Source: Acidobacteriota bacterium (GTDB lineage: Bacteria; Acidobacteriota; Terriglobia; Terriglobales; Acidobacteriaceae). Taken from it: a stretch of DNA of 64,000 nt. Shown piece after piece: positions 1 to 64,000 of the stretch. The number at the start of each line of letters is the position of its first letter. The first letter of the stretch is position 1. The position numbers and the translations under genes were made by a program. Where the stretch lies: the NCBI GenBank assembly GCA_021846985.1, contig JAJZVX010000018.1, positions 297 through 64,296 on the forward strand. The letters run 5' to 3'. The notes under the pieces were generated by a model. That model was not told where the DNA came from and made no database searches. It saw nothing but the letters and a program-made list of their open reading frames with translations.

Positions 1-1081
1 CGTGATGCGCGCGCACGATCGGCGCCACCGGGTACGGAAAGGCCACCTTCTCCAGAATCTCCGCCCCCACCACCGGGTGGATCTTCATCTTCTCGAACTC
101 TTCCGGGGTCAGCCGCCCGGGCTTGTTGATGATGTGATCCGGCACGGCCAGCTTTCCGATGTCGTGCAGCAGCGCCGCCGCCCGCAGCGCGTCCAGCTCC
201 GTCTCGTTCAGTCCCATGTGTCTGGCGATCTCGACCGCGTAGGTGCGCACGCGGTTCAGATGCGAGTGCGTGGTGTGATCCTTGGCGTCGATGGCCAGGG
301 CCAGCCCCTCGATGGTCCGCAGATGCAGCGCGCACACCTCCTCCACATGCCGCTTCTCCGCCTGCACCTGCTGCTCCTCGATCTCCACCCGCCGCTTCTC
401 GTCTTCCAGGCGCCCCAGGTAAAGCTGGTACGAGCGGTAGATCCAGAACATCACGGGCATCACCAGCAGTGCGCTCTCCCACCCGATAAAGCGCATGGAA
501 AAGTGCACCAATCCCACAAACGCCGCGCCCACCAGATAGAACGGCAAGGACCAGAAATAGGTCTCTGACCAGATTTGACGCAGCGAGAGCCGCGCGCACA
601 GCGCAATCACCACCGCCACCAGGATCGTGTTCATCGCAAAGTAAATCAGACCCACGACAAACAGCTCCAGCGGAAGACTATGCTGCAGCAAAAGAGACGA
701 CCATCTATAGGCGAAGTAAGTACAAAAGATGGCTATACAGTTACTTGAGATATTGAAAATAATTTGTACTGGGGCCGGCTTTTGCTTGGTCTTCCAGAGG
801 CATTGCGTCAGGATGCCAGCCGCCCCAATGATCAGCGTCTCGGCCAGCGATAGCTCCATGATCCCCAGCAGCACAAACAGGAAGTGAACCGACAGGGTGC
901 TTTCCATGCCGGGCAGTCTCACCTTCATGGTCGAGGCCGCCACCGCAATTCCTATATAGCAGATAAACTTAAGCGGATCTTCGGATCTCCACCCCAGGAA
1001 CGCGAACACGAGCGCCGCCACGCCACAGGCGATTACCCCGGCAATATACATTTGGGCGCGATTTGGGATCGAAAGGTCCAT
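1..1081 (-). CDS. Membrane-anchored HD-GYP-type phosphohydrolase (probable c-di-GMP phosphodiesterase), 3' end outside window
   Basis: Manual translation from ATG at 1081: MDLSIPNRAQMYIAGVIACG..., several hydrophobic helices, a coiled coil, then LALAIDAKDHTTHSHLNRV...LLHDIGK...KIHPVVGAEILEK...IVRAHH, the HD-GYP pattern. It is not in the ORF track because it runs off the window; the GYP motif itself is not visible. Confidence 0.88.
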   Translation of the reverse strand, partial: MDLSIPNRAQMYIAGVIACGVAALVFAFLGWRSEDPLKFICYIGIAVAASTMKVRLPGMESTLSVHFLFVLLGIMELSLAETLIIGAAGILTQCLWKTKQKPAPVQIIFNISSNCIAIFCTYFAYRWSSLLLQHSLPLELFVVGLIYFAMNTILVAVVIALCARLSLRQIWSETYFWSLPFYLVGAAFVGLVHFSMRFIGWESALLVMPVMFWIYRSYQLYLGRLEDEKRRVEIEEQQVQAEKRHVEEVCALHLRTIEGLALAIDAKDHTTHSHLNRVRTYAVEIARHMGLNETELDALRAAALLHDIGKLAVPDHIINKPGRLTPEEFEKMKIHPVVGAEILEKVAFPYPVAPIVRAHH

Positions 1082-1685
1082 CGGCTCTCCGCGGAGTATC
1101 CATCCGGGGCATCCTTTAACTTACATCCAGGACTAACTCCATCGCGCAGGCGAAGCGCCCTGCCATGCGGCAAACCCTGCTTGCCGAATCGGCGGGAAAC
1201 CGAAGTAGACCGCCCATACAGCGTCGCACGTGGCGCGATGACTGCCTTGGCCCTGCCTGCGCGGATCTATAAGTTATTCTTTGCTAGACCTGCTCCAGGC
1301 TTTCTTCTCCATCCCTCATCGGCACATCGTGTCTGCTCAATAGAAACAAAGGTGGTATTGGCTCTCACCCATTCATTACCCTCTCCATCCCTGCCGTCAC
1401 ACTGTCGGTTACCCCGGATCACCCAAAAGTTGCAAGCGAGTTTCCTAAGCATTTTCCAACCCTCGCCGAAGTGTTCCTTAACTGCATGAGAAATTGCTCA
1501 TCCGGCGCCTTTTCCCATGCAGTCGGGCCCCTTCAGAGCTTTCGGGTGCCTTCGTATTCGCTCGCCTGCCCTGAAAATCCCGGCTAACCTGCGCCGCTCG
1601 CCCCGCGCTTTCCCAAAGAATCCGCCCGGCGCGTCGACGCGGCGACCCCGGCCAGCTTCCCGGAGACCCGGGAGCGATTGAAGGA

Positions 1686-3506
1686 ATGACTATGACAGAA
1701 CGCAAATCGCTTCGAAGCGCTGTGTGGGGACGTTCCGTCCTCGTCGCAGGCGCACTCCTCCTCTTCGCCAGTGCCGCCTTTGCTGGCGGCCGGGGAAAAA
1801 TGGCCCCTGATCTCGCGCGCAAGAACTCTGCCGATCAGGTCGATATCATCGTGCAGTACAACCAGGCGCCCACCTCAGCCCGCCACCAGAGAACCCTGAG
1901 TCATGGCGGAACCTTCCGGCGCAACTTGCCCTATCTGAGAGCAGGCGTTTACCGTCATGTGCCCGCTTCCGCGCTCACTGAAATCGCCAACTATCCCGAT
2001 GTGGCCCACGTCTCCATCGACCATCGAATTCATGCGGCCGGCAACACGCCCATCCTGCTCGACTACCACAACGAAACCATCGGCACGGCCGCCGCGGGCT
2101 CCTATGGTTTCGATGGCACTGGCGTCGGTGTCGCTATTATCGACAGCGGCCTTTCCTCCGTGGACGATCTTGCCAACGCGCACGTCGTTTACAGTCAGGA
2201 CTTTGTCGGCGACAACGGCGGCAGCGCTACCGACCTTTACGGCCATGGCACCCACGTTGCCGGAATCATCGCCGGCGGCGGCCAGGATTCCACCGGTCCG
2301 CAGGATTCCTACACCTTCAAGGGCATCGCCCCCGGCGTCAATCTCATCAACCTCCGCGCCCTCGACGCCAACGGCGACGGAACGGACAGCAACGTCATTG
2401 CCGCTATTCAAACCGCCATCCAGCTCAAGGATACCTACAACATCCGCATCATCAGCCTCTCGGTGGGACGGGGCGTTTTTGAGAGCTACACGCAGGACCC
2501 GCTCTGCCAGGCTGTCGAACAGGCATGGCAGGCTGGCATCCTCGTCGTTGTCGCCGCCGGAAACGAAGGCCGCAACAACTCCGCCAACAACAACGGCTAT
2601 GGAACCATCACCGCCCCCGGCAACGACCCCTACGTCCTTACCGTCGGCGCCATGAACACCCTGGGAACCGCCGATCGCACCGACGACATTCCCACCAGCT
2701 ACACCTCGCGGGGACCCACGCTCTTTGATCAGGTGGTGAAGCCCGATCTCGTGGCCCCCGGCAACCTGATCGTCTCTCTCTACCGGCCCGCTGAGACGCT
2801 GGTGCAGGAACTGCCGAGCAACATCGTCCCTCTCTCCCTTTATCAACCCAACGGTGGCGCCGTTGCCTCGCCCAGCTACTTCATCCTGAGCGGAACCAGC
2901 ATGGCCACGCCGATGGTGAGCGCCGCGGCGGCACTCATGCTGCAACAGAACCCCAGCCTGACCCCTGATCAGATCAAGGCGCGGCTCATGATTACGGCCT
3001 GGAAAAACTTCATTCCGTACAGCACGGCCACTGATCCCACCACGGGCATCACCTATAACCTCGAAGCTGATCTCTTCACGGTCGGCGCCGGCTACCTCGA
3101 CATCCAGGCGGCCTTGAACGACACCGACCTCGCTCCCGCCACTGCCGGCAGCGCCATGTCTCCCTACGCCTCTATCGACGCCAACGGCAACATCGTCATC
3201 GCCAACCGCAGTTCGTCTGCTAGCTCCATCGTCTGGGGCACCAGCATTGTCTGGGGCACCTCGGGCGTCTGGAGCAACAGCATCGTCTGGGGCACCAGCA
3301 TCGTATGGGGCACCAGCACGACGGGCGAATCCATCGTCTGGGGCACCAACACGCTGGCTCCCGACTCCATCGTCTGGGGCACCAGCATCGTCTGGGGCAC
3401 CGGCACCAGCAGTGGCCAGAGCATCGTCTGGGGCACCGGATCCAGTAGCGGCCAGAGCATCGTCTGGGGCACCGATACGGCCCTTGGCGCAACCGACCTT
3501 CCGTAG
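1686..3506 (+). CDS. Secreted S8 (subtilisin/AprX-like) serine peptidase with C-terminal tandem SIVWGT repeats
   Basis: Signal peptide and I9-like prodomain. Catalytic triad motifs GVAIIDSG, YGHGTHVAG and SGTSMATP; oxyanion motif VVAAGN. Confidence 0.95.
   Translation: MTMTERKSLRSAVWGRSVLVAGALLLFASAAFAGGRGKMAPDLARKNSADQVDIIVQYNQAPTSARHQRTLSHGGTFRRNLPYLRAGVYRHVPASALTEIANYPDVAHVSIDHRIHAAGNTPILLDYHNETIGTAAAGSYGFDGTGVGVAIIDSGLSSVDDLANAHVVYSQDFVGDNGGSATDLYGHGTHVAGIIAGGGQDSTGPQDSYTFKGIAPGVNLINLRALDANGDGTDSNVIAAIQTAIQLKDTYNIRIISLSVGRGVFESYTQDPLCQAVEQAWQAGILVVVAAGNEGRNNSANNNGYGTITAPGNDPYVLTVGAMNTLGTADRTDDIPTSYTSRGPTLFDQVVKPDLVAPGNLIVSLYRPAETLVQELPSNIVPLSLYQPNGGAVASPSYFILSGTSMATPMVSAAAALMLQQNPSLTPDQIKARLMITAWKNFIPYSTATDPTTGITYNLEADLFTVGAGYLDIQAALNDTDLAPATAGSAMSPYASIDANGNIVIANRSSSASSIVWGTSIVWGTSGVWSNSIVWGTSIVWGTSTTGESIVWGTNTLAPDSIVWGTSIVWGTGTSSGQSIVWGTGSSSGQSIVWGTDTALGATDLP
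3225..3473 (+). repeat. Coding tandem repeat: 9 exact SIVWGT hexapeptides plus 1 degenerate (SGVWSN), with short S/T/G-rich spacers
   Basis: Read directly from the translation. DNA unit is (tcc/agc)at(c/t)gt(c/a)tggggcacc, with synonymous variation. Confidence 0.97.
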
Positions 3507-3525
3507 CCCACCTTACCCCGTAGGC

Positions 3526-3562
3526 GAAGGGCCGGCCGCGTCAACAGCGCGGCCGGCCTTTC
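3526..3562 (+). terminator. Probable intrinsic terminator after the S8 gene
   Basis: GAAGGGCCGGCCGCG-tcaacag-CGCGGCCGGCCTTTC, a 15-bp stem (one G-U pair) ending in a short T run. Confidence 0.7.
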
Positions 3563-3690
3563 GTAGGACTCCCGAATCTCCGCTCCACATCCTGCCGCTT
3601 TGTTGCTATCCTCTACTCTTGCTCCCGTCGGCAGGCTCTTTCGGCCCGCTGTTGTTTGCGCGCCGCTGTCGACACATCGCCAGAAGAGAG

Positions 3691-5091
3691 ATGCAAGCCG
3701 ACCCATCCCGCTCCGGTTCCGCGCTGCCCGGTCTCCCTCCGCACCCGGATGCCGGCCCATTCCGCCTCCTCGACACCATCGCCGAAACTGGGCATGGCAT
3801 CCTCTACCGCGCCGAACGCGCCCACGACTTCACCCAGGCCGTCGCCGTCAAACTTCCGCGCCTCCAACCGTCTGACGGCGCCGTTGCGCTCCAGGCCGCC
3901 ACCGACCGCCTGCGCGACGAACAGCGCTCTCTCGCCCCGCTCCAGCACCCCGCCATCGCCGCTCTCGTCGATGCCTCCTTTGATGCCCGGCCCCTGCCCT
4001 GGCTAGCCGTCGAATACATCGAGGGTCTGCCCCTCGACCGGTATTGCGCACTCGAGCGCCTCGGCCTGCGCCAGCGCATCGCGCTGGTCTGCGCCGTTCT
4101 TGCCGCCCTGGATCACGCCCACCAGCGCCTCGTGGTGCACGGCGATCTGAACTTCAGCCGCATCCTCATTGACCGCGACGGCCTTCCCCATCTTGTTGGT
4201 TTCCGGCCCTCTCGCGAACTGCTGCACCCTCCCGGCGCTGAGGATCTTTCATTTGTCTCTCCCGAGAGCCTGGCCGGCCAGCCGCTTACCACTGCGACCG
4301 ACATCTATACCGCCGGTCTCCTGCTCTGCCTTCTGCTCACCGGCAAGCATCCTTTCGAGCAAGATCGCGGCGACTCCCGGCGCTGGGCTCACGCCATTCT
4401 CTGTTTGCCTCCTGCACGGCCCAGCTCGCTTTGCTCCGGCGCTCTCGGCCGCAGCGTTCGCGGCGATCTCGACGCCATCCTCCTGCGCGCGTTGGCCCCG
4501 CTCCCCGCCGCCCGCTACGCCACTGCCGGCGCCTTTGCCGAGGATCTGCAGGCCTTTCTCCACGGCCTGCCCGTGGAAGCACGCAACGGAGGTCCGCTCT
4601 ACCGGCTGCGGCGCTTTGCCGCGCGCAACCGGTTGCTATCCTCCGCCGCTGCGCTTCTCCTGCTCGTGCTTCTTGCTTCCGCGGCCGTGGTGGCTCGCCA
4701 GGGCATCCAGGCCCGCCGCGCCCGCATCCAGGCGCAGGCCCGCCTCCACGACATGCAGCGCCTCACCGGATCTCTCCTCGGGCAGTTCTCTTCCGATCTC
4801 GACCGTCTTCCGGGTTCCGCACCCGTTGAGAATCTCCTCCTTGCGCGCGCCGGCCAAACCATGGATCAGCTCGCCCGGCAGGCCGGCAACGACGCTGTTC
4901 TTCGTCAGGAGATCGCCCGGGAGTATCTGCGCCTGGGCCAGCTGCTGCTGCGTGAGGGCGATGCCGCCGCGGCGCAGGCCGCGGCGCGCAAGGGCCTTGA
5001 CGTCCTGCAGCCTCTGCCCGCCTCGCGGCGCGCCGCCGCGCCTGTCCAGGGCATTGCCGAGCAACTCGTCCGGCTGCGTGATGGCCGCTGA
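3691..5091 (+). CDS. Ser/Thr kinase-like pseudokinase with TM helix and short TPR-like tail
   Basis: ATG at 3691 after AGAAGAGAG. The kinase fold is recognisable (VAVK, VEYIEG, SPE, TDIY), but the Gly loop reads IAETGHG, the catalytic loop HGDLNFSR, and DFG is replaced by VGF. TM segment LLSSAAALLLLVLLASAAVVA. Confidence 0.85.
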   Translation: MQADPSRSGSALPGLPPHPDAGPFRLLDTIAETGHGILYRAERAHDFTQAVAVKLPRLQPSDGAVALQAATDRLRDEQRSLAPLQHPAIAALVDASFDARPLPWLAVEYIEGLPLDRYCALERLGLRQRIALVCAVLAALDHAHQRLVVHGDLNFSRILIDRDGLPHLVGFRPSRELLHPPGAEDLSFVSPESLAGQPLTTATDIYTAGLLLCLLLTGKHPFEQDRGDSRRWAHAILCLPPARPSSLCSGALGRSVRGDLDAILLRALAPLPAARYATAGAFAEDLQAFLHGLPVEARNGGPLYRLRRFAARNRLLSSAAALLLLVLLASAAVVARQGIQARRARIQAQARLHDMQRLTGSLLGQFSSDLDRLPGSAPVENLLLARAGQTMDQLARQAGNDAVLRQEIAREYLRLGQLLLREGDAAAAQAAARKGLDVLQPLPASRRAAAPVQGIAEQLVRLRDGR

Positions 5092-5171
5092 CAGCTCTCT
5101 CCTTCGCCTGTTTCCGGAAACTCACGCCGCAAGGGCATCCCCGAGCAGGCGTATCCTTACCCGCGCCGCCG

Positions 5172-7832
5172 TCACTGCCCCCCGTGCAGGCTCCTCAATA
5201 GACTCTCTGCGCCGCGCCGGATTCGCCTTCCGGCCTGCATTCCCAGGATCTTCGTCACCGAAGCCCGCGCCGCCGCCGTCTCATGACAGGCCGCCTGCGC
5301 CCGCGCCAGCGTCAACAAAAACTCCGGATCAGAGCCGTGAATCAGCGCCACGGCCCGCGACGAAAACGCCAGCGCCCGGCGCGGATCGCGCAGGCCCTTG
5401 ACTTGTGCGTCCAGCAGGTACATCGCCGCGCTGTCCAGATCGTCCGGCGAGGCTTCCGCGCTCTGCGCCAGTTGCAGCGAGAGCGCCAGGCCCTTACGCT
5501 CGTGCTCCTCTGCCTGCGCCGTCTGCTTCAGTCGTTCTTCCACACGAGCCCGCGCGATCAGAGTTTCCGCATAGTGCTCCTGCCAGATGCGATTGCCCGG
5601 GTCGCTCCGCAGCGCGGTGGTGAGCACTTCCGTCAGCCGCTCGTAGTCCCGCTGCGCCGCATTCCAATCCGACAGCGCCTCGTGGCTCTCGCCCTCGTCC
5701 AGGTAGATGCTCGCCATGTCCTGCTTCAGGCGCATGTCCAGCGGATCCTTTTCCGCATAAGACCCCATCACCTGCCGCGCCTGTTCCAGTTCCTTCAGGG
5801 ATTCCCTGAACTTGCCTTCGTAAAAATAGCAGTCGCCCAGTTTCTGGCGCACCACGCCCCGCAGCCGCTTGATCGAAACCGGCGCGTTTGGAATGCGCCC
5901 CAGCATCGCCAGCGCCTCTTCATATTGCTTCTGCGCCGTCTCGGGCTGCGCCTCGCTCAGCAGGTTGGCGATCTTGATGTCTCCCAAGGCAATCGACCGC
6001 ACCGCCCGCGTATCCTGCGCGTTCCGCGCCAGCGCCGCCCGGCTTTGCCCGATGGCTCGCTGGTAGTTCTCGATTGCCTTGTCCGTATCCCCAAGGCTCG
6101 ACGCTCCGTGCAATCCATACTCGTCGCCCATCAGCGCATACAGCGTCGCTGCTTCGTGCAAATCGGCGGGCTCGGCCCCTGGCGCGCTCAGCAGCTTTTC
6201 GCAAAGCGCCGCCGCCGCCCGCGCATGGTCCAGCGCCTGCTTCGTCTGCCCGTCGCCAAACTCGATCTCGCTCAGGCTGCGCTGGGCAAACTCCGCGTGC
6301 CGCAGCGCCCGGGCATCGTCCGGATGCAGGCGCAGCGCATCTTCCGCAATCGAAATCGCCCGCTCCACCGAACGGATCGCCTCCGGCGCCTCTCCCAGGT
6401 TGTCCTGGTAAGGACTGCCCATCACGTTGCCCATCCGCGTGTACGCATTCGCCAGGTCGAGCTCAAAGTCGAAATCGCCCCGCGCGTTCTGCGCCATCCC
6501 GTCCAAAAACTCCAGCGCCTCCGCCGCCACTTTGCGTTGCGTCTCCGTTGCTCCCGGCACTTCGCCCAGGCGGTCGTAGAAGTCCGTCACCAGAAATGTC
6601 GCCAGCAGCCGCACATTCCGCATCTCTTCGCGCGCCCGCAGCTCCTCGCCGCGTGCCGTCCTCGCGGCCCGCAGCGAGATGTCCGCGCCGGCCGCCAGCA
6701 CCGCCAGCAGTGCGGCGCCGGCCACCACCCGCTCCCGGTTGCGCCGCAGCAGCTTCCACGCCCGGTAAAGCCGCGCCGTCTTCCGTGCCCGCACCGGCCG
6801 ATGCTCCATCCACCGCTGCAGTTCCGCCGCCAGCTCCGTGACCGTTGCGTAGCGACCCTCCGGCTCGGCGCGCATTGCCTTGCCCGCAATGGCCCGCAGA
6901 TCCTCGTCTTCGATCTCCGCCCAATCCGCGGAGGCTGTCTCTTCGCCGGCCGCGCCGGTTCTGAAGGCGAGTGTTGTCGCCGCCGCTGGAACATGGCCCG
7001 TCAGCAGCCGGTAGAGCGCCACGCCCAGCGAATAAACATCTGACGCCGCCGTGCATGGCTCCCCCCGCCTCTGCTCCGGGCTGGCGTACTGCGGCGTAAA
7101 GGCCGCCATCGGCGCCGCCTGTTCTTCTCCGCCCGCCAGCAGAGTGGCGGCGCCAAAGTCCAGCAGCTTCACTTGCCCATCCGCGGTCACCAGCACATTC
7201 CCGGGCTTCAGGTCGCCGTGCAGAATGCGGTTCCGGTGCGCATAGGCCACCGCGTCACACAGATCCAGGAACAGGCGCGCGATCTCGCGCGCACGCAAGC
7301 CCGCGCGCTCGCAGTATTGGTCCAGCCGCTCGCCGCGGATGTACTCCATCACAAAGTACGGCTCGCCCTCATCGCTCACGCCGCCGTCGAGCAGGCGTGC
7401 AATGTGTGCATGCCGCAGCACCGCCAGCGCCCGCCGCTCCTCCAGGAAGCGCTCCTGCAACTGCGGGGAGTAGAGCCGCGTCCCCACCACCTTCAGCGCC
7501 ACCTGCTCGTCGTCGCCGCCCGCGCCCGAGGCGCGTACGGCCGCGTACACGGCCCCCATTCCGCCGCGCCCAATGAGCGCAACCACCCGGTAGCTGCCCA
7601 GCGTCCTTCCCATGCAGGGATGCGCCGCCGTCTTCCGCGCGCCTTCCGGCGGGCGTTCCACCTCTTGCGCTGAGGCCACCAGCGACAGGACATCCTCAGC
7701 CAGGCTCGCATCCTCGCCGCACCAGGCCCGCACGCTGGCCGTGCGTTCCTCCGCCGTGCCCTCCAGATCCAAAGCGCGGTGAAAGATCTCTTCCACCCGC
7801 CGCCAGCGATCCGCCGCCTCCGCGTCCATCAT
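5172..7832 (-). CDS. Hanks-type Ser/Thr protein kinase with N-terminal helical domain, TM segment and C-terminal TPR-like repeats
   Basis: Intact motifs IGRGGMGAVY, VALK, HGDLKPGN, DFG and TPQYASPE; long alpha-helical repeat C-terminus. Confidence 0.93.
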   Translation of the reverse strand: MMDAEAADRWRRVEEIFHRALDLEGTAEERTASVRAWCGEDASLAEDVLSLVASAQEVERPPEGARKTAAHPCMGRTLGSYRVVALIGRGGMGAVYAAVRASGAGGDDEQVALKVVGTRLYSPQLQERFLEERRALAVLRHAHIARLLDGGVSDEGEPYFVMEYIRGERLDQYCERAGLRAREIARLFLDLCDAVAYAHRNRILHGDLKPGNVLVTADGQVKLLDFGAATLLAGGEEQAAPMAAFTPQYASPEQRRGEPCTAASDVYSLGVALYRLLTGHVPAAATTLAFRTGAAGEETASADWAEIEDEDLRAIAGKAMRAEPEGRYATVTELAAELQRWMEHRPVRARKTARLYRAWKLLRRNRERVVAGAALLAVLAAGADISLRAARTARGEELRAREEMRNVRLLATFLVTDFYDRLGEVPGATETQRKVAAEALEFLDGMAQNARGDFDFELDLANAYTRMGNVMGSPYQDNLGEAPEAIRSVERAISIAEDALRLHPDDARALRHAEFAQRSLSEIEFGDGQTKQALDHARAAAALCEKLLSAPGAEPADLHEAATLYALMGDEYGLHGASSLGDTDKAIENYQRAIGQSRAALARNAQDTRAVRSIALGDIKIANLLSEAQPETAQKQYEEALAMLGRIPNAPVSIKRLRGVVRQKLGDCYFYEGKFRESLKELEQARQVMGSYAEKDPLDMRLKQDMASIYLDEGESHEALSDWNAAQRDYERLTEVLTTALRSDPGNRIWQEHYAETLIARARVEERLKQTAQAEEHERKGLALSLQLAQSAEASPDDLDSAAMYLLDAQVKGLRDPRRALAFSSRAVALIHGSDPEFLLTLARAQAACHETAAARASVTKILGMQAGRRIRRGAESLLRSLHGGQ

Positions 7833-8413
7833 GCCCAGCTCGCCGCACCCGACAATTCCCGGTACAGCCAGCTCCGCGCAAAGCGCAGGTCCCGCTCCGC
7901 GGTCGCCGTTGAAATTCCCAGCGCCTCCGCCGCTTCTCCGGTCGTAAAGGACAGAAAAAAGCGCATCTCAATCAGCCGCGCCTTCCGCGCATCCACGGCC
8001 TCCAGCCGCTCCAGTGCCCGGTTCAGGTCCACGATCCGCTCCGCCTCCGCCCCGATGAACGCCATGTCGTCGGAAAGTTCCATGCGGATCCACTCGCTCC
8101 CTCCGCGGTGCTTGGCCAGCCGCGCCCGCGCATAATCCGTAAGGATGTTGCGCATCAGCATGGCTGCAAACGTATAGAAGTGTTCGCGGTCGTTCCAGCT
8201 TGCTTTCTTCTGCCGCACCAGGCGCAGATACACCTCGTTCAGCAGCGCCGTTGGTTGCAGCGTATGGTCCTCCCGCTCGCGGCGCATCAGCCCCATGGCA
8301 ATCCGGTGCAGTTGTTCGTAGATCAGCGGAGCCAGGCTCTCGAAGGCCGCGGCATCGCCCTCGTGCCAGCGTTGCAGCAGTTGGGTAATTTCACCTTGCT
8401 TTTCTGGACTCAT
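7829..8413 (-). CDS. ECF sigma factor of the kinase-associated type (TIGR02999/ECF43-like)
   Basis: MSPEKQGEITQLLQRW...DHTLQPTALLNEVYLRL...HFYTFAAMLMRNILTDYAR...KHRGG. Its stop overlaps the kinase ATG (ATGA). Start placed at ATG 8413 rather than 8557. Confidence 0.93.
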   Translation of the reverse strand: MSPEKQGEITQLLQRWHEGDAAAFESLAPLIYEQLHRIAMGLMRREREDHTLQPTALLNEVYLRLVRQKKASWNDREHFYTFAAMLMRNILTDYARARLAKHRGGSEWIRMELSDDMAFIGAEAERIVDLNRALERLEAVDARKARLIEMRFFLSFTTGEAAEALGISTATAERDLRFARSWLYRELSGAASWA

Positions 8414-8612
8414 GGCGGGGTTTTGAGTGCCTTTAGTATGCAGGAATCCGGCTGGCCTTGCCAAAGCCTTTGTTGCGGCTTGCTTCCCTTTGACCAAAAA
8501 CCTCTTCCCCGTGAGGGAGTTTTCCCGCTTTTGCCGCTGTACTGGGCAAACGGCCACGCCGCCACCCCCGGCGGCGAGGCGTCAACGTCAGGCGCTGGGA
8601 GTGAGAAATCAC

Positions 8613-9157
8613 ATGGCAAGGGTAGAAAAGCGGCTTCGGCATCTCTTTGTGCGGTTCATGCTGGCGGGGTTTCTATTGGGCGCGGCCGCCACGGCTCAGG
8701 CGGGCGCACAGGCAACGGCGACGGCACCTTCCAGCCGGCGGTGAGTTCCGATACCGGCATCTCCGGCCTCTACCAGGGCCTCATCTACCTGGCGCCGGCC
8801 AGGACCACCGCAGACGGCCGCACCGATCTTGTGGCCTTAAGCGCCTCGACCAATGATCAGCTCGTAGAAACGCTCTGCAACGGCCGCACCCAGCAGGTGA
8901 GCTTCTCCAGCCTGGCCATTCCCGGTCCAACTGCGCAGCATAACGTGGTCGCCTCCTATGCCGGAGACTCCGCGTATGCCGCTTCCGTCTCGCCTGCGCT
9001 CGGCGCCTGTGGCGGCGGCTCTTCGAGTTCAACCTCCACCGGCTCCGGCGGCACGCCTCTGGGAACCAGCTCCGTGTCTGTCTCCGCTACCACATCCACC
9101 ACGGTTGGCGGCAGCACCACGCAGAGCGCGCTCCTTACCATCACCATCATCCAATAG
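8613..9157 (+). pseudogene. Internally deleted, frameshifted remnant of an FG-GAP/VCBS plus Ig-like (Big_3-type) surface protein
   Basis: The signal-peptide frame (MARVEK...LLGAAATAQAGAQ) stops at 8744. An overlapping frame carries GNGDGTFQPAVS, DGRTDLVA and HNVVASYAGDSAYAASVS, and ends ...LLTITIIQ. Confidence 0.65.
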
Positions 9158-9239
9158 CTCCTCGGCGGGCCGGTCCCGCTTTCCGCCTTGCGCGGAAGGC
9201 TGGACCCTGCCTGCCGCAAGTTGCAGGCCATGGCCTCTT

Positions 9240-9446
9240 ATGAACTCCACTCCGGAACAACGCCGCTGGCAGCTGGTGGAATCCATCTTCCACCAGATGG
9301 AAGCTTGCCCGGCGCATCTGCGTGCCGCCCGCCTGCGCGAGATCTGCGCCGGCGACGACGCCCTCGCCCGTGAGGTCGAGTCGCTCCTCGATTGCTCCGA
9401 GCGTCTGCGTGCCGCTTCCAATCCGCCCGCCCGCTCCGCGCCGTAA
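9240..9446 (+). CDS. 68-aa stand-alone homologue of the N-terminal helical domain of the neighbouring kinase
   Basis: MNSTPEQRRWQLVESIFHQ...RAARLREICAGDDALAREVESLL aligns by eye with kinase residues RWRRVEEIFHR...RTASVRAWCGEDASLAEDVLSLV. Confidence 0.75.
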   Translation: MNSTPEQRRWQLVESIFHQMEACPAHLRAARLREICAGDDALAREVESLLDCSERLRAASNPPARSAP

Positions 9447-9618
9447 GCCTGCTGCCGCATCCTGTCTCGCGCCGCCGCTGGACTTGCGCCGCACGGCTCT
9501 TTCCGGCGGGCTCGCTGTGACCAAAGTCGCTGTGATCCGGCGAGCCGGCCCGGTATCCTCAGATCATCGGATGTGCGGCTGTGCATACGTTCTGCGCATC
9601 CGCCTCTCGGAGACAGGC

Positions 9619-10467
9619 ATGCAAACCATCGCGCAGGCAGCGCCGGCCCAAGCATCGAATCGCCCCAAAGTCTATCTTCCGCGCGAGCACGGGGCTACCG
9701 CGATGCTCCTCACGCCCATCCTCGGGGTCGCCATCCTAGCCCGGGCCTGGCATTGGAGCGAGCTGGCAGTCCCCATGGCGGCCTTTGCCGCCATGGCGGC
9801 AAAGGATCCTGCCGTCCTGCTGGTGCGCCAGCAGTTTGTGTGGAAGCGCAAAAGTCCCGAGTCCTCAGGCGCCCTGCGATGGCTCCTGGGGTGGATCGCT
9901 CTACTCATTGCCAGCGTCTCCGTCCTGCTGGTCACTTGGCCGCTCGATGCTTTTCTGGCCATCGGCGCAGGCGTTGCCGCCTTTGGCTGCGTGGCAATCG
10001 CCGTCAATCTCGGAAATCGCCAGCGTTCGACACTCTTCCAGATTGTCAGCGCCGCGGCGCTCACTTCCACATCCCTGGCAACATGCCTCTCCGCTACGGG
10101 AACCGTCGCGCCCTGGTGCTGGTGGTTCTGGGCCTTGATCGCGATGCAAGCCAGCGCCGGAATCCTCGTGGTTCACGCCCGCCTCGATGCCCGCATTGCT
10201 CTCCGCAAGGCCGCGGCCGCAAGCCGGCACTATCGCTACGCGGCCCAGGCAGTTCTGGCCGTGCTCCTGTGCGCGGCGGTCGTCGCCATCCTCCTCAGGC
10301 ATGCCTCAATCGCGCTGGCACTGGCGCTGGCCGTGGCTGGCTACGCCTATGACCTGGCTCGGCAGAACCGTCCCGAATCGCTTCAAATGCCGCTCAAAAC
10401 AGTGGGACAGCAGGCGCTCATGCTTTCGGCCCTCTATTCCCTTTTGCTGATCGCGGGCCTCTGGTAA
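9619..10467 (+). CDS. YwiC-like membrane protein
   Basis: LPREHGATAMLLTP motif and multiple TM helices; ATG 9619 chosen as start. Confidence 0.8.
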   Translation: MQTIAQAAPAQASNRPKVYLPREHGATAMLLTPILGVAILARAWHWSELAVPMAAFAAMAAKDPAVLLVRQQFVWKRKSPESSGALRWLLGWIALLIASVSVLLVTWPLDAFLAIGAGVAAFGCVAIAVNLGNRQRSTLFQIVSAAALTSTSLATCLSATGTVAPWCWWFWALIAMQASAGILVVHARLDARIALRKAAAASRHYRYAAQAVLAVLLCAAVVAILLRHASIALALALAVAGYAYDLARQNRPESLQMPLKTVGQQALMLSALYSLLLIAGLW

Positions 10468-10527
10468 GAACTGGCTTTGCTGGCTCCATGCGCCGGCCGG
10501 CCGTGTGCATTCCCCCGGCATGCGCGG

Positions 10528-10959
10528 CTACCGAGGGCGAATCACGCCTTTCCTGACAAGAATGCATCCGTAAAGCCTCGTCTCCCCGGTCGCTATCACC
10601 GCAAACGCGGATTTGGCCCGCTCGTAAAACGCGAATCGTTCGATTCGGGCCATGTTGATCGGCCTGTTCTCCGCGCGATTGATGCAGATCTGAAACTCCC
10701 GGACCGTCTCCGGCGTCTCGCCGGGCGCGTCCACAACTTCCATCACGGTCGCGGGCGCTTCGACAAAATCGTCCAGCGGCAGCAGCGTCAGCACGGCGTC
10801 CAGCGTGGCCGGCGCCGTCGCGCTCACCATCGCCACCCTCTTGCCCAGGGTGACCGCGGGAAAGTTCGCGTCCACAATCGCCAGTTCGTCGCCGTGCCCC
10901 ATCTCCGCAAGAATCCTCAGCACTGGCGCCGTCAGAAGCGGATCGATGTTCTTGAGCAT
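10528..10959 (-). CDS. fucU: RbsD/FucU family sugar mutarotase (L-fucose mutarotase-like)
   Basis: MLKNIDPLL...MGHGDELAIVDANFP...ERFAFYERAK...TGETRLYGC. Confidence 0.9.
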   Translation of the reverse strand: MLKNIDPLLTAPVLRILAEMGHGDELAIVDANFPAVTLGKRVAMVSATAPATLDAVLTLLPLDDFVEAPATVMEVVDAPGETPETVREFQICINRAENRPINMARIERFAFYERAKSAFAVIATGETRLYGCILVRKGVIRPR

Positions 10960-11025
10960 GTCGTCCTCCTTAGTCAGTCAACCATGAGTCTTCATCCTGC
11001 GCCACCGGCGGCCCAGCGCACACGC

Positions 11026-11057
11026 AAAAAAGGCGTCCACCGCGGCGAACGCCTTTT
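11026..11057 (-). terminator. Intrinsic terminator (possibly bidirectional)
   Basis: AAAAGGCGT...ACGCCTTTT stem followed by a 6-T run on the minus strand, just after the 11081 stop. Confidence 0.7.
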
Positions 11058-11080
11058 CCTGCCTCTCACGCAACCCCGCT

Positions 11081-11983
11081 TCACATCGGCTGCGGATAGT
11101 TGTCGTCCTCGTCTTCAATGCCGTACCGGCGCAGCATGTTCGGCAGGCTCTGCGAAAAAGCCGACCGCGGCATCACCGTGTCGCATCCCGCTTCCACCGC
11201 CTTGGCCTTCAACTCGCCTTGCAGATGGTTCAAGAAGCCCACAATCGACGTGGCCTTCTTGAATTTGGACTTGAACTTCGGAATCAACGAAATCGGCTTG
11301 GCGTTCAGGTTGTTCAGATCGAAGACCAGAAGCCGCGGACGCTCCTCTTCCGGCAACTCCGTCAGCCGCGTCAGGATTTCCTTGTCCGCTCCGCCCTTTA
11401 CAAACTCCACCTTCACGCCCAGCTTCCGTGCCGTCTCGTTGATCTTGGCCTGGAAAAACAGATCCTCGATAAAACAGAATATCCGCGTCGGTGCATCGGT
11501 CCGCACCGGCACGGGAGCAAAGCTCGTGTACATCTCTGGATAGTAGGCGGCACCTGCCCCATTCCCCACGGGAATGGTCGCCGGAGGGCCGTCGGCCACG
11601 TTGCCGTTCACCGCGCGGTAGCTGTGGTCCATCGGCCCCACAAACTCCCGCGGCCCTTTCTGCCTGTTCTTTCGTTTGCTCTGCGGCGGCGGCGCAAGGC
11701 TGTTGCCCGGCGGTGGCGGCGCGCTCTTCTGGAACTGTTTCTTCTTCTTGCGGCTGTGCCCCTGGCCCTGGAATCCAAACTGCTTCGGCGGGGCCGTCTG
11801 CGCCTGAACCGGTGGCACGGGCGTTGTCGCCTGCTGCTGCTGCTGAGGAGCCGGATTCGGCTGGTTCGATTTGCTCTTGCGGCGGCGCCGGCGGCGCCGA
11901 TGCCCCTGCGACTGCCCCGGATTGCTTCCATTTACCGGGGCCGGCTCCAGCTCAGGCTGGGGCTGCGTCAACTCTGTCGTCAT
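11081..11983 (-). CDS. Atypical receiver (REC-like) domain protein with long basic/Pro-Gln-rich disordered N-terminus
   Basis: C-terminal FCFIEDLFF...LLVFDLNN...IVGFLNH...AGCDTVMPR resembles a CheY fold. The N-terminus has RRRRRRRK and RKKKKQ tracts. Confidence 0.75.
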   Translation of the reverse strand: MTTELTQPQPELEPAPVNGSNPGQSQGHRRRRRRRKSKSNQPNPAPQQQQQATTPVPPVQAQTAPPKQFGFQGQGHSRKKKKQFQKSAPPPPGNSLAPPPQSKRKNRQKGPREFVGPMDHSYRAVNGNVADGPPATIPVGNGAGAAYYPEMYTSFAPVPVRTDAPTRIFCFIEDLFFQAKINETARKLGVKVEFVKGGADKEILTRLTELPEEERPRLLVFDLNNLNAKPISLIPKFKSKFKKATSIVGFLNHLQGELKAKAVEAGCDTVMPRSAFSQSLPNMLRRYGIEDEDDNYPQPM

Positions 11984-12503
11984 GCGTGTTCTTCCTGGCG
12001 CCCTGGTTCCAGGTGCGCGGCGTTTTTGGATTCAGCCGTTCCCTTACGGTCGCTGACCTTCTCTTTCCTGCCCCCGTCTGCACTGCTGCGGTCCTTCCGG
12101 TGGCTGGCGACTACGATCGCTATCGGATTGCGCGCCCACTGCGCCAGAGCCAGGCTCCATCCGCAATGTGCCCTCTTCCAAGGAACCCCGCCTCACTCTA
12201 CACAAATCCGTACTGGCCTTCTTCGGGGCGTCGGAATCGGTACGGCAGTTGCTTTCCTTTGGCGTTGCCCTTCTTCAAGGACCTTTCGCCGCTTGTTGCT
12301 GGTGACCATTCAACCGGTTGGCGGGGTTTCCTTGTCCGGCGAGCTTGCTCTGCCCGTTCTCTGGGCGGCCTGCATCAGCCGTTCGTAGGCATGTTTGATA
12401 CTACAGCGAACCAGCACTGCTGGCAAGTCGCCTCTTTGCGCCTGCCCGCGCCGCAGATGATCGCCCCGATGCCGGCCCCGGAAAAAACATCCTTCTTACG
12501 CAC

Positions 12504-12533
12504 AAACGCCACTCCGCGGAGGAGTGGCGTTTT
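12504..12533. terminator. 12-bp perfect hairpin, terminator-like in either orientation
   Basis: AAACGCCACTCC-gcgga-GGAGTGGCGTTT. Confidence 0.7.
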
Positions 12534-12534
12534 G

Positions 12535-12715
12535 ATCTCCCGTTCGGGTCACTGGCCTCCCAATGATCCTTTTGCCGGTGGCTCGTTCCACCGCGCTTCT
12601 TGCAGTCTCCCCAGCCGGTTTCCTCTTGATGAGGCCGCTCTATTGGGCGGTAACTCTTGCCGGGGGCCTGCTCTTCATTCGGCCGCCTGGAATTTCTCCC
12701 GCAGCCTCATCATCA
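12535..12715 (-). ncRNA. Candidate structured non-coding RNA (family not identified; 6S-like rod or cis-regulatory leader)
   Basis: No plausible ORF. Several mutually complementary segments on the minus strand (tgatgaggctgc/gcggcctcatca, GGGA-GAAA-TTCC, ggcgg/ccgcc, ggtgg/ccacc). Followed by the 12504-12533 hairpin. Confidence 0.4.
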
Positions 12716-12854
12716 CTGGCACTCTTTCTATAGCAATCCAGGGTCCAATCATGACTTTGTTTGTTTTCAGAGGCTTGTCTCGACCTTCCATGGGCCATTA
12801 TCCGCATTACAGGATGAAAATACCTCGAAAATCCATAAAAACGTAGATCGACCC

Positions 12855-13688
12855 CTAGTGCTGGCAGTGGGAACAATAGTGAGTTCCCCGTCCAGCCTCC
12901 ACGACCCGCCGAATCGCCGCCCCACACTTCCGGCAGGGAAGCCCCGTCCGCTGATACACGCAATGCTCCAGTTGGAAAAAGCCTCGCTCCCCCTCCGCAT
13001 CCACATAATCCGAAACAGACGAGCCTCCCAGCCGGATGGCGGCACGCAGCACCCGTGCCAGCTCCTTGCGCAGCCGCTCCAGTTCCTCCCGGCTCAACCG
13101 CCCTGCACTCCTTCGCGGCCGGATTCCGGCCCGGAAGAGACTTTCGTCCGCATAGATGTTACCCACCCCAGCCAGCAGCGTCTGGTTCAGCAAGGCCGCC
13201 TTGATCGAGAGTCGCCGTCCCCGGAAAAGCGCCGCAAATGCCTCCCGGCCAATCGTCAACGGCTCCGCACCCGGGGCCTCGAAACCCGCCTCGCGGTCCA
13301 GATCCCGGAACTCCAGCCGGCCGAATCGCCGCGGATCCACAAAGCGCAGTTCGTGCCCACCCGAAAGCCGCAGCCGCGCATGCGTATGTTTCTCCACTGG
13401 CGTCTCGGGCCGGGTCACCAGCAACCTGCCCGTCATGCCCAGATGCACCACCCACTGCGCCGCCGCCTCCCCTGTTCGCCCTTTGGCTGCGCTCAGCTCG
13501 CACACAATGTGCTTGCCTACGCGATGCACCTGCAGAAAAACTCGCCCTTCCAGTCCCCGGGACTGGCGCCCCGCAGGCGTCTTGAAAGGCTGTCTGTACG
13601 AGGCAAACCAAACTTCTTCTATGCGTTGGCCGCGCACCCGGGCATCCACGCCGCGCGCCACCGTCTCTACCTCGGGAAGTTCCGGCAT
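12855..13688 (-). CDS. mutM: Formamidopyrimidine-DNA glycosylase (Fpg)
   Basis: MPELPEVET, HLGMTG, GVGNIYADE and C-terminal Cys4 zinc finger. Confidence 0.97.
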   Translation of the reverse strand: MPELPEVETVARGVDARVRGQRIEEVWFASYRQPFKTPAGRQSRGLEGRVFLQVHRVGKHIVCELSAAKGRTGEAAAQWVVHLGMTGRLLVTRPETPVEKHTHARLRLSGGHELRFVDPRRFGRLEFRDLDREAGFEAPGAEPLTIGREAFAALFRGRRLSIKAALLNQTLLAGVGNIYADESLFRAGIRPRRSAGRLSREELERLRKELARVLRAAIRLGGSSVSDYVDAEGERGFFQLEHCVYQRTGLPCRKCGAAIRRVVEAGRGTHYCSHCQH

Positions 13689-13864
13689 GCATCCATTCTA
13701 GAGGCTGCCTGGCCGCGCCCATCCCTCACTCATGACACTCAGATTCACCGGCCTTCGATATCTCGCCACCACAACACTGAATTGGTTCCGGCGCTCGTCA
13801 CCACCAACAAGCGCGATAACGCCCCCGCCGGTACGGCAAAGCACATCGCCGCCTCGCCCAGACG

Positions 13865-14356
13865 TCAACCGGCGTCATCCTCCGCCTCGTCTTCTTCCGC
13901 TGTCCGCGCCTGGGTCGCGCCCCATCGCTCCAGATACACCAACCCCAACCCCAGCCCTATCACCAAAAAACCTGCCGACCCGTCTTCGATTATTGTCAGG
14001 TGCCGGTCTTCCTGCCTGGTCTGGTACACCTCGGTGCCATTGATGTTGCGCGGAACGTAGCGCATCTCCTCCGGGTCCGGCCAGCGTGGCAGCGTATCCA
14101 TGTAATGCGTCGAGATCATCGACGCCAGGATCAATCCCCCTCCACCCAGAAGTAGAAACAACGAGACAAAAAACTTTAATAGGACCAATGATTCCGGTTT
14201 CACTGGACTTACCTCGACCTCATGCAAAAGATTGCCACCCTGTGCGACAATTCCCAACGACCTTGCATCGAGTCTTGGAACTACGCCAATAGACAGGACC
14301 CTCTTGCTGCGCATGACTTCTCTTTGTGAAGAGATTACACCTCTCATGCTCGCCAC
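13865..14356 (-). CDS. Hypothetical membrane protein with two TM helices (start uncertain)
   Basis: ORF with two hydrophobic segments flanking a loop, and an acidic tail. The 5' part is more AT-rich. Confidence 0.6.
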   Translation of the reverse strand: MASMRGVISSQREVMRSKRVLSIGVVPRLDARSLGIVAQGGNLLHEVEVSPVKPESLVLLKFFVSLFLLLGGGGLILASMISTHYMDTLPRWPDPEEMRYVPRNINGTEVYQTRQEDRHLTIIEDGSAGFLVIGLGLGLVYLERWGATQARTAEEDEAEDDAG

Positions 14357-14538
14357 TTAACTCTATTGGAGGTGATTGACGATAAAGGTTAACTTGCTTG
14401 GTATATAAAGCAACATCGAAAAGTTGCACCCATAAACATCATCCGCCGTTGCCCAGGCGTTGTCTTGAACTCAGCCGTGCATTTATCCCTATTGAATCTT
14501 TCGTTGGCGACGCCTTCGTTCCCGCGGCGCCTTCACCT

Positions 14539-15081
14539 TCACGGATGCCTGCGTGTATGCCGGATCCGGCTGGCCTCGAAGCTCACGATCCGCCACGTTC
14601 CCTGTGCGTCGCGCACATAAACATGGGTATACCGGTAACTTCCCGAGATGTCCCGGCCGCCGCTGGTGCCTGTCACGTCCGCGCGCGAAGTCACCAGCAC
14701 CGTGTTCCCATAAAAACGCAGCTTCCGCTCCGAAAGATGGATCGACGTAAAGTGCCGCACGCCCGTCCGCAGGTCCGCCAGCGTCTTTTCCTTGGTCTCC
14801 AGCGTGCCCGACGCGGTAATGCCGTTGTAGTCGTCGGCCAGCAGCGGGCCCATCGCCACGCTGTTCGACTGCAGCATGGCGTTCCGCCACGTCTCCTCGA
14901 TCTGCTCGATCTCTTTCCGGTTCTCATGCCGCCTGCCCATCGGCGCGCCAACGTGCAGCGCCTGAAGCGCCGGCCCGCAGAGCAGGACCGCCAGAACCAG
15001 CCCCACGGCTCTCCTCCGGCTCATCCACTTTACGTGCGTGTCCACGGTCCGCCTCATAGGAAGAACGGATGGTAGCTTCAA
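14539..15081 (-). CDS. NTF2-like / DUF4440 family exported protein
   Basis: Signal-like N-terminus; LLADDYNGITASG, FYGNTVLV and YRYTHVYVR...WRIVSF pattern. Confidence 0.8.
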   Translation of the reverse strand: MKLPSVLPMRRTVDTHVKWMSRRRAVGLVLAVLLCGPALQALHVGAPMGRRHENRKEIEQIEETWRNAMLQSNSVAMGPLLADDYNGITASGTLETKEKTLADLRTGVRHFTSIHLSERKLRFYGNTVLVTSRADVTGTSGGRDISGSYRYTHVYVRDAQGTWRIVSFEASRIRHTRRHP

Positions 15082-15195
15082 ATGGCCGCGCCGGTCAATG
15101 GACCTCTCGTCCGCATCACCTCAGGCCGTGGCAAACCCAGGCCAACGGCCCGTCCACCGCGTTACCCTTCCCGCCTGCTTAGACGCAATCCACCC

Positions 15196-15483
15196 CTAAA
15201 CCAGAGCGACCAGGTTTTCCATCGCCCGCTCGCGCATTTTCTGGTAGAGTCCGCCCACCGCATAGCGCTTGAAGTGTTCCGCCTCCCGGTGCGCCGCCAG
15301 CGCCGCCTCGTCCACATATTGCTCATAGATCAGCACCGTTTCCGGATCGTCCTGCAGCTGGTGAGGGATATAGCTCACGCATCCCGGCTCCTGTCGCGAG
15401 GCCAGCGCCAACTGGCGCAGAATCTCGGCTACCTCTTTCCGGTCCTCGGCGGCAAACTTCAGACGAACCACAAAACTGACCAC
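15196..15483 (-). CDS. Antibiotic biosynthesis monooxygenase (ABM)/putative quinol monooxygenase
   Basis: SRQEPGCVSY...LIYEQY.DEAALAAH..AEHF. Confidence 0.88.
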   Translation of the reverse strand: MVSFVVRLKFAAEDRKEVAEILRQLALASRQEPGCVSYIPHQLQDDPETVLIYEQYVDEAALAAHREAEHFKRYAVGGLYQKMRERAMENLVALV

Positions 15484-15533
15484 GCGCGGCTCCTTCCCGC
15501 CTGTTGCCCTGCGGGCACTGGCGTTTTGTCCTG

Positions 15534-16850
15534 TTATGAGTGGATCTGCTCCAGCATCGCGGCAAACTCCGGCAGCAGAATCGTCTGATCCCGGTCCGGA
15601 CCCGTTGAAACCACCGCGATCTTCGCCCCGCTCTCCCGCTCCTGGAAGTGCAGGTATTCCTGGGCCTCCCGCGGAAGCCGGTCAAACTCCGTTATCCCCG
15701 CGGTCGACGCCCGCCAGCCCTTCAGCCGTGTATACACCGGCTTGATCTTCTGCAGCCCGTGCACATCGGCGGGGATCGCATCCGTTATGTGGCCGTCGAT
15801 TTCGTAGCCCGTGCAGATGGGAATCTCGTCGAGCTCGTCCAACACGTCCAGTTTGGTCACCACCAGCCACTCGGCCCCGTTCACATGGTTGGAGTAGCGC
15901 AGCAGTGGCATATCCAGCCAGCCGCACCGCCGTGGGCGCCCCGTCACCGCGCCGTACTCGTTGCCCCGCGCCCGCAGGTGGTCGCCCACCGCCTCGTGAA
16001 TCTCGGTCGGGAACGGTCCTTCGCCCACGCGCGTCACATAGGCCTTGGTTACCGCGATCACCGTTCCGATCGCCGTCGGGCCCACGCCCGTGCCCGTCGC
16101 CGCGCCGCCCGCCGTGGCCGAGGACGAAGTCACAAACGGGTAGGTTCCGTGGTCGATGTCCAGCATTGTCCCCTGCGCCCCCTCGAACATCACGCTGCCG
16201 CCCTTGGCCAGGATTCCGTTCAGCAGCCGCCCCGTGTCGGTCACGAACGGCTTCACCTCTTCTGCCGCCGCCGCATACTCCTCATACATCTTCGCCGGGT
16301 CCAGCGGATCGGTCTTGAACAGCGCCCGCGCAATGGCATTCTTTTCGTGGCAGGCCGCCTCAATGTGCGTCTTCAGCAGATCCGGCCGCAACAGGTCCAC
16401 AACCCGCAATCCGCTGCGCGCCATCTTGTCTTCGTAAGCCGGACCGATGCCACGGCTGGTTGTTCCGATCTTCTTCCGCCCCGGCGCGCTCTCCGCCGCC
16501 AGCTCGATCATCCGGTGATACGGCAGGATCACCTGCGCCCGGTTCGACACAAAAAGCTGCTCGTCCACCCCCACGCCCATTGAGCGCAGTCTGGAAACTT
16601 CCTTCAAAAACGCAATCGGATCCAGCACTACGCCGTTGCCGATCACGCCCTTGCATCCTGGTCGCAGCACCCCGCAGGGGATCAACTGCAACACCAGCCT
16701 GTTTTCGCCATGCACCACCGTGTGCCCGGCGTTGTGTCCGCCCGCGTAGCGGGCCACCGCGCTGAACCGCTCACTCAGCACATCCACAATCTTGCCTTTA
16801 CCCTCGTCGCCCCATTGGGCGCCCAGCACTACCGCAGTCTTTGCTCGCAT
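15534..16850 (-). CDS. purA: Adenylosuccinate synthetase
   Basis: GAQWGDEGKGK, GGHNAGH, FEGAQG and TGRPRRCGWLD. Confidence 0.98.
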   Translation of the reverse strand: MRAKTAVVLGAQWGDEGKGKIVDVLSERFSAVARYAGGHNAGHTVVHGENRLVLQLIPCGVLRPGCKGVIGNGVVLDPIAFLKEVSRLRSMGVGVDEQLFVSNRAQVILPYHRMIELAAESAPGRKKIGTTSRGIGPAYEDKMARSGLRVVDLLRPDLLKTHIEAACHEKNAIARALFKTDPLDPAKMYEEYAAAAEEVKPFVTDTGRLLNGILAKGGSVMFEGAQGTMLDIDHGTYPFVTSSSATAGGAATGTGVGPTAIGTVIAVTKAYVTRVGEGPFPTEIHEAVGDHLRARGNEYGAVTGRPRRCGWLDMPLLRYSNHVNGAEWLVVTKLDVLDELDEIPICTGYEIDGHITDAIPADVHGLQKIKPVYTRLKGWRASTAGITEFDRLPREAQEYLHFQERESGAKIAVVSTGPDRDQTILLPEFAAMLEQIHS

Positions 16851-17040
16851 GGTCTTCCGTTTCTTCCCGATGGATGCCTCGCGCCGCCGGCTCTGCCGCC
16901 CCCGCGCAAGCTTTTAAGGAGTCGGTGCACCCTGCCGCTGCACCTCCTCGATCATAAACCCAACCCGCTTCGGCCGTTCCCCCCTTTCGCCCCCTGCTCC
17001 GCCGCTCCCGAACTTTGCGCTGACCCACCTTCCCCAATCT

Positions 17041-17066
17041 GCCGATGATGTTCTTGGCCGATGATG
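17041..17066. promoter_or_regulatory. 10-bp direct repeat, possible operator between divergent genes
   Basis: GCCGATGATG-ttcttg-GCCGATGATG. Confidence 0.35.
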
Positions 17067-17136
17067 GACTTTTCCGCCAGCCCGCGCTGTATGGGTTGAG
17101 GGCGATTCAAGATCGGCCTTCGCAAAGGGGGCTTCT

Positions 17137-18543
17137 ATGCAGCGCTTCGCCACACTCGCCTCGCTCGGACTTCTCGTTGCCGCGTTCGCCACGGCGCCCG
17201 CCGCCCGTTCCCAGGACGGCCGCTATCTCATCGACGAAAACGGCAATCTCGTCAACGCCACCCAGACGGCCGTCCCGAGCCCGCAAAACTGGCCGCCGGA
17301 CCGCGGAAACCGAGACCATGCATGGGTCGGTGAAGATGGCCGTTCCGTAGCCCAGGCGCAGGTCCAGGCCACACCCCTCGGTCCCGACCCCATGGTCACC
17401 ATGACCAATCCCGCGACCGGACAGACCTATCAGGTCCGCGTCCATAATCCCACCGCCGTCCGGGCCTGGCAAGGCAACCAGCCGCCTGCCGATGCCCCCA
17501 CGGCCGCTGCCCCGGCTGGCCGCATCCGCCTCATGTCCTGGCGCGATCCCAACGAGGGCGCCTTCACCGTCTCGCTGCCGGCCGGCTGGCATATCCAGGG
17601 CGGAACCGTCCGCACCACCCAGGTCGAGCCCCATTACGTCATCCGCGCTCAGTCCCCCTCCGGCGGCGTCCAGATGTTCATGGACGATCCCAACATCGCC
17701 GTCCATCAGATCCCCGGATGGGGCACGCGCGAAGGCCAGATCATTCCCTCCGCCTGGGGCGGCCGCATCCTCGTCGAGCGCTATCTGCCCGCCCCCATCC
17801 TCGCCGAGCAGTATGTCCGCCAGCGCTACTGCCCCGCCGCCAGCGCCTTTCAGGGCGGCATCATCCCCGGCCAGACGCGCGATCTGAACCAGAAGTTCGG
17901 CCCCATCGCCGCCGCCGAGGGCAAGCGCGTCCACCTCGACGCCGGTGAAATCTCCTTCAAGTGCGGCCAGCAGAACGGCTACGTCTACGCCATTACCCTC
18001 CAGGCCTGGCAGCAGGGTGGCCCCCTCTCGCTCTGGGTCGTCTACCGCATCGCCGGCTACCTCGCCCAGCCCCAGGACACCACCCAGGCCGCCGCCGCCA
18101 TGCACGCCATGCTCGGTTCCTTCCAAATGGATCAGGGCTGGCTCCAACGCCTCGCCCAGCAGTCCGGCGATCTCGCCGGCAACGTGATCCATGAGTCCAA
18201 CGCTGTCACCCAGTCCACCATCTCCCGCGCCCAGGAAATGGATGCCCAGGAGCAGGACAACTTCGAGGCATGGAAGCAGCGCTCCGACCAGAACTTCAAC
18301 GCCATCGAGCACGCCAATAAGGCCATTACCGGCGCCGGCAACTACGGCGGTAGCGGCAGCGGCCATGACTACAACGCCCAGCTCGACACCAAAACCGTCT
18401 GCGACGACCTCGGCCGCTGCCAGACCGTCGATGCCAGCGTGGACAAGTACTACAGCGACTGTAGTGGCACCATGTATGCCGGCACCGCCTCCGGCGATCC
18501 GCCCCCCTCCAGCCTCAGCGCCTGCTGGAACCCAACGCACTAA
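17137..18543 (+). CDS. Secreted hypothetical protein (468 aa)
   Basis: Signal peptide, strong high-GC3 codon bias, Cys-containing C-terminus; no family recognised. Confidence 0.8.
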   Translation: MQRFATLASLGLLVAAFATAPAARSQDGRYLIDENGNLVNATQTAVPSPQNWPPDRGNRDHAWVGEDGRSVAQAQVQATPLGPDPMVTMTNPATGQTYQVRVHNPTAVRAWQGNQPPADAPTAAAPAGRIRLMSWRDPNEGAFTVSLPAGWHIQGGTVRTTQVEPHYVIRAQSPSGGVQMFMDDPNIAVHQIPGWGTREGQIIPSAWGGRILVERYLPAPILAEQYVRQRYCPAASAFQGGIIPGQTRDLNQKFGPIAAAEGKRVHLDAGEISFKCGQQNGYVYAITLQAWQQGGPLSLWVVYRIAGYLAQPQDTTQAAAAMHAMLGSFQMDQGWLQRLAQQSGDLAGNVIHESNAVTQSTISRAQEMDAQEQDNFEAWKQRSDQNFNAIEHANKAITGAGNYGGSGSGHDYNAQLDTKTVCDDLGRCQTVDASVDKYYSDCSGTMYAGTASGDPPPSSLSACWNPTH

Positions 18544-18551
18544 CCTGGATA

Positions 18552-18582
18552 ATTCGGTGCGCCGTGGAAAGGCGCACCGAAT
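18552..18582. terminator. 12-bp hairpin after the 17137-18543 gene
   Basis: ATTCGGTGCGCC-gtggaaa-GGCGCACCGAAT; no clear U tract. Confidence 0.5.
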
Positions 18583-18690
18583 AATGCAGGCTAAAGCGGA
18601 GAATGAACCTCTCGCTGGGCTGCTATATTCTTCACGACACCCGCACACGCGCATCGCGCATGCCGAATTCTTCAAAACAAGGGGGAAAAC

Positions 18691-20136
18691 ATGAATTGGA
18701 ACGAGAGCTCCCGCCGGTCTTTTTTGAAAGGCCTCGGCGCCGCCGGAGCCCTGGCTGTTACAGCCGCCCATTCAGAAGCACGAGTCGCCCAGGGCGGCGC
18801 CGCAGGCACCGAAATCACGCCCATCGAGGCGCAGATGGCCGCCACCCGCGCCCAGCGCATGCAGTGGTGGCACGAGGCCAAGTTCGGCATGTTCATCCAC
18901 TGGGGCCTCTATAGCGTCATTGGTCAGCACGAGTGGTCGAAGGAGGTCGAGGGCATTCCCCTTGTCCAGTACGAGCAAGTTTCCCACCACTTCAAGCCCC
19001 GGCCCAACGCCGCCCGCGAGTGGGCCCAACTTGCCAAACGCGCCGGGCAGAAGTACATGGTGATGACCACCAAACACCATGAAGGCTTTTGCAACTGGGA
19101 CTCCAGACTCACCGACTACAACGCCATGCAGCAGGGTCCGGGCCGCGATCTGGTGCGCGAGTACGTCGAAGCTGCCCGCGCCGAAGGCCTGCGTGTGGGC
19201 TTCTACTACTCTTTGATGGACTGGCACCACCCCGATGGCGCCCGCTGCAAAACCGATGCTGCCGCCCGCCGCCGCTTCGTCGACTACACCCACGGGCTGA
19301 TCCGCGAGCTGCTGACCCACTATGGCAAAATCGACATTCTCTGGTACGACGTGGACTGGCCGCTCACCGCTGCCGAGTGGGAATCCGAGCGCATGAACGA
19401 GATGGTCTTCAAGCTCCAGCCCGAGATCATCGTCAATAACCGCAACGGTCTGGAAGGCGACTTCTCCACGCCCGAGCAGGAGATTCGCGCCGCGGAGAGC
19501 GGGCGCGCCTGGGAGTCCTGCATGACCCTGAACGACAGTTGGGGCTTCAACCGCTTCGATGACGCCTGGAAGACGCCCAAGACCATCGTCGAAAACCTGG
19601 CGAAATGCGCCGGCGGAGGTGGCAACTACCTGCTCAACATCGGTCCCAAACCGGACGGCTCCGTCCCCGAGGAATCCGTCGCCGTCCTTGAAACCGTGGG
19701 CAAATGGCTCGGCGCCAACGGCGCAGCCATCTACGGCACCGAACGCGGCCAGTACGACGGCAACCCCAACGCCAATTACACCCGCCGCGGCAACACCCTC
19801 TATATCCACCAGCAGTTCTGGCCCGGCCACACCCCGGCCGCCGAGTGGCTCCCCTTCTTCCAGCCCGAGGCGGTCATCGCCATCGGCGGCCTCAAGGCCA
19901 AGGCCAAATCCGCCCGTCTGCTCAAGAGCGGCCAGAAGATCGAGTTCACGCAGGACGAGTTCGCTCTCCGGCTCACCGGCTTGCCGATGGAGGCTCCCGA
20001 CCAGCCTGCCACGGTCATTGAGGTCGAGTGCGACGCCGACCCGGTCATTGACCACGGCGCCATGCGCGCTCTCTGGCCACGCCTCCAAGTTGGAATCAGC
20101 CAGAGTAACTCCGGAAGCCGAGCCGGAACTTCCTGA
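18691..20136 (+). CDS. Alpha-L-fucosidase, GH29, Tat-exported
   Basis: SRRSFLK Tat motif; KFGMFIHWG, TTKHHEGF, LWYD, WESCMT and NYLLNIGP. Confidence 0.93.
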   Translation: MNWNESSRRSFLKGLGAAGALAVTAAHSEARVAQGGAAGTEITPIEAQMAATRAQRMQWWHEAKFGMFIHWGLYSVIGQHEWSKEVEGIPLVQYEQVSHHFKPRPNAAREWAQLAKRAGQKYMVMTTKHHEGFCNWDSRLTDYNAMQQGPGRDLVREYVEAARAEGLRVGFYYSLMDWHHPDGARCKTDAAARRRFVDYTHGLIRELLTHYGKIDILWYDVDWPLTAAEWESERMNEMVFKLQPEIIVNNRNGLEGDFSTPEQEIRAAESGRAWESCMTLNDSWGFNRFDDAWKTPKTIVENLAKCAGGGGNYLLNIGPKPDGSVPEESVAVLETVGKWLGANGAAIYGTERGQYDGNPNANYTRRGNTLYIHQQFWPGHTPAAEWLPFFQPEAVIAIGGLKAKAKSARLLKSGQKIEFTQDEFALRLTGLPMEAPDQPATVIEVECDADPVIDHGAMRALWPRLQVGISQSNSGSRAGTS

Positions 20137-20566
20137 TCGATGTGTTGTCAGACAGCGCGGAAGAACTTCAGAGTGTACGCGGCGGAGCAAAAATAGACCA
20201 CGAACCGGCGCGTAACATCAGAGTCCTCACGCACGTCGCACCGTGCGAGAAGTTGCAGTTTGCGGTGCATGGCTCCCTGGAGGGTAATGCACCATGGCCC
20301 GCGCGAAGGTGAGGAACAGCGACTCCAGGCTGTCCCGCGGAATTTTTCAGGAACAAGTCATGAAAATCATTCCACGCGCGCGGGGAGTGAGTTCGCGCAG
20401 GATGAGCCTCCGTCCAGGTAAAGGGCCGGCCCGTCTCCGTGCTGCGCTTTGGCCATCCTCCTGTCTTCGCACTGCATGCGAAACGCTTGCTCAATCCGCC
20501 GCCGCCCGCTATGCTTGGGCCGCCTCCATTCCCTCGGCGCGAGGCCATCTCTACCTGAGGTTGCTC

Positions 20567-22003
20567 ATGACCATGCGGCGGTTTTTCACTCTACTCCGGC
20601 TCGCTCTGGCTGCTCTTCTTGTTCTCTTGGCCTCAAGGGCTTTCCGCCTCAGCGCTCAAACTCCTATCCAGGCCGCCAATCAGAAAGATCACCAGCGGCT
20701 GCTCAACCTCGCCGGCATCGAGCAGCTCCGCCCGCCGGCTACGAACGATCCCAAATCTCCCAATGCCACCAACTACGACGAGTCGAAGGCCAATGTCTAC
20801 CCCAACCTTCCCAATCCGCTTCTGCTCGCCGATGGCCAGCGAGTCACCTCTGCCAAAGTCTGGTGGAGTCAGCGCCGTCCTCAGATTGTGGCCCTCTTCG
20901 ACAAGGAGATCCTCGGACGGCCGCCAGCGCACCTGCCCCGCGTCAGATGGCAGCTCGTGAGCACCGTTCGCGAAAATAACGGTCCCTATCCGATCGTTCT
21001 GAAGCGTCTGGCCGGGCATGTGGACAACGCTTCCGACCCGCAGATCGCCGTTACGCTCGATCTCGTTCTCGCCACACCGGCCAACGCCCGCGGACCTGTT
21101 CCCGTCATTCTCCAGCTTGGTTTTCCCAACCAATTCAAGATGGCGCTGGTCCGTCCGATTCCCGAGTCGGCCCCGCCCACTTTTGGTTTCTATGGCATTG
21201 AATGGCAGCGCCTTCTGCTTGCCCGCGGCTGGGGTTATGCGGTTCTGGACGCCAACAGTTTCCAGGCCGACAACGGTGCCGGCCTGACTCAGGGCATCAT
21301 CGGCTTGGCCAACCAGGGGCGCCCGCGCTCGCTGGACGACTGGGGCGTTCTTCGCGCCTGGGCCTGGGGCGCCAGCCGCGCACTGGACTACTTTGCCACC
21401 GATCCTGCCGTGGACGCCGGCCAAGTAGGTATCCAGGGCCACTCCCGCATGGGCAAGGCCTCGCTGGTGGCTATGGCCTACGATCCCCGCTTCGCCATCG
21501 GCTTTATCAGCTCCTCCGGCGAGGGCGGCGCCAAGCTCTACCGGCACATCTTCGGGGAACAGATTACCGACCTCGCCGCGCCCTCGGAATATCACTGGAT
21601 GGACGGCAACTTTCTGAAATATGCCGGTCCTCTCAACCCCGGGGATCTGCCCGTGGACAATCACGAGTTGATCGCCCTCGTTGCGCCCCGCCCCCTCTTC
21701 ATCGGCGCCGGTTCCAGCACTGGCGACGGCTACATCAACCGTAACGGCGATGCCTGGGCCGATCCCACGGGCATGTTTCTGGCCGAAGTTGCCGCCGGCC
21801 CCGTCTACCGCCTCCTGGGCAAGAAAGACCTGGGCACATCCCGCCTTCCGCCCGTCGGCACGGCGTTGATGAGCGGCGACCTCGCTTTCCGTCAGCATCC
21901 CGGCGGCCATACGCCGGCGCCGAACTGGCCCGCCTTTATCGAGTTTGCCAGCCGCTACCTGCACGCGGCGGCGGCCGCGTCGTCATCGAAAGCCGCCCGT
22001 TGA
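20567..22003 (+). CDS. CE15 family glucuronoyl esterase-like protein
   Basis: GHSRMGK nucleophile motif, AWAWGASRALDY and HPGGH. Signal peptide from ATG 20567, preceded by GAGG. Confidence 0.85.
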   Translation: MTMRRFFTLLRLALAALLVLLASRAFRLSAQTPIQAANQKDHQRLLNLAGIEQLRPPATNDPKSPNATNYDESKANVYPNLPNPLLLADGQRVTSAKVWWSQRRPQIVALFDKEILGRPPAHLPRVRWQLVSTVRENNGPYPIVLKRLAGHVDNASDPQIAVTLDLVLATPANARGPVPVILQLGFPNQFKMALVRPIPESAPPTFGFYGIEWQRLLLARGWGYAVLDANSFQADNGAGLTQGIIGLANQGRPRSLDDWGVLRAWAWGASRALDYFATDPAVDAGQVGIQGHSRMGKASLVAMAYDPRFAIGFISSSGEGGAKLYRHIFGEQITDLAAPSEYHWMDGNFLKYAGPLNPGDLPVDNHELIALVAPRPLFIGAGSSTGDGYINRNGDAWADPTGMFLAEVAAGPVYRLLGKKDLGTSRLPPVGTALMSGDLAFRQHPGGHTPAPNWPAFIEFASRYLHAAAAASSSKAAR

Positions 22004-22180
22004 GATGTGCATAGCGAGAGTCCACTCAACCAACACCGATCGCTTAGCAAGCGCCTGCTCATTCGCTTTGGCCGTGAGGCCGTGCCTGCCTTTTGAAGGC
22101 ACACTGCGATCTCGAACGGGGCTTCAATTGCCGCGCGCACTGGGCTTATTGGTAGTGGGTCAATTTCGATTCACAGGTCC

Positions 22181-22209
22181 TTGCATCCGCTTTACCGCTC
22201 AAGCATCCT
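22181..22209 (+). promoter_or_regulatory. Putative sigma70 promoter for a leaderless transcript, containing the ACCGCTCAAGCAT motif
   Basis: TTGCAT-N17-CATCCT, with the ATG at 22216 seven nt after the -10. Confidence 0.45.
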
Positions 22210-22215
22210 TAGAGT

Positions 22216-22443
22216 ATGGCGAAAAAAGACTTCGCACAGAACGCGCTGAGAGTCGTTGAAATCTCAACCGGCGAGCCTCTCAAATCACAAGAGAAGAACG
22301 CGGCGGCTGTTTCGCTCGGGCGCTTGGGTGGCCTGAAGGGTGGCAAGTCTAGAGCAGCCAAACTTACAGAAGAACAGCGAAGTGAGATTGCTCGAAAAGC
22401 AGCTAAAACGCGCTGGAAGAGGGAGAAAGAGGCGGCGGGATAG
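22216..22443 (+). CDS. Small basic KGG-motif protein of the kind found beside IS1-like transposases
   Basis: KNAAAVSLGRLGGLKGGKSRAAKLTEEQRSEIARKAAKTRW. Confidence 0.85.
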   Translation: MAKKDFAQNALRVVEISTGEPLKSQEKNAAAVSLGRLGGLKGGKSRAAKLTEEQRSEIARKAAKTRWKREKEAAG

Positions 22444-22516
22444 AATGGAATGGGGCGGGGAGTATTCCTCGCAGCCGCCCGTTTCCTGTTGACTAGGGCT
22501 TTCACCCTATGGTGGT

Positions 22517-22630
22517 ATGTCTATTGTGATGATTACGCCGCCGAAGCGGATCGTCACCACCAACCTCTTGAGAGTGCGCCGGATCGAGACCATCGCACTT
22601 TCCTTTCGTTTAGGATTCGCCCGACTCTGA
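22517..22630 (+). CDS. Possible 37-aa peptide whose stop lies in a terminator loop
   Basis: Manual translation MSIVMITPPKRIVTTNLLRVRRIETIALSFRLGFARL; TTGACT at 22489. Not in the ORF track (below cutoff). Confidence 0.3.
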   Translation: MSIVMITPPKRIVTTNLLRVRRIETIALSFRLGFARL

Positions 22631-22646
22631 CCAGTCGGGCGTTTCT
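22618..22646 (+). terminator. Intrinsic terminator for a plus-strand transcript
   Basis: CGCCCGACT-ctgacc-AGTCGGGCG followed by TTTCT. Confidence 0.65.
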
Positions 22647-22649
22647 GCG

Positions 22650-23465
22650 TTATGCAGAACTCTCAACCTTGATCGACAGCCTTTTGGAATCGTCGCTGGC
22701 ACTGTAGATCAGATCGAAAATGTTGGCAGCGGCCTGAAGCCATTTCAACCGCTTTTCGATCTCCCAAGGCGTTTCAGCCTCCGGCAAGGTTTTCAAGAGA
22801 CCTTCGATAAAGGGGTGATAAGTCCCGCCTCCGTTGCCGCTGTTCTTGCGCGTCTTTTCCCGGTCCCTATCTTCGTCTCTTGCATCGTCCACAGGCTTAG
22901 TTTGGGGAGATTCACCGCCCTTTATACTCGGCATCGTTAGACGGTCGGGTCCGTATGAGAAGAATCCTGCCTGATTTGCGGACCGTTGGAATACCTGCCG
23001 AGCCTTGTCCTTTTGCTTGGTTACGACTCCCATTGTCACCATCGCCTGCTCTAGTCCGGCAGACTGGGGAAGCGTCACCCCTTTGTACTTCTCGTAAACC
23101 TGGAGATACAGAGGAACCTTAAGGAAGGCATCCACTTTAGCTTGCTTCTCCTGCTGAGGGTCACACAGGCGTGTTCCAAGCGGTGTGAGCATTACCGAGT
23201 CGCGGTTGTATTGAATGACCCCGAAGGTCTTAGCTGCAATCAAGCGCAAACGGAATCCTCCCCCCGTGACGGCCATGTTCAACCGGGCTGCGAGCTGCTC
23301 TAACCGACACTCCCCGCCGCCCACTTCATGGACGGCCTTTGCGACCTCTGTCGAATCCTCCAGATCAAGGTAGGGGAATTCGATGGTGGACTTTTCGCGC
23401 ACCTTTAGTTCTTCCTGAACGCCCGTTACAGGTTCGAAGGGTTGTATTGCTTCGGCTTCGGCCAT
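22650..23465 (-). CDS. Cargo hypothetical protein (271 aa), predicted winged-helix-like N-terminal part
   Basis: AGGAG RBS before ATG 23465; FPYLDLEDS...LAARL...GGGFRLRLIAAKTFG...LTPLG...AFLKVPLY; AT-richer codons. Confidence 0.8.
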   Translation of the reverse strand: MAEAEAIQPFEPVTGVQEELKVREKSTIEFPYLDLEDSTEVAKAVHEVGGGECRLEQLAARLNMAVTGGGFRLRLIAAKTFGVIQYNRDSVMLTPLGTRLCDPQQEKQAKVDAFLKVPLYLQVYEKYKGVTLPQSAGLEQAMVTMGVVTKQKDKARQVFQRSANQAGFFSYGPDRLTMPSIKGGESPQTKPVDDARDEDRDREKTRKNSGNGGGTYHPFIEGLLKTLPEAETPWEIEKRLKWLQAAANIFDLIYSASDDSKRLSIKVESSA

Positions 23466-23574
23466 TTTGCGGTTTCTCCTTTCTAGGATTCCGTGAATAA
23501 GCATATAGTAGCACCACTCATCCTCAAATCCGCAAACAAACAATAACTTTTTTCGGAAAATTTAGGTTAGCCCA

Positions 23575-23603
23575 TTGACTACATGACCGCTCAAGCATAG
23601 AAT
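23575..23603 (+). promoter_or_regulatory. Near-consensus sigma70 promoter of the transposase, overlapping the ACCGCTCAAGCAT motif
   Basis: TTGACT-N17-TAGAAT; ATG at 23613. Confidence 0.75.
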
Positions 23604-23612
23604 CTATCTATT

Positions 23613-24689
23613 ATGAACCGCTTAAGCACGGCGAAAGGAGCACAAGTCGTAATGGCGCTGGTAGAGGGGAATAGTGTTCGCTCCGTTTGTCGCATGACTG
23701 GAGTGGCGAAAGGAACCGTCCTCTCACTGCTTGCCGACCTCGGTTCGGCTTGCGCGACCTACCATGACGAGCATGTGCGTGGCGTGGCTGCTCGGCGGAT
23801 TCAATGTGATGAGATTTGGTCGTTCTGCTACGGCAAGGAAAAGAACGTCACTCAAGAACAGAAGGCCAAAGGCGCGGGAAGTCTTTGGACTTGGACCGCT
23901 CTGGATGCAGATTCAAAGCTGATCGTTTCGTACCTGTGCGGTGGTCGGAACGCCAGCTACGCGGCGGACTTTATGAAGGATGTGGCATCGCGTTTGACCA
24001 CGCGGGTACAGATCACCACGGACGGTCACAGGGCGTACCTAGAGGCCGTCGAGGGTGCATTCGGTATGGACGTGGACTACGCGATGCTGATAAAGCTGTA
24101 CGGCAATCCTGCACAGCCGGACACGCGCTACAGTCCGGGCGTATGCATTGGGACTGAGACGGTTCCCATTTCCGGTTCGCCGGACCCGAAGCATGTCAGC
24201 ACATCGTATGTGGAGCGCCAGAACCTCACCATGCGTATGTGCATGCGGCGGTTCACGCGGCTGATGGCCCGCTACGCAGCCAGCGGCCGGATCGAGACCA
24301 AGAACGGCGCCATCATTCGCAAGCACATGGGCTATGGATATAGCGGCGCCGGCCACGCCGGCCGCATCAACAGCTTCTATCGGGAGTTTCTGAATCCCGG
24401 CCTGAACTACCACCGCCCCTGCGCCCAGGCCGACGTCGAGACCGATCACAAGGGCCGCAAGCGCGTCCGCTACAAACGCTATCAGACTCCGCTCGAAACC
24501 CTGCCGAGCCTCGATGCGCCGGCCCGGTACCTGCGCCAGGGACTCAGCATCAACGCCTTGAAGCGTCCCCGGCGCGCGCAGCGATACCGATGCCGCACGC
24601 CGCATGCACCAAGCCAAGAACAAGCTGTGCGAGAAGCTGAGACTCACCGCATGGGACCGAAAAATGAAGACAACAGACCGAGGAAATGA
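23613..24689 (+). pseudogene. Chimeric transposase: IS1-family-like N-terminal part fused in frame to the frameshifted C-terminal part of an unrelated integrase-core (IS481/ISNCY-like) transposase
   Basis: QCDEIWSF, TTDGH and YVERQNLTMRM...RRFTRL up to 24263, then IETKNGAIIRKHMGY...LNYHRPC...YQTPLETL. SDTDAARRMHQAKNKL continues in another frame from 24580. Confidence 0.75.
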
Positions 24690-25580
24690 CCTCCGCCTCG
24701 ACGACTGCTAACCTTGATTGAAATTAAAAACAAGAAAGGCAAAACCCGGTTCGCCTACCCTGCGCTCCCTTCAGGCTCATCCTGCAATTGGAAATGACTA
24801 CCTAAGCCAAGGGACTCAGAAAGATGTGGATGTGCCGAAAGGGCCTGGGCGATCTGTGGCGCGGCAGAGCGGTGCGCTATGCTCAAAGGGGAAGCAGTAA
24901 GCGCTGCAACAAGCCGTGGGCGCAGGGGCATAGCCTTGGGGAGCCGTTTGTTTCGACGGTCCAGGCGTGTGGCTTGCTGGAAGAGGCCTCTTTCTGAAGG
25001 CGAGTCCCAAACAGCTTTTTCTCATCGGTTGATCTGCCGAGGATGTGCAAGCCTTGAGTCCGCGGATGGGCCTGTCAGCCGACCGGCATGCTCCCAGCGG
25101 GCGATCAGGTTTCCCATGCCGCAGAGGCTGGCGGCTTTGGGGAGAGTTCGACAAATCTGTCTTTCTGTTGATCAAGGTTTCATTGATTCTTCAGCACTTG
25201 GGCATGCAAGGACTTTAGTTCCTACGGGACAGGATTTGAAGCGCAGGCGGCTTGGGTGCAGGTGGGGCGGTAACCAAGTGAGGCACGGCGGACCAGGTCC
25301 GTGAGCGGCCGCAATCTTCCCGGCAGTGGAGAGGAAGCATACAGTTTTTTGCGTCAATGGGCGGCCTTGAGCCGTCAAAAAATGAAAGCGACTCTACAAA
25401 GCGTCCCTTCGGTGACTTCTGGATGGCTGGCTTCGAATCCATGCACGAAGCCGCTTGCGCCAAGACGGGGATGCGGGCCGCAACGTGCAACTTTGTGGTC
25501 GCCGGCATCGTAAGGTAATCCTGTGTTGATCCGAGACTTGAACCCAGTGTTCGGGGAGTTTTGGGCAAACGAAAGAACAA

Positions 25581-26675
25581 GTGAGGACCAGAGCGTTGAA
25601 GCGCATTTTCGGCTGTCTTATTCTGATGGGTCTAGCGACCACTGGCTGTGAAAAGAAGGCGGCCGGTCCGGCTCGGCCCGGCATGCAAGCCATGCCTGTG
25701 CAAACTGTCACGGTGACCATGGTGCCGGTGGCGCAAAGTAATGAATACGTAGCGACCATCAAGTCGCGGCGCTCGGCCACCATCCAGCCGCAGGTAAGCG
25801 GCATTTTGACGCAAATCGACGTTCGTTCCGGGGACCACGTCAGGGCCGGGCAGGTGCTGATGCAGATTGATCCGCGCCAACAGAGGGCCACGGTGGAATC
25901 ACAGCGGGCGACGGAGCGGCAGAAGAAGGCGCTGTTTGACTACAACAGCGTGGAGATCGTGCGGCAGAAGAAGCTTTTCGACGCCGGGGTCACGAGCCGG
26001 GACGCCTACGACCAGGTGGAGCAATCCTTCAAGAATTCCAAGGCAGACTATGAGTCGGCTGTGGCGTCGCGCCAGACCCAGGAGCGGCAGCTAGAATATT
26101 TCACCATCCGCGCGCCGTATAGCGGTGTGGTGGGCGACATTCCGGTCCACGTGGGCGACTACGTTTCACCCTCGACGGTGCTGACCACGGTGGATGAAAA
26201 CAGGGATCTGGAAGCATATATTTACATTCCTACGGAGCGCGCCGCCCAGGTGCATACAGGGCAGGAAGTGGACCTGACGGACAACAACGGCAAGCTGCTG
26301 GAAAAGACCAGGATCTATTTTGTCTCTCCGCAGGTGGACAGCACGCTGCAGGGGATTCTGGTGAAGGCGCCCGTGCACAGCACGACGCAGATGCTGCGCA
26401 CGGCGCAGATTGTCAAGGCCAAAGTGATCTGGAGCACGCCGCCCATGGCGGTGGTTCCGGTTCTAGCGGTCATCCGCCTCAACGGCCAGTCTTTCGTCTA
26501 TGTAGCTCAGCAGCAGGATGGGCATTCTTTTGCGCGTCAAGTTTCCGTCACGCTGGGCGATACGGTGGGCAATCAGTACTCCGTTTCGGAGGGGTTGAAA
26601 GCGGGCGACCGCGTGATCGTATCGAGCACGCAGTTTCTGGTGAACAACATGCCGGTCATTCCGATGGGCGGGTAA
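25581..26675 (+). CDS. RND efflux periplasmic adaptor (membrane fusion lipoprotein)
   Basis: Lipobox-like ATTGC; IQPQVSG and IRAPYSGVVG; GTG start. Confidence 0.93.
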   Translation: MRTRALKRIFGCLILMGLATTGCEKKAAGPARPGMQAMPVQTVTVTMVPVAQSNEYVATIKSRRSATIQPQVSGILTQIDVRSGDHVRAGQVLMQIDPRQQRATVESQRATERQKKALFDYNSVEIVRQKKLFDAGVTSRDAYDQVEQSFKNSKADYESAVASRQTQERQLEYFTIRAPYSGVVGDIPVHVGDYVSPSTVLTTVDENRDLEAYIYIPTERAAQVHTGQEVDLTDNNGKLLEKTRIYFVSPQVDSTLQGILVKAPVHSTTQMLRTAQIVKAKVIWSTPPMAVVPVLAVIRLNGQSFVYVAQQQDGHSFARQVSVTLGDTVGNQYSVSEGLKAGDRVIVSSTQFLVNNMPVIPMGG

Positions 26676-26771
26676 GACCAAGCCGCCCCGAGATAGCCTT
26701 GGGCGGGCCGCGCGAGGCCGCCCGTGGGTTGGTTAGCGCTGGCCTCTTGCAGGAAAAAAGGAAGGGTACCC

Positions 26772-29700
26772 TTGTTTGTTGATTTTTTCATTCACCGGCC
26801 CGTTTTTGCGACGGTTTGCGCGCTGCTGATTATTCTGTCCGGAGCGGTGTGCATACCCAATCTGCCGGTCGCCATGTATCCGACGCTGGCCCCGCCGCAG
26901 GTGATGGTGTCTTGCAACTATGTCGGCGCCAATGCCGACACCGTAGAGAAAGCCGTCACTATCCCGCTGGAAGAGTCCATCAACGGCGTGGAAGGCATGC
27001 GTTACATTGAGTCGTCGAGCACCAACAACGGCGCGAGCAGCATCACGGTTACCTTCCAGACCGGCTACAGCCTTGATATCGCGGCAGTCGATGTGCAGAA
27101 TCGCGTGTCCAGCGTACAAGGCAGATTGCCCGCGGCGGTGAATGCCACGGGCATCAGCATTACCAAGTCCAACTCCAACTTTGTCTTTGGCGCCGGCTTT
27201 TTTACGCGCGACGGCCGCTACTCTCCGGAGTTCATCTCCAACTATCTGGATGTTTACGTCAAGGACGCGCTCAAGCGCGTGCCCGGCGTGGGCGACGTGA
27301 TGATCTTCGGCGAACGCAAATATGCCATGCGGGTGTGGCTCGATCCGGTGCGCCTGGCGGCGCACGGGCTGACGGCTACCGATGTGGTGAACGCGCTCGA
27401 AGAGCAGAACGTGGAGATTCCCGCCGGCCAGTTGGGGCAGCCTCCGGCCGATCCCAACCAGGCTTTTCAGATTCCCGTGCGCGTGATCGGCCGCCTGTCG
27501 AGCGCGGCCGAATTCGACAAGATCATCGTCAAGAATTCTCCCGACGGCCTGGTGATCTTGAAGGATGTGGGCCACTCCGAGGTCGGCGCGGAAGATTACA
27601 GCTCATCTCTGAAGTACCAGGGCCACGACGCCAACGGCATCGGCGTGGAGCAGCTTTCGAACGCCAACGCGCTGGAAGTGGACAAAGCCGCCAAGGCGAT
27701 GCTGAAGGATCTCTCCAAGCACTTTCCTCCGGGCCTGGAATACGCCATTGCCTTTGACTCCACGACCGTGGTGGGCGATTCGATCAGGGAAGTGCTCTAC
27801 ACGCTGGCCACCGCCATTGTCATCGTCATTGCGGTGATCTTCCTTTTCCTTCTGGATTGGCGGGCCACGATCATTCCTGCGGCCACCATTCCAGTTTCGC
27901 TCATCGGCACCTTTGCCTTCATTAAGCTCTTTGGCTTTTCCATCAATTCGTTAACCCTGTTTGGCATCACGCTGGCGACAGGCCTGGTGGTGGACGACGC
28001 CATCGTGGTGATCGAAAACGTGCAGCGGCACATTGCCATGGAGCACTCGAAACCGCACGAAGCCACTTCGCGGGCCATGGGTGAGGTCACCAGCGCGGTG
28101 ATTGCCACTTCGCTGGTGCTCATTGCCGTCTTTGTTCCGGTGAGCTTCTTCCCCGGCACCACGGGCATTCTTTACCGGCAGTTCTCGCTCACCATTGCCT
28201 TCTCCATCGCCATCTCGGCCTTCAATGCTCTCACGCTTTCGCCGGCGCTGTCGGCGCTTTTTTTGCGCGGCGAGGAATACCGGCCCCGGCAGTTGGACTT
28301 TCTGCATATCCGGCTCGTTTCGCGTATTTTTGCATGGTTCGTTCACGAGACCGACGCCTTCATCACCTGGATGGCCAGCACCTATGCCAAATCCATTCAT
28401 ATTGCTCTGAAGATCCGGTATCTGCTGCTGCTGCTGTTCTTCGGCGGCCTGGCAGCGACGGCGTGGATATATCAGCATGTACCCACGGGCTTCATCCCCC
28501 AGGAAGACCAGGGCTTCCTGATGGTGATTGTGCAGGCGCCGCCGGGATCGTCGCTGGCTTACACGACGCGCCTCGCCGACCGGGCGCAAGCCATCATCTA
28601 CTCGAACCCCGATATCCAGGGCGCGTTTTCTGTTATGGGCTTCAGCATGTCGGGCGGCGGCTCCAACTCGGGCATGATGTTCATCAATACCAAGCCCGCC
28701 GACCAGCGCCGCGGCAAGGGCCACTCCACAGCCGATATGGTGGCGGACCTCTCGCCCAAGCTGGCCAGCCTCATGTTCGCTCCCAATGGCGGCATGGTAG
28801 CCATCTTCCAGCCACCGGCCGTGCAGGGTGTTGGCAGTTATGGCGGTTTCCAGTTCATGCTCCAGGACCAGGGAAACAACACCCTGGCGGATCTGGACCG
28901 CGTGGCGCACCAAATCGTAAGCGCCAGTCGCCGCGTCAAGACGCTGACAGGCCTGTTGACTACCTTCTCGGCCAACGACCCGCAGGTGCTCGTGACCATT
29001 GACCGCGAAAAAGCCAAGGCGATGAACGTTCCGCTTTCTCAAATCACCACGACGCTCAGCGTCTTCATGGGTTCGGAGTACATTAACGACTTCGATTTCA
29101 ACAACCGCACCTATCGCGTTTTTGTCCAGGCCGATAAGCCCTTCCGCATGACCGAGGGCGACCTGCATAACTTCTATGTGCGCTCCGATTCTGGCCAGAT
29201 GATTCCTTTGGACAATCTCGTAACGGTAACGGACAGTTCGGGCCCGCCGGTGATCACCCACTACAACCTCTTCCGCGCCGTGGAGATCGACGGCTCGCCG
29301 GCGCCAGGCTACAGCTCCGGACAGGCCTTGCAGGCCATGGAGCAGCTGACGGATCAGAACAAGATGCCCGGCATGGGCTACCAGTGGACAGGCCTGACGC
29401 TGGATGAGATCGAATCCAGCGGCCGGGCGCTGATCATCTTCGGCCTCGGCATTCTGGTTGTGTATCTGACCCTGTCGGCGCAGTACGAGAGCTTTGCCCT
29501 GCCCTTCATCATCCTGCTGGCCGTGCCCATGGCCGTACTCGGCGCCCTCGGCCTGGTTTCGTTGCGCGGGCTTTCCAACGATGTCTACTGCCAGATCGGC
29601 CTGGTTATGCTGATCGGCCTCTCGGCGAAGAACTCGATTCTGATCGTCGAGTTTGCCGAGCAGCTCAGGCGCAAGGGGCGCTCCATCGCCGAGGCGGCTA

Positions 29701-29948
29701 TCGAGGCTGCCGAGCTTCGGCTCAGGCCCATTCTGATGACCTCGTTCGCGTTCATCCTGGGCGTGCTGCCCCTGGTCTTCGCCACTGGCGCCGGCGCACT
29801 GGGACGTCGTTCGGTCGGCACCACCATCGTGGGCGGCATGTTGCTTTCCACGGTACTCAATCTGTTCTTTATTCCTGTGCTCTACGTGATTCTGAGCAGA
29901 ATGCTCGGCCGCGGAGCAGCCGTCCAGGCCGGAACAGCCGAGGCGTAA
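26772..29948 (+). CDS. RND efflux permease, HAE1 (AcrB/MexB-like)
   Basis: TTG start, FVDFFIHRPVFA; GLVVDDAIVVIEN, SAKNSILIVEF and RLRPILMTS. Confidence 0.96.
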   Translation: MFVDFFIHRPVFATVCALLIILSGAVCIPNLPVAMYPTLAPPQVMVSCNYVGANADTVEKAVTIPLEESINGVEGMRYIESSSTNNGASSITVTFQTGYSLDIAAVDVQNRVSSVQGRLPAAVNATGISITKSNSNFVFGAGFFTRDGRYSPEFISNYLDVYVKDALKRVPGVGDVMIFGERKYAMRVWLDPVRLAAHGLTATDVVNALEEQNVEIPAGQLGQPPADPNQAFQIPVRVIGRLSSAAEFDKIIVKNSPDGLVILKDVGHSEVGAEDYSSSLKYQGHDANGIGVEQLSNANALEVDKAAKAMLKDLSKHFPPGLEYAIAFDSTTVVGDSIREVLYTLATAIVIVIAVIFLFLLDWRATIIPAATIPVSLIGTFAFIKLFGFSINSLTLFGITLATGLVVDDAIVVIENVQRHIAMEHSKPHEATSRAMGEVTSAVIATSLVLIAVFVPVSFFPGTTGILYRQFSLTIAFSIAISAFNALTLSPALSALFLRGEEYRPRQLDFLHIRLVSRIFAWFVHETDAFITWMASTYAKSIHIALKIRYLLLLLFFGGLAATAWIYQHVPTGFIPQEDQGFLMVIVQAPPGSSLAYTTRLADRAQAIIYSNPDIQGAFSVMGFSMSGGGSNSGMMFINTKPADQRRGKGHSTADMVADLSPKLASLMFAPNGGMVAIFQPPAVQGVGSYGGFQFMLQDQGNNTLADLDRVAHQIVSASRRVKTLTGLLTTFSANDPQVLVTIDREKAKAMNVPLSQITTTLSVFMGSEYINDFDFNNRTYRVFVQADKPFRMTEGDLHNFYVRSDSGQMIPLDNLVTVTDSSGPPVITHYNLFRAVEIDGSPAPGYSSGQALQAMEQLTDQNKMPGMGYQWTGLTLDEIESSGRALIIFGLGILVVYLTLSAQYESFALPFIILLAVPMAVLGALGLVSLRGLSNDVYCQIGLVMLIGLSAKNSILIVEFAEQLRRKGRSIAEAAIEAAELRLRPILMTSFAFILGVLPLVFATGAGALGRRSVGTTIVGGMLLSTVLNLFFIPVLYVILSRMLGRGAAVQAGTAEA

Positions 29949-30098
29949 GCGCGGCTTGCATGACAGAAGGCCCGTCTCTGCGCGGTGCGGTTCTCGCGGC
30001 GCAAAGGCGGGCCTTCCTGTTTCAGTGGGGGTGCGCGCGCGAAAAGATCTGGCCGGCGAGGAAGGATTCCGGAGGCGCAAGCCGCGCTCTGGCGTGGG

Positions 30099-30422
30099 CT
30101 ATGGATTGCGGTGGGCAATCACATAGTCTTTGATCCGTTCGTAAACCACCAGCGTCACCACGCCTCGATCCAGGAGGTCCGTCTTGGCCCGATACGGCCT
30201 GAAGCGCACGATACGTCCTGCCCAGGATGGGGTCATGCCGGGAACCTTGAGCAATTGGCTCATGCTGGCATGATTGATATCAATGCGCGCTTCCGGCGGC
30301 GGGGCGGCTGCCGACGTACGTGGAGCGCCGTAGCTATCGCGGTCATGGTAAGACCCGGACTGGGCCGCGGCAAGAGCCAGCGTAACCAGCGCCAGCAGCG
30401 CGATGGGCAAACCTCTTCGCAC
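30099..30422 (-). CDS. ComEA-like helix-hairpin-helix protein with signal peptide
   Basis: RIDINHAS..QLLKVPGM...AGRIV..RPY..KTDLL.RGV; GTG start at 30422 inferred. Confidence 0.85.
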   Translation of the reverse strand: MRRGLPIALLALVTLALAAAQSGSYHDRDSYGAPRTSAAAPPPEARIDINHASMSQLLKVPGMTPSWAGRIVRFRPYRAKTDLLDRGVVTLVVYERIKDYVIAHRNP

Positions 30423-30660
30423 GGCTCCATTCTCATCCGTGCGCAGACTGCCGGCAAGCGGATTCTGTCCGGCGCAGTTCGATTTCGAGGAGCAGATTGC
30501 CGCAGGGGTTCGAGCTTCCCAGCGGGGGGGCGCACTGCATGCGGAACACTCCTGTCTTCGCTCCGTGACATCGCCGTCCGCGGACGGTAAGATAAGTAGT
30601 TTTCCCGGAGCCGCCATACCCATGCTCCTTCATCCCATCGCCCATGAAAGGCATCCCGCG

Positions 30661-32520
30661 ATGAAGCATCGTTCCGCTTCCCTGTCCTTGAGCGCTCCCG
30701 TCTTTCTAGCCGCTATCCTGGTTGCGGCGTCGCTGGCATGCGGCAACTTGTCCGCGGCCGCAGAACCACCCGCGCCCATCGTCCTTACCGGCGCCGACCG
30801 GCGTTCCGCCATCTCACTCGATGGCCCATGGGGAGCAATCGTCGATCCCTACTTCTCCGGTCTGTTCAGCTTTCATCACGAAGAGAAGAAAGACGGCTGG
30901 TTCCTCAATCGCAAGGCAAAGCCCGGCGATCCTTTCCCCACGGAATATAACTTCGCCACGGCGGCAAAACTGAAAGTGCCCGCCGACTGGAACTCGCAGC
31001 GCGCTTCGCTCCTCTATTACGAAGGGCCTGTCTGGTACGAGCGCGACTTCACTTATGCGCCCAGACCCCACACGCGGGTCTTTTTGCACGTGGGCGCGGC
31101 CAATTACCGGTCGTGGTTCTGGGTCAACGGCAAAAAAGTCTGCGAGCACGAGGGCGGCTTCACCAGCTTCAACTGCGAGATCACCGATGCCGTCCACAAA
31201 GGCGGTAACTTTGTGGTGGCGGCCGTGGATAGCACGCGCCTGGAAGACGGCGTGCCAGGGCTGGAAACCGATTGGTGGAACTACGGCGGCCTGCACCGCT
31301 CTGTCTCGCTGATCGAGGTGCCCGAGGCCTTTATCGATCAGTACGATCTTCACCTCCGCCGTGGCGACGGCTCGGTTATCGAAGGCTGGGTCCACGTCCT
31401 CGGCGGGCAGCCTGGCGCCAGCGTCACGGTCGCGATTCCCGCGTTACATGCAAAAGCCTTCGCCACGCTGGGGGACGATGAACGCGCCGCGATCCACATG
31501 CCCGTCACGAATCTCGAACGCTGGTCGCCTCAGACGCCCAAGCTCTACAACGTCCTCATCCATGCGGGCCAGGATAACATCGACGATCTCATTGGATTCC
31601 GCACCATCGAAACCCGCGGCACCGAGATTCTGCTCAACGGCAAGCCAATCTTCCTGCGCGGCATCGATATTCAGGGCGAGGCGCCGTATCGCCTGGGCCG
31701 CGCCAACACTGCCAAAGACGCTGATATTCTCCTTGGCTGGGCCAAAGAACTGGGCTGCAACTTCGTCCGCCTCGCGCACTATCCACACGATGAGACCATG
31801 CTGCGCGCCGCCGATCGCATGGGCCTGCTCGTCTGGTCGGAGAATCCCGTGTACTGGGCGCTTGATTTCGATAACCCCAAAGTGCTGGCCAAAGCCGAGC
31901 GGCAGTTGGACGAAGAAATCGGCACATCGCGCAATCATCCCGCGATCATTCTCTGGTCCATGGCCAATGAAACTCCGGCCACGCCGGCGCGGACGCAATT
32001 CATCGAGACGCTGGCAGCGCGGGCGCGCCAGCTCGATCCCACGCGCCTGATTACGGCCGCGTTGCTGGTGCGCGACGAAGGCAATACCAGGATTATCGAT
32101 GACCCGCTGGGCAAGATACTCGATGTCATCGGCTTCAACGAATACATCGGCTGGTATGAAGGCACGCCGGCCAGCGCCGACACCACGCAATGGCGCGTCG
32201 CGTATCAAAAGCCGCTGATCGTGAGCGAATTCGGCGGCGCGGCCAAGGCCGGCCTGCACGGCACGCCGGAAACGCGCTGGACCGAGGAGTACCAGGCAGC
32301 TATCTATCGCCACCAACTGCCCATGCTCGACAGGATGACTCAACTTAGAGGTATGAGCCCCTGGATATTAATGGACTTCCGCTCGCCCAATCGCCCCCTC
32401 GCCGACATCCAGGACGAATTTAATCGCAAGGGACTTATCTCGGACCAGGGGCAGAAGAAACTGGCCTTCATGGTACTACAGAAGGCCTATAGGAATAAAA
32501 CCGTTGGCAAGCCCAACTGA
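30661..32520 (+). CDS. GH2 beta-glucuronidase-like glycoside hydrolase, secreted
   Basis: WNYGGLHRSV, FVRLAHYPH, WSMANE, VSEFG and NRKG motifs. Confidence 0.9.
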   Translation: MKHRSASLSLSAPVFLAAILVAASLACGNLSAAAEPPAPIVLTGADRRSAISLDGPWGAIVDPYFSGLFSFHHEEKKDGWFLNRKAKPGDPFPTEYNFATAAKLKVPADWNSQRASLLYYEGPVWYERDFTYAPRPHTRVFLHVGAANYRSWFWVNGKKVCEHEGGFTSFNCEITDAVHKGGNFVVAAVDSTRLEDGVPGLETDWWNYGGLHRSVSLIEVPEAFIDQYDLHLRRGDGSVIEGWVHVLGGQPGASVTVAIPALHAKAFATLGDDERAAIHMPVTNLERWSPQTPKLYNVLIHAGQDNIDDLIGFRTIETRGTEILLNGKPIFLRGIDIQGEAPYRLGRANTAKDADILLGWAKELGCNFVRLAHYPHDETMLRAADRMGLLVWSENPVYWALDFDNPKVLAKAERQLDEEIGTSRNHPAIILWSMANETPATPARTQFIETLAARARQLDPTRLITAALLVRDEGNTRIIDDPLGKILDVIGFNEYIGWYEGTPASADTTQWRVAYQKPLIVSEFGGAAKAGLHGTPETRWTEEYQAAIYRHQLPMLDRMTQLRGMSPWILMDFRSPNRPLADIQDEFNRKGLISDQGQKKLAFMVLQKAYRNKTVGKPN

Positions 32521-32604
32521 GTGGAGCGGAGATCGATACAACGGCGTCAGACGCACAAGCCGCGGCCACTGTGCAAAACCGGATTTATGAATTATCCTCA
32601 ACTT

Positions 32605-32838
32605 ATGGCAAATGATTCGATCCTCGCTCTTATTGACGCCGAGATAGCACGGCTTACGCAGGTTCGTGCACTGCTCTCCGGCATCGGCAAAACCACCACC
32701 AGGCTAACTGGCCGGGCAACCAAGGCTATTTCCGCAAAGAAGGTCAAGAAGCAGCGCGTGCTGAGCCCCGAGGCCCGCAAGCGTATCGCGGATGCGCAGC
32801 GGCGCCGCTGGGCGGCGCAAAAGGCCAAGAGCAAGTAG
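32605..32838 (+). CDS. Small basic protein (77 aa), candidate nucleoid-associated/DNA-binding protein
   Basis: ILALIDAEIARLTQVRALL coiled coil plus KR-rich tail LSPEARKRIADAQRRRW; TATCCT seven nt before the ATG. Confidence 0.8.
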   Translation: MANDSILALIDAEIARLTQVRALLSGIGKTTTRLTGRATKAISAKKVKKQRVLSPEARKRIADAQRRRWAAQKAKSK

Positions 32839-32944
32839 GGAGCGCGCTCCGCGCTCCCATTCTCTACCTTTCCTATCTTCATCTCGGCAGCAAGCCGCTG
32901 ACCGCGCCTCCATGGGTGCGGCCAGTCTTGGCGATAACTTCCCG

Positions 32945-35851
32945 TCACTTCGCCAAGGCAGCCTGTTGGGTTGGAGCATTCCATGCGCTCAGCGTGAGTG
33001 TGGCTCTGGAGCGTGTTCCCGGATCGCGCCACAGGGCGTGAATCTCAATGGTTCGCTCTTCCTCCGGCCCCAGCCAGAACCCATCGTCCGTCGCGTAGAA
33101 GGTACGCTTCGTCCCGTCGATATTGAGTTGGACATAGAACGCCGGGACCTTTCCCGCGTTGCGCACGCGCGCCTCGATCACGCTCTGATCCTCTCCGTCA
33201 GGCCGCACGGAAACCACGCGCAGATCCAGCCTGGTTTGTTTCGCGGCTACCTCTCGCCGCAGCCACGGCCCATGCTCAAAGGTCAGCGAGGGCTGCGGCG
33301 AACCGCGGTATTTCGCGCGGAAGGCTGGATCGGCCATGCTTTTCAGGCAGCGCGGCCAGTAGACCGAGCGCGAGATCAGTTTGCCGTCCGCGCCGTGCAG
33401 TTCGGCCACAAGCAGGAAGAAATGATCCTCCAGGCGGGCGGGAATGGTAAACGATCCCATCTCCGCGCTGCCGATCGATAAGCCGGCTTGAATGTCCAGT
33501 TTTTTCTCTTCGCGCAGCAGAGAATGGAAGGCCGTATCGAAGACCTGGACAGACGCCGTGACTCCGGGCAGCGCTGCGTTGCGGCTGTTCAGCACGCTGA
33601 TCGTGAGCGGCACTTTTTCTCCCATGCCCCAGACCAACTCCGGGAGGTCCGCCATCACGTGAACCGGCTCGTAGGTGCGCTTCAGAAAATAATAGGAGGC
33701 CACCGGCTGCCCATCGTAGTCCACAAACATGCAGAAGGTGGAGAGCGGCCACGGCGTGTTATAGACCCACGGCGATACTCCGGTGCTCACGGGATAATTG
33801 GACTGCACAAAATCAGAGACAATCTGGATAAACTCGCCCGTCGCCACCTGGCCCGCTTCGGAATACGCTTCCAGGGTTGGCGCCCGCATGTCGTCGATCT
33901 GCGAGGCGCGCGCCAGCAGCAATACGGTGCGGTCCGAGCCAAACTCCATGTCGTGGTAGACAAACTCCGGGTGCGAATCCATAAACTCCTGGCTGTCGAT
34001 CTTCACCAGCGGACCCGCCAGTTCATTTGCGTCAACAAACTCGCGAATAGCGCGGGCCTCGGGGACGGAGTGCGGACCGAACTCGCTGAGATACGGCACC
34101 AGCGGATAAAGATGCCGAAACCAGGTTGGGTCAATGTTGGGATAAGTATGAATATCTCCCTTGTCCGGCGTGGTGCGCACAAAGGGCCGCGTGCCGTCGA
34201 AATCTTCAAACGACCGCTGCATGATGGCTTCGGCCGCCACGTTGCCTGGCGTATAGGGGTCGAACTCATTTCCGCCGCTATAAATGGCCAGCGAAGGATG
34301 GTTGCGGATGCGGAAGAGATTCTGCATGACCTGCGCCTGCCACAGATCCTGCGGCCATGAATCCGTCTCGCGGTTGCCGATGGGAAAATCCTGCCACACC
34401 AGGATGCCGAGCTGATCGCAGAGCTGGTAGAAATCGTCGGTCTCCACAATCCCCGCTCCCCAGGTGCGCATCAACTGGATGCCCGCTGCCTGGGCGGCTT
34501 TCAGCGTCCACTCATACCGGCGGCGCGGAAGATCGAGGAAGATATCATTCGTCCACCAGTCCATTCCTTTCACAAAAAACTTGCGGCCATTGATCACGAA
34601 CTGCCAGTTATCCCAGCGATCCTGGGTCTTGGGTCCGGCGGAAGGAACGCGGGCCAGGGAGCGGATGCCAAAGTCGAACGCCACGGCATCCGTCGGCTTG
34701 CCTTGTTCGAGCAGGCGGAACGAGGCGCGATAGAGATAGGGGTCGCCGAGGCCGTTCGGCCACCAGAGCTTCGGCGATGGCACGTCCACCTCCTGCCGCA
34801 CCCAGTTGCGCCCTTCATACAGGTGCAGCGGAAATTCCCGCGTAAAGACCGCGCGCCCCGAGGCTTTGTCGAGCAACTGGAATTGCAGCACCGGCTGTGT
34901 GGTCAGCAGCTTGCTCGTCAACGGATCGCGGTAGCTGCCGAACTCCTTGTTCAGGTCGGCGTCGAAGCCGGTCGTGTCGGCCTGGATCTCCACGTCCACA
35001 AGCAGACGCGCCGAAGCGCTGCTGGCCGCCAGCGTGGCCACAAACGGCCGCGCCAAGTGCGTCCGCGGCACAATCTCCAGCCGCACCGGCCGCCAGATGC
35101 CCACTGGAAAGTAGTCCTGATCGCCCACGGCGTTTTCCGGCTTGGGCTTGATCCTGGAGCCCCAGCCCCCGCCGGTAATCAGACCCAGCCCGCCGTTCAG
35201 GCCCCACGGCACCACCACTTTGTCGCCCGGCGCCGCAGGAGCCATCTCGTGGTCGAAGGCGGCAAACGGGTCGGCCATACCGTAATCGGCCGAGCGCACT
35301 TCCACCACCAGGTCGTTGGGAGTGTTGCTCCGCAGCATGGAGCCGACCTCGATCATCGGCCCGCCGTGCATCCCTTCGTGGCGGCCCAGTTCATGGCCAT
35401 TCAGCCAGATGCGGGCGGAGTAGTCGATGCCGTCGAAGCAGAGAAAGACATACTGGCCGGCGATGGAGGCCGGAACCGTGAAACTCTTGCGGTAATACCA
35501 TATTTTGCCCAGCACCCAATCGTATTTTTTTGCATTCATGTGCGTGTACGGATTGGGCAGCACGCCGGCGCGGAAAAGCGAAACCTGCACCGAGCCAGGC
35601 ACCACAGCGGGAATCCATTTTGAGGACTCCTGCAAATCCGTAACGCCGCCGATCGCCTTGTCGCGCCAAGCCAGTTGCCAGCCGCTGTCCAGATCCATGT
35701 GCTGCTGCCCGCCGCGCGGCTGGATATAGAACGGATGGCTCAGGTTACGTTCTGCATCGGCGGCTTCGCCCATGCACGTCACGGCCGTCAGCACGGCCAG
35801 CAGACACACACCCAAGCACAGCCAGCGAAACCAGCGAATTCCTGCCGACAT
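32945..35851 (-). CDS. GH2 beta-mannosidase-like glycoside hydrolase, secreted
   Basis: FDGIDY, GIWRPV, RTWGAG, VWQDF, RNHPSL..YSGGNE and SEFG. Confidence 0.88.
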   Translation of the reverse strand: MSAGIRWFRWLCLGVCLLAVLTAVTCMGEAADAERNLSHPFYIQPRGGQQHMDLDSGWQLAWRDKAIGGVTDLQESSKWIPAVVPGSVQVSLFRAGVLPNPYTHMNAKKYDWVLGKIWYYRKSFTVPASIAGQYVFLCFDGIDYSARIWLNGHELGRHEGMHGGPMIEVGSMLRSNTPNDLVVEVRSADYGMADPFAAFDHEMAPAAPGDKVVVPWGLNGGLGLITGGGWGSRIKPKPENAVGDQDYFPVGIWRPVRLEIVPRTHLARPFVATLAASSASARLLVDVEIQADTTGFDADLNKEFGSYRDPLTSKLLTTQPVLQFQLLDKASGRAVFTREFPLHLYEGRNWVRQEVDVPSPKLWWPNGLGDPYLYRASFRLLEQGKPTDAVAFDFGIRSLARVPSAGPKTQDRWDNWQFVINGRKFFVKGMDWWTNDIFLDLPRRRYEWTLKAAQAAGIQLMRTWGAGIVETDDFYQLCDQLGILVWQDFPIGNRETDSWPQDLWQAQVMQNLFRIRNHPSLAIYSGGNEFDPYTPGNVAAEAIMQRSFEDFDGTRPFVRTTPDKGDIHTYPNIDPTWFRHLYPLVPYLSEFGPHSVPEARAIREFVDANELAGPLVKIDSQEFMDSHPEFVYHDMEFGSDRTVLLLARASQIDDMRAPTLEAYSEAGQVATGEFIQIVSDFVQSNYPVSTGVSPWVYNTPWPLSTFCMFVDYDGQPVASYYFLKRTYEPVHVMADLPELVWGMGEKVPLTISVLNSRNAALPGVTASVQVFDTAFHSLLREEKKLDIQAGLSIGSAEMGSFTIPARLEDHFFLLVAELHGADGKLISRSVYWPRCLKSMADPAFRAKYRGSPQPSLTFEHGPWLRREVAAKQTRLDLRVVSVRPDGEDQSVIEARVRNAGKVPAFYVQLNIDGTKRTFYATDDGFWLGPEEERTIEIHALWRDPGTRSRATLTLSAWNAPTQQAALAK

Positions 35852-35921
35852 GGCTATCCTCCAGAATCTGTTCTGAGATCGATCGAGGAAAAATTATAAC
35901 TGGGCGTGAGCTGTGCAGTCT

Positions 35922-37121
35922 CTACACATGAGGAAGGTTCAGCACCGCGCGCACCAGTTCAGACTGGCGCTTCACGCCCGTCTTGCGGAAGATCGACTTC
36001 AAATGAAACCGTGCCGTCTCCACCGTCACGTGCATCTGCGCCGCCGCGCCGGCTAGCGCCAGGCCTCCGGTCAGCAGATCTGCCAAGCGGCATTCGGCCG
36101 GCGTCAGCTTGTATAAAACACAGAGCACCGTGGAGCGCCTTGCGGTGTGCGCCTCTGGATCGGAGATGAAGGCCAGCGCCGCCGGCTGGTCCATCAGCAG
36201 CAACTCACTGGAGTGGAAGGGCGTGACCACCACGCGCAGCGGGGCGTGACCCTTGGCGCGCGAAATCTCCAGGGCCCCGCCCGCCGAGGGCGTCCACAAT
36301 GGATCGTTGCCCGCCTGAGGAGCGGTTCGCGTGCTTCGTTGCACCACAACCTCCTCGACGCGGCCCGCGCCCGTGGCCACCGCACCGGCAATCGTCTCCC
36401 GCAGCTTCGCCTGCTCGCCCGGCAACTGCGCCCGCAGAAAATCGCCGTCCATCGCCAGGCCGTCCCGCCGCTCCAGAATGGCCTGCGCCGTCGTGCTCGT
36501 CCGCACCACGCGGCCCGTGTAATCCAGGCTCACCACCGCCATGTCCAGCGCTTCCACCGAGTGCTGAAGCTCCGCATTCCGGGTGCGCGCCTGAGCCAGC
36601 AGGCGATGCGTATTCAACGCCTGCCGCAGATGCGGCGCCAGTAGCCCGATCAGTTCCACGGTTTCCTTGCCATAGGGCTCGTACTCCTGCGGACGCATCA
36701 AGCCAAGCCCCCCTTCGAGCCCGCCCTCGAGTCCCCCCAGCGCCACCATGCACATCGGCAGCTTGCGCTGCGGACGCGTGAATCCGTTGTACAAGTGGCT
36801 CTTCAGATAGTCCTGCCGCGGAATCACACTGAAGCGCGTCCCCGCCCATTCTCCATGCAGCCGCTTTGCCGCCACAAACCGGTTGAACACCGTGTCGTGG
36901 CGACAGAAGTACGACTGATAGAGGCGCGCCCACCAGGGATCGAATCCGTAGGTCAGATTGAAGTTACAGCGCCCGTGCGTGTCCACCAGCAGAAAATACG
37001 AGGATTCCGATTCCGTATACGCCGCCATCTCCGACAGGAAACCGGACCAGGCTCCCGTCGAGGCCGAGGCTTCATAGAGCAGGCCAAGCAATCGCGAAAC
37101 CGTCTCGGCAGAAACTTGCAT
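35922..37121 (-). CDS. LuxR-type HTH transcriptional regulator with GAF/PAS-like N-terminal region
   Basis: C-terminal LTPAECRLA...TARFHLKSIFRKTG..RQSELV; ATG 37121 chosen. Confidence 0.88.
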   Translation of the reverse strand: MQVSAETVSRLLGLLYEASASTGAWSGFLSEMAAYTESESSYFLLVDTHGRCNFNLTYGFDPWWARLYQSYFCRHDTVFNRFVAAKRLHGEWAGTRFSVIPRQDYLKSHLYNGFTRPQRKLPMCMVALGGLEGGLEGGLGLMRPQEYEPYGKETVELIGLLAPHLRQALNTHRLLAQARTRNAELQHSVEALDMAVVSLDYTGRVVRTSTTAQAILERRDGLAMDGDFLRAQLPGEQAKLRETIAGAVATGAGRVEEVVVQRSTRTAPQAGNDPLWTPSAGGALEISRAKGHAPLRVVVTPFHSSELLLMDQPAALAFISDPEAHTARRSTVLCVLYKLTPAECRLADLLTGGLALAGAAAQMHVTVETARFHLKSIFRKTGVKRQSELVRAVLNLPHV

Positions 37122-37376
37122 AGAACCCCGCCCGGAAGGGATGCGTGGTGGTTCCACAAGCCTAGCAACGGGTAGGAGCTGGCGGCAACCTTCTTTTCCT
37201 CAACCCCGCCCTTCAAATTCTCCCATTTGAGGGATAGGCAACCGCCTGTGGACAAGCCTATTCTTACTGCAATCAATCTTGCTCCTGCGAGAGCAGACTG
37301 TGTTTGTTGGCATGAATCGGATGGATCCTCATGTCGTTTCCACTTGGCGCATTCGCTGATTTGAGGCCGTAACGTA

Positions 37377-37817
37377 ATGAACACAAAGGAAATTCTCCAG
37401 TCGCTTCTCCACAAGGCGACGTTCAATGGCTTTGAGTTCCGCCCCTGGTTTCAGGCGCATGTGCGGCCTGACTGGCCGGGGACCGACCAGGCATTGACGC
37501 TCCTGGCCTCCGAGGGCCGCTACTACACGCTCATTTTTTCCCACGCGTTTGCCCGGTATTTCTGGTCATCCGGCTCGCAAATTGTCTTTTCGGTTCCCGG
37601 TTCAACGTATAGCCGGGTGAACAGCCGGGGCGAGGTGATCGAGGTTACCCGCAAGCCTTTCATGCGGCGCACCAACAAGCCGGGCGTCTGGAAGTATCAC
37701 CTGCGTCAGATGGCCGCTGCGGACGATCCCCTGGAGTACCTGCTCCGCTTCCTGCATGCGCAGGATCGCCTCAAAGCGACCGCCGCCGAGCGGCTGCACA
37801 AAACGGCCCAGGCCTGA
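37377..37817 (+). CDS. Hypothetical protein (146 aa)
   Basis: Clean ORF with typical codon usage, divergent from the LuxR gene; no family named. Confidence 0.75.
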   Translation: MNTKEILQSLLHKATFNGFEFRPWFQAHVRPDWPGTDQALTLLASEGRYYTLIFSHAFARYFWSSGSQIVFSVPGSTYSRVNSRGEVIEVTRKPFMRRTNKPGVWKYHLRQMAAADDPLEYLLRFLHAQDRLKATAAERLHKTAQA

Positions 37818-37887
37818 GCGCAGCCGTATCCTTCGCAGCATGCGGGCGCAAGTTGGCCGCGCGCCCCAGCCGTTCATCGCGCGGTTC

Positions 37888-39333
37888 CTAATTCATGCCC
37901 GTCATCACCATCATGCGCGGCTCCGTCATCTCGGCGATTGCCCAGCGGAGTCCCTCTCGGCCCAGGCCTGACTCTTTCACGCCGCCGAACGGCATGGCAT
38001 CCAGCCTCCAGGTGGGCATGTCTCCCACAATCAGCGCGCCCACTTCCAGCTCCCGGTAAGCGGTCAGGATGCGCCCGGCATCGCGCGTCAGCAGCCCGGC
38101 CTGCAATCCATAACGCGAATGGTTCACCTCGGCCAGCGCCTCTTCAAAGTCGCTATACGGCTCGACGACGACGACCGGCCCAAAGATCTCTTCGTCGCGC
38201 ACCATCATGCCGGGGCGGGTTCCAGTCAGAATGGCCGGCGCAATCACCGAGCCGTGGCGCTCGCCTCCGGCCACCAGCCGGGCGCCGCCTTCCGTCGCCT
38301 CTTTGATCCAGCTTTCGATGCGGTCCGCCTCGCCGGGACGAACCAGGGGGCCCACCTCGGTGGCTTCGCTCGCCGGGTCGCCGGCCACCAGCCGGGCCGC
38401 GGCGTCTGTCAGCTTCTTCAGAAAAGCGGGAAAGATGCCCTGCTCCACGAAGACCCGCTGCAAGCCGATGCAGGACTGTCCCGCGAAGGCAAAGGCCGCA
38501 TGCGCCGCCCGCAGCGCCGCATCGTCTAAATCCGGCCAGTCGCTGTGCACAATCAGCGCGGCGTTGCCGCCCATCTCCAGCAGCACGCGCTTGCGGCCGG
38601 AGTGCACCTTCAGCTCCCACCCCACGCGCGCCGAGCCGGTAAAACTCACCAGCTTGATGCGGTCTTCCTTCTCCGCCAGCCACGCCGTATCAGTGTTGCT
38701 GAGCGGCAGCACCGCCAGCGCTTCTTCCGGCCAGCCCGCCTTCAGAATCACCTCTCCCAGCGCCAGCGCGGTAAAGGGCGTTTGCGGAGCGGGCTTCAAA
38801 AGGATAGGGCAGCCGGCGGCCATGGCGGGCGCCACCTTGTGCGCCACCAGGTTCAGCGGAAAGTTGAAGGGCGTAATGGCAAGAACCGGACCCACTGGGA
38901 AGCGCTGCACCACTCCCCAGCGGCCCTCGTTGCCTTCGTTCAGGTCCAGCGGCAGGCTTTCGCCTCCCAGCCGCGCCGCCTCTTCCGCGGCCAGCTTGAA
39001 GGTCACAATCGCCCGGTCCACCTCACCCCGCGCCAGCCGCACCGGCTTGCCCGCCTCGGCCACAATCAACTGCGCAAACCGCTCCTTCTGCGCAATCAGC
39101 GCGCTCGCCGTGTCTTCCAGAATCTCCCGGCGCTTCCACCGGGGCAGGGCGCGAGTGCGGCGCAGGCTCGCCGCCGCATGGCTCACCGCCTGCCGCGCAT
39201 CGTTGCGCGTTGCCAGCGTAACCCGGCCCACCAGACCCTGATCCCACGGCGACCGCACCTCCAGCGCCTCGCCGTCCACCCACTCCTTGCCACATAGCAG
39301 AAATCCGGTTTGCGATCCCGGCCGCATCTTCAT
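37888..39333 (-). CDS. NAD(P)-dependent aldehyde dehydrogenase
   Basis: ITPFNFP, FTGS, LEMGGN, GQSCI, EEIFGP and PFGGVKESG. Confidence 0.95.
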   Translation of the reverse strand: MKMRPGSQTGFLLCGKEWVDGEALEVRSPWDQGLVGRVTLATRNDARQAVSHAAASLRRTRALPRWKRREILEDTASALIAQKERFAQLIVAEAGKPVRLARGEVDRAIVTFKLAAEEAARLGGESLPLDLNEGNEGRWGVVQRFPVGPVLAITPFNFPLNLVAHKVAPAMAAGCPILLKPAPQTPFTALALGEVILKAGWPEEALAVLPLSNTDTAWLAEKEDRIKLVSFTGSARVGWELKVHSGRKRVLLEMGGNAALIVHSDWPDLDDAALRAAHAAFAFAGQSCIGLQRVFVEQGIFPAFLKKLTDAAARLVAGDPASEATEVGPLVRPGEADRIESWIKEATEGGARLVAGGERHGSVIAPAILTGTRPGMMVRDEEIFGPVVVVEPYSDFEEALAEVNHSRYGLQAGLLTRDAGRILTAYRELEVGALIVGDMPTWRLDAMPFGGVKESGLGREGLRWAIAEMTEPRMMVMTGMN

Positions 39334-39401
39334 GACGTGGCGCTCCTCTTTCGCCGTTTTTCTTCATGGTACAGCCGTGGAACGGCGCGGCGCGCACGCG
39401 C

Positions 39402-41489
39402 TCAGGCCCGCACCACGAACCGCGCCCGCGTGTCCTCGCCGTACCACATGATGTAGTTGGTGCCCCAGGCGTTGTTGAAGAGGCAGGAGTGAATGCCCCG
39501 GCTCAGATCAGGCGGATCGTTGGAGAAATGAAGCGGACTGCGTTCGCCCAGCGCCACCACCGGCGCATCCAGCGGATGGACGGCGAAGCGATGCCCATCT
39601 TGCTCAAACTGGAATCCCTGCTGGACCGCGTGCATGTGCCGGTTGCCTGAAGCCACAACCTCGAAGGGCGAAATCCACTCCCCCGATTTTTCCAGCCGCC
39701 AGGCCCGCGGGTCTTCGACCATGGGATTGAACGTCAGCCAGAGCGCCTCGGGCATGCGCGTGGCGGGCTTGCCAAACCAGGACAGGGCCAACTCGATCGA
39801 CGGCTCCGCCTTGGGCAGCGACATCTCAACAAATGCGTGGCGCGGAAACGCCGCCCGGCCCGACGCAAAGGCCTCATCGTCCTTGAACTGCAATGCAATC
39901 GTGATGCGGCACCCTTCTGCGGTCTCTTCCACGCGCGCCTCGGCCGCCGCTGGCTGCCACTCTTCGCTGCGTGCTCCAAAGCGCTCGATGTTCGGCTTGC
40001 CAAAGTCCTTCTGCGCCCAGTCGGCCTTCGTAATCAGGTAAGCGCCGAGAAAACGCTGATAGTCTTTCTGCGAGAGCGTCTGGTAAGTAAGCAGCGCGAT
40101 GGGATTCTTCGCGCTCGCCCACTCGCGCCCGGTCGCCTTGTTGCGCAGCCGCGTAATGGCGCCGGTTGTGACGTCGATGCCCACTAGAAAATGCTCCGTC
40201 TCGACGGGCGTTCCCGGCGCATGGGCAACGGCCTTGGGAGAAACGACGGGCCATGCGGGGGGCAGGCCGGCAATGGCAAGCGCCGCCTCTTCGCGCAGCG
40301 CTTCCGGCAGCGTCGCGATTCCGTCCCGCAGATCCTGCCGCTTTTCAAGCCAACTGAACTCGACCACCTTATAGCGCTTTGTCTCCAGCATGCGCGCCAG
40401 GTCGGCGGGGGTGTAGTGGTCGAAGTCGAGCCAGGTCTTGGTGTCGGTTCCCCAGGTGTGCTCGGGCTCCAGCAGCAGGCGGCGCAGCAGTTGCAGATCG
40501 GTGGCATCGCCCACTTGCATGGCCCCTTTGGCAATCCACTCCGTGCGCAGGCGGGCGATGGCGCGGTAGCGCGCCACCTTGAGCGGATCACTGGCGCAGC
40601 CGTAGATCCAGGTGTCGCCCATCTCCCCGGTCACCACCGGCAAGTTGGCGCGATAGGGCGCCAGCGCATTCGCCATCTCGGTCAGGCTGGCCGCGCGAAT
40701 CTCGGCATGAGGGAACTGCGCGGCCAGCCGCGCGTGAATCTGCTCGATCTCCTCGGCCGTATGCGGACCGCTATTGTCGCCGCGCACTTCGGTGGCCAGC
40801 GCCAGATCGGAACCGGGAACGCGCGCCACGCTGCCGTACTCGTGGTGGTACATCGTGGCCAGGCTGGCTCCCGACGGGTCTTTCCAAAGAAAGATCGGTG
40901 GCAGCTCCGCGGGCGTGGAGCCGCCGTTCACGCCAATCTCCAGAAACGTGACGCCATTCTTCGCCAGCGGCGGAACGATGCCGCGCGTGTGCCCCGGCAC
41001 ATCGGTCATTTTGGCGCCGGTGGTTGCCGTGCCGAACCGCCGGTCGAGCGAGCGGGAAAGCGCAAGACTGCCCTCGATCATCGAGGGGTCGAGCATCTCG
41101 GTCTGCCAGGTAAAGGGCAACGCGTGCCACGCAATGTCACCGCGGCGAATGGCGTCCTCGATCGTCTTGCGATCAGCAGACGAGGCCTGATCGAGATACT
41201 CGAACAGCAGCCACGAGCCGGTGGTCCACACGTAGCGCCGCTTGCCGCCCGCGTTGGCCGCCCGCGCAATTTCGATGGCTTCGGGGAAGAACTTCTCAAA
41301 GTATCGTTTGTGGACGACGTTGTACTGGGTGTCGATGAAACCGGCATCGAAGTGGCACTTGAACATCACCAGCACGCGCTTGACGGCCGTGTCGGGCGGC
41401 GCGGCCTGCGCCAGCAAGGGCCAGGGCCTCGGCAACAGCAAGCCCGTTCCCACAGCGGTCATCGACTTCACAAAATGGCGGCGCTTCAT
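39402..41489 (-). CDS. Tat-exported DUF5054/GH38-like glycoside hydrolase
   Basis: MKRRHFVK Tat signal; FKCHFDAGF, TDVPGHT, EHTWG and NNAWGTNY. Confidence 0.75.
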   Translation of the reverse strand: MKRRHFVKSMTAVGTGLLLPRPWPLLAQAAPPDTAVKRVLVMFKCHFDAGFIDTQYNVVHKRYFEKFFPEAIEIARAANAGGKRRYVWTTGSWLLFEYLDQASSADRKTIEDAIRRGDIAWHALPFTWQTEMLDPSMIEGSLALSRSLDRRFGTATTGAKMTDVPGHTRGIVPPLAKNGVTFLEIGVNGGSTPAELPPIFLWKDPSGASLATMYHHEYGSVARVPGSDLALATEVRGDNSGPHTAEEIEQIHARLAAQFPHAEIRAASLTEMANALAPYRANLPVVTGEMGDTWIYGCASDPLKVARYRAIARLRTEWIAKGAMQVGDATDLQLLRRLLLEPEHTWGTDTKTWLDFDHYTPADLARMLETKRYKVVEFSWLEKRQDLRDGIATLPEALREEAALAIAGLPPAWPVVSPKAVAHAPGTPVETEHFLVGIDVTTGAITRLRNKATGREWASAKNPIALLTYQTLSQKDYQRFLGAYLITKADWAQKDFGKPNIERFGARSEEWQPAAAEARVEETAEGCRITIALQFKDDEAFASGRAAFPRHAFVEMSLPKAEPSIELALSWFGKPATRMPEALWLTFNPMVEDPRAWRLEKSGEWISPFEVVASGNRHMHAVQQGFQFEQDGHRFAVHPLDAPVVALGERSPLHFSNDPPDLSRGIHSCLFNNAWGTNYIMWYGEDTRARFVVRA

Positions 41490-41572
41490 GGCAAAAATCC
41501 TCCCGGGAGCGAATCGGACCGAAGTGTATCACCGGCGGCGGGGCCGCGCATGGTCTGCGATACACTCGTTCC

Positions 41573-42277
41573 ATGATGCACGACGGCCGCAGCCGCAAAC
41601 TGCCCTTCGATCCCGCTGTGGCCCTCGCCCACCTGCGCGCCGCCGACCCCAAGCTCGCCGCGCTCATCGACCGCGCCGGCCCTTTCACCCTTCGTCTCGA
41701 CCCTTCGCCCTCGCCCTTCGAGTCTCTGCTCGAATCCATCCTCTATCAGCAGCTCCACGGTAAAGCCGCCGCCACCATCCACGCCCGCGTCCGCGCCTAC
41801 TTCGGTGGCGACCCCACGCCGCAACTCCTCCTCGACACCCTCGACGAGCCCCTTCGTGCCTGCGGAGTCTCCGGCAACAAGATCAGAGCTCTCCGCGACC
41901 TGGCCGCCAAGACTCTCGACGGCACGGTTCCTTCCCACGCCGCCATCAAAAAGATGTCCGACGCCGAAATCATCGAGCATCTCACCCAGGTGCGCGGCAT
42001 TGGCCCCTGGACCGTCGAAATGCTCCTCATCTTCCGCCTCGGCCGTCCCGACGTCCTCCCCGTCACCGACTACGGCGTCCGCAAGGGCTTCGCACTCACC
42101 TTCCAGCGCATTCCTAAAACCCGCGCTCTCGAAGCCGCCGGCCTACCCAAGCCGGAAGTCCTTCTCAAAAGAGGAAAACGTTGGGCGCCCTTCCGTTCCG
42201 TGGCTTCGTGGTACCTCTGGCGCGCCTGCGACCTGGCCAGGAACAAGCCCCCCACCGGCCGGTCCAGCCTACAATAA
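41573..42277 (+). CDS. DNA-3-methyladenine glycosylase II (AlkA family)
   Basis: ILYQQL, HhH motif LTQVRGIGPWT, LPVTD and WAPFRS. Confidence 0.92.
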   Translation: MMHDGRSRKLPFDPAVALAHLRAADPKLAALIDRAGPFTLRLDPSPSPFESLLESILYQQLHGKAAATIHARVRAYFGGDPTPQLLLDTLDEPLRACGVSGNKIRALRDLAAKTLDGTVPSHAAIKKMSDAEIIEHLTQVRGIGPWTVEMLLIFRLGRPDVLPVTDYGVRKGFALTFQRIPKTRALEAAGLPKPEVLLKRGKRWAPFRSVASWYLWRACDLARNKPPTGRSSLQ

Positions 42278-42316
42278 TCAGGATGGCGGTTTGATCGGAG
42301 CCGCGTCCAACAGCTC

Positions 42317-44797
42317 ATGGCCACCGGCAAGCGTTTCGTCTGCATTCACGGTCACTTCTATCAGCCCCCGCGCGAGAACCCGTGGCTGGAAACAGTCGAG
42401 ACGCAGGACGGCGCGGCCCCCTATCACGACTGGAACGAGCGCGTCTGCGCCGAGTGCTACGCCACCAACGGCGCCGCGCGGATCGTCAACGACAAGAATC
42501 TCATCACCCGCATCGTCAACAATTACGCCCGCATCAGCTTCAATTTCGGCCCCACGCTGCTGAGCTGGCTGCGCGAGAACGCGCCGCGCACCTATCGCAT
42601 GATCCTCGACGGCGAAGCGCGCAGCCGGCGTACCTTCAATGGGCACAGCTCGGCCATGGCGCAGGTCTATAACCACGTCATTCTGCCCCTCGCCAGCCGC
42701 CGCGACCGCCTCACGCAAATTCGCTGGGGCATCGCCGACTACGAATACCACTACGGCGCGCCGCCCGAGGGCATGTGGCTGCCGGAAACCGCCGTCGACA
42801 CCGAATCGCTCCAACTGCTTGCGCAGCATGGCATCAAGTTCACGGTTCTCGCTCCGCATCAGTGCAAGCGCGTCCGTCCGCTCCAAGACGATGCTGCGTG
42901 GACGATCACGCCGCAGGCCTCCGTCGACACCACCCGTCCTTATCTCGTCCGCTTTGCCTCCGGCCTCTCCATCGCCGTCTTTTTCTACGACGGCCCCGCC
43001 TCCCGGGCGATTGCCTTTGAAGGACTGCTCAACAGCGGCGAAAGCTTTGCCGCGCGGCTCAAGGCCGGTTTCAAGGACACTCCCCAGCCACAGCTCGTCC
43101 ACGTGGCCACCGACGGCGAATCCTACGGCCACCACCACAAGTACGGCGACATGGCACTGGCCTACACGCTGCGCCTGCTCGAGCAGGACAAGACCGTCCG
43201 GCTCACGAACTATGCCAGCTTTCTGGAGCAGTTTCCGCCGGAGTACGAATGCGAGATTGTGGACAACACCTCATGGAGCTGCATGCACGGCATTGAGCGC
43301 TGGCGCTCCGATTGCGGTTGCAACGGCGGCCACCCCGGCTGGAACCAGGCTTGGCGCGCGCCCCTGCGCCAGGCCCTCGACGAGCTCCGCGACGCCGTCG
43401 CGCCCCTCACCGAGCAGGAAGGCGCCCGGCTCTTTCGCGACGTCTGGGCCGCCCGCGACGCCTATATCCACGTTGTCCTCGACCGCAGCGAAGAAGTGGC
43501 AGACGCCTTCCTCCGCGAGCATCAAGCCCATTTGCTCACAGCCGATGAATCGGTTCGCGCCCGGCAGCTCATGGAGTTGCAGCGCCATGCCCAGCTCATG
43601 TACACCAGTTGCGGCTGGTTCTTCGACGATATCTCCGGCATTGAAACCGTCCAGATTATCGCCTATGCCGCTCGCGTTCTCCAGTTGGCCCGCGAGCTCT
43701 TCGGCGAGCAGGCCGCCGCGCTCGAGCCCGCTTTTCTCGGCCGGCTCGCCGAAGCCCGCTCCAACGTGGCCAAAGCCGGCGACGGCGCCCGCATCTACAA
43801 GGAGCAGATCGTCCGCCTTGCCCTGGGCCTGGAACAGGTGGCCGCCCACTACGCCATCAGCAGCGTATTCTCATCCTTCGGCGAGGAAACTGAGCTCTTC
43901 TGCTATCACGTCCGCCGCCTCGCTTACGACATCTACACCTCCGGCCGCGGCCGCCTCGCCCTCGGCCGCGCCCACGTGGCCAGCACCATCACCGGTAAGC
44001 AGCAAACCTTTTCCTTTGCCGTTCTGCACTTTGGCGACCAGAACATCACCGCCGCCGTCAAGCCCTTCGACGAGGCCGCCACCGCCGCTTTCCATGTCTT
44101 CGCCGCCCAGGCCGCCGAGCGCGTGCAGCGCGCCGACTTCCCCGAGGTCATCCGCCTCCTCGACGGCTACTACGGCCGCGCCGGCTACTCGCTCACTTCT
44201 CTGTTCACCGACGAGCAACGCCGCATCGTGCAGTTGATCCTCAACTCCACCCTCTGGGATATCGAAAACTCTCTCACCACCATCTACGAGGATCACGCCA
44301 GCCTGCTCCACTATCTCTCGCAGGCCGGCCTGCCCAAGCCGCCCGCGCTCTCCCTCGCGGCGGGCTTTGCCATCAATGCCGGTCTGCGCCGCGCCCTTGA
44401 TGCCGAGCCCATTGACCAGGCGCAAGTGCGCTCCTTCCTTTCCCTCGCCAAAGCCGATCAGGTTCCGCTGGAGTCGGCCACGCTCTCCTACATTGCCGAC
44501 CAGCGTATGAAGCGCGCCATGCTGGAGCTGCAAATGTCAGCCGGCTCGCTCGAATTACTCGACCGTGCCCTGGCCCTCAGCCGTACCCTTGTCGAGCTGC
44601 CCTTCGAGCTCAACCTCTGGCAGGCGCAGAACGTCTGGTATGAGATCCTGCGCACCTCCGGCTACGCGCTCACCGGCCTCGCTCCGGAAGACCGACCCCG
44701 CTGGGACAAGGGCTTCTGCGAACTGGGCGCCTGCCTCTTCATTGACTGCCCCTCCATCCGCGCGCAGGACCCCACCGCCGCCACCACCGGCGATTGA
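42317..44797 (+). CDS. GH57 family glycoside hydrolase with DUF3536 domain
   Basis: HGHFYQPPRENPW, GMWLPE, ATDGESYGHH and MYTSCGWFFD. Confidence 0.9.
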   Translation: MATGKRFVCIHGHFYQPPRENPWLETVETQDGAAPYHDWNERVCAECYATNGAARIVNDKNLITRIVNNYARISFNFGPTLLSWLRENAPRTYRMILDGEARSRRTFNGHSSAMAQVYNHVILPLASRRDRLTQIRWGIADYEYHYGAPPEGMWLPETAVDTESLQLLAQHGIKFTVLAPHQCKRVRPLQDDAAWTITPQASVDTTRPYLVRFASGLSIAVFFYDGPASRAIAFEGLLNSGESFAARLKAGFKDTPQPQLVHVATDGESYGHHHKYGDMALAYTLRLLEQDKTVRLTNYASFLEQFPPEYECEIVDNTSWSCMHGIERWRSDCGCNGGHPGWNQAWRAPLRQALDELRDAVAPLTEQEGARLFRDVWAARDAYIHVVLDRSEEVADAFLREHQAHLLTADESVRARQLMELQRHAQLMYTSCGWFFDDISGIETVQIIAYAARVLQLARELFGEQAAALEPAFLGRLAEARSNVAKAGDGARIYKEQIVRLALGLEQVAAHYAISSVFSSFGEETELFCYHVRRLAYDIYTSGRGRLALGRAHVASTITGKQQTFSFAVLHFGDQNITAAVKPFDEAATAAFHVFAAQAAERVQRADFPEVIRLLDGYYGRAGYSLTSLFTDEQRRIVQLILNSTLWDIENSLTTIYEDHASLLHYLSQAGLPKPPALSLAAGFAINAGLRRALDAEPIDQAQVRSFLSLAKADQVPLESATLSYIADQRMKRAMLELQMSAGSLELLDRALALSRTLVELPFELNLWQAQNVWYEILRTSGYALTGLAPEDRPRWDKGFCELGACLFIDCPSIRAQDPTAATTGD

Positions 44798-44859
44798 GAT
44801 GCCTCCAAATCCGTCCGTGGCTTGAAACCGCGCGGCCGCCAAAAAATCGAATCGAAGCG

Positions 44860-44982
44860 CTGTTTTGAAGGGAACGGCCTTAGCTTGAAGAGTATGGGCT
44901 TAAGCCCGCACGCCAAGTCCAGCAACTCGAATCGGGCCTTCAGGCCCCGAGGGATCCATCTCTGAGTTTCTCGCAGGCTGTA
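44860..44982. repeat. Degenerate REP-like intergenic palindromic unit
   Basis: Perfect palindrome GGGCTTAAGCCC (44896-44907), GGGCC-ttca-GGCCC hairpin, and TTCTCGCAGGCTGT matching 56244-56258 in reverse. Confidence 0.45.
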
Positions 44983-45021
44983 TCTTCCCGTCCTGCGAAA
45001 ATCGCCGCCCAGCCCGGCCCT

Positions 45022-46224
45022 TCAGCCGCGTTCTGTCATCTCCGGGTGGCCTGCGCGCAACAGCTTTCCGTCCTTCAGCACAAACCGCTCCCCGCGCCAC
45101 ACAATCTCGTGCCCGGCAAAGCCCGCCACCCACACGCCCATGTGCACCACGTCGCGCAGCGGCAGCAGCCACAGGCTGGGTAGCACCTGGTGATCGCCCA
45201 GCACCTTGGCCCCTACCGTCATGGCCAGCGCCAGCCGCAAAAAGAAGCTCAGCCCCAGCAGCCACACGCTCAGCGGACTGGCCCCGCTGGCCAGCACATT
45301 GAGCAGTGCCCAGCAGAACCCGTGCGTGAACACCAGGCCCGCGTAGCCCTTGGGGCTGGCGTCGCGCACCGTGCGCGCCCAACGCAACTGGTGATCGGCA
45401 AAGCCGCGCCAGCGGTAAGCCGGCACGCTGGTCTCCACCACTTCCGGCGCCAGCGCCACGCGGTAACCCGCCCCGCAGACGCGCACGCCCAGTTCGTTGT
45501 CGTCGGCCAGGTGGTTCACCATGGGCAGGAATCCGCCCATCCGGTCGAGGGCCTCGCGGCTCACGACCAGCGTGGAACCCAGCCCGTAGCCCAGCCCGCC
45601 TTCGATCATCCGCGACAGCAGCACCCCGGCCAGAAAATCCGTGGCAATGCCCAGCGCCTCAAGCCGCGAGCCCAGGGTGCCGTGCGCCCGTCCGCGATAG
45701 AGCGCCGTGACCAGCCCCACCGGCTTCTGCCCCGGCTGCCGTTCGGCAAAGCAGGCCATCACCCGCTCGAGGTAGCGCGGGCCCACGGTGATGTCCGAGT
45801 CGTTCACCAGCAGATAGCCGTAGCGCGCCTGCGGCGCCAGTTGCGCCAGCGTGCTGACTTTGCCGTTGGTCCCCAGCCGCTCCGGGCACTCCATAAGCCG
45901 GATCGCCCGCTCCGGAAACTCGGTCTGGAGCTGACGCACCGCTGCGGCCGCCGGATCGTCGCGCGACGAGACGCCGAACAGCAGCTCGAACTCGCCCGCA
46001 TAATCCTGCCGACAGTGGCTCCGAAAGGCATCCAGCATTCCCGGGTCCAGCCCTTTGAGCGACTTGAGAAGGCTGACCCCTGGCGCAAACGGGGTCTGTG
46101 GCGTGCGCCGGATGCGAACAAAGACTCGCGCCGCCACCAGAGCGGCCACAAAGTAGCCCATCCCGGCCAGCGTCAGAACTGTCGTAAACCCTTCTATTCC
46201 AAGCGCAAGGATGTGCGGCATCAT
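45022..46224 (-). CDS. hpnI: Hopanoid biosynthesis-associated glycosyltransferase (GT21, ceramide glucosyltransferase-like)
   Basis: SLLKSLKG, GTNGKV, NDSDI, LADD and HQLRWART. Confidence 0.85.
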   Translation of the reverse strand: MMPHILALGIEGFTTVLTLAGMGYFVAALVAARVFVRIRRTPQTPFAPGVSLLKSLKGLDPGMLDAFRSHCRQDYAGEFELLFGVSSRDDPAAAAVRQLQTEFPERAIRLMECPERLGTNGKVSTLAQLAPQARYGYLLVNDSDITVGPRYLERVMACFAERQPGQKPVGLVTALYRGRAHGTLGSRLEALGIATDFLAGVLLSRMIEGGLGYGLGSTLVVSREALDRMGGFLPMVNHLADDNELGVRVCGAGYRVALAPEVVETSVPAYRWRGFADHQLRWARTVRDASPKGYAGLVFTHGFCWALLNVLASGASPLSVWLLGLSFFLRLALAMTVGAKVLGDHQVLPSLWLLPLRDVVHMGVWVAGFAGHEIVWRGERFVLKDGKLLRAGHPEMTERG

Positions 46225-46427
46225 GGCCTAAGTGTAGCGGAACAGAGGGAGCAGGGATGAGGCACACGCTCATTCTCGGAAGGCCGGCCTTCGTTCCAAA
46301 ACTTGGTGTGGCGCCCGGAGATTGCATCTGCATCCCCTTGTTCGAAAGTCGAAGCCGGGCTTTTCGTCCGCAGGCGAGCTCTCTTCGCGTCACAGTGGCC
46401 GTACATTCCTAAGCCCTAACCCCCGCT

Positions 46428-47684
46428 TCACTCATATCTCAGTGCCTCGATCGGGTCCATGTTCGCCGCCTTCCATGCCGGGTAGATTCCGAACACGAGA
46501 CCAATCGCACACGCCACCAGGAACGAGATCGACACCCACACAATCGAAAGCGCCGCATGCAGGAACGTCACTGCGAAATGCAGAATCAGCGTAAGCACCG
46601 CGCCCGCCATAATGCCCAGCAGTCCGCCCACGCAGCACAGTGTAATGGCCTCGGTCGTGAACTGCACCAGAATGTTCCGCCTTGTCGCGCCAATCGCCTT
46701 CCGGATTCCGATCTCGCGCGTCCGTTCCGTCACGCTCACCAGCATGATATTCATCACACCAACGCCGCCCACAATCAGGCCCACGCTTGAAACCGCCACC
46801 ATGAAGAGAAACAGTCCGCCGGTCAACTGGTTCCAGAGCCGCGTCAGCGAGTCCGGTCCAAAGATCGCGAAATTGTCATCCTGGTTGCTGCGCAGGCCGC
46901 GCCGCGTCCGCAGCAGCTCGCGAACCTCTTCAGTCACCTGCGCCTTGTTCTTCGGATCGTCGTACTTCACTGCGATCCAGAAATCCATGATCTCTGGATG
47001 AATCTTGTGGAAAGTCTTCAACGGAAAGTACGCCGAGTTGTCCTGCGTGTTGCGTCCGCTGCCAAACGGCTGCGCCTGTTTGTCCAACACGCCAATCACG
47101 GTGAACACATCGCCGCCGCACTCCACGTCCTTGCCCAACGGCGACTCGTCCGGGAAGAGATCCTCGGCCGCGTCATTACCGAGCACAACCACGTCTGCGG
47201 CGCGTTCTTCCTCGCTCTCGGTCCACAGCCGGCCTTCCTTCAGCTGGATGTCATACGTATCCTTCACGGAGGAGGTATCGCCGTTCAGAATCGTATTCAT
47301 GATTTTGTATTTGCCGTGCTTCAGCGAAACATTTCCCAGTCCCACCTGGAAGTTCTGGTCCGTCAGTCCCGGATCCACCGCCGCCACGTGTGGCAGGCTG
47401 CGCATCGCAATTCCATCATCATAGGTCAACTGTTTGCGGTTCAGTTCTTCTGTCGTCGGCCGCTTGCCGAATGGCTCAAACCGGAAAACCCACAGATTGT
47501 TCGTGCCCAGCGTCGAAACAAAATTATTAATGTTCGTATTCAACCCATTGATGGCCGATGAAATCAAAATCACCGTGGAAATGCCAATCGAGATGCCGAG
47601 AATTGTCAACCCCGAGCGCAGCTTGTTCTTGCGCAGCGTATCCAGGGCCAGTTTTACCGATTCGCTTGAATGGCTGATTCCCAT
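46428..47684 (-). CDS. ABC transporter permease (MacB/FtsX family)
   Basis: LRSGLTILGISIG and VGGVGVMNIMLVSVTERTREIGIRKAIGA. Confidence 0.93.
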   Translation of the reverse strand: MGISHSSESVKLALDTLRKNKLRSGLTILGISIGISTVILISSAINGLNTNINNFVSTLGTNNLWVFRFEPFGKRPTTEELNRKQLTYDDGIAMRSLPHVAAVDPGLTDQNFQVGLGNVSLKHGKYKIMNTILNGDTSSVKDTYDIQLKEGRLWTESEEERAADVVVLGNDAAEDLFPDESPLGKDVECGGDVFTVIGVLDKQAQPFGSGRNTQDNSAYFPLKTFHKIHPEIMDFWIAVKYDDPKNKAQVTEEVRELLRTRRGLRSNQDDNFAIFGPDSLTRLWNQLTGGLFLFMVAVSSVGLIVGGVGVMNIMLVSVTERTREIGIRKAIGATRRNILVQFTTEAITLCCVGGLLGIMAGAVLTLILHFAVTFLHAALSIVWVSISFLVACAIGLVFGIYPAWKAANMDPIEALRYE

Positions 47685-47687
47685 CGC

Positions 47688-48914
47688 TTACATCTCCGCC
47701 CGCAGCGCCGTGATTGGATCAAGCCGCGCCGCTTTGCTTGCCGGATAAACGCCAAAGAAGACGCCCACCGCCAGTGCCACAAACAAGCCCACCAGCACCG
47801 ACCACAGCGCCACCTCCGACGGGAACGCGATCAGCAGCGTAATCACCTTCGCCGCGCCAATGCCCGCCGCCACGCCGATCACGCCGCCAGCCAGCGACAT
47901 CGTCGCGGACTCAATCAGAAATTGCAGCAGAATGTCGCTGCGCCGCGCCCCCAGCGCCTTGCGCACGCCAATTTCACGCGTTCGCTCCGTCACGCTCACC
48001 AGCATGATGTTCATAATCACAATGCCGCCCACCACCAGCGAAATGCCGGCAATCGCCGCAACTACCGCGCCAAAATTGTTCAGGATGTTTCCCAGCAGAT
48101 TCTGGAACGTCGAGCTCGTGTCAATTGAGAACGCATCCGGCTGCCCCGGCCGCAGGTGCCGCCGCGCGCGCATAATCGTTCGCAGTTGGTCCTCGACGTT
48201 CTCCATCACCAGCCCGCCGCCGCCCGCATTCACATAAATATCCAGCGAATCGTGCGCTCCGTACTGGGCCAAAAACGTCGTCAGCGGAATTGCCACCCAG
48301 TTGTCCATGCTGCGGCCCAGCATCTTGCCCTGCGCCTCGCCTACTCCAATCACCGTGTAGGGCGCGCCGTCCACGCGGATCTCTTTCCGCAGCGGATCTC
48401 CCGGGCCCAGCATATTGTCCACAATGTCGGCGCCCACAATCGCCACGTGCGCGCTGTGCTGGTCTTCAATCTCCGTAAACCCGCGTCCCAGCACAATGTT
48501 CAAATTCGAAATCGCAGGCATGGTCCACGTCCAGCCACGCACTTCGGTGTCCGTGGTCGAATTTCTTCCGTAAACCACCTTGCCCGTGGAAGTCCGCCGC
48601 GCTCCTACCGACGCGCATGTCCTGCACTCGTCCAGTACCGCCCGATAGTCGTCATATGTCACATCCCGCCGCTTCTGGAACGCCAAATACTCTTCCAGCG
48701 TGATGAACGTCTGCGGCATCTTGCTGATCGTCACCACGTCGGCGCCGTAGGCGTTCACTTTGCTGGTCACAAAGTCTTTTGCGCCGTTGGTTAGCGTGAC
48801 CACCATAATCACCGCAGCAACGCCAATTACCACGCCCAGCAGCGTCAAAATGCTCCGCATCTTGTTCGCCCACAAGGACTGCAATGCGAGTTTAAAAGCC
48901 TCAGCAAATTGCAT
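47688..48914 (-). CDS. ABC transporter permease (MacB/FtsX family)
   Basis: RSILTLLGVVIG and VGGIVIMNIMLVSVTERTREIGVRKALGA. Confidence 0.93.
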   Translation of the reverse strand: MQFAEAFKLALQSLWANKMRSILTLLGVVIGVAAVIMVVTLTNGAKDFVTSKVNAYGADVVTISKMPQTFITLEEYLAFQKRRDVTYDDYRAVLDECRTCASVGARRTSTGKVVYGRNSTTDTEVRGWTWTMPAISNLNIVLGRGFTEIEDQHSAHVAIVGADIVDNMLGPGDPLRKEIRVDGAPYTVIGVGEAQGKMLGRSMDNWVAIPLTTFLAQYGAHDSLDIYVNAGGGGLVMENVEDQLRTIMRARRHLRPGQPDAFSIDTSSTFQNLLGNILNNFGAVVAAIAGISLVVGGIVIMNIMLVSVTERTREIGVRKALGARRSDILLQFLIESATMSLAGGVIGVAAGIGAAKVITLLIAFPSEVALWSVLVGLFVALAVGVFFGVYPASKAARLDPITALRAEM

Positions 48915-49243
48915 GGTTCCGCTTTCTCCAGCGATTCCCCAAACCGGTGCCCAGTGCCATGCATCGGTCCCGGCCTCTCCAGTCTACGCAAAGCCCGGTC
49001 TTTCTATGGACGCGGTACCGCCCTCGCAAGCCGCGCCGGCGGCCGTTTCCCGTTTTCCGGCTCCCCATCAGGTACGCAGCCGCCCGCAGCCGCGTTCCGT
49101 GGCCCCGCTCCCTGGCCGCAACCCCTCTGGCACCTGCGATTTTCCGGAACCATCCGCTCCGCGCCGGCGTACCATACTGTGGCAGGTTTTTCCGCATTGG
49201 TTTTCGTACCGCATGAGGATTCCCTCGTCCCACCGGAGGCACA

Positions 49244-52200
49244 ATGACTCGCATCCGCACCCTGCTTGCGCTTGCCCTGCTTGCGCTCGGCATCGCTCGG
49301 CCCGCCCACCTTTCCGCCCAATCCTCCTCCGACCAGCCGCCGCTGCTGCTCGTCAATCCCTCGCTCAGCCAAAACAGCATCGCCTTCCGCTATGCCGACG
49401 ACATCTGGACCGTCAGCCGCCAGGGGGGTAACGCCGAGCGGCTCACCTCCAACGGCCATGTCGTCGCGGGGCCCTTCTACTCGCCCGACGGCGCCTCCAT
49501 CGCCTACTCCGCCCACCTGCTGGGCAACACCGACGTCTACGTCATCCCCGCCTCCGGCGGCGTGCCGCGGCGCATCACCTGGCACCCGGCCGGCAGCGTG
49601 GTTGTGGGCTGGTCGCCTGACGGCAAAGACGTCCTGATCGCCAGCGGCGCGCTCAGCTATCGCCATTTTCTGCGCCTCTTCCTTATTCATGCCGACGGCT
49701 CCGGCATGCCCGAGCCGCTGCCCCTGCCCGCCGGCGCCCAGGGCTCCTACTCCTCCGATGGCTCCCTGCTCGCCTACGAGCCCTTCACCAAGTGGCAGCC
49801 GGCCTGGAAACGCTATGCCGGCGGCCAGACCACGCCCATCTGGATTCTCAATCTCAAGACTCTCGACCTCGTCAAGGTCCCTCGCCAGAACTCGAACGAT
49901 TCCGATCCGGTCTGGTTCGGCACATCGGTCTACTTTCTCTCCGACCGTGGCAAAGACGGTCCGGGGCCTGTCTCGCTCTTCCGCTACGACACGGTCTCGT
50001 ACCAGGTGACCCAGGCCACGCCCAACACCCGCTTCGACCTCAAATCCGTCCAGGCCGGACCCGGCGCTCTCGTCTATGAGCAGTTCGGCTCCATTCACCT
50101 CTTCGACCCCGCCACCAGCGCCGACACTGTCGTCCCCATCCGTATCCACGGCGAGCTGCCAGAGCTCAGTCCGCATCTGGCCAACATTCCACCCGAAGAG
50201 ATCGTCAACGCCAACCTCTCGCCCGCCGGCGCCCGCGCCGTTTTCGAGGCTCACGGCGAAATCTTCACTGTCCCCGCTGAAAAAGGAGACATCCGCAACC
50301 TCACCCAAACTCCCGGAGCGGCCGAGCGCAACCCCTCCTGGAGCCCCGACGGCAAAACCGTCGCCTACTTTTCCGACGCCTCCGGCGAGTACCAGCTTTA
50401 CCTGCACGACCAGACCGGCTTCAAGCCGCCCGTGGTCATCGACCTCGGACCCGACCCCAGCTTCTTCTACAATCCCGTCTGGTCGCCCGACTCCAAACAC
50501 ATCGCCTATACCGACAAGCACCTCCGCATCTGGTACGTGGATGTGCCTTCCAAACCCGGCGAAATCGTCAGGCCCGTCCTTGTCGACAAGGGCATCTATG
50601 GCAGCTTCGGCGCCGACTTCGGCGTCGTCTGGTCGCCCGACTCGAAGTGGCTCGCCTATCAGCGTGACCTTGACAACCAGCTCAACGCCATCTTTCTCTA
50701 CTCGCTCGAAACCCATAAATTCGCCCAGGTCACAGACGGCATGAGCGACGCCTCCAGCCCCGTTTTCGATCCCAACGGCAAGTTTCTCTACTTCCTCGCC
50801 TCCACCGACGACGGTCCTTCGCGCGCCGGTATCGACCTCTCCTCACTCGACCGCGCCCAGACCTCCGCGCCTTACGTCGTAGTCCTGGCCAAAGACGGCG
50901 CTTCGCCCATCCCGCCCCAGAGCGACGACGAAAAGGTAAAGGAAGCCGCCAAGCCTGACGACAAGACCACCGCCAAAGACAGCAAGGACGCGGACAAGAA
51001 AGACGAAGCTTCCGGCGCAGGCGACAAGGGCAAGGAAAAAAAGGAGACCGAAAAGCCCGTCGAAGTCAAAGTCGATCTCGACGGAATCGGCAACCGCATC
51101 CTCTCCCTTCCCATCCCTGCCCGCAACTACGCCGGACTCACCGCAGGTAAGACCGGCGTCCTCTATCTTGCCGAAGCCTCACCCTTCGGCCGCTCCTCCA
51201 ACGAGGACGGAGGCCCCGGCATCCGCGCCCTCTGGCGCTTCACCCTTGAAAAGCGTACCCCTGAGATGGTCCTCGGCGACCTCGACAACTTCATCGTCTC
51301 CGCCGACGGGTCCAAGGTTCTCTACCAGCGCCACAATACCTGGACCATCGCCCCGGCCGACGAGCTCAAGCCTGGCAGCGGCTCGCCCGGCAAGCCCCTC
51401 AACCTCGCCGGACTCGAAGCCGTCGTCGATCCCCGCGCCGAATGGCGTCAGATGTACTACGAGACCTGGCGCATCGAGCGCGACTTCCTCTACGACCCCC
51501 ACACCCACGGCCTCTCCATTCCCAAAATCGAGGCCCGCTACAAGCCCTACCTCGCCGGACTCGCCTCCCGCTCGGAGTTCACCTATCTCTCCACTGAGAT
51601 GCTGGGCGAAATCACCATCGGCCACATGTTCATCCGCGGCCCGCGTCTTCCCGAGCACAGCCCCAAAACCGGCCTCCTCGGCGCCGACTACACCATCGAG
51701 AACGGCCGCTATCGCATCGTGAAGATCCTCGGCGGACAGAACTGGACCCCCGGCCTGGCCTCGCCCCTCACCCTCCCCGGCGTCTACGTCAAGGAGGGCG
51801 AGTACCTGCTCGCCGTCAACGGCCGCGAGCTTCACGCTGCCGGCAACCTCTACGAATTCTTCGACGGCACCGCCGGCAAGCAGACCGTCATCCGCGTCGG
51901 TCCCAACCCCGACGGGAAAGACGCCCGTGATGTCACCGTCGTCCCCATCGCCGATGAGGACAGCCTCCGCAACATCGACTGGATCGAGGCCAACCGCCGC
52001 AAAGTCGATCAGCTCTCCGGCGGCAGGGTGGCTTACGTCTACATGCCCAACACCGCCGGTGCAGGCTACGACAGCTTCAACCGCTACTTCTACGCCCAGC
52101 TCGACAAACAGGCCCTCGTCCTCGACGAGCGCTGGAACGAGGGTGGCTACATCGCCGACTACATCGTCGATACCCTCAAGCGTGTCCCGCTCTCCGGCGC

Positions 52201-52648
52201 CATCGAGCGCGACGGCAAGCCCATCCACGACCCCGTCGGCGCCATCTTTGGTCCGAAGGTCATGCTCATCAACCAGAACTCCGGCTCTGGCGGCGACTGC
52301 ATGCCCTGGTACTTCCGCAAGGCAGGCATCGGCCAGCTTGTTGGCACCCGCACATGGGGCGGCCTCGTCGGCATCGGCGGCTACCCCTCCCTGCTCGACG
52401 GCGGCAGCGTCACCGCGCCCCGCTATGCCATCTACGGCCTCCATGGCCAGTGGGAAGTCGAAAACCACGGCATCGCCCCCGACGTCGATGTCCAGATACT
52501 CCCCAAGGATTTCATGAACGGCCATGACCTCCAGCTTGAAACCGGCGTCAAGATGGTCCTCGACCAGCTCCAGGCCCATCCCATTCCCGCCATCCCCATC
52601 CCGCCCTATCCCAACTACCACAAGAACGACGGCCTCGGACTCCCGTAA
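49244..52648 (+). CDS. Tricorn protease homologue (S41, PD40 propellers plus PDZ), secreted
   Basis: Signal peptide; repeated WSPD motifs, DERWNEGG, SGSGGD and RTWGG. Confidence 0.93.
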   Translation: MTRIRTLLALALLALGIARPAHLSAQSSSDQPPLLLVNPSLSQNSIAFRYADDIWTVSRQGGNAERLTSNGHVVAGPFYSPDGASIAYSAHLLGNTDVYVIPASGGVPRRITWHPAGSVVVGWSPDGKDVLIASGALSYRHFLRLFLIHADGSGMPEPLPLPAGAQGSYSSDGSLLAYEPFTKWQPAWKRYAGGQTTPIWILNLKTLDLVKVPRQNSNDSDPVWFGTSVYFLSDRGKDGPGPVSLFRYDTVSYQVTQATPNTRFDLKSVQAGPGALVYEQFGSIHLFDPATSADTVVPIRIHGELPELSPHLANIPPEEIVNANLSPAGARAVFEAHGEIFTVPAEKGDIRNLTQTPGAAERNPSWSPDGKTVAYFSDASGEYQLYLHDQTGFKPPVVIDLGPDPSFFYNPVWSPDSKHIAYTDKHLRIWYVDVPSKPGEIVRPVLVDKGIYGSFGADFGVVWSPDSKWLAYQRDLDNQLNAIFLYSLETHKFAQVTDGMSDASSPVFDPNGKFLYFLASTDDGPSRAGIDLSSLDRAQTSAPYVVVLAKDGASPIPPQSDDEKVKEAAKPDDKTTAKDSKDADKKDEASGAGDKGKEKKETEKPVEVKVDLDGIGNRILSLPIPARNYAGLTAGKTGVLYLAEASPFGRSSNEDGGPGIRALWRFTLEKRTPEMVLGDLDNFIVSADGSKVLYQRHNTWTIAPADELKPGSGSPGKPLNLAGLEAVVDPRAEWRQMYYETWRIERDFLYDPHTHGLSIPKIEARYKPYLAGLASRSEFTYLSTEMLGEITIGHMFIRGPRLPEHSPKTGLLGADYTIENGRYRIVKILGGQNWTPGLASPLTLPGVYVKEGEYLLAVNGRELHAAGNLYEFFDGTAGKQTVIRVGPNPDGKDARDVTVVPIADEDSLRNIDWIEANRRKVDQLSGGRVAYVYMPNTAGAGYDSFNRYFYAQLDKQALVLDERWNEGGYIADYIVDTLKRVPLSGAIERDGKPIHDPVGAIFGPKVMLINQNSGSGGDCMPWYFRKAGIGQLVGTRTWGGLVGIGGYPSLLDGGSVTAPRYAIYGLHGQWEVENHGIAPDVDVQILPKDFMNGHDLQLETGVKMVLDQLQAHPIPAIPIPPYPNYHKNDGLGLP

Positions 52649-52664
52649 CTCACCCGCACACGGC

Positions 52665-52695
52665 AAAGGGCGCGCCCTCCTTCGGCGCGCCCTTT
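52665..52695 (+). terminator. Intrinsic terminator after the tricorn gene
   Basis: AAAGGGCGCGCC-ctccttc-GGCGCGCCCTTT. Confidence 0.75.
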
Positions 52696-53001
52696 CCGTC
52701 TTCCTCTCTCGCCACGCACGGTCACTCTGAACCGCGCGGATGCCCCACCTCACAGCCGGATCGAAAACCGGGCCGGAAGCCGCATCCCTCCACCATCCAT
52801 ACCCGTCCCATGACCCGCCCCACCTGCGGCTGATTGATCTCCAGAAACGCCCGCCCCTCGGCTGTCAACCAGCTTGGCGAAGCTTTGAACAACGCGTAGC
52901 TCTGAAAGGCCCCGCTCGAGTCGGGCTGTAACGTCACCCCGAGAAGCGAAGCTATAGCCCGCGAGCGAAGCTCCAAGATCTGAATCGGAGCCTTCCTAAT
53001 C

Positions 53002-54255
53002 CTAATACTGTTGCTGGAACTCCGGCGCCACCGGGTTCTCAAACAGCGAAGCCTCCCGCGTCACGATTGTCAGCCCCGACGGCGTCACAAAGTACCGCCG
53101 CTTGTCTTCCACCGGATCGTACCCTATCACCGTCCCCTCCGGAATGTGTACGTGCCGGTCGATGATCGCCCGCCTGATCCGGCAATGCCGCCCGATATTA
53201 ACGTGCGAAAAAATGATGCTCGAGTCCACGTTCGAGTAGGAGTTCACCCGCACGTCCTGCGACAGCACCGAGTTCGACACCGACGCGCCCGATATAATCA
53301 CACCTGCCGTAATCACAGAGTTCACCGCCATACCCGACCGGCCTGGCTCGCCAAATACAAACTTGGCCGGCGGATACTGCCGCACCCGCGTCCGGATCGG
53401 CCAGTTCTTGTCGTACAGGTTGAACACCGGCGACACCGAGCACAGGTCCATGTTGGCGTCGTAGTAGGCGTCCAGCGTCCCTACGTCCCGCCAGTAGAGC
53501 GCCTGCTTCTTGTTCTCGTCCACAAAGCTATAGGCCATCATCTTCCTCTTGCCCAGCAGATTGGGCAGGATGTTGTGGCCAAAATCGTGCCGCGAGGTCG
53601 CGTCTTCCGCGTCGGCAATCAGCGCCTTCAACAGCACCTCGGTGTTAAAAATGTATACGCCCATCGACGCATCCACCGCGTTCGGATCCACGTGCGACCG
53701 GATCGAAGTTGTCGCCGGCTTCTCCTGGAAGCCCAGCACCTCGCCCTCCCGGTCCACCTCCACCACCCCGAACTGCCTCACCTCTTCCGGCGAAATGGGC
53801 AGCGTCGCCAGCGTCACCTCCGCGGATGATTCCTTGTGGTACTCCAGCATCCGGCTGTAGTTCATCTTGTAGATATGGTCGCCGCTCAGGATGATGACGT
53901 GCTTGGGCTGCTCGCTCCCGATCGAATAGATATTTTGATACACGGCGTCCGCCGTCCCCATGTACCAGTTCGACCCCGTCCGCTGCATCGGCGGCATCAG
54001 TTCCACAAACTCGCCCAGTTCCTGCGCCACAATCCCCGTCCACCCCTCGCGGATGTGACGGTTCAGACTCAGCGCCTTGTACTGCGTCAGGATGTAGACC
54101 TTCCGCAATCCCGAATTGATGCAGTTCGACAGCGTGATGTCAATAATCCGGTAGTGCCCTCCAAACGGCACCGCTGGCTTCGCCCTGTCGCGCGTTAACG
54201 GAAAGAGCCGTTCTCCGGCTCCGCCTGCCAACAGCACTCCGAGAGTGTCTCTCAT
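53002..54255 (-). CDS. glgC: Glucose-1-phosphate adenylyltransferase
   Basis: LAGGAGERLFPLTRDRAKPAV, WYMGTADAV, SGDHIY, FQEKP and YWRDVGT; ATG 54255. Confidence 0.96.
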   Translation of the reverse strand: MRDTLGVLLAGGAGERLFPLTRDRAKPAVPFGGHYRIIDITLSNCINSGLRKVYILTQYKALSLNRHIREGWTGIVAQELGEFVELMPPMQRTGSNWYMGTADAVYQNIYSIGSEQPKHVIILSGDHIYKMNYSRMLEYHKESSAEVTLATLPISPEEVRQFGVVEVDREGEVLGFQEKPATTSIRSHVDPNAVDASMGVYIFNTEVLLKALIADAEDATSRHDFGHNILPNLLGKRKMMAYSFVDENKKQALYWRDVGTLDAYYDANMDLCSVSPVFNLYDKNWPIRTRVRQYPPAKFVFGEPGRSGMAVNSVITAGVIISGASVSNSVLSQDVRVNSYSNVDSSIIFSHVNIGRHCRIRRAIIDRHVHIPEGTVIGYDPVEDKRRYFVTPSGLTIVTREASLFENPVAPEFQQQY

Positions 54256-54485
54256 ATCGTGGGACCTCGTCTTTGCAGCTTTTGCCGCCCCTGCCGCGCC
54301 AGGCTCCACCAAGGCGTACCGTCAAGCGGGACTTCATCCCTCCGGTTGCCCCATCCCTCCAGGCGCTTCCGAACGCAGGAGAATATCACAGTTCAATCAA
54401 CCATGGTCCTGCCGCGCCGCAATCCCGCCGCAGGACACAGGCCGCCCTCTGCCGCGACAGACCTGCTTTGCTGCTGCGTCCTGGC

Positions 54486-55205
54486 TTACCGCTTCTTTTG
54501 GAACTTGTATTCCATCCCCACGGAGATGGCAAAGTTGATGTCGTACTGGGTAATCTTGGCGCCGTAGTTCGTCCCGTAATGGGTCAGGATCGCATCCGGC
54601 GTCACCCGGAAGACCCACCGCGCCGACCGGTTCAGATCCACGTGCCCGCCGATAATCTCCACCGGCGAAACCTGGTTGTTATAGAACCCCACCGCCTGCA
54701 CCGGGTTGGGAACCAGTGTCGAGGGGTGCAGATCGCCCTCGAAAATTCCGTAAATCCCGCCCACCAGCACATGCGCCATCAGGTCGCCGTGCTTGTTGTG
54801 CGGTCCCAGCCACTCCGGACCCGCCGCAAAAATGTACTCCTGCAGAAACGGACCCCGCACGCCCATGATGTTCGGCGCCGCGCCGCTCGTCCCAAGGTAG
54901 CCACGGCCCGTTGCTTCCACAGCCCAATGCTTCAGCAGCCACATGGATCCGGAAATATCCAGTCCCCCCAGGTTGGCGCCCTGTAGCAGGTTCGGGCCTG
55001 CCTTCATGTGCCGGTACGCCATACCCACCGAGAGATCGTAGCGGTTGTCGTACCGCACCCCCGCCAGCGGGTCGCTCGGTACATAGTTGGCCGTGTTCAG
55101 AACGCTTGAGCTGCTGCTTTGGGCCAGCGCGCGGCTGCCCACGCACACGGCCAATACGGCTACGGCGGCTAGAGAGGCAAAAAATCGTACTTGAGGGCGC
55201 ATCAT
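54486..55205 (-). CDS. Outer-membrane beta-barrel-like exported protein
   Basis: Signal peptide, amphipathic beta strands, terminal ...SVGMEYKF. Confidence 0.7.
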   Translation of the reverse strand: MMRPQVRFFASLAAVAVLAVCVGSRALAQSSSSSVLNTANYVPSDPLAGVRYDNRYDLSVGMAYRHMKAGPNLLQGANLGGLDISGSMWLLKHWAVEATGRGYLGTSGAAPNIMGVRGPFLQEYIFAAGPEWLGPHNKHGDLMAHVLVGGIYGIFEGDLHPSTLVPNPVQAVGFYNNQVSPVEIIGGHVDLNRSARWVFRVTPDAILTHYGTNYGAKITQYDINFAISVGMEYKFQKKR

Positions 55206-55375
55206 CCATCAGCTTACAGGACCACGCCAAACTCCCACAATCCGCCCTGCCCGCCTTTTTCGCTCCGCGCGCCCGCCTGGCCCCATCCGGCGCCGTTCAG
55301 GCCGTCCGGCCTCTCCTCGCGGAAGCGCCGCCGCTGCCCGTCGCGTAGGAAATGGCGCAAACCCTCCAGCCGCGC

Positions 55376-56086
55376 CTACGGCCCGCATCGCTCTGTCTGC
55401 CGCGTCCATGCCAGGTACCGCGCCGTCTTCAGCGTCTCCAGCGCCGCGCCTGCCGCCCGGCGCCATCCCGGCTCCGCCTCCAGTGGCGGTGCCGCGTGTG
55501 TCCGCCACAGCAGCCCCGTCCGGCAAAGAATCAGACCTACCCGCGGCAGGTGCTCCCCTTCGCTCACCACCTCCGCCGACCGCCAGCCGTGCGCCCGCAT
55601 CAGCCGCTCCGTGTAGCACACATTCTGGATCGTGTCCTTTGACCGGCCTTCCACCAACACCGCCCCCGCTGGAATCCCCTCAGCCTCGGCCGCTCGCGCC
55701 ATCACCTCCGCCTCCACGAAGCGGTTGTGCGCCGCGCCGCCGCTCATCACCAGCCGCGGCGCCACCCCCCGCTCGTACTCCCGCACCGCTTCGTTCACCC
55801 GCGCCAGTTCCGCTGCCGTCGGATTCCCGTCGGCGTCCGCCGGCGTCCCCAGCACTACAATCGCATCAAACCGCCCCCGCTCTGTATTCCCCGCCGGCGC
55901 CAGCCGCCGCGCCGCCGCTCCCCACGTCAGTAGCCCCGCCGCCACGGCCGCCAACCCCAGCGCCAGCCAACCCCGCCAGTTCAATCGCGACCGCCCCCGC
56001 GTCCCCCGGACAAGACCGTGTCTCCCCGGCCGGTTCACCGTCCGCCTTCGTACTGGCCGCTGCACCGTCAACCCCCCACCTCCCAC
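55376..56086 (-). CDS. YdcF/DUF218 (ElyC/SanA-like) protein (start uncertain)
   Basis: AIVVLG, LVMSGG, EAEVM, SKDTIQN, VVSEGEHLPR. Confidence 0.85.
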   Translation of the reverse strand: MGGGGLTVQRPVRRRTVNRPGRHGLVRGTRGRSRLNWRGWLALGLAAVAAGLLTWGAAARRLAPAGNTERGRFDAIVVLGTPADADGNPTAAELARVNEAVREYERGVAPRLVMSGGAAHNRFVEAEVMARAAEAEGIPAGAVLVEGRSKDTIQNVCYTERLMRAHGWRSAEVVSEGEHLPRVGLILCRTGLLWRTHAAPPLEAEPGWRRAAGAALETLKTARYLAWTRQTERCGP

Positions 56087-56214
56087 TCCACTCTACCGCG
56101 TACGCTTGCGCCCAAATCACAGCGGCCGGCATTGCACCCCATCTGTCTCCGGAATCACAAAACTTGCCCGGCTGGGTCGAAAAACAAAGCCGCGGCCCTG
56201 TTTTTCATCAACCT

Positions 56215-56258
56215 TTTTAGCCCCTGAGGGAATTTGTGGCCCAACAGGCCTGCGAGAA
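56215..56258. repeat. Partial REP-like unit related to 44860-44982
   Basis: TTTAGCCCCTGAGGGA resembles 44940-44954, and ACAGGCCTGCGAGAA is the reverse complement of about 44968-44981 with one indel. Confidence 0.35.
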
Positions 56259-56748
56259 GGACTTTTCAACAAGTTCCGAAGTGCATCAGGCCTGAGTCCA
56301 TGGATTCCAAGTCTGTGGCAAATCGATATTGGACCAGCAGGAGAAAGAATTGCCCTGCGCAAACACAGCCTGAGTACAGAAAGACTGGCCTCTTGTGCGA
56401 ATGATCAGATTGCAGTCCATACTCGTTCGATCAAGCAGTACGCCATTGGGCGCCTGTGACTGGATCATCACAAGGGGCAGCATCCCCACGCAGGCAGAGA
56501 GAGCATCTGACCCCAGCCTCCAGCTCACCCGCCTTTACAATACAAAATATTCGGTATCGGCGTGGCGCAATACACACGGCTCCCAGCCAGTAATGCGGAG
56601 ATCCTCCCGGTCTGCACCCGCGAACAGCACCCCTACCCCCAGCCTCCCTTAAAACTGCCGTTCCACGTCTCGACTCCGGCGCGTTTAAACTGAGCGAGAT
56701 GAGGCGGCATTGCTCTGCCAGCACCCGCCTACCGGATTGGAGTCTTCC

Positions 56749-58167
56749 TTGACCGACACTCTTTACGACGTTGCCATCGCCGGCGGCGGTCCCGCCGGCT
56801 ACACGGCCGCCATTCGCGGCGCCCAATACGGCCTCAAGGTCGCCCTCATTGACAAGTCCGCCCGCCTCGGCGGCACCTGCCTCCATGTGGGCTGCATCCC
56901 CACCAAGGCCCTGCTCTTCAACGCCGAAATCTGGGGCCACGTCCAGCATGCCGCCGCTTTCGGCATCGAGGGTCTCGGCGCGCCCACCCTCAATTGGGCC
57001 GCCGTCCTCAGCCGCAAGGACGCTATCGTAAACAAGCACGTCAAGGGCCTCGACTTCCTGATGAAGAAGCACAAGATTACCGTCCTCCAGGGCTCCGGCC
57101 GCCTCACCGGTCCTGCGCAGGCCGGCATACACACCGTCGAAGTCGCCGCCGCATCCGGCCTCATGCAGCTCCAGGCCCGCCACGTCATCCTCGCCACCGG
57201 CTCTGAGGCCAAACTGCTCCCCGGCCTCCAGCCCGGCCCGCGCATCCTTACCAATATCGAAATCCTCTCGCTACCACAGCCGCCCGCCTCGCTCATCGTC
57301 ATCGGCGCCGGCGCCGTCGGTCTCGAGTTCAGCTCCATCTTCCGCAGCTTCGGCGCCGAGGTCTCCCTGCTCGAATTCCTCCCCCGCATCGCTCCCGTCG
57401 AAGACGAAGATATTTCCAAAGAGCTCACCCGCCTCTTCAAAAAGCGCGGCATCGACGTCTCGACTGGCGCTCGCGTCGAGCAGGTGGAAGAAACCGAAAC
57501 CGGCGTCCGCGTCCGATTCACCGATGCCTACGGCAAGCCGCAGGTCAAGGAAGCAGAAAAGGTGCTCGTCGCCGTGGGCCGCGCCGGCCGCACTGCGGAC
57601 CTCGGCCTCGAAAAGACCCGCATCCAGCTCGACCGCGGTCTCATCCCCGTCAACGAAGCTCAAGAGACCGCCGAACCGGGCGTCTTCGCCATCGGCGACA
57701 TCGTCTCCGGGTTGCCGCAACTGGCGCACGTGGGCATGATGAGCGGCATGGTCGCCGCCGCTCAAATCGCTGGCCGCCCCTTCCGTCCCGTCCGCCGCGA
57801 CCGCATCCCCGGCTGCACCTATACCGAGCCGCAGATCGGATCGGTTGGCTTAACGGAAGCCCAGGCCCGCGAAAAGGGCTATACCGTCAAGGTGGGCAAA
57901 TTCCCCTTCGCCGGCAACTCCAAGGCCACCATCGTCGGCTGCCACGACGGCTTTGTGAAGATCGTCTCCGACGCCCAGTACGGCGAAATCCTCGGCGTCC
58001 ACATCCTCGGACCTCAGGCGACAGAACTGATCGCAGAAGCCGTTGCCGTGCTCGAGCTCGAAGGCACCGTCGAGGAGATGATGTGTACCATCCACGCCCA
58101 TCCCACGCTGGCCGAGTCCATGCTCGACGCCTACGCCGCCGTCCACGCCATGGCTATCAACGCCTGA
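56749..58167 (+). CDS. lpdA: Dihydrolipoyl dehydrogenase
   Basis: GGGPAGY, GGTCLHVGCIPTK, GAGAVGLE and HAHPTLAE; TTG start after GGAG. Confidence 0.96.
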   Translation: MTDTLYDVAIAGGGPAGYTAAIRGAQYGLKVALIDKSARLGGTCLHVGCIPTKALLFNAEIWGHVQHAAAFGIEGLGAPTLNWAAVLSRKDAIVNKHVKGLDFLMKKHKITVLQGSGRLTGPAQAGIHTVEVAAASGLMQLQARHVILATGSEAKLLPGLQPGPRILTNIEILSLPQPPASLIVIGAGAVGLEFSSIFRSFGAEVSLLEFLPRIAPVEDEDISKELTRLFKKRGIDVSTGARVEQVEETETGVRVRFTDAYGKPQVKEAEKVLVAVGRAGRTADLGLEKTRIQLDRGLIPVNEAQETAEPGVFAIGDIVSGLPQLAHVGMMSGMVAAAQIAGRPFRPVRRDRIPGCTYTEPQIGSVGLTEAQAREKGYTVKVGKFPFAGNSKATIVGCHDGFVKIVSDAQYGEILGVHILGPQATELIAEAVAVLELEGTVEEMMCTIHAHPTLAESMLDAYAAVHAMAINA

Positions 58168-58265
58168 AGCGCGCCTATCTTCGTCCGCTCCAAGGTCGAA
58201 CGCCGAGCGGACCATCTTCCCTTTGCCTCATCCCGGCATCGCAAGCCTTGCCGTCAGGAGAAAGT

Positions 58266-58568
58266 ATGAAAACCGTCCAGAATCTGCTTCTGCTCATCGC
58301 CGGCGCGCTGCTTTGCCTCGCCGTCCAGGGCTTCCTTAAGCCCCGTCCCGCCCACGCCGCCGACCAGCTCGGCAGCGGAACCGTTTGCACGGCGCAGGTA
58401 CCCGCCGAGTGGGGCGAGTTCCGCGGCTCCTCCATCTTCGGCATCGCCTTCGAAGACGACAATGGAACCCTCCGCTTTGTGGCTCATCCGCCCTGCGGCA
58501 CAGACTCCTCGTCCAATCCGCTCCCCGCTCCCACCGTCGATCTGCTGATCGAGAGAAAACCGCAATGA
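58266..58568 (+). CDS. Small exported hypothetical protein (100 aa)
   Basis: AGGAG RBS, signal peptide ending AHA, two Cys residues in the mature part. Confidence 0.75.
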   Translation: MKTVQNLLLLIAGALLCLAVQGFLKPRPAHAADQLGSGTVCTAQVPAEWGEFRGSSIFGIAFEDDNGTLRFVAHPPCGTDSSSNPLPAPTVDLLIERKPQ

Positions 58569-58593
58569 AGCCTCTCGCCGCAGCGGCGCTGGG

Positions 58594-60627
58594 TCACAGC
58601 TCCGTCGATCGTTCCTCCACCAGCCGCTTGGCCCTGGCAACAAACTCCGCCAGCGGCATGGATCCCTGGTCGCCTTTGCCGCGCGTGCGCACGCTCACCG
58701 CGCCCGCCGCCTCTTCCTTGTCGCCAAACACCAGGATGTACGGCGTCTTCTGGTTGGCAAAGTCGCGGATCTTCGCGTTCATCTTCTCGTTGCGCTCATC
58801 CACCTCGGTGCGCAGTCCGGCCGCCTTCAGCGCCGCCTCCACCTTCTTCGCGTACTCAAGGTGCCGCTCGCTGATCGGCACCAGTCCGGTCTGCACCGGA
58901 GCCAGCCACAGCGGAAACGCCCCCGCATAGTGCTCGATCAGCACTCCGAAGAACCGCTCCACGCTCCCGAACAGCGCCCGGTGCACCATCACCGGCTGGT
59001 GCCTTTCGCCATCCTCGCCCACATACTCCAGCTCAAACCGCGCCGGCAAATTGAAGTCGAACTGCACCGTCGAGAGCTGCCACAACCGTCCCAGCACGTC
59101 CACCAGCTTCACGTCGATCTTCGGCCCGTAGAACGCCGCCTCGCCCGGAATCGTCTTGTGCTTGATTCCCTTCCGCTCCAGCGCACGCTCCAGCGAACCC
59201 ACCGCCAGCTTCCAGTTCTCGTCTGATCCCGCATAGTGTGCCCGGTCGTTCGGATCCCAGGTGGAAAGCTCCACCTTGAACTCCGCGAACCCGAAGGTCG
59301 TCAGCACCGCCTCGGCAAAGTCGATGCACGCCACCACCTCGTCCTCGATCTGTCCCGGCGTGCAGAAAATGTGCGCGTCGTCCTGCGTAAACCCGCGCAC
59401 CCGCAGCAGCCCGTGCATCGTCCCCGACCGCTCATACCGATACACATTGCCCAGTTCCGCATAGCGCACCGGCAAATCCCGGTAGCTCTTCGGCGTATTC
59501 TTGTAAATCAAAATGTGGAAAGGGCAGTTCATCGGCTTCATGCGATAGTTCGCATCGTCCAGTTCCATCGGCGTAAACATGTTGGCCGCGTAAAAGCCCT
59601 CGTGCCCGCTCGTCTGCCACAGGTTCACCCGCGCCACGTGCGGCGTATACACCAGCTCGTACCCGCGCCGCAGGCACTCCTCCCGCATCCAGTCCTCCAT
59701 GATCTTGCGGATCATGGCCCCCTTCGGATGCCAGAAGATCAGCCCCGCTCCGGCCAGCTCCTGAATGCTGAACAGGTCCAGTTGCTTGCCCAGCACGCGA
59801 TGATCGCGCCGCGCCGCCTCTTCCAGCCGCGCAAAGTGCGCGTCCAGTTCTTTCTTTGAGAAAAATGCTGTTCCGTGAATCCTTTGCAACTGCGGATTGT
59901 TTTCGTCACCCAGCCAGTACGCCCCGGCCAGCGTGGTCAGCTTCACCGCCTTCACGCGTCCCGTCGAGGGCACGTGCGGCCCCCGGCAAAAGTCCACAAA
60001 CTTCCCGTTGCGATAGAAGCTCACTTCCTCGCCCGGCGCCGTGAACCGCGTCACGAAGTGCGTCTTCATAAAGTCGCCGTCGCGCTCAAACTCCTCGAGC
60101 GCCTTCTCCCGCGGCGCACGCTCCCGCACAAACTTTTCGTCCCGCGCAATTACCTCCACCATGCGCTTCTCAATCTCCGCCAGATCCTCCGGCGTGAATG
60201 GCTTTTCGCGATAAAAGTCATAGAAGAACCCCGCCTCCGTCGCCGGCCCGTGTCCCAGCTTCGTCTCCGGAAACAGTTCCAGCACCGCCGTCGCCAGAAC
60301 GTGCGCCGCCGAGTGCCGCAGCACCTTCAGCGCCTCCGGATCCTTCTCCGTCACCAACTCCAGCCGCGTCTCGGCCGTCAGCGGAGTCGTCAGGTCCACC
60401 AGCCGCGCCGCATGCGCGTCCTCGGCCGCATACATCGCCGCCTCCGAGGCGCGTTCGTCCTCCGCGGTCTTCTCCTTCGCCCCCGTCAGCGGCGTCAGCC
60501 GCGCCGCCACCGCCGCCGCCGCCAGCCGCGGCGAAATCGTGTGGGCTATCTCCAAGGGCGTCGTCCCCGCCGGAACCTCTTTCACGGCTCCGTCGGGCAG
60601 GTGTACGGCGATCGTCTGCTTGCTCAT
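58594..60627 (-). CDS. thrS: Threonine--tRNA ligase
   Basis: TGS domain, HSAAH and CRGPH editing motifs, KPMNCP, RYERSG, QLSTVQFD and HRALFGS. Confidence 0.98.
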   Translation of the reverse strand: MSKQTIAVHLPDGAVKEVPAGTTPLEIAHTISPRLAAAAVAARLTPLTGAKEKTAEDERASEAAMYAAEDAHAARLVDLTTPLTAETRLELVTEKDPEALKVLRHSAAHVLATAVLELFPETKLGHGPATEAGFFYDFYREKPFTPEDLAEIEKRMVEVIARDEKFVRERAPREKALEEFERDGDFMKTHFVTRFTAPGEEVSFYRNGKFVDFCRGPHVPSTGRVKAVKLTTLAGAYWLGDENNPQLQRIHGTAFFSKKELDAHFARLEEAARRDHRVLGKQLDLFSIQELAGAGLIFWHPKGAMIRKIMEDWMREECLRRGYELVYTPHVARVNLWQTSGHEGFYAANMFTPMELDDANYRMKPMNCPFHILIYKNTPKSYRDLPVRYAELGNVYRYERSGTMHGLLRVRGFTQDDAHIFCTPGQIEDEVVACIDFAEAVLTTFGFAEFKVELSTWDPNDRAHYAGSDENWKLAVGSLERALERKGIKHKTIPGEAAFYGPKIDVKLVDVLGRLWQLSTVQFDFNLPARFELEYVGEDGERHQPVMVHRALFGSVERFFGVLIEHYAGAFPLWLAPVQTGLVPISERHLEYAKKVEAALKAAGLRTEVDERNEKMNAKIRDFANQKTPYILVFGDKEEAAGAVSVRTRGKGDQGSMPLAEFVARAKRLVEERSTEL

Positions 60628-60961
60628 GTCTTCGGGTTTCCTAAGGCGCTGCCGCCGTGTGGTTTCGGTGCGCGGCAACTCTTCAGGATATACCGGCCCC
60701 ACCCGGAACCATCCCGCTCTGCGCCGTGTAGACCATCTGCCGGCCCAATCTGCTATCGTGTTCCAGCCCCGCCGTAACAGTCTGACTTGCTTGCCCGTCG
60801 AAGGGGCGCAAGGATGGGCCGCTTCCAACGGATTTCTTCTTTGCTGCAAGCGCCAGTTAAGCTAACATGGGCCGTACCACGAGCAAACTCTCCGGCATGA
60901 ATGGTTGGGGCAGTCACTCTTGCCCAGTTCGCTGGAAGGTCCGGTGGGTGAGAACGCGCCC

Positions 60962-61459
60962 ATGATCGTCCGTTCTGCGAAACTCTTGCTGTTGGCCGCC
61001 GTTGCGTTGTTCAATACGCTGGTTGTCTTCAATAACCTCACTGACTTCAACTCGAACTACCAGTTCGTGCGCCATGTACTCAGCATGGACACGACTTTTC
61101 CGGTCAATCACGGGATGTGGCGGGCCTTGACCCCGCCCGCCGCGCATCTTGCCTTTTTCCTGGGCATTATCGCGTGGGAGATCGTAACCGCGGTTCTGCT
61201 CTGGTGGGGCGTGGTGCGCTTGCTGCGCGCGCTTCGCCTCCCGGCGGCGCAGTTCCATACCGCCAAGGGAATTTCCATCGCCGCGCTCACGCTTTCCCTG
61301 CTCATGTGGCTGGGCGCCTTTCTGGCCGTGGGCGGAGAGTGGTTCCTGATGTGGCAGTCGCGCGTATGGAATGGCCAGGAAGCCGCCGGCCGCAACTTTG
61401 CCGTGACCGGAATCGTCCTTCTGATTCTGCTGCAGCCGGATGCGGATGGGCAGCCGTAA
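60962..61459 (+). CDS. DUF2165 family membrane protein
   Basis: VFNNLTDFNSNYQFVRHVLSMDTTF and VGGEWFLMWQS..WNGQ. Confidence 0.88.
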   Translation: MIVRSAKLLLLAAVALFNTLVVFNNLTDFNSNYQFVRHVLSMDTTFPVNHGMWRALTPPAAHLAFFLGIIAWEIVTAVLLWWGVVRLLRALRLPAAQFHTAKGISIAALTLSLLMWLGAFLAVGGEWFLMWQSRVWNGQEAAGRNFAVTGIVLLILLQPDADGQP

Positions 61460-61808
61460 TATGCCGGGGGCGTTCATGTTCCCCACCGCCGCCATGGCCT
61501 GCTCTACTCTCGGCGGCTGGTCCATCCGGCCACCCGCACTTCCACCAGCCTGGGCCAGGCCTCGCCGCCTCAAAAAGCAGAACCCGAAGTTCACGGCGCA
61601 ACATCCACGGTCCATCGTCGAGCTCGCTTCGTTGCCGCTTCGCACGAGCGTGAACTCATCCGGCCGCGCTTCCTTCTCGGCTGGCGCCGGCCCGCGACTT
61701 CGCCCATTTCAGGTCATCGCTGCCGGCGCGGCTTTCTTTCCACGCCATCCATCCCACCATCGCCGCGGCCGTGCGCATCCTTTACCCTGATCTCGAAGGA
61801 GGAACGAC

Positions 61809-62273
61809 ATGCGCTGGATGGCTCTGTTGCTTTGGATCGCCCTGTGCCTGGCCGTCGGCTTCCTCAGCGGCCGATGGACCGCCGCCGAAATTCCCACCTG
61901 GTATCGCACCCTTCGCCGGCCTGCCATCGCTCCGCCCAACTGGGTCTTCGCCCCCGTCTGGACAGCGCTCTATCTCCTCATGGCCGTCGCCGCCTGGCGG
62001 GTCTGGCTCGCCACCCCATCGTCCGCGCGCGCTTGGGCGCTGGCGCTCTTCCTCGCCCAGCTCGCCCTCAACTTCGCCTGGTCGCTCCTCTTCTTTCGTT
62101 TCCACGCGATCGGCGCGGCGCTGGTTGAGGTGCTCTGCCTCTGGGCCGCTATCGCCGCCACCGCGTTCGCCTTTGCGCGCGTCTCTCCCGCCGCCGCCTG
62201 GCTTCTCGCCCCCTACCTCGCCTGGGTCGCCTTTGCCGCCTTTCTCAACGCTGCCTTCTGGCGCCTCAACTGA
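61809..62273 (+). CDS. tspO: TspO/MBR tryptophan-rich sensory protein
   Basis: WYRTL.RP...PPNWVFAPVWT.LY...QL.LN..WS..FF...LLAPYLAWV.FA..LN. Confidence 0.93.
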   Translation: MRWMALLLWIALCLAVGFLSGRWTAAEIPTWYRTLRRPAIAPPNWVFAPVWTALYLLMAVAAWRVWLATPSSARAWALALFLAQLALNFAWSLLFFRFHAIGAALVEVLCLWAAIAATAFAFARVSPAAAWLLAPYLAWVAFAAFLNAAFWRLN

Positions 62274-62373
62274 ACCTTGCCGGCTGGCAGTCCCCCGACG
62301 TCCCACGCCTGCCCCCTGCCGTTTAGACTGAAGAAGGCCGCAGGCGCTTCCTGCCGGTCCCCACTAGGTACGC

Positions 62374-63207
62374 ATGCATTTCCATTTCCCTTTTTCCGTC
62401 AATCAGGTTCTTTGGGCGCTCACCTTCGCCGCACAACTGGTCCTGCTGGTTGTCCTGCTGGGGCGCGACCGCATCCGGCGCTATCCATGGTTCACCGCCA
62501 GCATCGTCCTCTACGCCTTCCGGCTGTTGATTGAGGTGCTGCTTTTCGGCCGCCTGCCCGTTCCCACCCTGCGCATCCTCTTCATCGTGATGGCCGATCT
62601 GGCTGCCGTCGTGGGCCTGCTGGTGCTTGTGGAGATGGCCCGGCGCGCCTTTGCCGGCGCTGGCCGTGCTGCATGGATCGCCGCTGCTCTCGCCCTGCTC
62701 GCCGTCGGCGGCCTCGTCATTGCCTTCTGGGGTCCCTGGCCTCCCGCCGGCCAACTCATCCCCAAGTCCCTCTTCAATACCCTGAACCTCATGCGCGTGC
62801 TGGCCCAGAAAGGCGACATGCTCATCGATGTGCTCACCGTTCAGCTTGGCATCCTGGTGGTCTTTTTCGGCCGCCGCTTCCATGCCGGCTGGCGCAGCCA
62901 CACCCAGCGCATCGTTATCGGCCTCTCCACCTTCGCCGCTTCCTGGCTCATCATCGAGGGCGTCTGGCAGATCATCGCAGCCACGGTCCATCCCCACACC
63001 CAGACCGAATACGAGCGCATCGTCGGACTCGGCGCCCGGCTGGTAAACGCCAACAGGGTAGTCTTCCTTGCCGTCCTGGTGTGGTGGATCGCCTGCCTAT
63101 GGGTTGACGAGCCAGGCCCGCCCGTCGCCACGCCAGCCTCCGATTCAATCCTGCTTCCCATCGGCGGCGTACCCGCCGGGAAGCACGACCCCGGCCCCGG
63201 GGAGTAA
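62374..63207 (+). CDS. Hypothetical polytopic membrane protein (about 7 TM)
   Basis: About seven hydrophobic segments; no family recognised. Confidence 0.75.
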   Translation: MHFHFPFSVNQVLWALTFAAQLVLLVVLLGRDRIRRYPWFTASIVLYAFRLLIEVLLFGRLPVPTLRILFIVMADLAAVVGLLVLVEMARRAFAGAGRAAWIAAALALLAVGGLVIAFWGPWPPAGQLIPKSLFNTLNLMRVLAQKGDMLIDVLTVQLGILVVFFGRRFHAGWRSHTQRIVIGLSTFAASWLIIEGVWQIIAATVHPHTQTEYERIVGLGARLVNANRVVFLAVLVWWIACLWVDEPGPPVATPASDSILLPIGGVPAGKHDPGPGE

Positions 63208-63288
63208 AATGCTCCGCGGCCGCCCCGCGCCATCTGGCGCCGCTTCGCGGGGCAGCCGAAACAGCTTGCACACACCAAGGCAGGAAAT

Positions 63289-64000
63289 ATGACAACCCCT
63301 GAGATTTCGGCTTTACCTGCTACCAAAGTCCGTCCCCACCTTACCCAGAACGAAGCTCTGCTTTTTGAGAAGTCTTCCCCCGGCAAGCGCGCCTACAAGC
63401 TGCCCCCGCTTGACGTGCCGGCCGTCGATGCCGGCGCGCTGCTCGGCGATGCGCACCGAACGAACGTCGCCGCGCTCCCGGAGTTGAGCGAGATCGAGAT
63501 CGTCCGCCACTTCACCCGCCTTTCCACCTGGAACTACGCCATCGACTTGGGCATGTATCCGCTCGGATCCTGCACCATGAAGTACAACCCTCGCGTCAAT
63601 GAGCTGGCTGCGCACATCGAGGGCCTTGCCGAAGCCCATCCCTACCGCCCCGATTCCCTGGCACAGGGCAGCCTCGAGATCATCGACCTGCTCCAGCGCT
63701 GCCTGCTCGAAATTACCGGCATGGACGCCATCACCCTGCAGCCCGCGGCCGGGGCTCATGGCGAAATGACCGGCATCCTCCTCGTTCGCGCCTGGCACCA
63801 GTCGCAAGGCAATCCCCGCCGCAAGGTGCTCATCCCCGACTCCGCCCACGGCACCAATCCCGCCACCGCGGCCATCTGCGGTTATACCGTGGAGAACCTC
63901 AAATCGAACCCCGAGGGCGGCATCGATATCAAGGCCCTCGCCGCCCAGGTGGACTCCGAAACCGCTGCGCTGATGCTCACCAACCCCTCCACCATCGGCG
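63289..64000 (+). CDS. gcvPB: Glycine dehydrogenase (decarboxylating) subunit 2, partial
   Basis: Manual translation: LLFEKSSPG...LPELSEIEIVRHFTRLS...MYPLGSCTMKYNP...QPAAGAHGE...DSAHGTNPA...MLTNPST; runs off the window. Confidence 0.95.
   Translation, partial: MTTPEISALPATKVRPHLTQNEALLFEKSSPGKRAYKLPPLDVPAVDAGALLGDAHRTNVAALPELSEIEIVRHFTRLSTWNYAIDLGMYPLGSCTMKYNPRVNELAAHIEGLAEAHPYRPDSLAQGSLEIIDLLQRCLLEITGMDAITLQPAAGAHGEMTGILLVRAWHQSQGNPRRKVLIPDSAHGTNPATAAICGYTVENLKSNPEGGIDIKALAAQVDSETAALMLTNPSTIG

Follow-up and report, generated by a model that had tools for sequence, protein, structure and literature searches.

Why should one 13-bp word stand in the promoters of two different genes, one coding for a small basic protein and the other for a transposase? 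The question comes from a first-pass annotation of a 64,000-nucleotide stretch of DNA from a member of the Acidobacteriota (hereafter the window), which had read the word as a shared operator within an autoregulatory switch, bound by the small protein, KGG, or by the helix-turn-helix (HTH) of the transposase. The word, ACCGCTCAAGCAT, is present on the + strand at 22194-22206 and again at 23586-23598. The comparative set used here to interpret it comprises more than 80 related elements, and 508 kb of related loci were scanned for the motif. This comparison supports the idea of a shared, autoregulatory operator: the site is conserved at both genes and co-varies with the KGG protein, which we propose as its binder. 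On this sequence evidence we judge it probable, with some reserve, that KGG binds both sites and represses its own gene as well as the transposase gene.

The locus is a truncated cargo-carrying transposon

The segment from 22151 to about 24266 of the window is the left two thirds of a dead, cargo-carrying copy of an IS1-family transposon, in which a left terminal inverted repeat (IRL), the KGG gene, a cargo gene and the transposase gene follow each other, the right end being gone. IRL (GGTAGTGGGTCAATTTCG, 22151..22168, + strand) matches the family inverted repeat GGTAGTGGGTCAGTTTGA at 15 of 18 positions, and no copy of the right repeat (IRR) was found within the 64-kb window. At about 65 related loci the family repeat, in inverted orientation, bounds elements of 1.8-4.6 kb and encloses the KGG, cargo and transposase genes as one transposable unit; perfect 8-bp target duplications accompany 55 of the 63 intact related elements. 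IR tips of the GGnnnTG type and target duplications of 8-9 bp characterize the IS1 family in the broad sense of ISfinder, and the IRs of the relatives begin with GGTAGTG at both ends. Another reading took the 13-mers for att sites, or for the limits of a small cassette that had been inserted; this was rejected, since the true ends are the GGTAGTG repeats with their 8-bp duplications and since the 13-mers bracket KGG together with the cargo, not the cargo alone.

The truncated transposase gene (23613..24266, + strand) retains the HTH and the D, D, E motifs (CDEIW, TTDGH, VERQN). Homology to the intact proteins of the relatives L001 and L002 stops at about 24266-24280, about 63 C-terminal codons are missing, and the reading frame continues to 24689 in unrelated sequence. 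Because of this truncation, any regulatory switch would be a relic in the window. Against the NCBIfam model transpos_IS1, whose cut-off is 100 bits, the window protein scores 60.6 bits (E = 1.9e-16) and an intact relative 58.2 bits; RefSeq/GenBank records name the relatives 'IS1 family transposase'. In these the transposase is one ORF of 272-303 aa, unlike IS1 proper with its insA and insB' frames and -1 frameshifting, and no Cys-rich motif was found within residues 1-75. The ISMhu11 subgroup of the IS1 family, as tabulated in ISfinder, likewise has a single-ORF transposase and sizes up to about 4.6 kb. Relatives of the transposase were confirmed at no fewer than 567 places in many phyla, in a one-genome-per-species collection. 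Cultured hosts of the element include Acidiphilium multivorum JZ-6, in which a plasmid carries it, and Mesorhizobium loti 582. The sequence runs that hold the window sequence are exclusively DNA metagenomes, from mine drainage, sediment and soil.

The cargo gene lies on the - strand (22650..23468) and encodes 272 aa, or 297 aa from an upstream TTG; the protein gave no match in Pfam, NCBIfam or PADLOC. Only 7 related elements have a homologue of it in this slot. In the others the slot carries unrelated, mostly defence-type genes, including restriction, toxin-antitoxin-like and STAND genes.

The KGG gene (22216..22443, + strand), a listed ORF, encodes a basic protein of 75 aa with an N-terminal helix (DFAQNALRVVEISTGE) and a C-terminal module (GRLGGLKGGKSRAAKLTEEQRSEIARKAAKTRW). 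At about 70 of 82 loci it accompanies the transposase as a conserved partner, and its family forms 15,898 clusters at 50% identity. Searches with it returned no Pfam family at E <= 0.01, the KGG repeat PF10685 included, no PDB sequence even at E = 10 and no PADLOC match. Its AlphaFold2 model consists of three helices (pLDDT 84, pTM 0.45) and gave no Foldseek match to known folds at E <= 0.001. Its resemblance to PF10685, which covers stress proteins of the YciG/GsiB type, goes no further than the letters K-G-G in a protein that is small and basic; architecture and genomic context differ.

The 13-mer is one half of a conserved dyad

The 13-mer forms the right half of a longer site, a dyad of 20 bp with the consensus ATGCTTGAGCGCTCAAGCAT, i.e. 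ATGCTTGAGC|GCTCAAGCAT. Both window copies match the family dyad at 16 of 20 positions, with the 13-mer as their right part: the putative operator O-K, CCGCTTTACCGCTCAAGCAT, at 22187..22206, and the putative operator O-T, CTACATGACCGCTCAAGCAT, at 23579..23598, both on the + strand. The identity of the motif as half a dyad and the place of the KGG gene inside a transposon go beyond what the first-pass annotation had described.

Within the window the pair is statistically unremarkable when taken alone, since close exact repeats of this length abound there (about 20 independent exact direct repeats of at least 13 nt, with copies less than 1.5 kb from each other). When up to two mismatches are allowed, the window contains 3 matches to the motif where 1.94 are expected, a count reached or exceeded in 31 of 100 shuffles. 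It is the comparative data, and not the window statistics, that confirm the motif as a real sequence feature. In the 508 kb of related loci, 80 matches of at least 15/20 to the dyad were counted versus 4 in shuffles, and they cluster at two spots per element, the transposase promoter and the 5′ end of KGG. A consensus-free test agrees: a word shared at 11 or more of 12 positions between both regions exists in 25 of 69 elements versus 2% of shuffles. Among 45 type-A/B sites, dyad positions 10-20 (C-G-N-T-C-A-A-G-Y-A-T) are near-invariant, and the arms are complementary at 5 or more of 10 positions in every one and at 7 or more in 24. The motif is kept at both genes in Acidobacteriota, Nitrospirota, Alphaproteobacteria, Bacteroidota, Chloroflexota and Planctomycetota; lack of conservation in homologous elements, which had been named as a finding that would count against a shared operator, is not what the comparison shows.

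The dyad is placed with respect to promoters and start codons. The transposase promoter (23575..23603, + strand; TTGACT at 23575-23580, a 17-nt spacer and TAGAAT at 23598-23603, with the ATG at 23613) matches the consensus at 10 of 12 positions and is the sole promoter call in 22100-23700; a homologous promoter, cTTGACa...CATAAT, precedes the transposase gene in nearly all of 80 relatives. O-T occupies the -35/-10 spacer of this strong promoter and reaches the edge of the -10. A dyad within a near-consensus promoter with a 17-nt spacer is a classic position for a bacterial repressor. The KGG promoter (22181..22209, + strand; TTGCAT at 22181-22186, 17 nt, CATCCT at 22204-22209, ATG at 22216) is weak and sigma70-like, scoring 8/12, under the threshold of the promoter scan, and its geometry is repeated in the relatives L001 and L002. 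Both geometries had been proposed beforehand and are borne out by the sequence, and the suggestion that the transcripts are leaderless or nearly so fits them: the -10 lies 6 nt from the ATG at the KGG gene and 9 nt from it at the transposase gene, no Shine-Dalgarno sequence is present, and with an ATG only 6 nt past the -10 the KGG mRNA would be leaderless.

In the relatives, the site of the transposase gene is found between -20 and -25, counted from the ATG. Its KGG-side equivalent falls either in the promoter spacer or within +1..+20 of the KGG ORF, as ATGCCTAAACGCTCAAGCAA; with respect to the ATG it is found at -20 or at +9, the latter within the codons for MPKRSSK (codons 1-7), and in alphaproteobacterial elements it stands directly 5′ of the Shine-Dalgarno sequence. 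L001 has its site in the KGG promoter spacer and its close relative L003 in the KGG codons, so that one site is kept in each.

A third, imperfect copy, ACCGCTTAAGCAC (11/13; 23617..23629, + strand), had been pointed out just inside the transposase gene. It is present in the sequence, where it covers transposase codons 2-6 (N-R-L-S-T), but as a conserved site it does not hold: it recurs in the closest relatives only, and control gene windows score alike. We regard it as probably a by-product of conserved N-terminal codons.

Operator variants follow the KGG protein rather than the transposase

Which of the two candidate proteins reads the dyad? Variants of the dyad change jointly at both sites of one element. 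Type A carries TCAAGCAT at both; L027, L036 and L065, in which KGG starts with MPSRASK, carry GAGCAAGCA; L028, L052 and L064 carry GCTTTAGCAT; and the alphaproteobacterial type reads ATGCTTAGCG.AAAGCAT. Through these changes the symmetry is retained by paired replacements in the arms (TGA/TCA, TGC/GCA, AAA/TTT). The variants track those of the C-terminal GG..ARA..ARW module of KGG, not those of the transposase HTH. With types assigned by regular expressions and hand curation, after the data had been seen, the operator type follows the KGG type in 74 of 78 elements, with 4 exceptions; the pairs are A-a (41), D-d (11), C-c (5), B-b (3) and no dyad with a divergent or absent KGG (14). KGG and transposase are co-inherited, so this correlation is partly phylogenetic. 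On the transposase tree, 5 of 5 independent contrasts point in the same direction (sign test, p = 0.0625). A consensus-free 2x2 test of KGG presence versus a shared 12-mer did not reach significance (p = 0.13); since the sites differ in their final letter, this measure asks too much. Elements devoid of the ARW module have no family dyad; their transposase promoter has another dyad instead, and they encode a different small regulator, namely a Cys/His-rich protein that retains only the N-terminal helix of KGG in the F type, and a NikA-like RHH protein in L040 and L045.

The main competing explanation, in which the transposase N-terminal HTH binds the dyad and represses both promoters, with KGG serving, for instance, as a transposition cofactor or nucleoid-like protein, has a precedent. 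The promoter of IS1 is repressed by InsA, a separately produced protein that consists of the DNA-binding N-terminus of the transposase (PMC12428005). The window transposase has a clear N-terminal HTH, and in the main types the dyad and both candidates are invariably inherited together. Against it, identical recognition helices coexist with different dyads or none: AAKNTVVKLL is found with type A and type C operators, and AAKGTVLKLL both with and without a dyad. Within one supported transposase clade the dyad is A, C or none, changing with KGG and not with the transposase. Moreover, this HTH would be expected on the terminal IRs, which are conserved across all types; the dyad (22187-22206, 23579-23598) lies apart from the IR and does not resemble it. 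We consider this explanation unlikely, the more so as the same words precede phage genes that have a KGG-like module and no transposase nearby.

These phage genes encode P63C proteins (phrog_2384), the N-terminal GG..ARA..ARW module of which matches the KGG module of about 30 aa: KGG residues 39-71 align with profile positions 8-39 at E = 4.3e-7, and the KGG of L072 reaches 8.8e-8. The module is also visible in P63C cargo proteins. ATGCTT/AAGCAT words are found in the 160 nt upstream of module-bearing P63C genes in 7-8 of 8 phages, versus 0 of 4 where the module is absent or degenerate, in a small sample in which a gene and its promoter may travel as a single unit. Neither the transposase nor the KGG gene is present in the phage P63C loci compared. 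The phage systems are not identical to the one described here: the module is joined to a P63C body of about 300 aa, and the promoters carry arrays of 2-4 10-bp units (ATGCWWGCAT or ATGCTT/AAGCAT) versus one 20-bp dyad. A literature search on P63C returned only unrelated papers. The phage words, the match between operator and KGG types and the mismatch with the HTH together favour KGG over the transposase HTH, the other binder named at the outset.

Other explanations of the dyad

The dyad might instead act as a structure, a cruciform or an RNA hairpin blocking read-through from outside, or be a site for a conserved host protein. Many IS elements do use secondary structure against impinging transcription, and a hairpin would likewise predict a palindrome kept by changes in both arms. 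Yet most sites at KGG combine a letter-perfect right arm with a degenerate left one (about 6/10 pairs), the arms are 13-14 nt apart in L014, L070 and L079, and the dyad of the transposase promoter lies upstream of the start site, hence is absent from the element's own mRNA. The existence of several types within Acidobacteriota, together with a motif common to distant phyla, argues against a host factor. We hold both forms of this idea to be quite improbable.

Slightly less plausible again is the view that no regulator is involved, both promoters deriving from one ancestral promoter, with conserved letters intrinsic to it (extended -10 or spacer). It would account for the overlap of the right arm with the -10 (AAGCATAAT) and, in some types, of the left arm with the -35 (ATGCTTGAC), and for the persistence of the AAGCATAAT part where no canonical KGG exists (L022, L023, L025, L034). 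However, in about 24 elements the KGG-side site is in coding sequence, at +1..+20; being downstream of the -10, it cannot be a fixed promoter element there. The location 5′ of the Shine-Dalgarno sequence in alphaproteobacterial elements speaks against it too, core promoter elements would not be expected to show dyad symmetry or to co-vary by type, and the similarity between the two window sites ends exactly at the motif boundary. A chance repeat, with which the statistics inside the window would agree, is refuted by conservation, enrichment and co-variation over more than 80 related elements and has a negligible probability.

Proposed mechanism and relation to known systems

Repression by KGG is the reading we retain. 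Dyad symmetry, promoter overlap, conservation and co-variation with a candidate regulator are features of operators for dimeric repressors, and are found here. The 75-aa KGG, probably dimeric, would contact the operators with the GG..ARA..L(S/T)..R..IA..AA..RW module at its C-terminus; binding by a symmetric dimer is uncertain, since the right arm alone is well kept in many elements, including the window copy. A point against this proposal is that the searches described above matched KGG to no recognised DNA-binding fold. Operator-bound KGG would occlude RNA polymerase at its own promoter and at that of the transposase. Transposase would then be expected to be scarce in established hosts, a burst of expression would follow entry of the element into a KGG-free cell, and incoming copies with the same operator type would be repressed in trans.

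IS1 itself offers the nearest parallel: it belongs to the same broad transposase family and encodes a small left-end protein that represses the transposase promoter and so keeps transposition low (PMC12428005), the role for which KGG is a candidate. InsA is nonetheless the N-terminus of the transposase, with a zinc finger and HTH, produced when no frameshift takes place, and acts at the terminal IR, which overlaps the promoter. In the present element the candidate repressor has a gene of its own and no similarity to the transposase N-terminus (BLASTP of KGG versus transposase residues 1-75 aligned nothing at E <= 100), the transposase comes from one ORF and lacks a zinc finger, and cargo lies between two separately promoted genes. 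Element-encoded proteins that control their own and the transposase genes through repeated, promoter-overlapping sites are familiar from TnpR of the Tn3 family, a repressor at the res site that separates tnpA and tnpR, from Ner/c of Mu and from phage circuits. TnpR is a serine recombinase of known fold with a second function in recombination, in contrast to KGG, a three-helix protein of 75 aa from an uncharacterised family. The pair of sites described here, moreover, precedes two genes of the same direction and spans 1.4 kb. As to its general organization, the element family is IS-sized, with one IR pair and passenger genes, as in the tIS ('transporter IS') concept (PMC7986276). Our literature search returned no paper on ISMhu11 and no description of the element clade, of its KGG gene and dyad, or of a slot for defence-type cargo.

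Implications

A broader reading can be put forward tentatively, and we think it somewhat less than an even prospect: the module would represent a new, minimal domain for sequence-specific DNA binding, and KGG and dyad a portable repressor-operator pair that also defines immunity groups. If this is true, a module of about 30 residues reads AAGCAT-type half-sites and is used by about 16,000 clusters (50% identity) as well as by phage P63C proteins. The pair would give a transposase burst in a naive cell, and in some elements KGG would also gate defence-gene cargo. The types TCAAGCAT, GCAAGCAT, TTTAGCAT and TAAGCAT would correspond to groups able to coexist in one genome without cross-repression.

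Such control logic would explain how the transposon stays quiet despite near-consensus, leaderless promoters. A huge family of tiny 'hypothetical' proteins would gain a concrete candidate function, and a compact repressor-operator pair with natural specificity variants may provide orthogonal genetic parts. The function of the phage P63C proteins would, in turn, become approachable by experiment.

A repeated motif at two promoters

The first-pass annotation had placed one 13-nt motif at the promoters of a small basic gene and of a transposase gene, and both copies were confirmed: ACCGCTCAAGCAT lies on the + strand of the window at 22194-22206 and at 23586-23598. The first runs from the spacer end into the -10 of TTGCAT-N17-CATCCT, 5′ of the ORF for the 75-aa protein KGG (ATG at 22216, +). 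The second does likewise in TTGACT-N17-TAGAAT, 5′ of the transposase (ATG at 23613, +), the sole promoter-like site called in a scan of 22100-23700. With up to two mismatches, the window holds three matches vs 1.94 expected, which 31 of 100 shuffles equal, and about 20 independent exact repeats of at least 13 nt less than 1.5 kb apart occur in the same 64 kb. The repeat is thus statistically unremarkable there, and the window alone is unable to settle the case.

The transposon and its copy in the window

Scanning a single genome per species confirmed at least 567 relatives, of which the best 80 were studied together with two plasmid copies. Inverted repeats GGTAGTGGGTCAGTTTGA bound about 65 of these, and perfect 8-bp target duplications flank 55 of 63 elements. 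Intact units are 1.8-4.6 kb long and carry, in order, the left repeat IRL, a small KGG-type gene, variable passengers, the transposase gene, sometimes further passengers, and the right repeat IRR. The KGG gene, found by profile search in about 70 of the 82 loci, lies inside the repeat-bounded units and is therefore one of two constant transposon genes, not a neighbour of an IS. The small gene and the transposase do share the motif, as had been claimed, but the former belongs to the transposon itself and the window copy is a truncated relic.

This relic comprises IRL (22151-22168, an inverted-repeat match), the small basic KGG ORF (22216-22443, +), a passenger gene (22650-23468, -) whose homologues occur in just 7 elements, and a transposase ORF of 358 aa (from 23613, +), of which the first ~218 residues are of the IS1 family and are followed by unrelated sequence. 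Homology to intact relatives stops at about 24266-24280, and no IRR was found within the window. The NCBIfam IS1 model matches the ORF with E = 1.9e-16, although the score falls short of the model's cut-off; its relatives carry the annotation 'IS1 family transposase'.

A GC-rich hairpin followed by TTTCT (CGCCCGACT-ctgacc-AGTCGGGCG, 22612-22640) separates the convergent KGG and cargo genes and is likely a bidirectional terminator; the consensus scan of 22100-23700 did not call it. Remnants of another IS, unrelated to the first, may flank the cargo/transposase region, as suggested by an exact 15-nt direct repeat, GCCGGATCGAGACCA (22578-22592 and 24286-24300), and by end sequences resembling AACCTTGATCGACAG that occur both directly and inverted (22665-22679, 24710-24721, 25165-25179). 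Elsewhere, the k-mer repeat listing showed a dense tandem repeat of 18/36-nt periodicity at 3225-3470.

A dyad conserved at both genes

The 13-mer proposed as an operator is only the right half-site of a dyad of 20 bp, whose halves are ATGCTTGAGC and GCTCAAGCAT, but the conserved site does stand at both genes (22187-22206 and 23579-23598 in the window). In nearly all relatives, the region upstream of the transposase reads cTTGACa-(A)TGCTTGAGCGCTCAAGCATAAT-7 nt-ATG, the dyad occupying the whole 17-nt spacer and ending within the -10. The motif is also kept in homologous elements: 80 dyad matches of at least 15/20 are present in 508 kb of loci vs 4 after shuffling, clustering at two positions within an element, namely the transposase promoter and the KGG 5′ end. 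In a consensus-free comparison, 25 of 69 elements shared a word of at least 11/12 between the 150 nt next to IRL and the 60 nt 5′ of the transposase, vs 2% of shuffles, and this word was almost always the motif. Positions 10-20 (C-G-N-T-C-A-A-G-Y-A-T) are near-invariant among 45 aligned sites and the left arm is looser; complementary positions number at least 5/10 in all sites and at least 7/10 in 24.

The transposase site lies 20-25 nt 5′ of the ATG. At KGG, the site sits in the promoter spacer at the same distance in the window, L001, L002, L020 and L031. Alternatively, it occupies +1 to +20 (about 24 elements), and the ORF opens with ATGCCTAAACGCTCAAGCAA, coding MPKRSSK. These codon-site genes have a -10-like hexamer 5-8 nt 5′ of the ATG and no Shine-Dalgarno; their mRNA would be leaderless, starting with the operator site. 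The close relatives L001 (spacer site) and L003 (codon site) keep exactly one good site each, which argues for selection for having a site, not a fixed promoter element. For alphaproteobacterial elements, a Shine-Dalgarno directly follows the IRL-proximal site, TATGCTTAGCGCAAAGCATAGGAGG.

Dyad variants change jointly at both sites within an element. The main type is TCAAGCAT; others are CGAGCAAGCA (L027, L036, L065), GCTTTAGCAT (L028, L052, L064), the alphaproteobacterial ATGCTTAGCG.AAAGCAT or ATGCTTGACGCTAAGCAT, and ATGCG..AGC.AAT (L063), the arms varying in concert (TGA/TCA, TGC/GCA, AAA/TTT). In the CGAGCAAGCA elements the KGG N-terminus is MPSRASK instead of MPKRSSK because the operator reads CGAGCAAGCA there. 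From the joint variation it follows that one factor reads both sites and that the constraint acts on nucleic acid, not peptide. Conservation and co-variation of the dyad support, in its main points, the earlier reading of a putative shared operator with KGG as its candidate binder.

KGG or the transposase HTH as reader of the dyad

Five lines lead us to favour KGG over the transposase HTH as the protein that would read the dyad. Operator type (sequence variants A to D, or none) agrees with the type of the KGG C-terminal module (GRLGGLKGGKARA, KLGASKGGQARA, GRKGGQVGGKRRL or GRKGG-ARA) in 74 of 78 elements, both types having been assigned by ourselves after the data were seen. On the transposase-core tree, states change within supported clades, e.g. 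L068/L078 (A) beside L048 (none) and L028/L046-64 (C). Independent contrasts all point in the same direction (5/5; p = 0.0625, the best reachable with five pairs); KGG, transposase and operator are inherited together, and a crude 2x2 comparison of KGG presence with the shared word is not significant (p = 0.13). Type A (L080) and type C (L028, L050, L064) share one and the same recognition helix, AAKNTVVKLL, so that the transposase HTH fails to follow the operator; helix AAKGTVLKLL is found in L042, which has the dyad, as well as in L022, which has none.

KGG is without a recognisable DNA-binding fold: it matched no Pfam family, no PDB sequence and nothing in a fold search, and its AlphaFold2 model has three helices (6-18, 29-48, 52-74; pLDDT 84, pTM 0.45). 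We infer that it would bind the dyad, possibly as a dimer, and thereby repress; repression is the natural reading because the dyad lies within a promoter that is close to consensus and has a 17-nt spacer.

Loss of the KGG module accompanies another dyad and another small protein. L032, L048 and L061 lack a KGG gene; adjoining IRR, they encode a Cys/His-rich protein of 62-69 aa (4709-4897, 2826-3032 and 4710-4919, respectively, all -). Its last segment is the N-terminal helix of KGG (SQNALRVVREATGE), the only KGG part kept, the C-terminal ARW module being absent, and the transposase promoters have another dyad, CTATACTGC-N10-GCAGTATAG. In L040 and L045, a GmrSD passenger overlaps what is left of KGG, an N-terminal fragment, and a NikA-like RHH gene diverges from the transposase (1856-2071 and 2708-2956, both -); the L040 transposase promoter has another perfect dyad, ATGTAGTGCAAATTGCACTACAT.

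The last ~30 KGG residues match the N-terminus of phrog_2384 (E = 4e-7), and a KGG-like module opens P63C-domain passengers. In the intergenic stretch between P63C and the transposase, five of six such elements have ATGCWWGCAT in 2-4 copies, and these make up 16 of the 21 matches in 523 kb. Phage loci with neither this transposase nor a KGG gene still carry P63C genes opening with the module. In this small sample (L083-L094), ATGCTT/AAGCAT words lie within 160 nt 5′ of module-bearing genes in Burkholderia DC1, Salmonella SPN9CC and SEN34, Gordonia Barco, Pseudomonas Lodos, Paracoccus Pkon1 and Escherichia 611R6, the background being ~0.05 words per upstream interval; Gordonia Kuwabara has a variant, ATACTTGCTCGGGCAAGTAT. 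No such words were seen within that distance upstream of P63C genes without the module (Javan515, Midgardsormr38, Si3) or with a degenerate one (vB_E192a). Phage genes with the module show 2-4 ATGCWWGCAT units arrayed up to the ATG, e.g. in Salmonella phage SPN9CC (L084, 1100-1191) and Escherichia phage 611R6 (L094), and often adjoin the immunity region (cI/cro, Arc).

A third, imperfect copy of the motif, ACCGCTTAAGCAC (23617-23629), falls in transposase codons 2-6 (N-R-L-S-T). Of 45 type-A elements, 8, all of them close relatives, have half-site matches of at least 7/9 within the gene's first 30 nt, vs 0-7 in control windows deeper in the gene. An operator role for this copy is thus unsupported; we regard it as a probable by-product of conserved N-terminal codons, a weak auxiliary site being the less likely alternative.

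Passenger genes

The KGG-transposase interval, and sometimes also the stretch 3′ of the transposase, holds many mutually unrelated genes (e.g. L040 184-1866, L021 3794-5464, L030 984-2189, L058 580-1857, L080 1233-2717). In related loci these are mostly of defence type: GmrSD, an N6/N4 methylase fused to a restriction endonuclease, HTH-ImmA/IrrE, STAND NTPase, OLD/AbiEii-like ATPases, P63C and SDH protease. Additional dyad-like sites (L016 4046, L017 4072, L042 1170 and 4996, L037 3628 and 3662) occupy intergenic promoter-like positions 5′ of passengers or a tandem arrangement 5′ of KGG; the same regulator may therefore control cargo too in some elements.

Relation to known systems

Our literature search found no description of this transposon clade, of KGG or of the dyad, and the relatives form a very large, apparently undescribed group of IS1-type cargo transposons. 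The element is also consistent with the single-ORF/ISMhu11-type branch within the IS1 family. The term 'tIS' designates IS with passenger genes (PMC7986276), a concept that the present transposon fits. For IS1, the promoter is repressed by InsA, which additionally competes at the ends (PMC12428005). The logic of an element-encoded repressor of the transposase promoter would be the same here, and resembles that of Tn3 TnpR. In contrast to IS1, however, the candidate repressor KGG has no similarity to the transposase N-terminus, the operator is a dyad and not the IR, and the transposase is a single ORF with neither frameshift nor zinc finger. The control circuit would thus follow an IS1-like logic with a different repressor, operator and transposase architecture.
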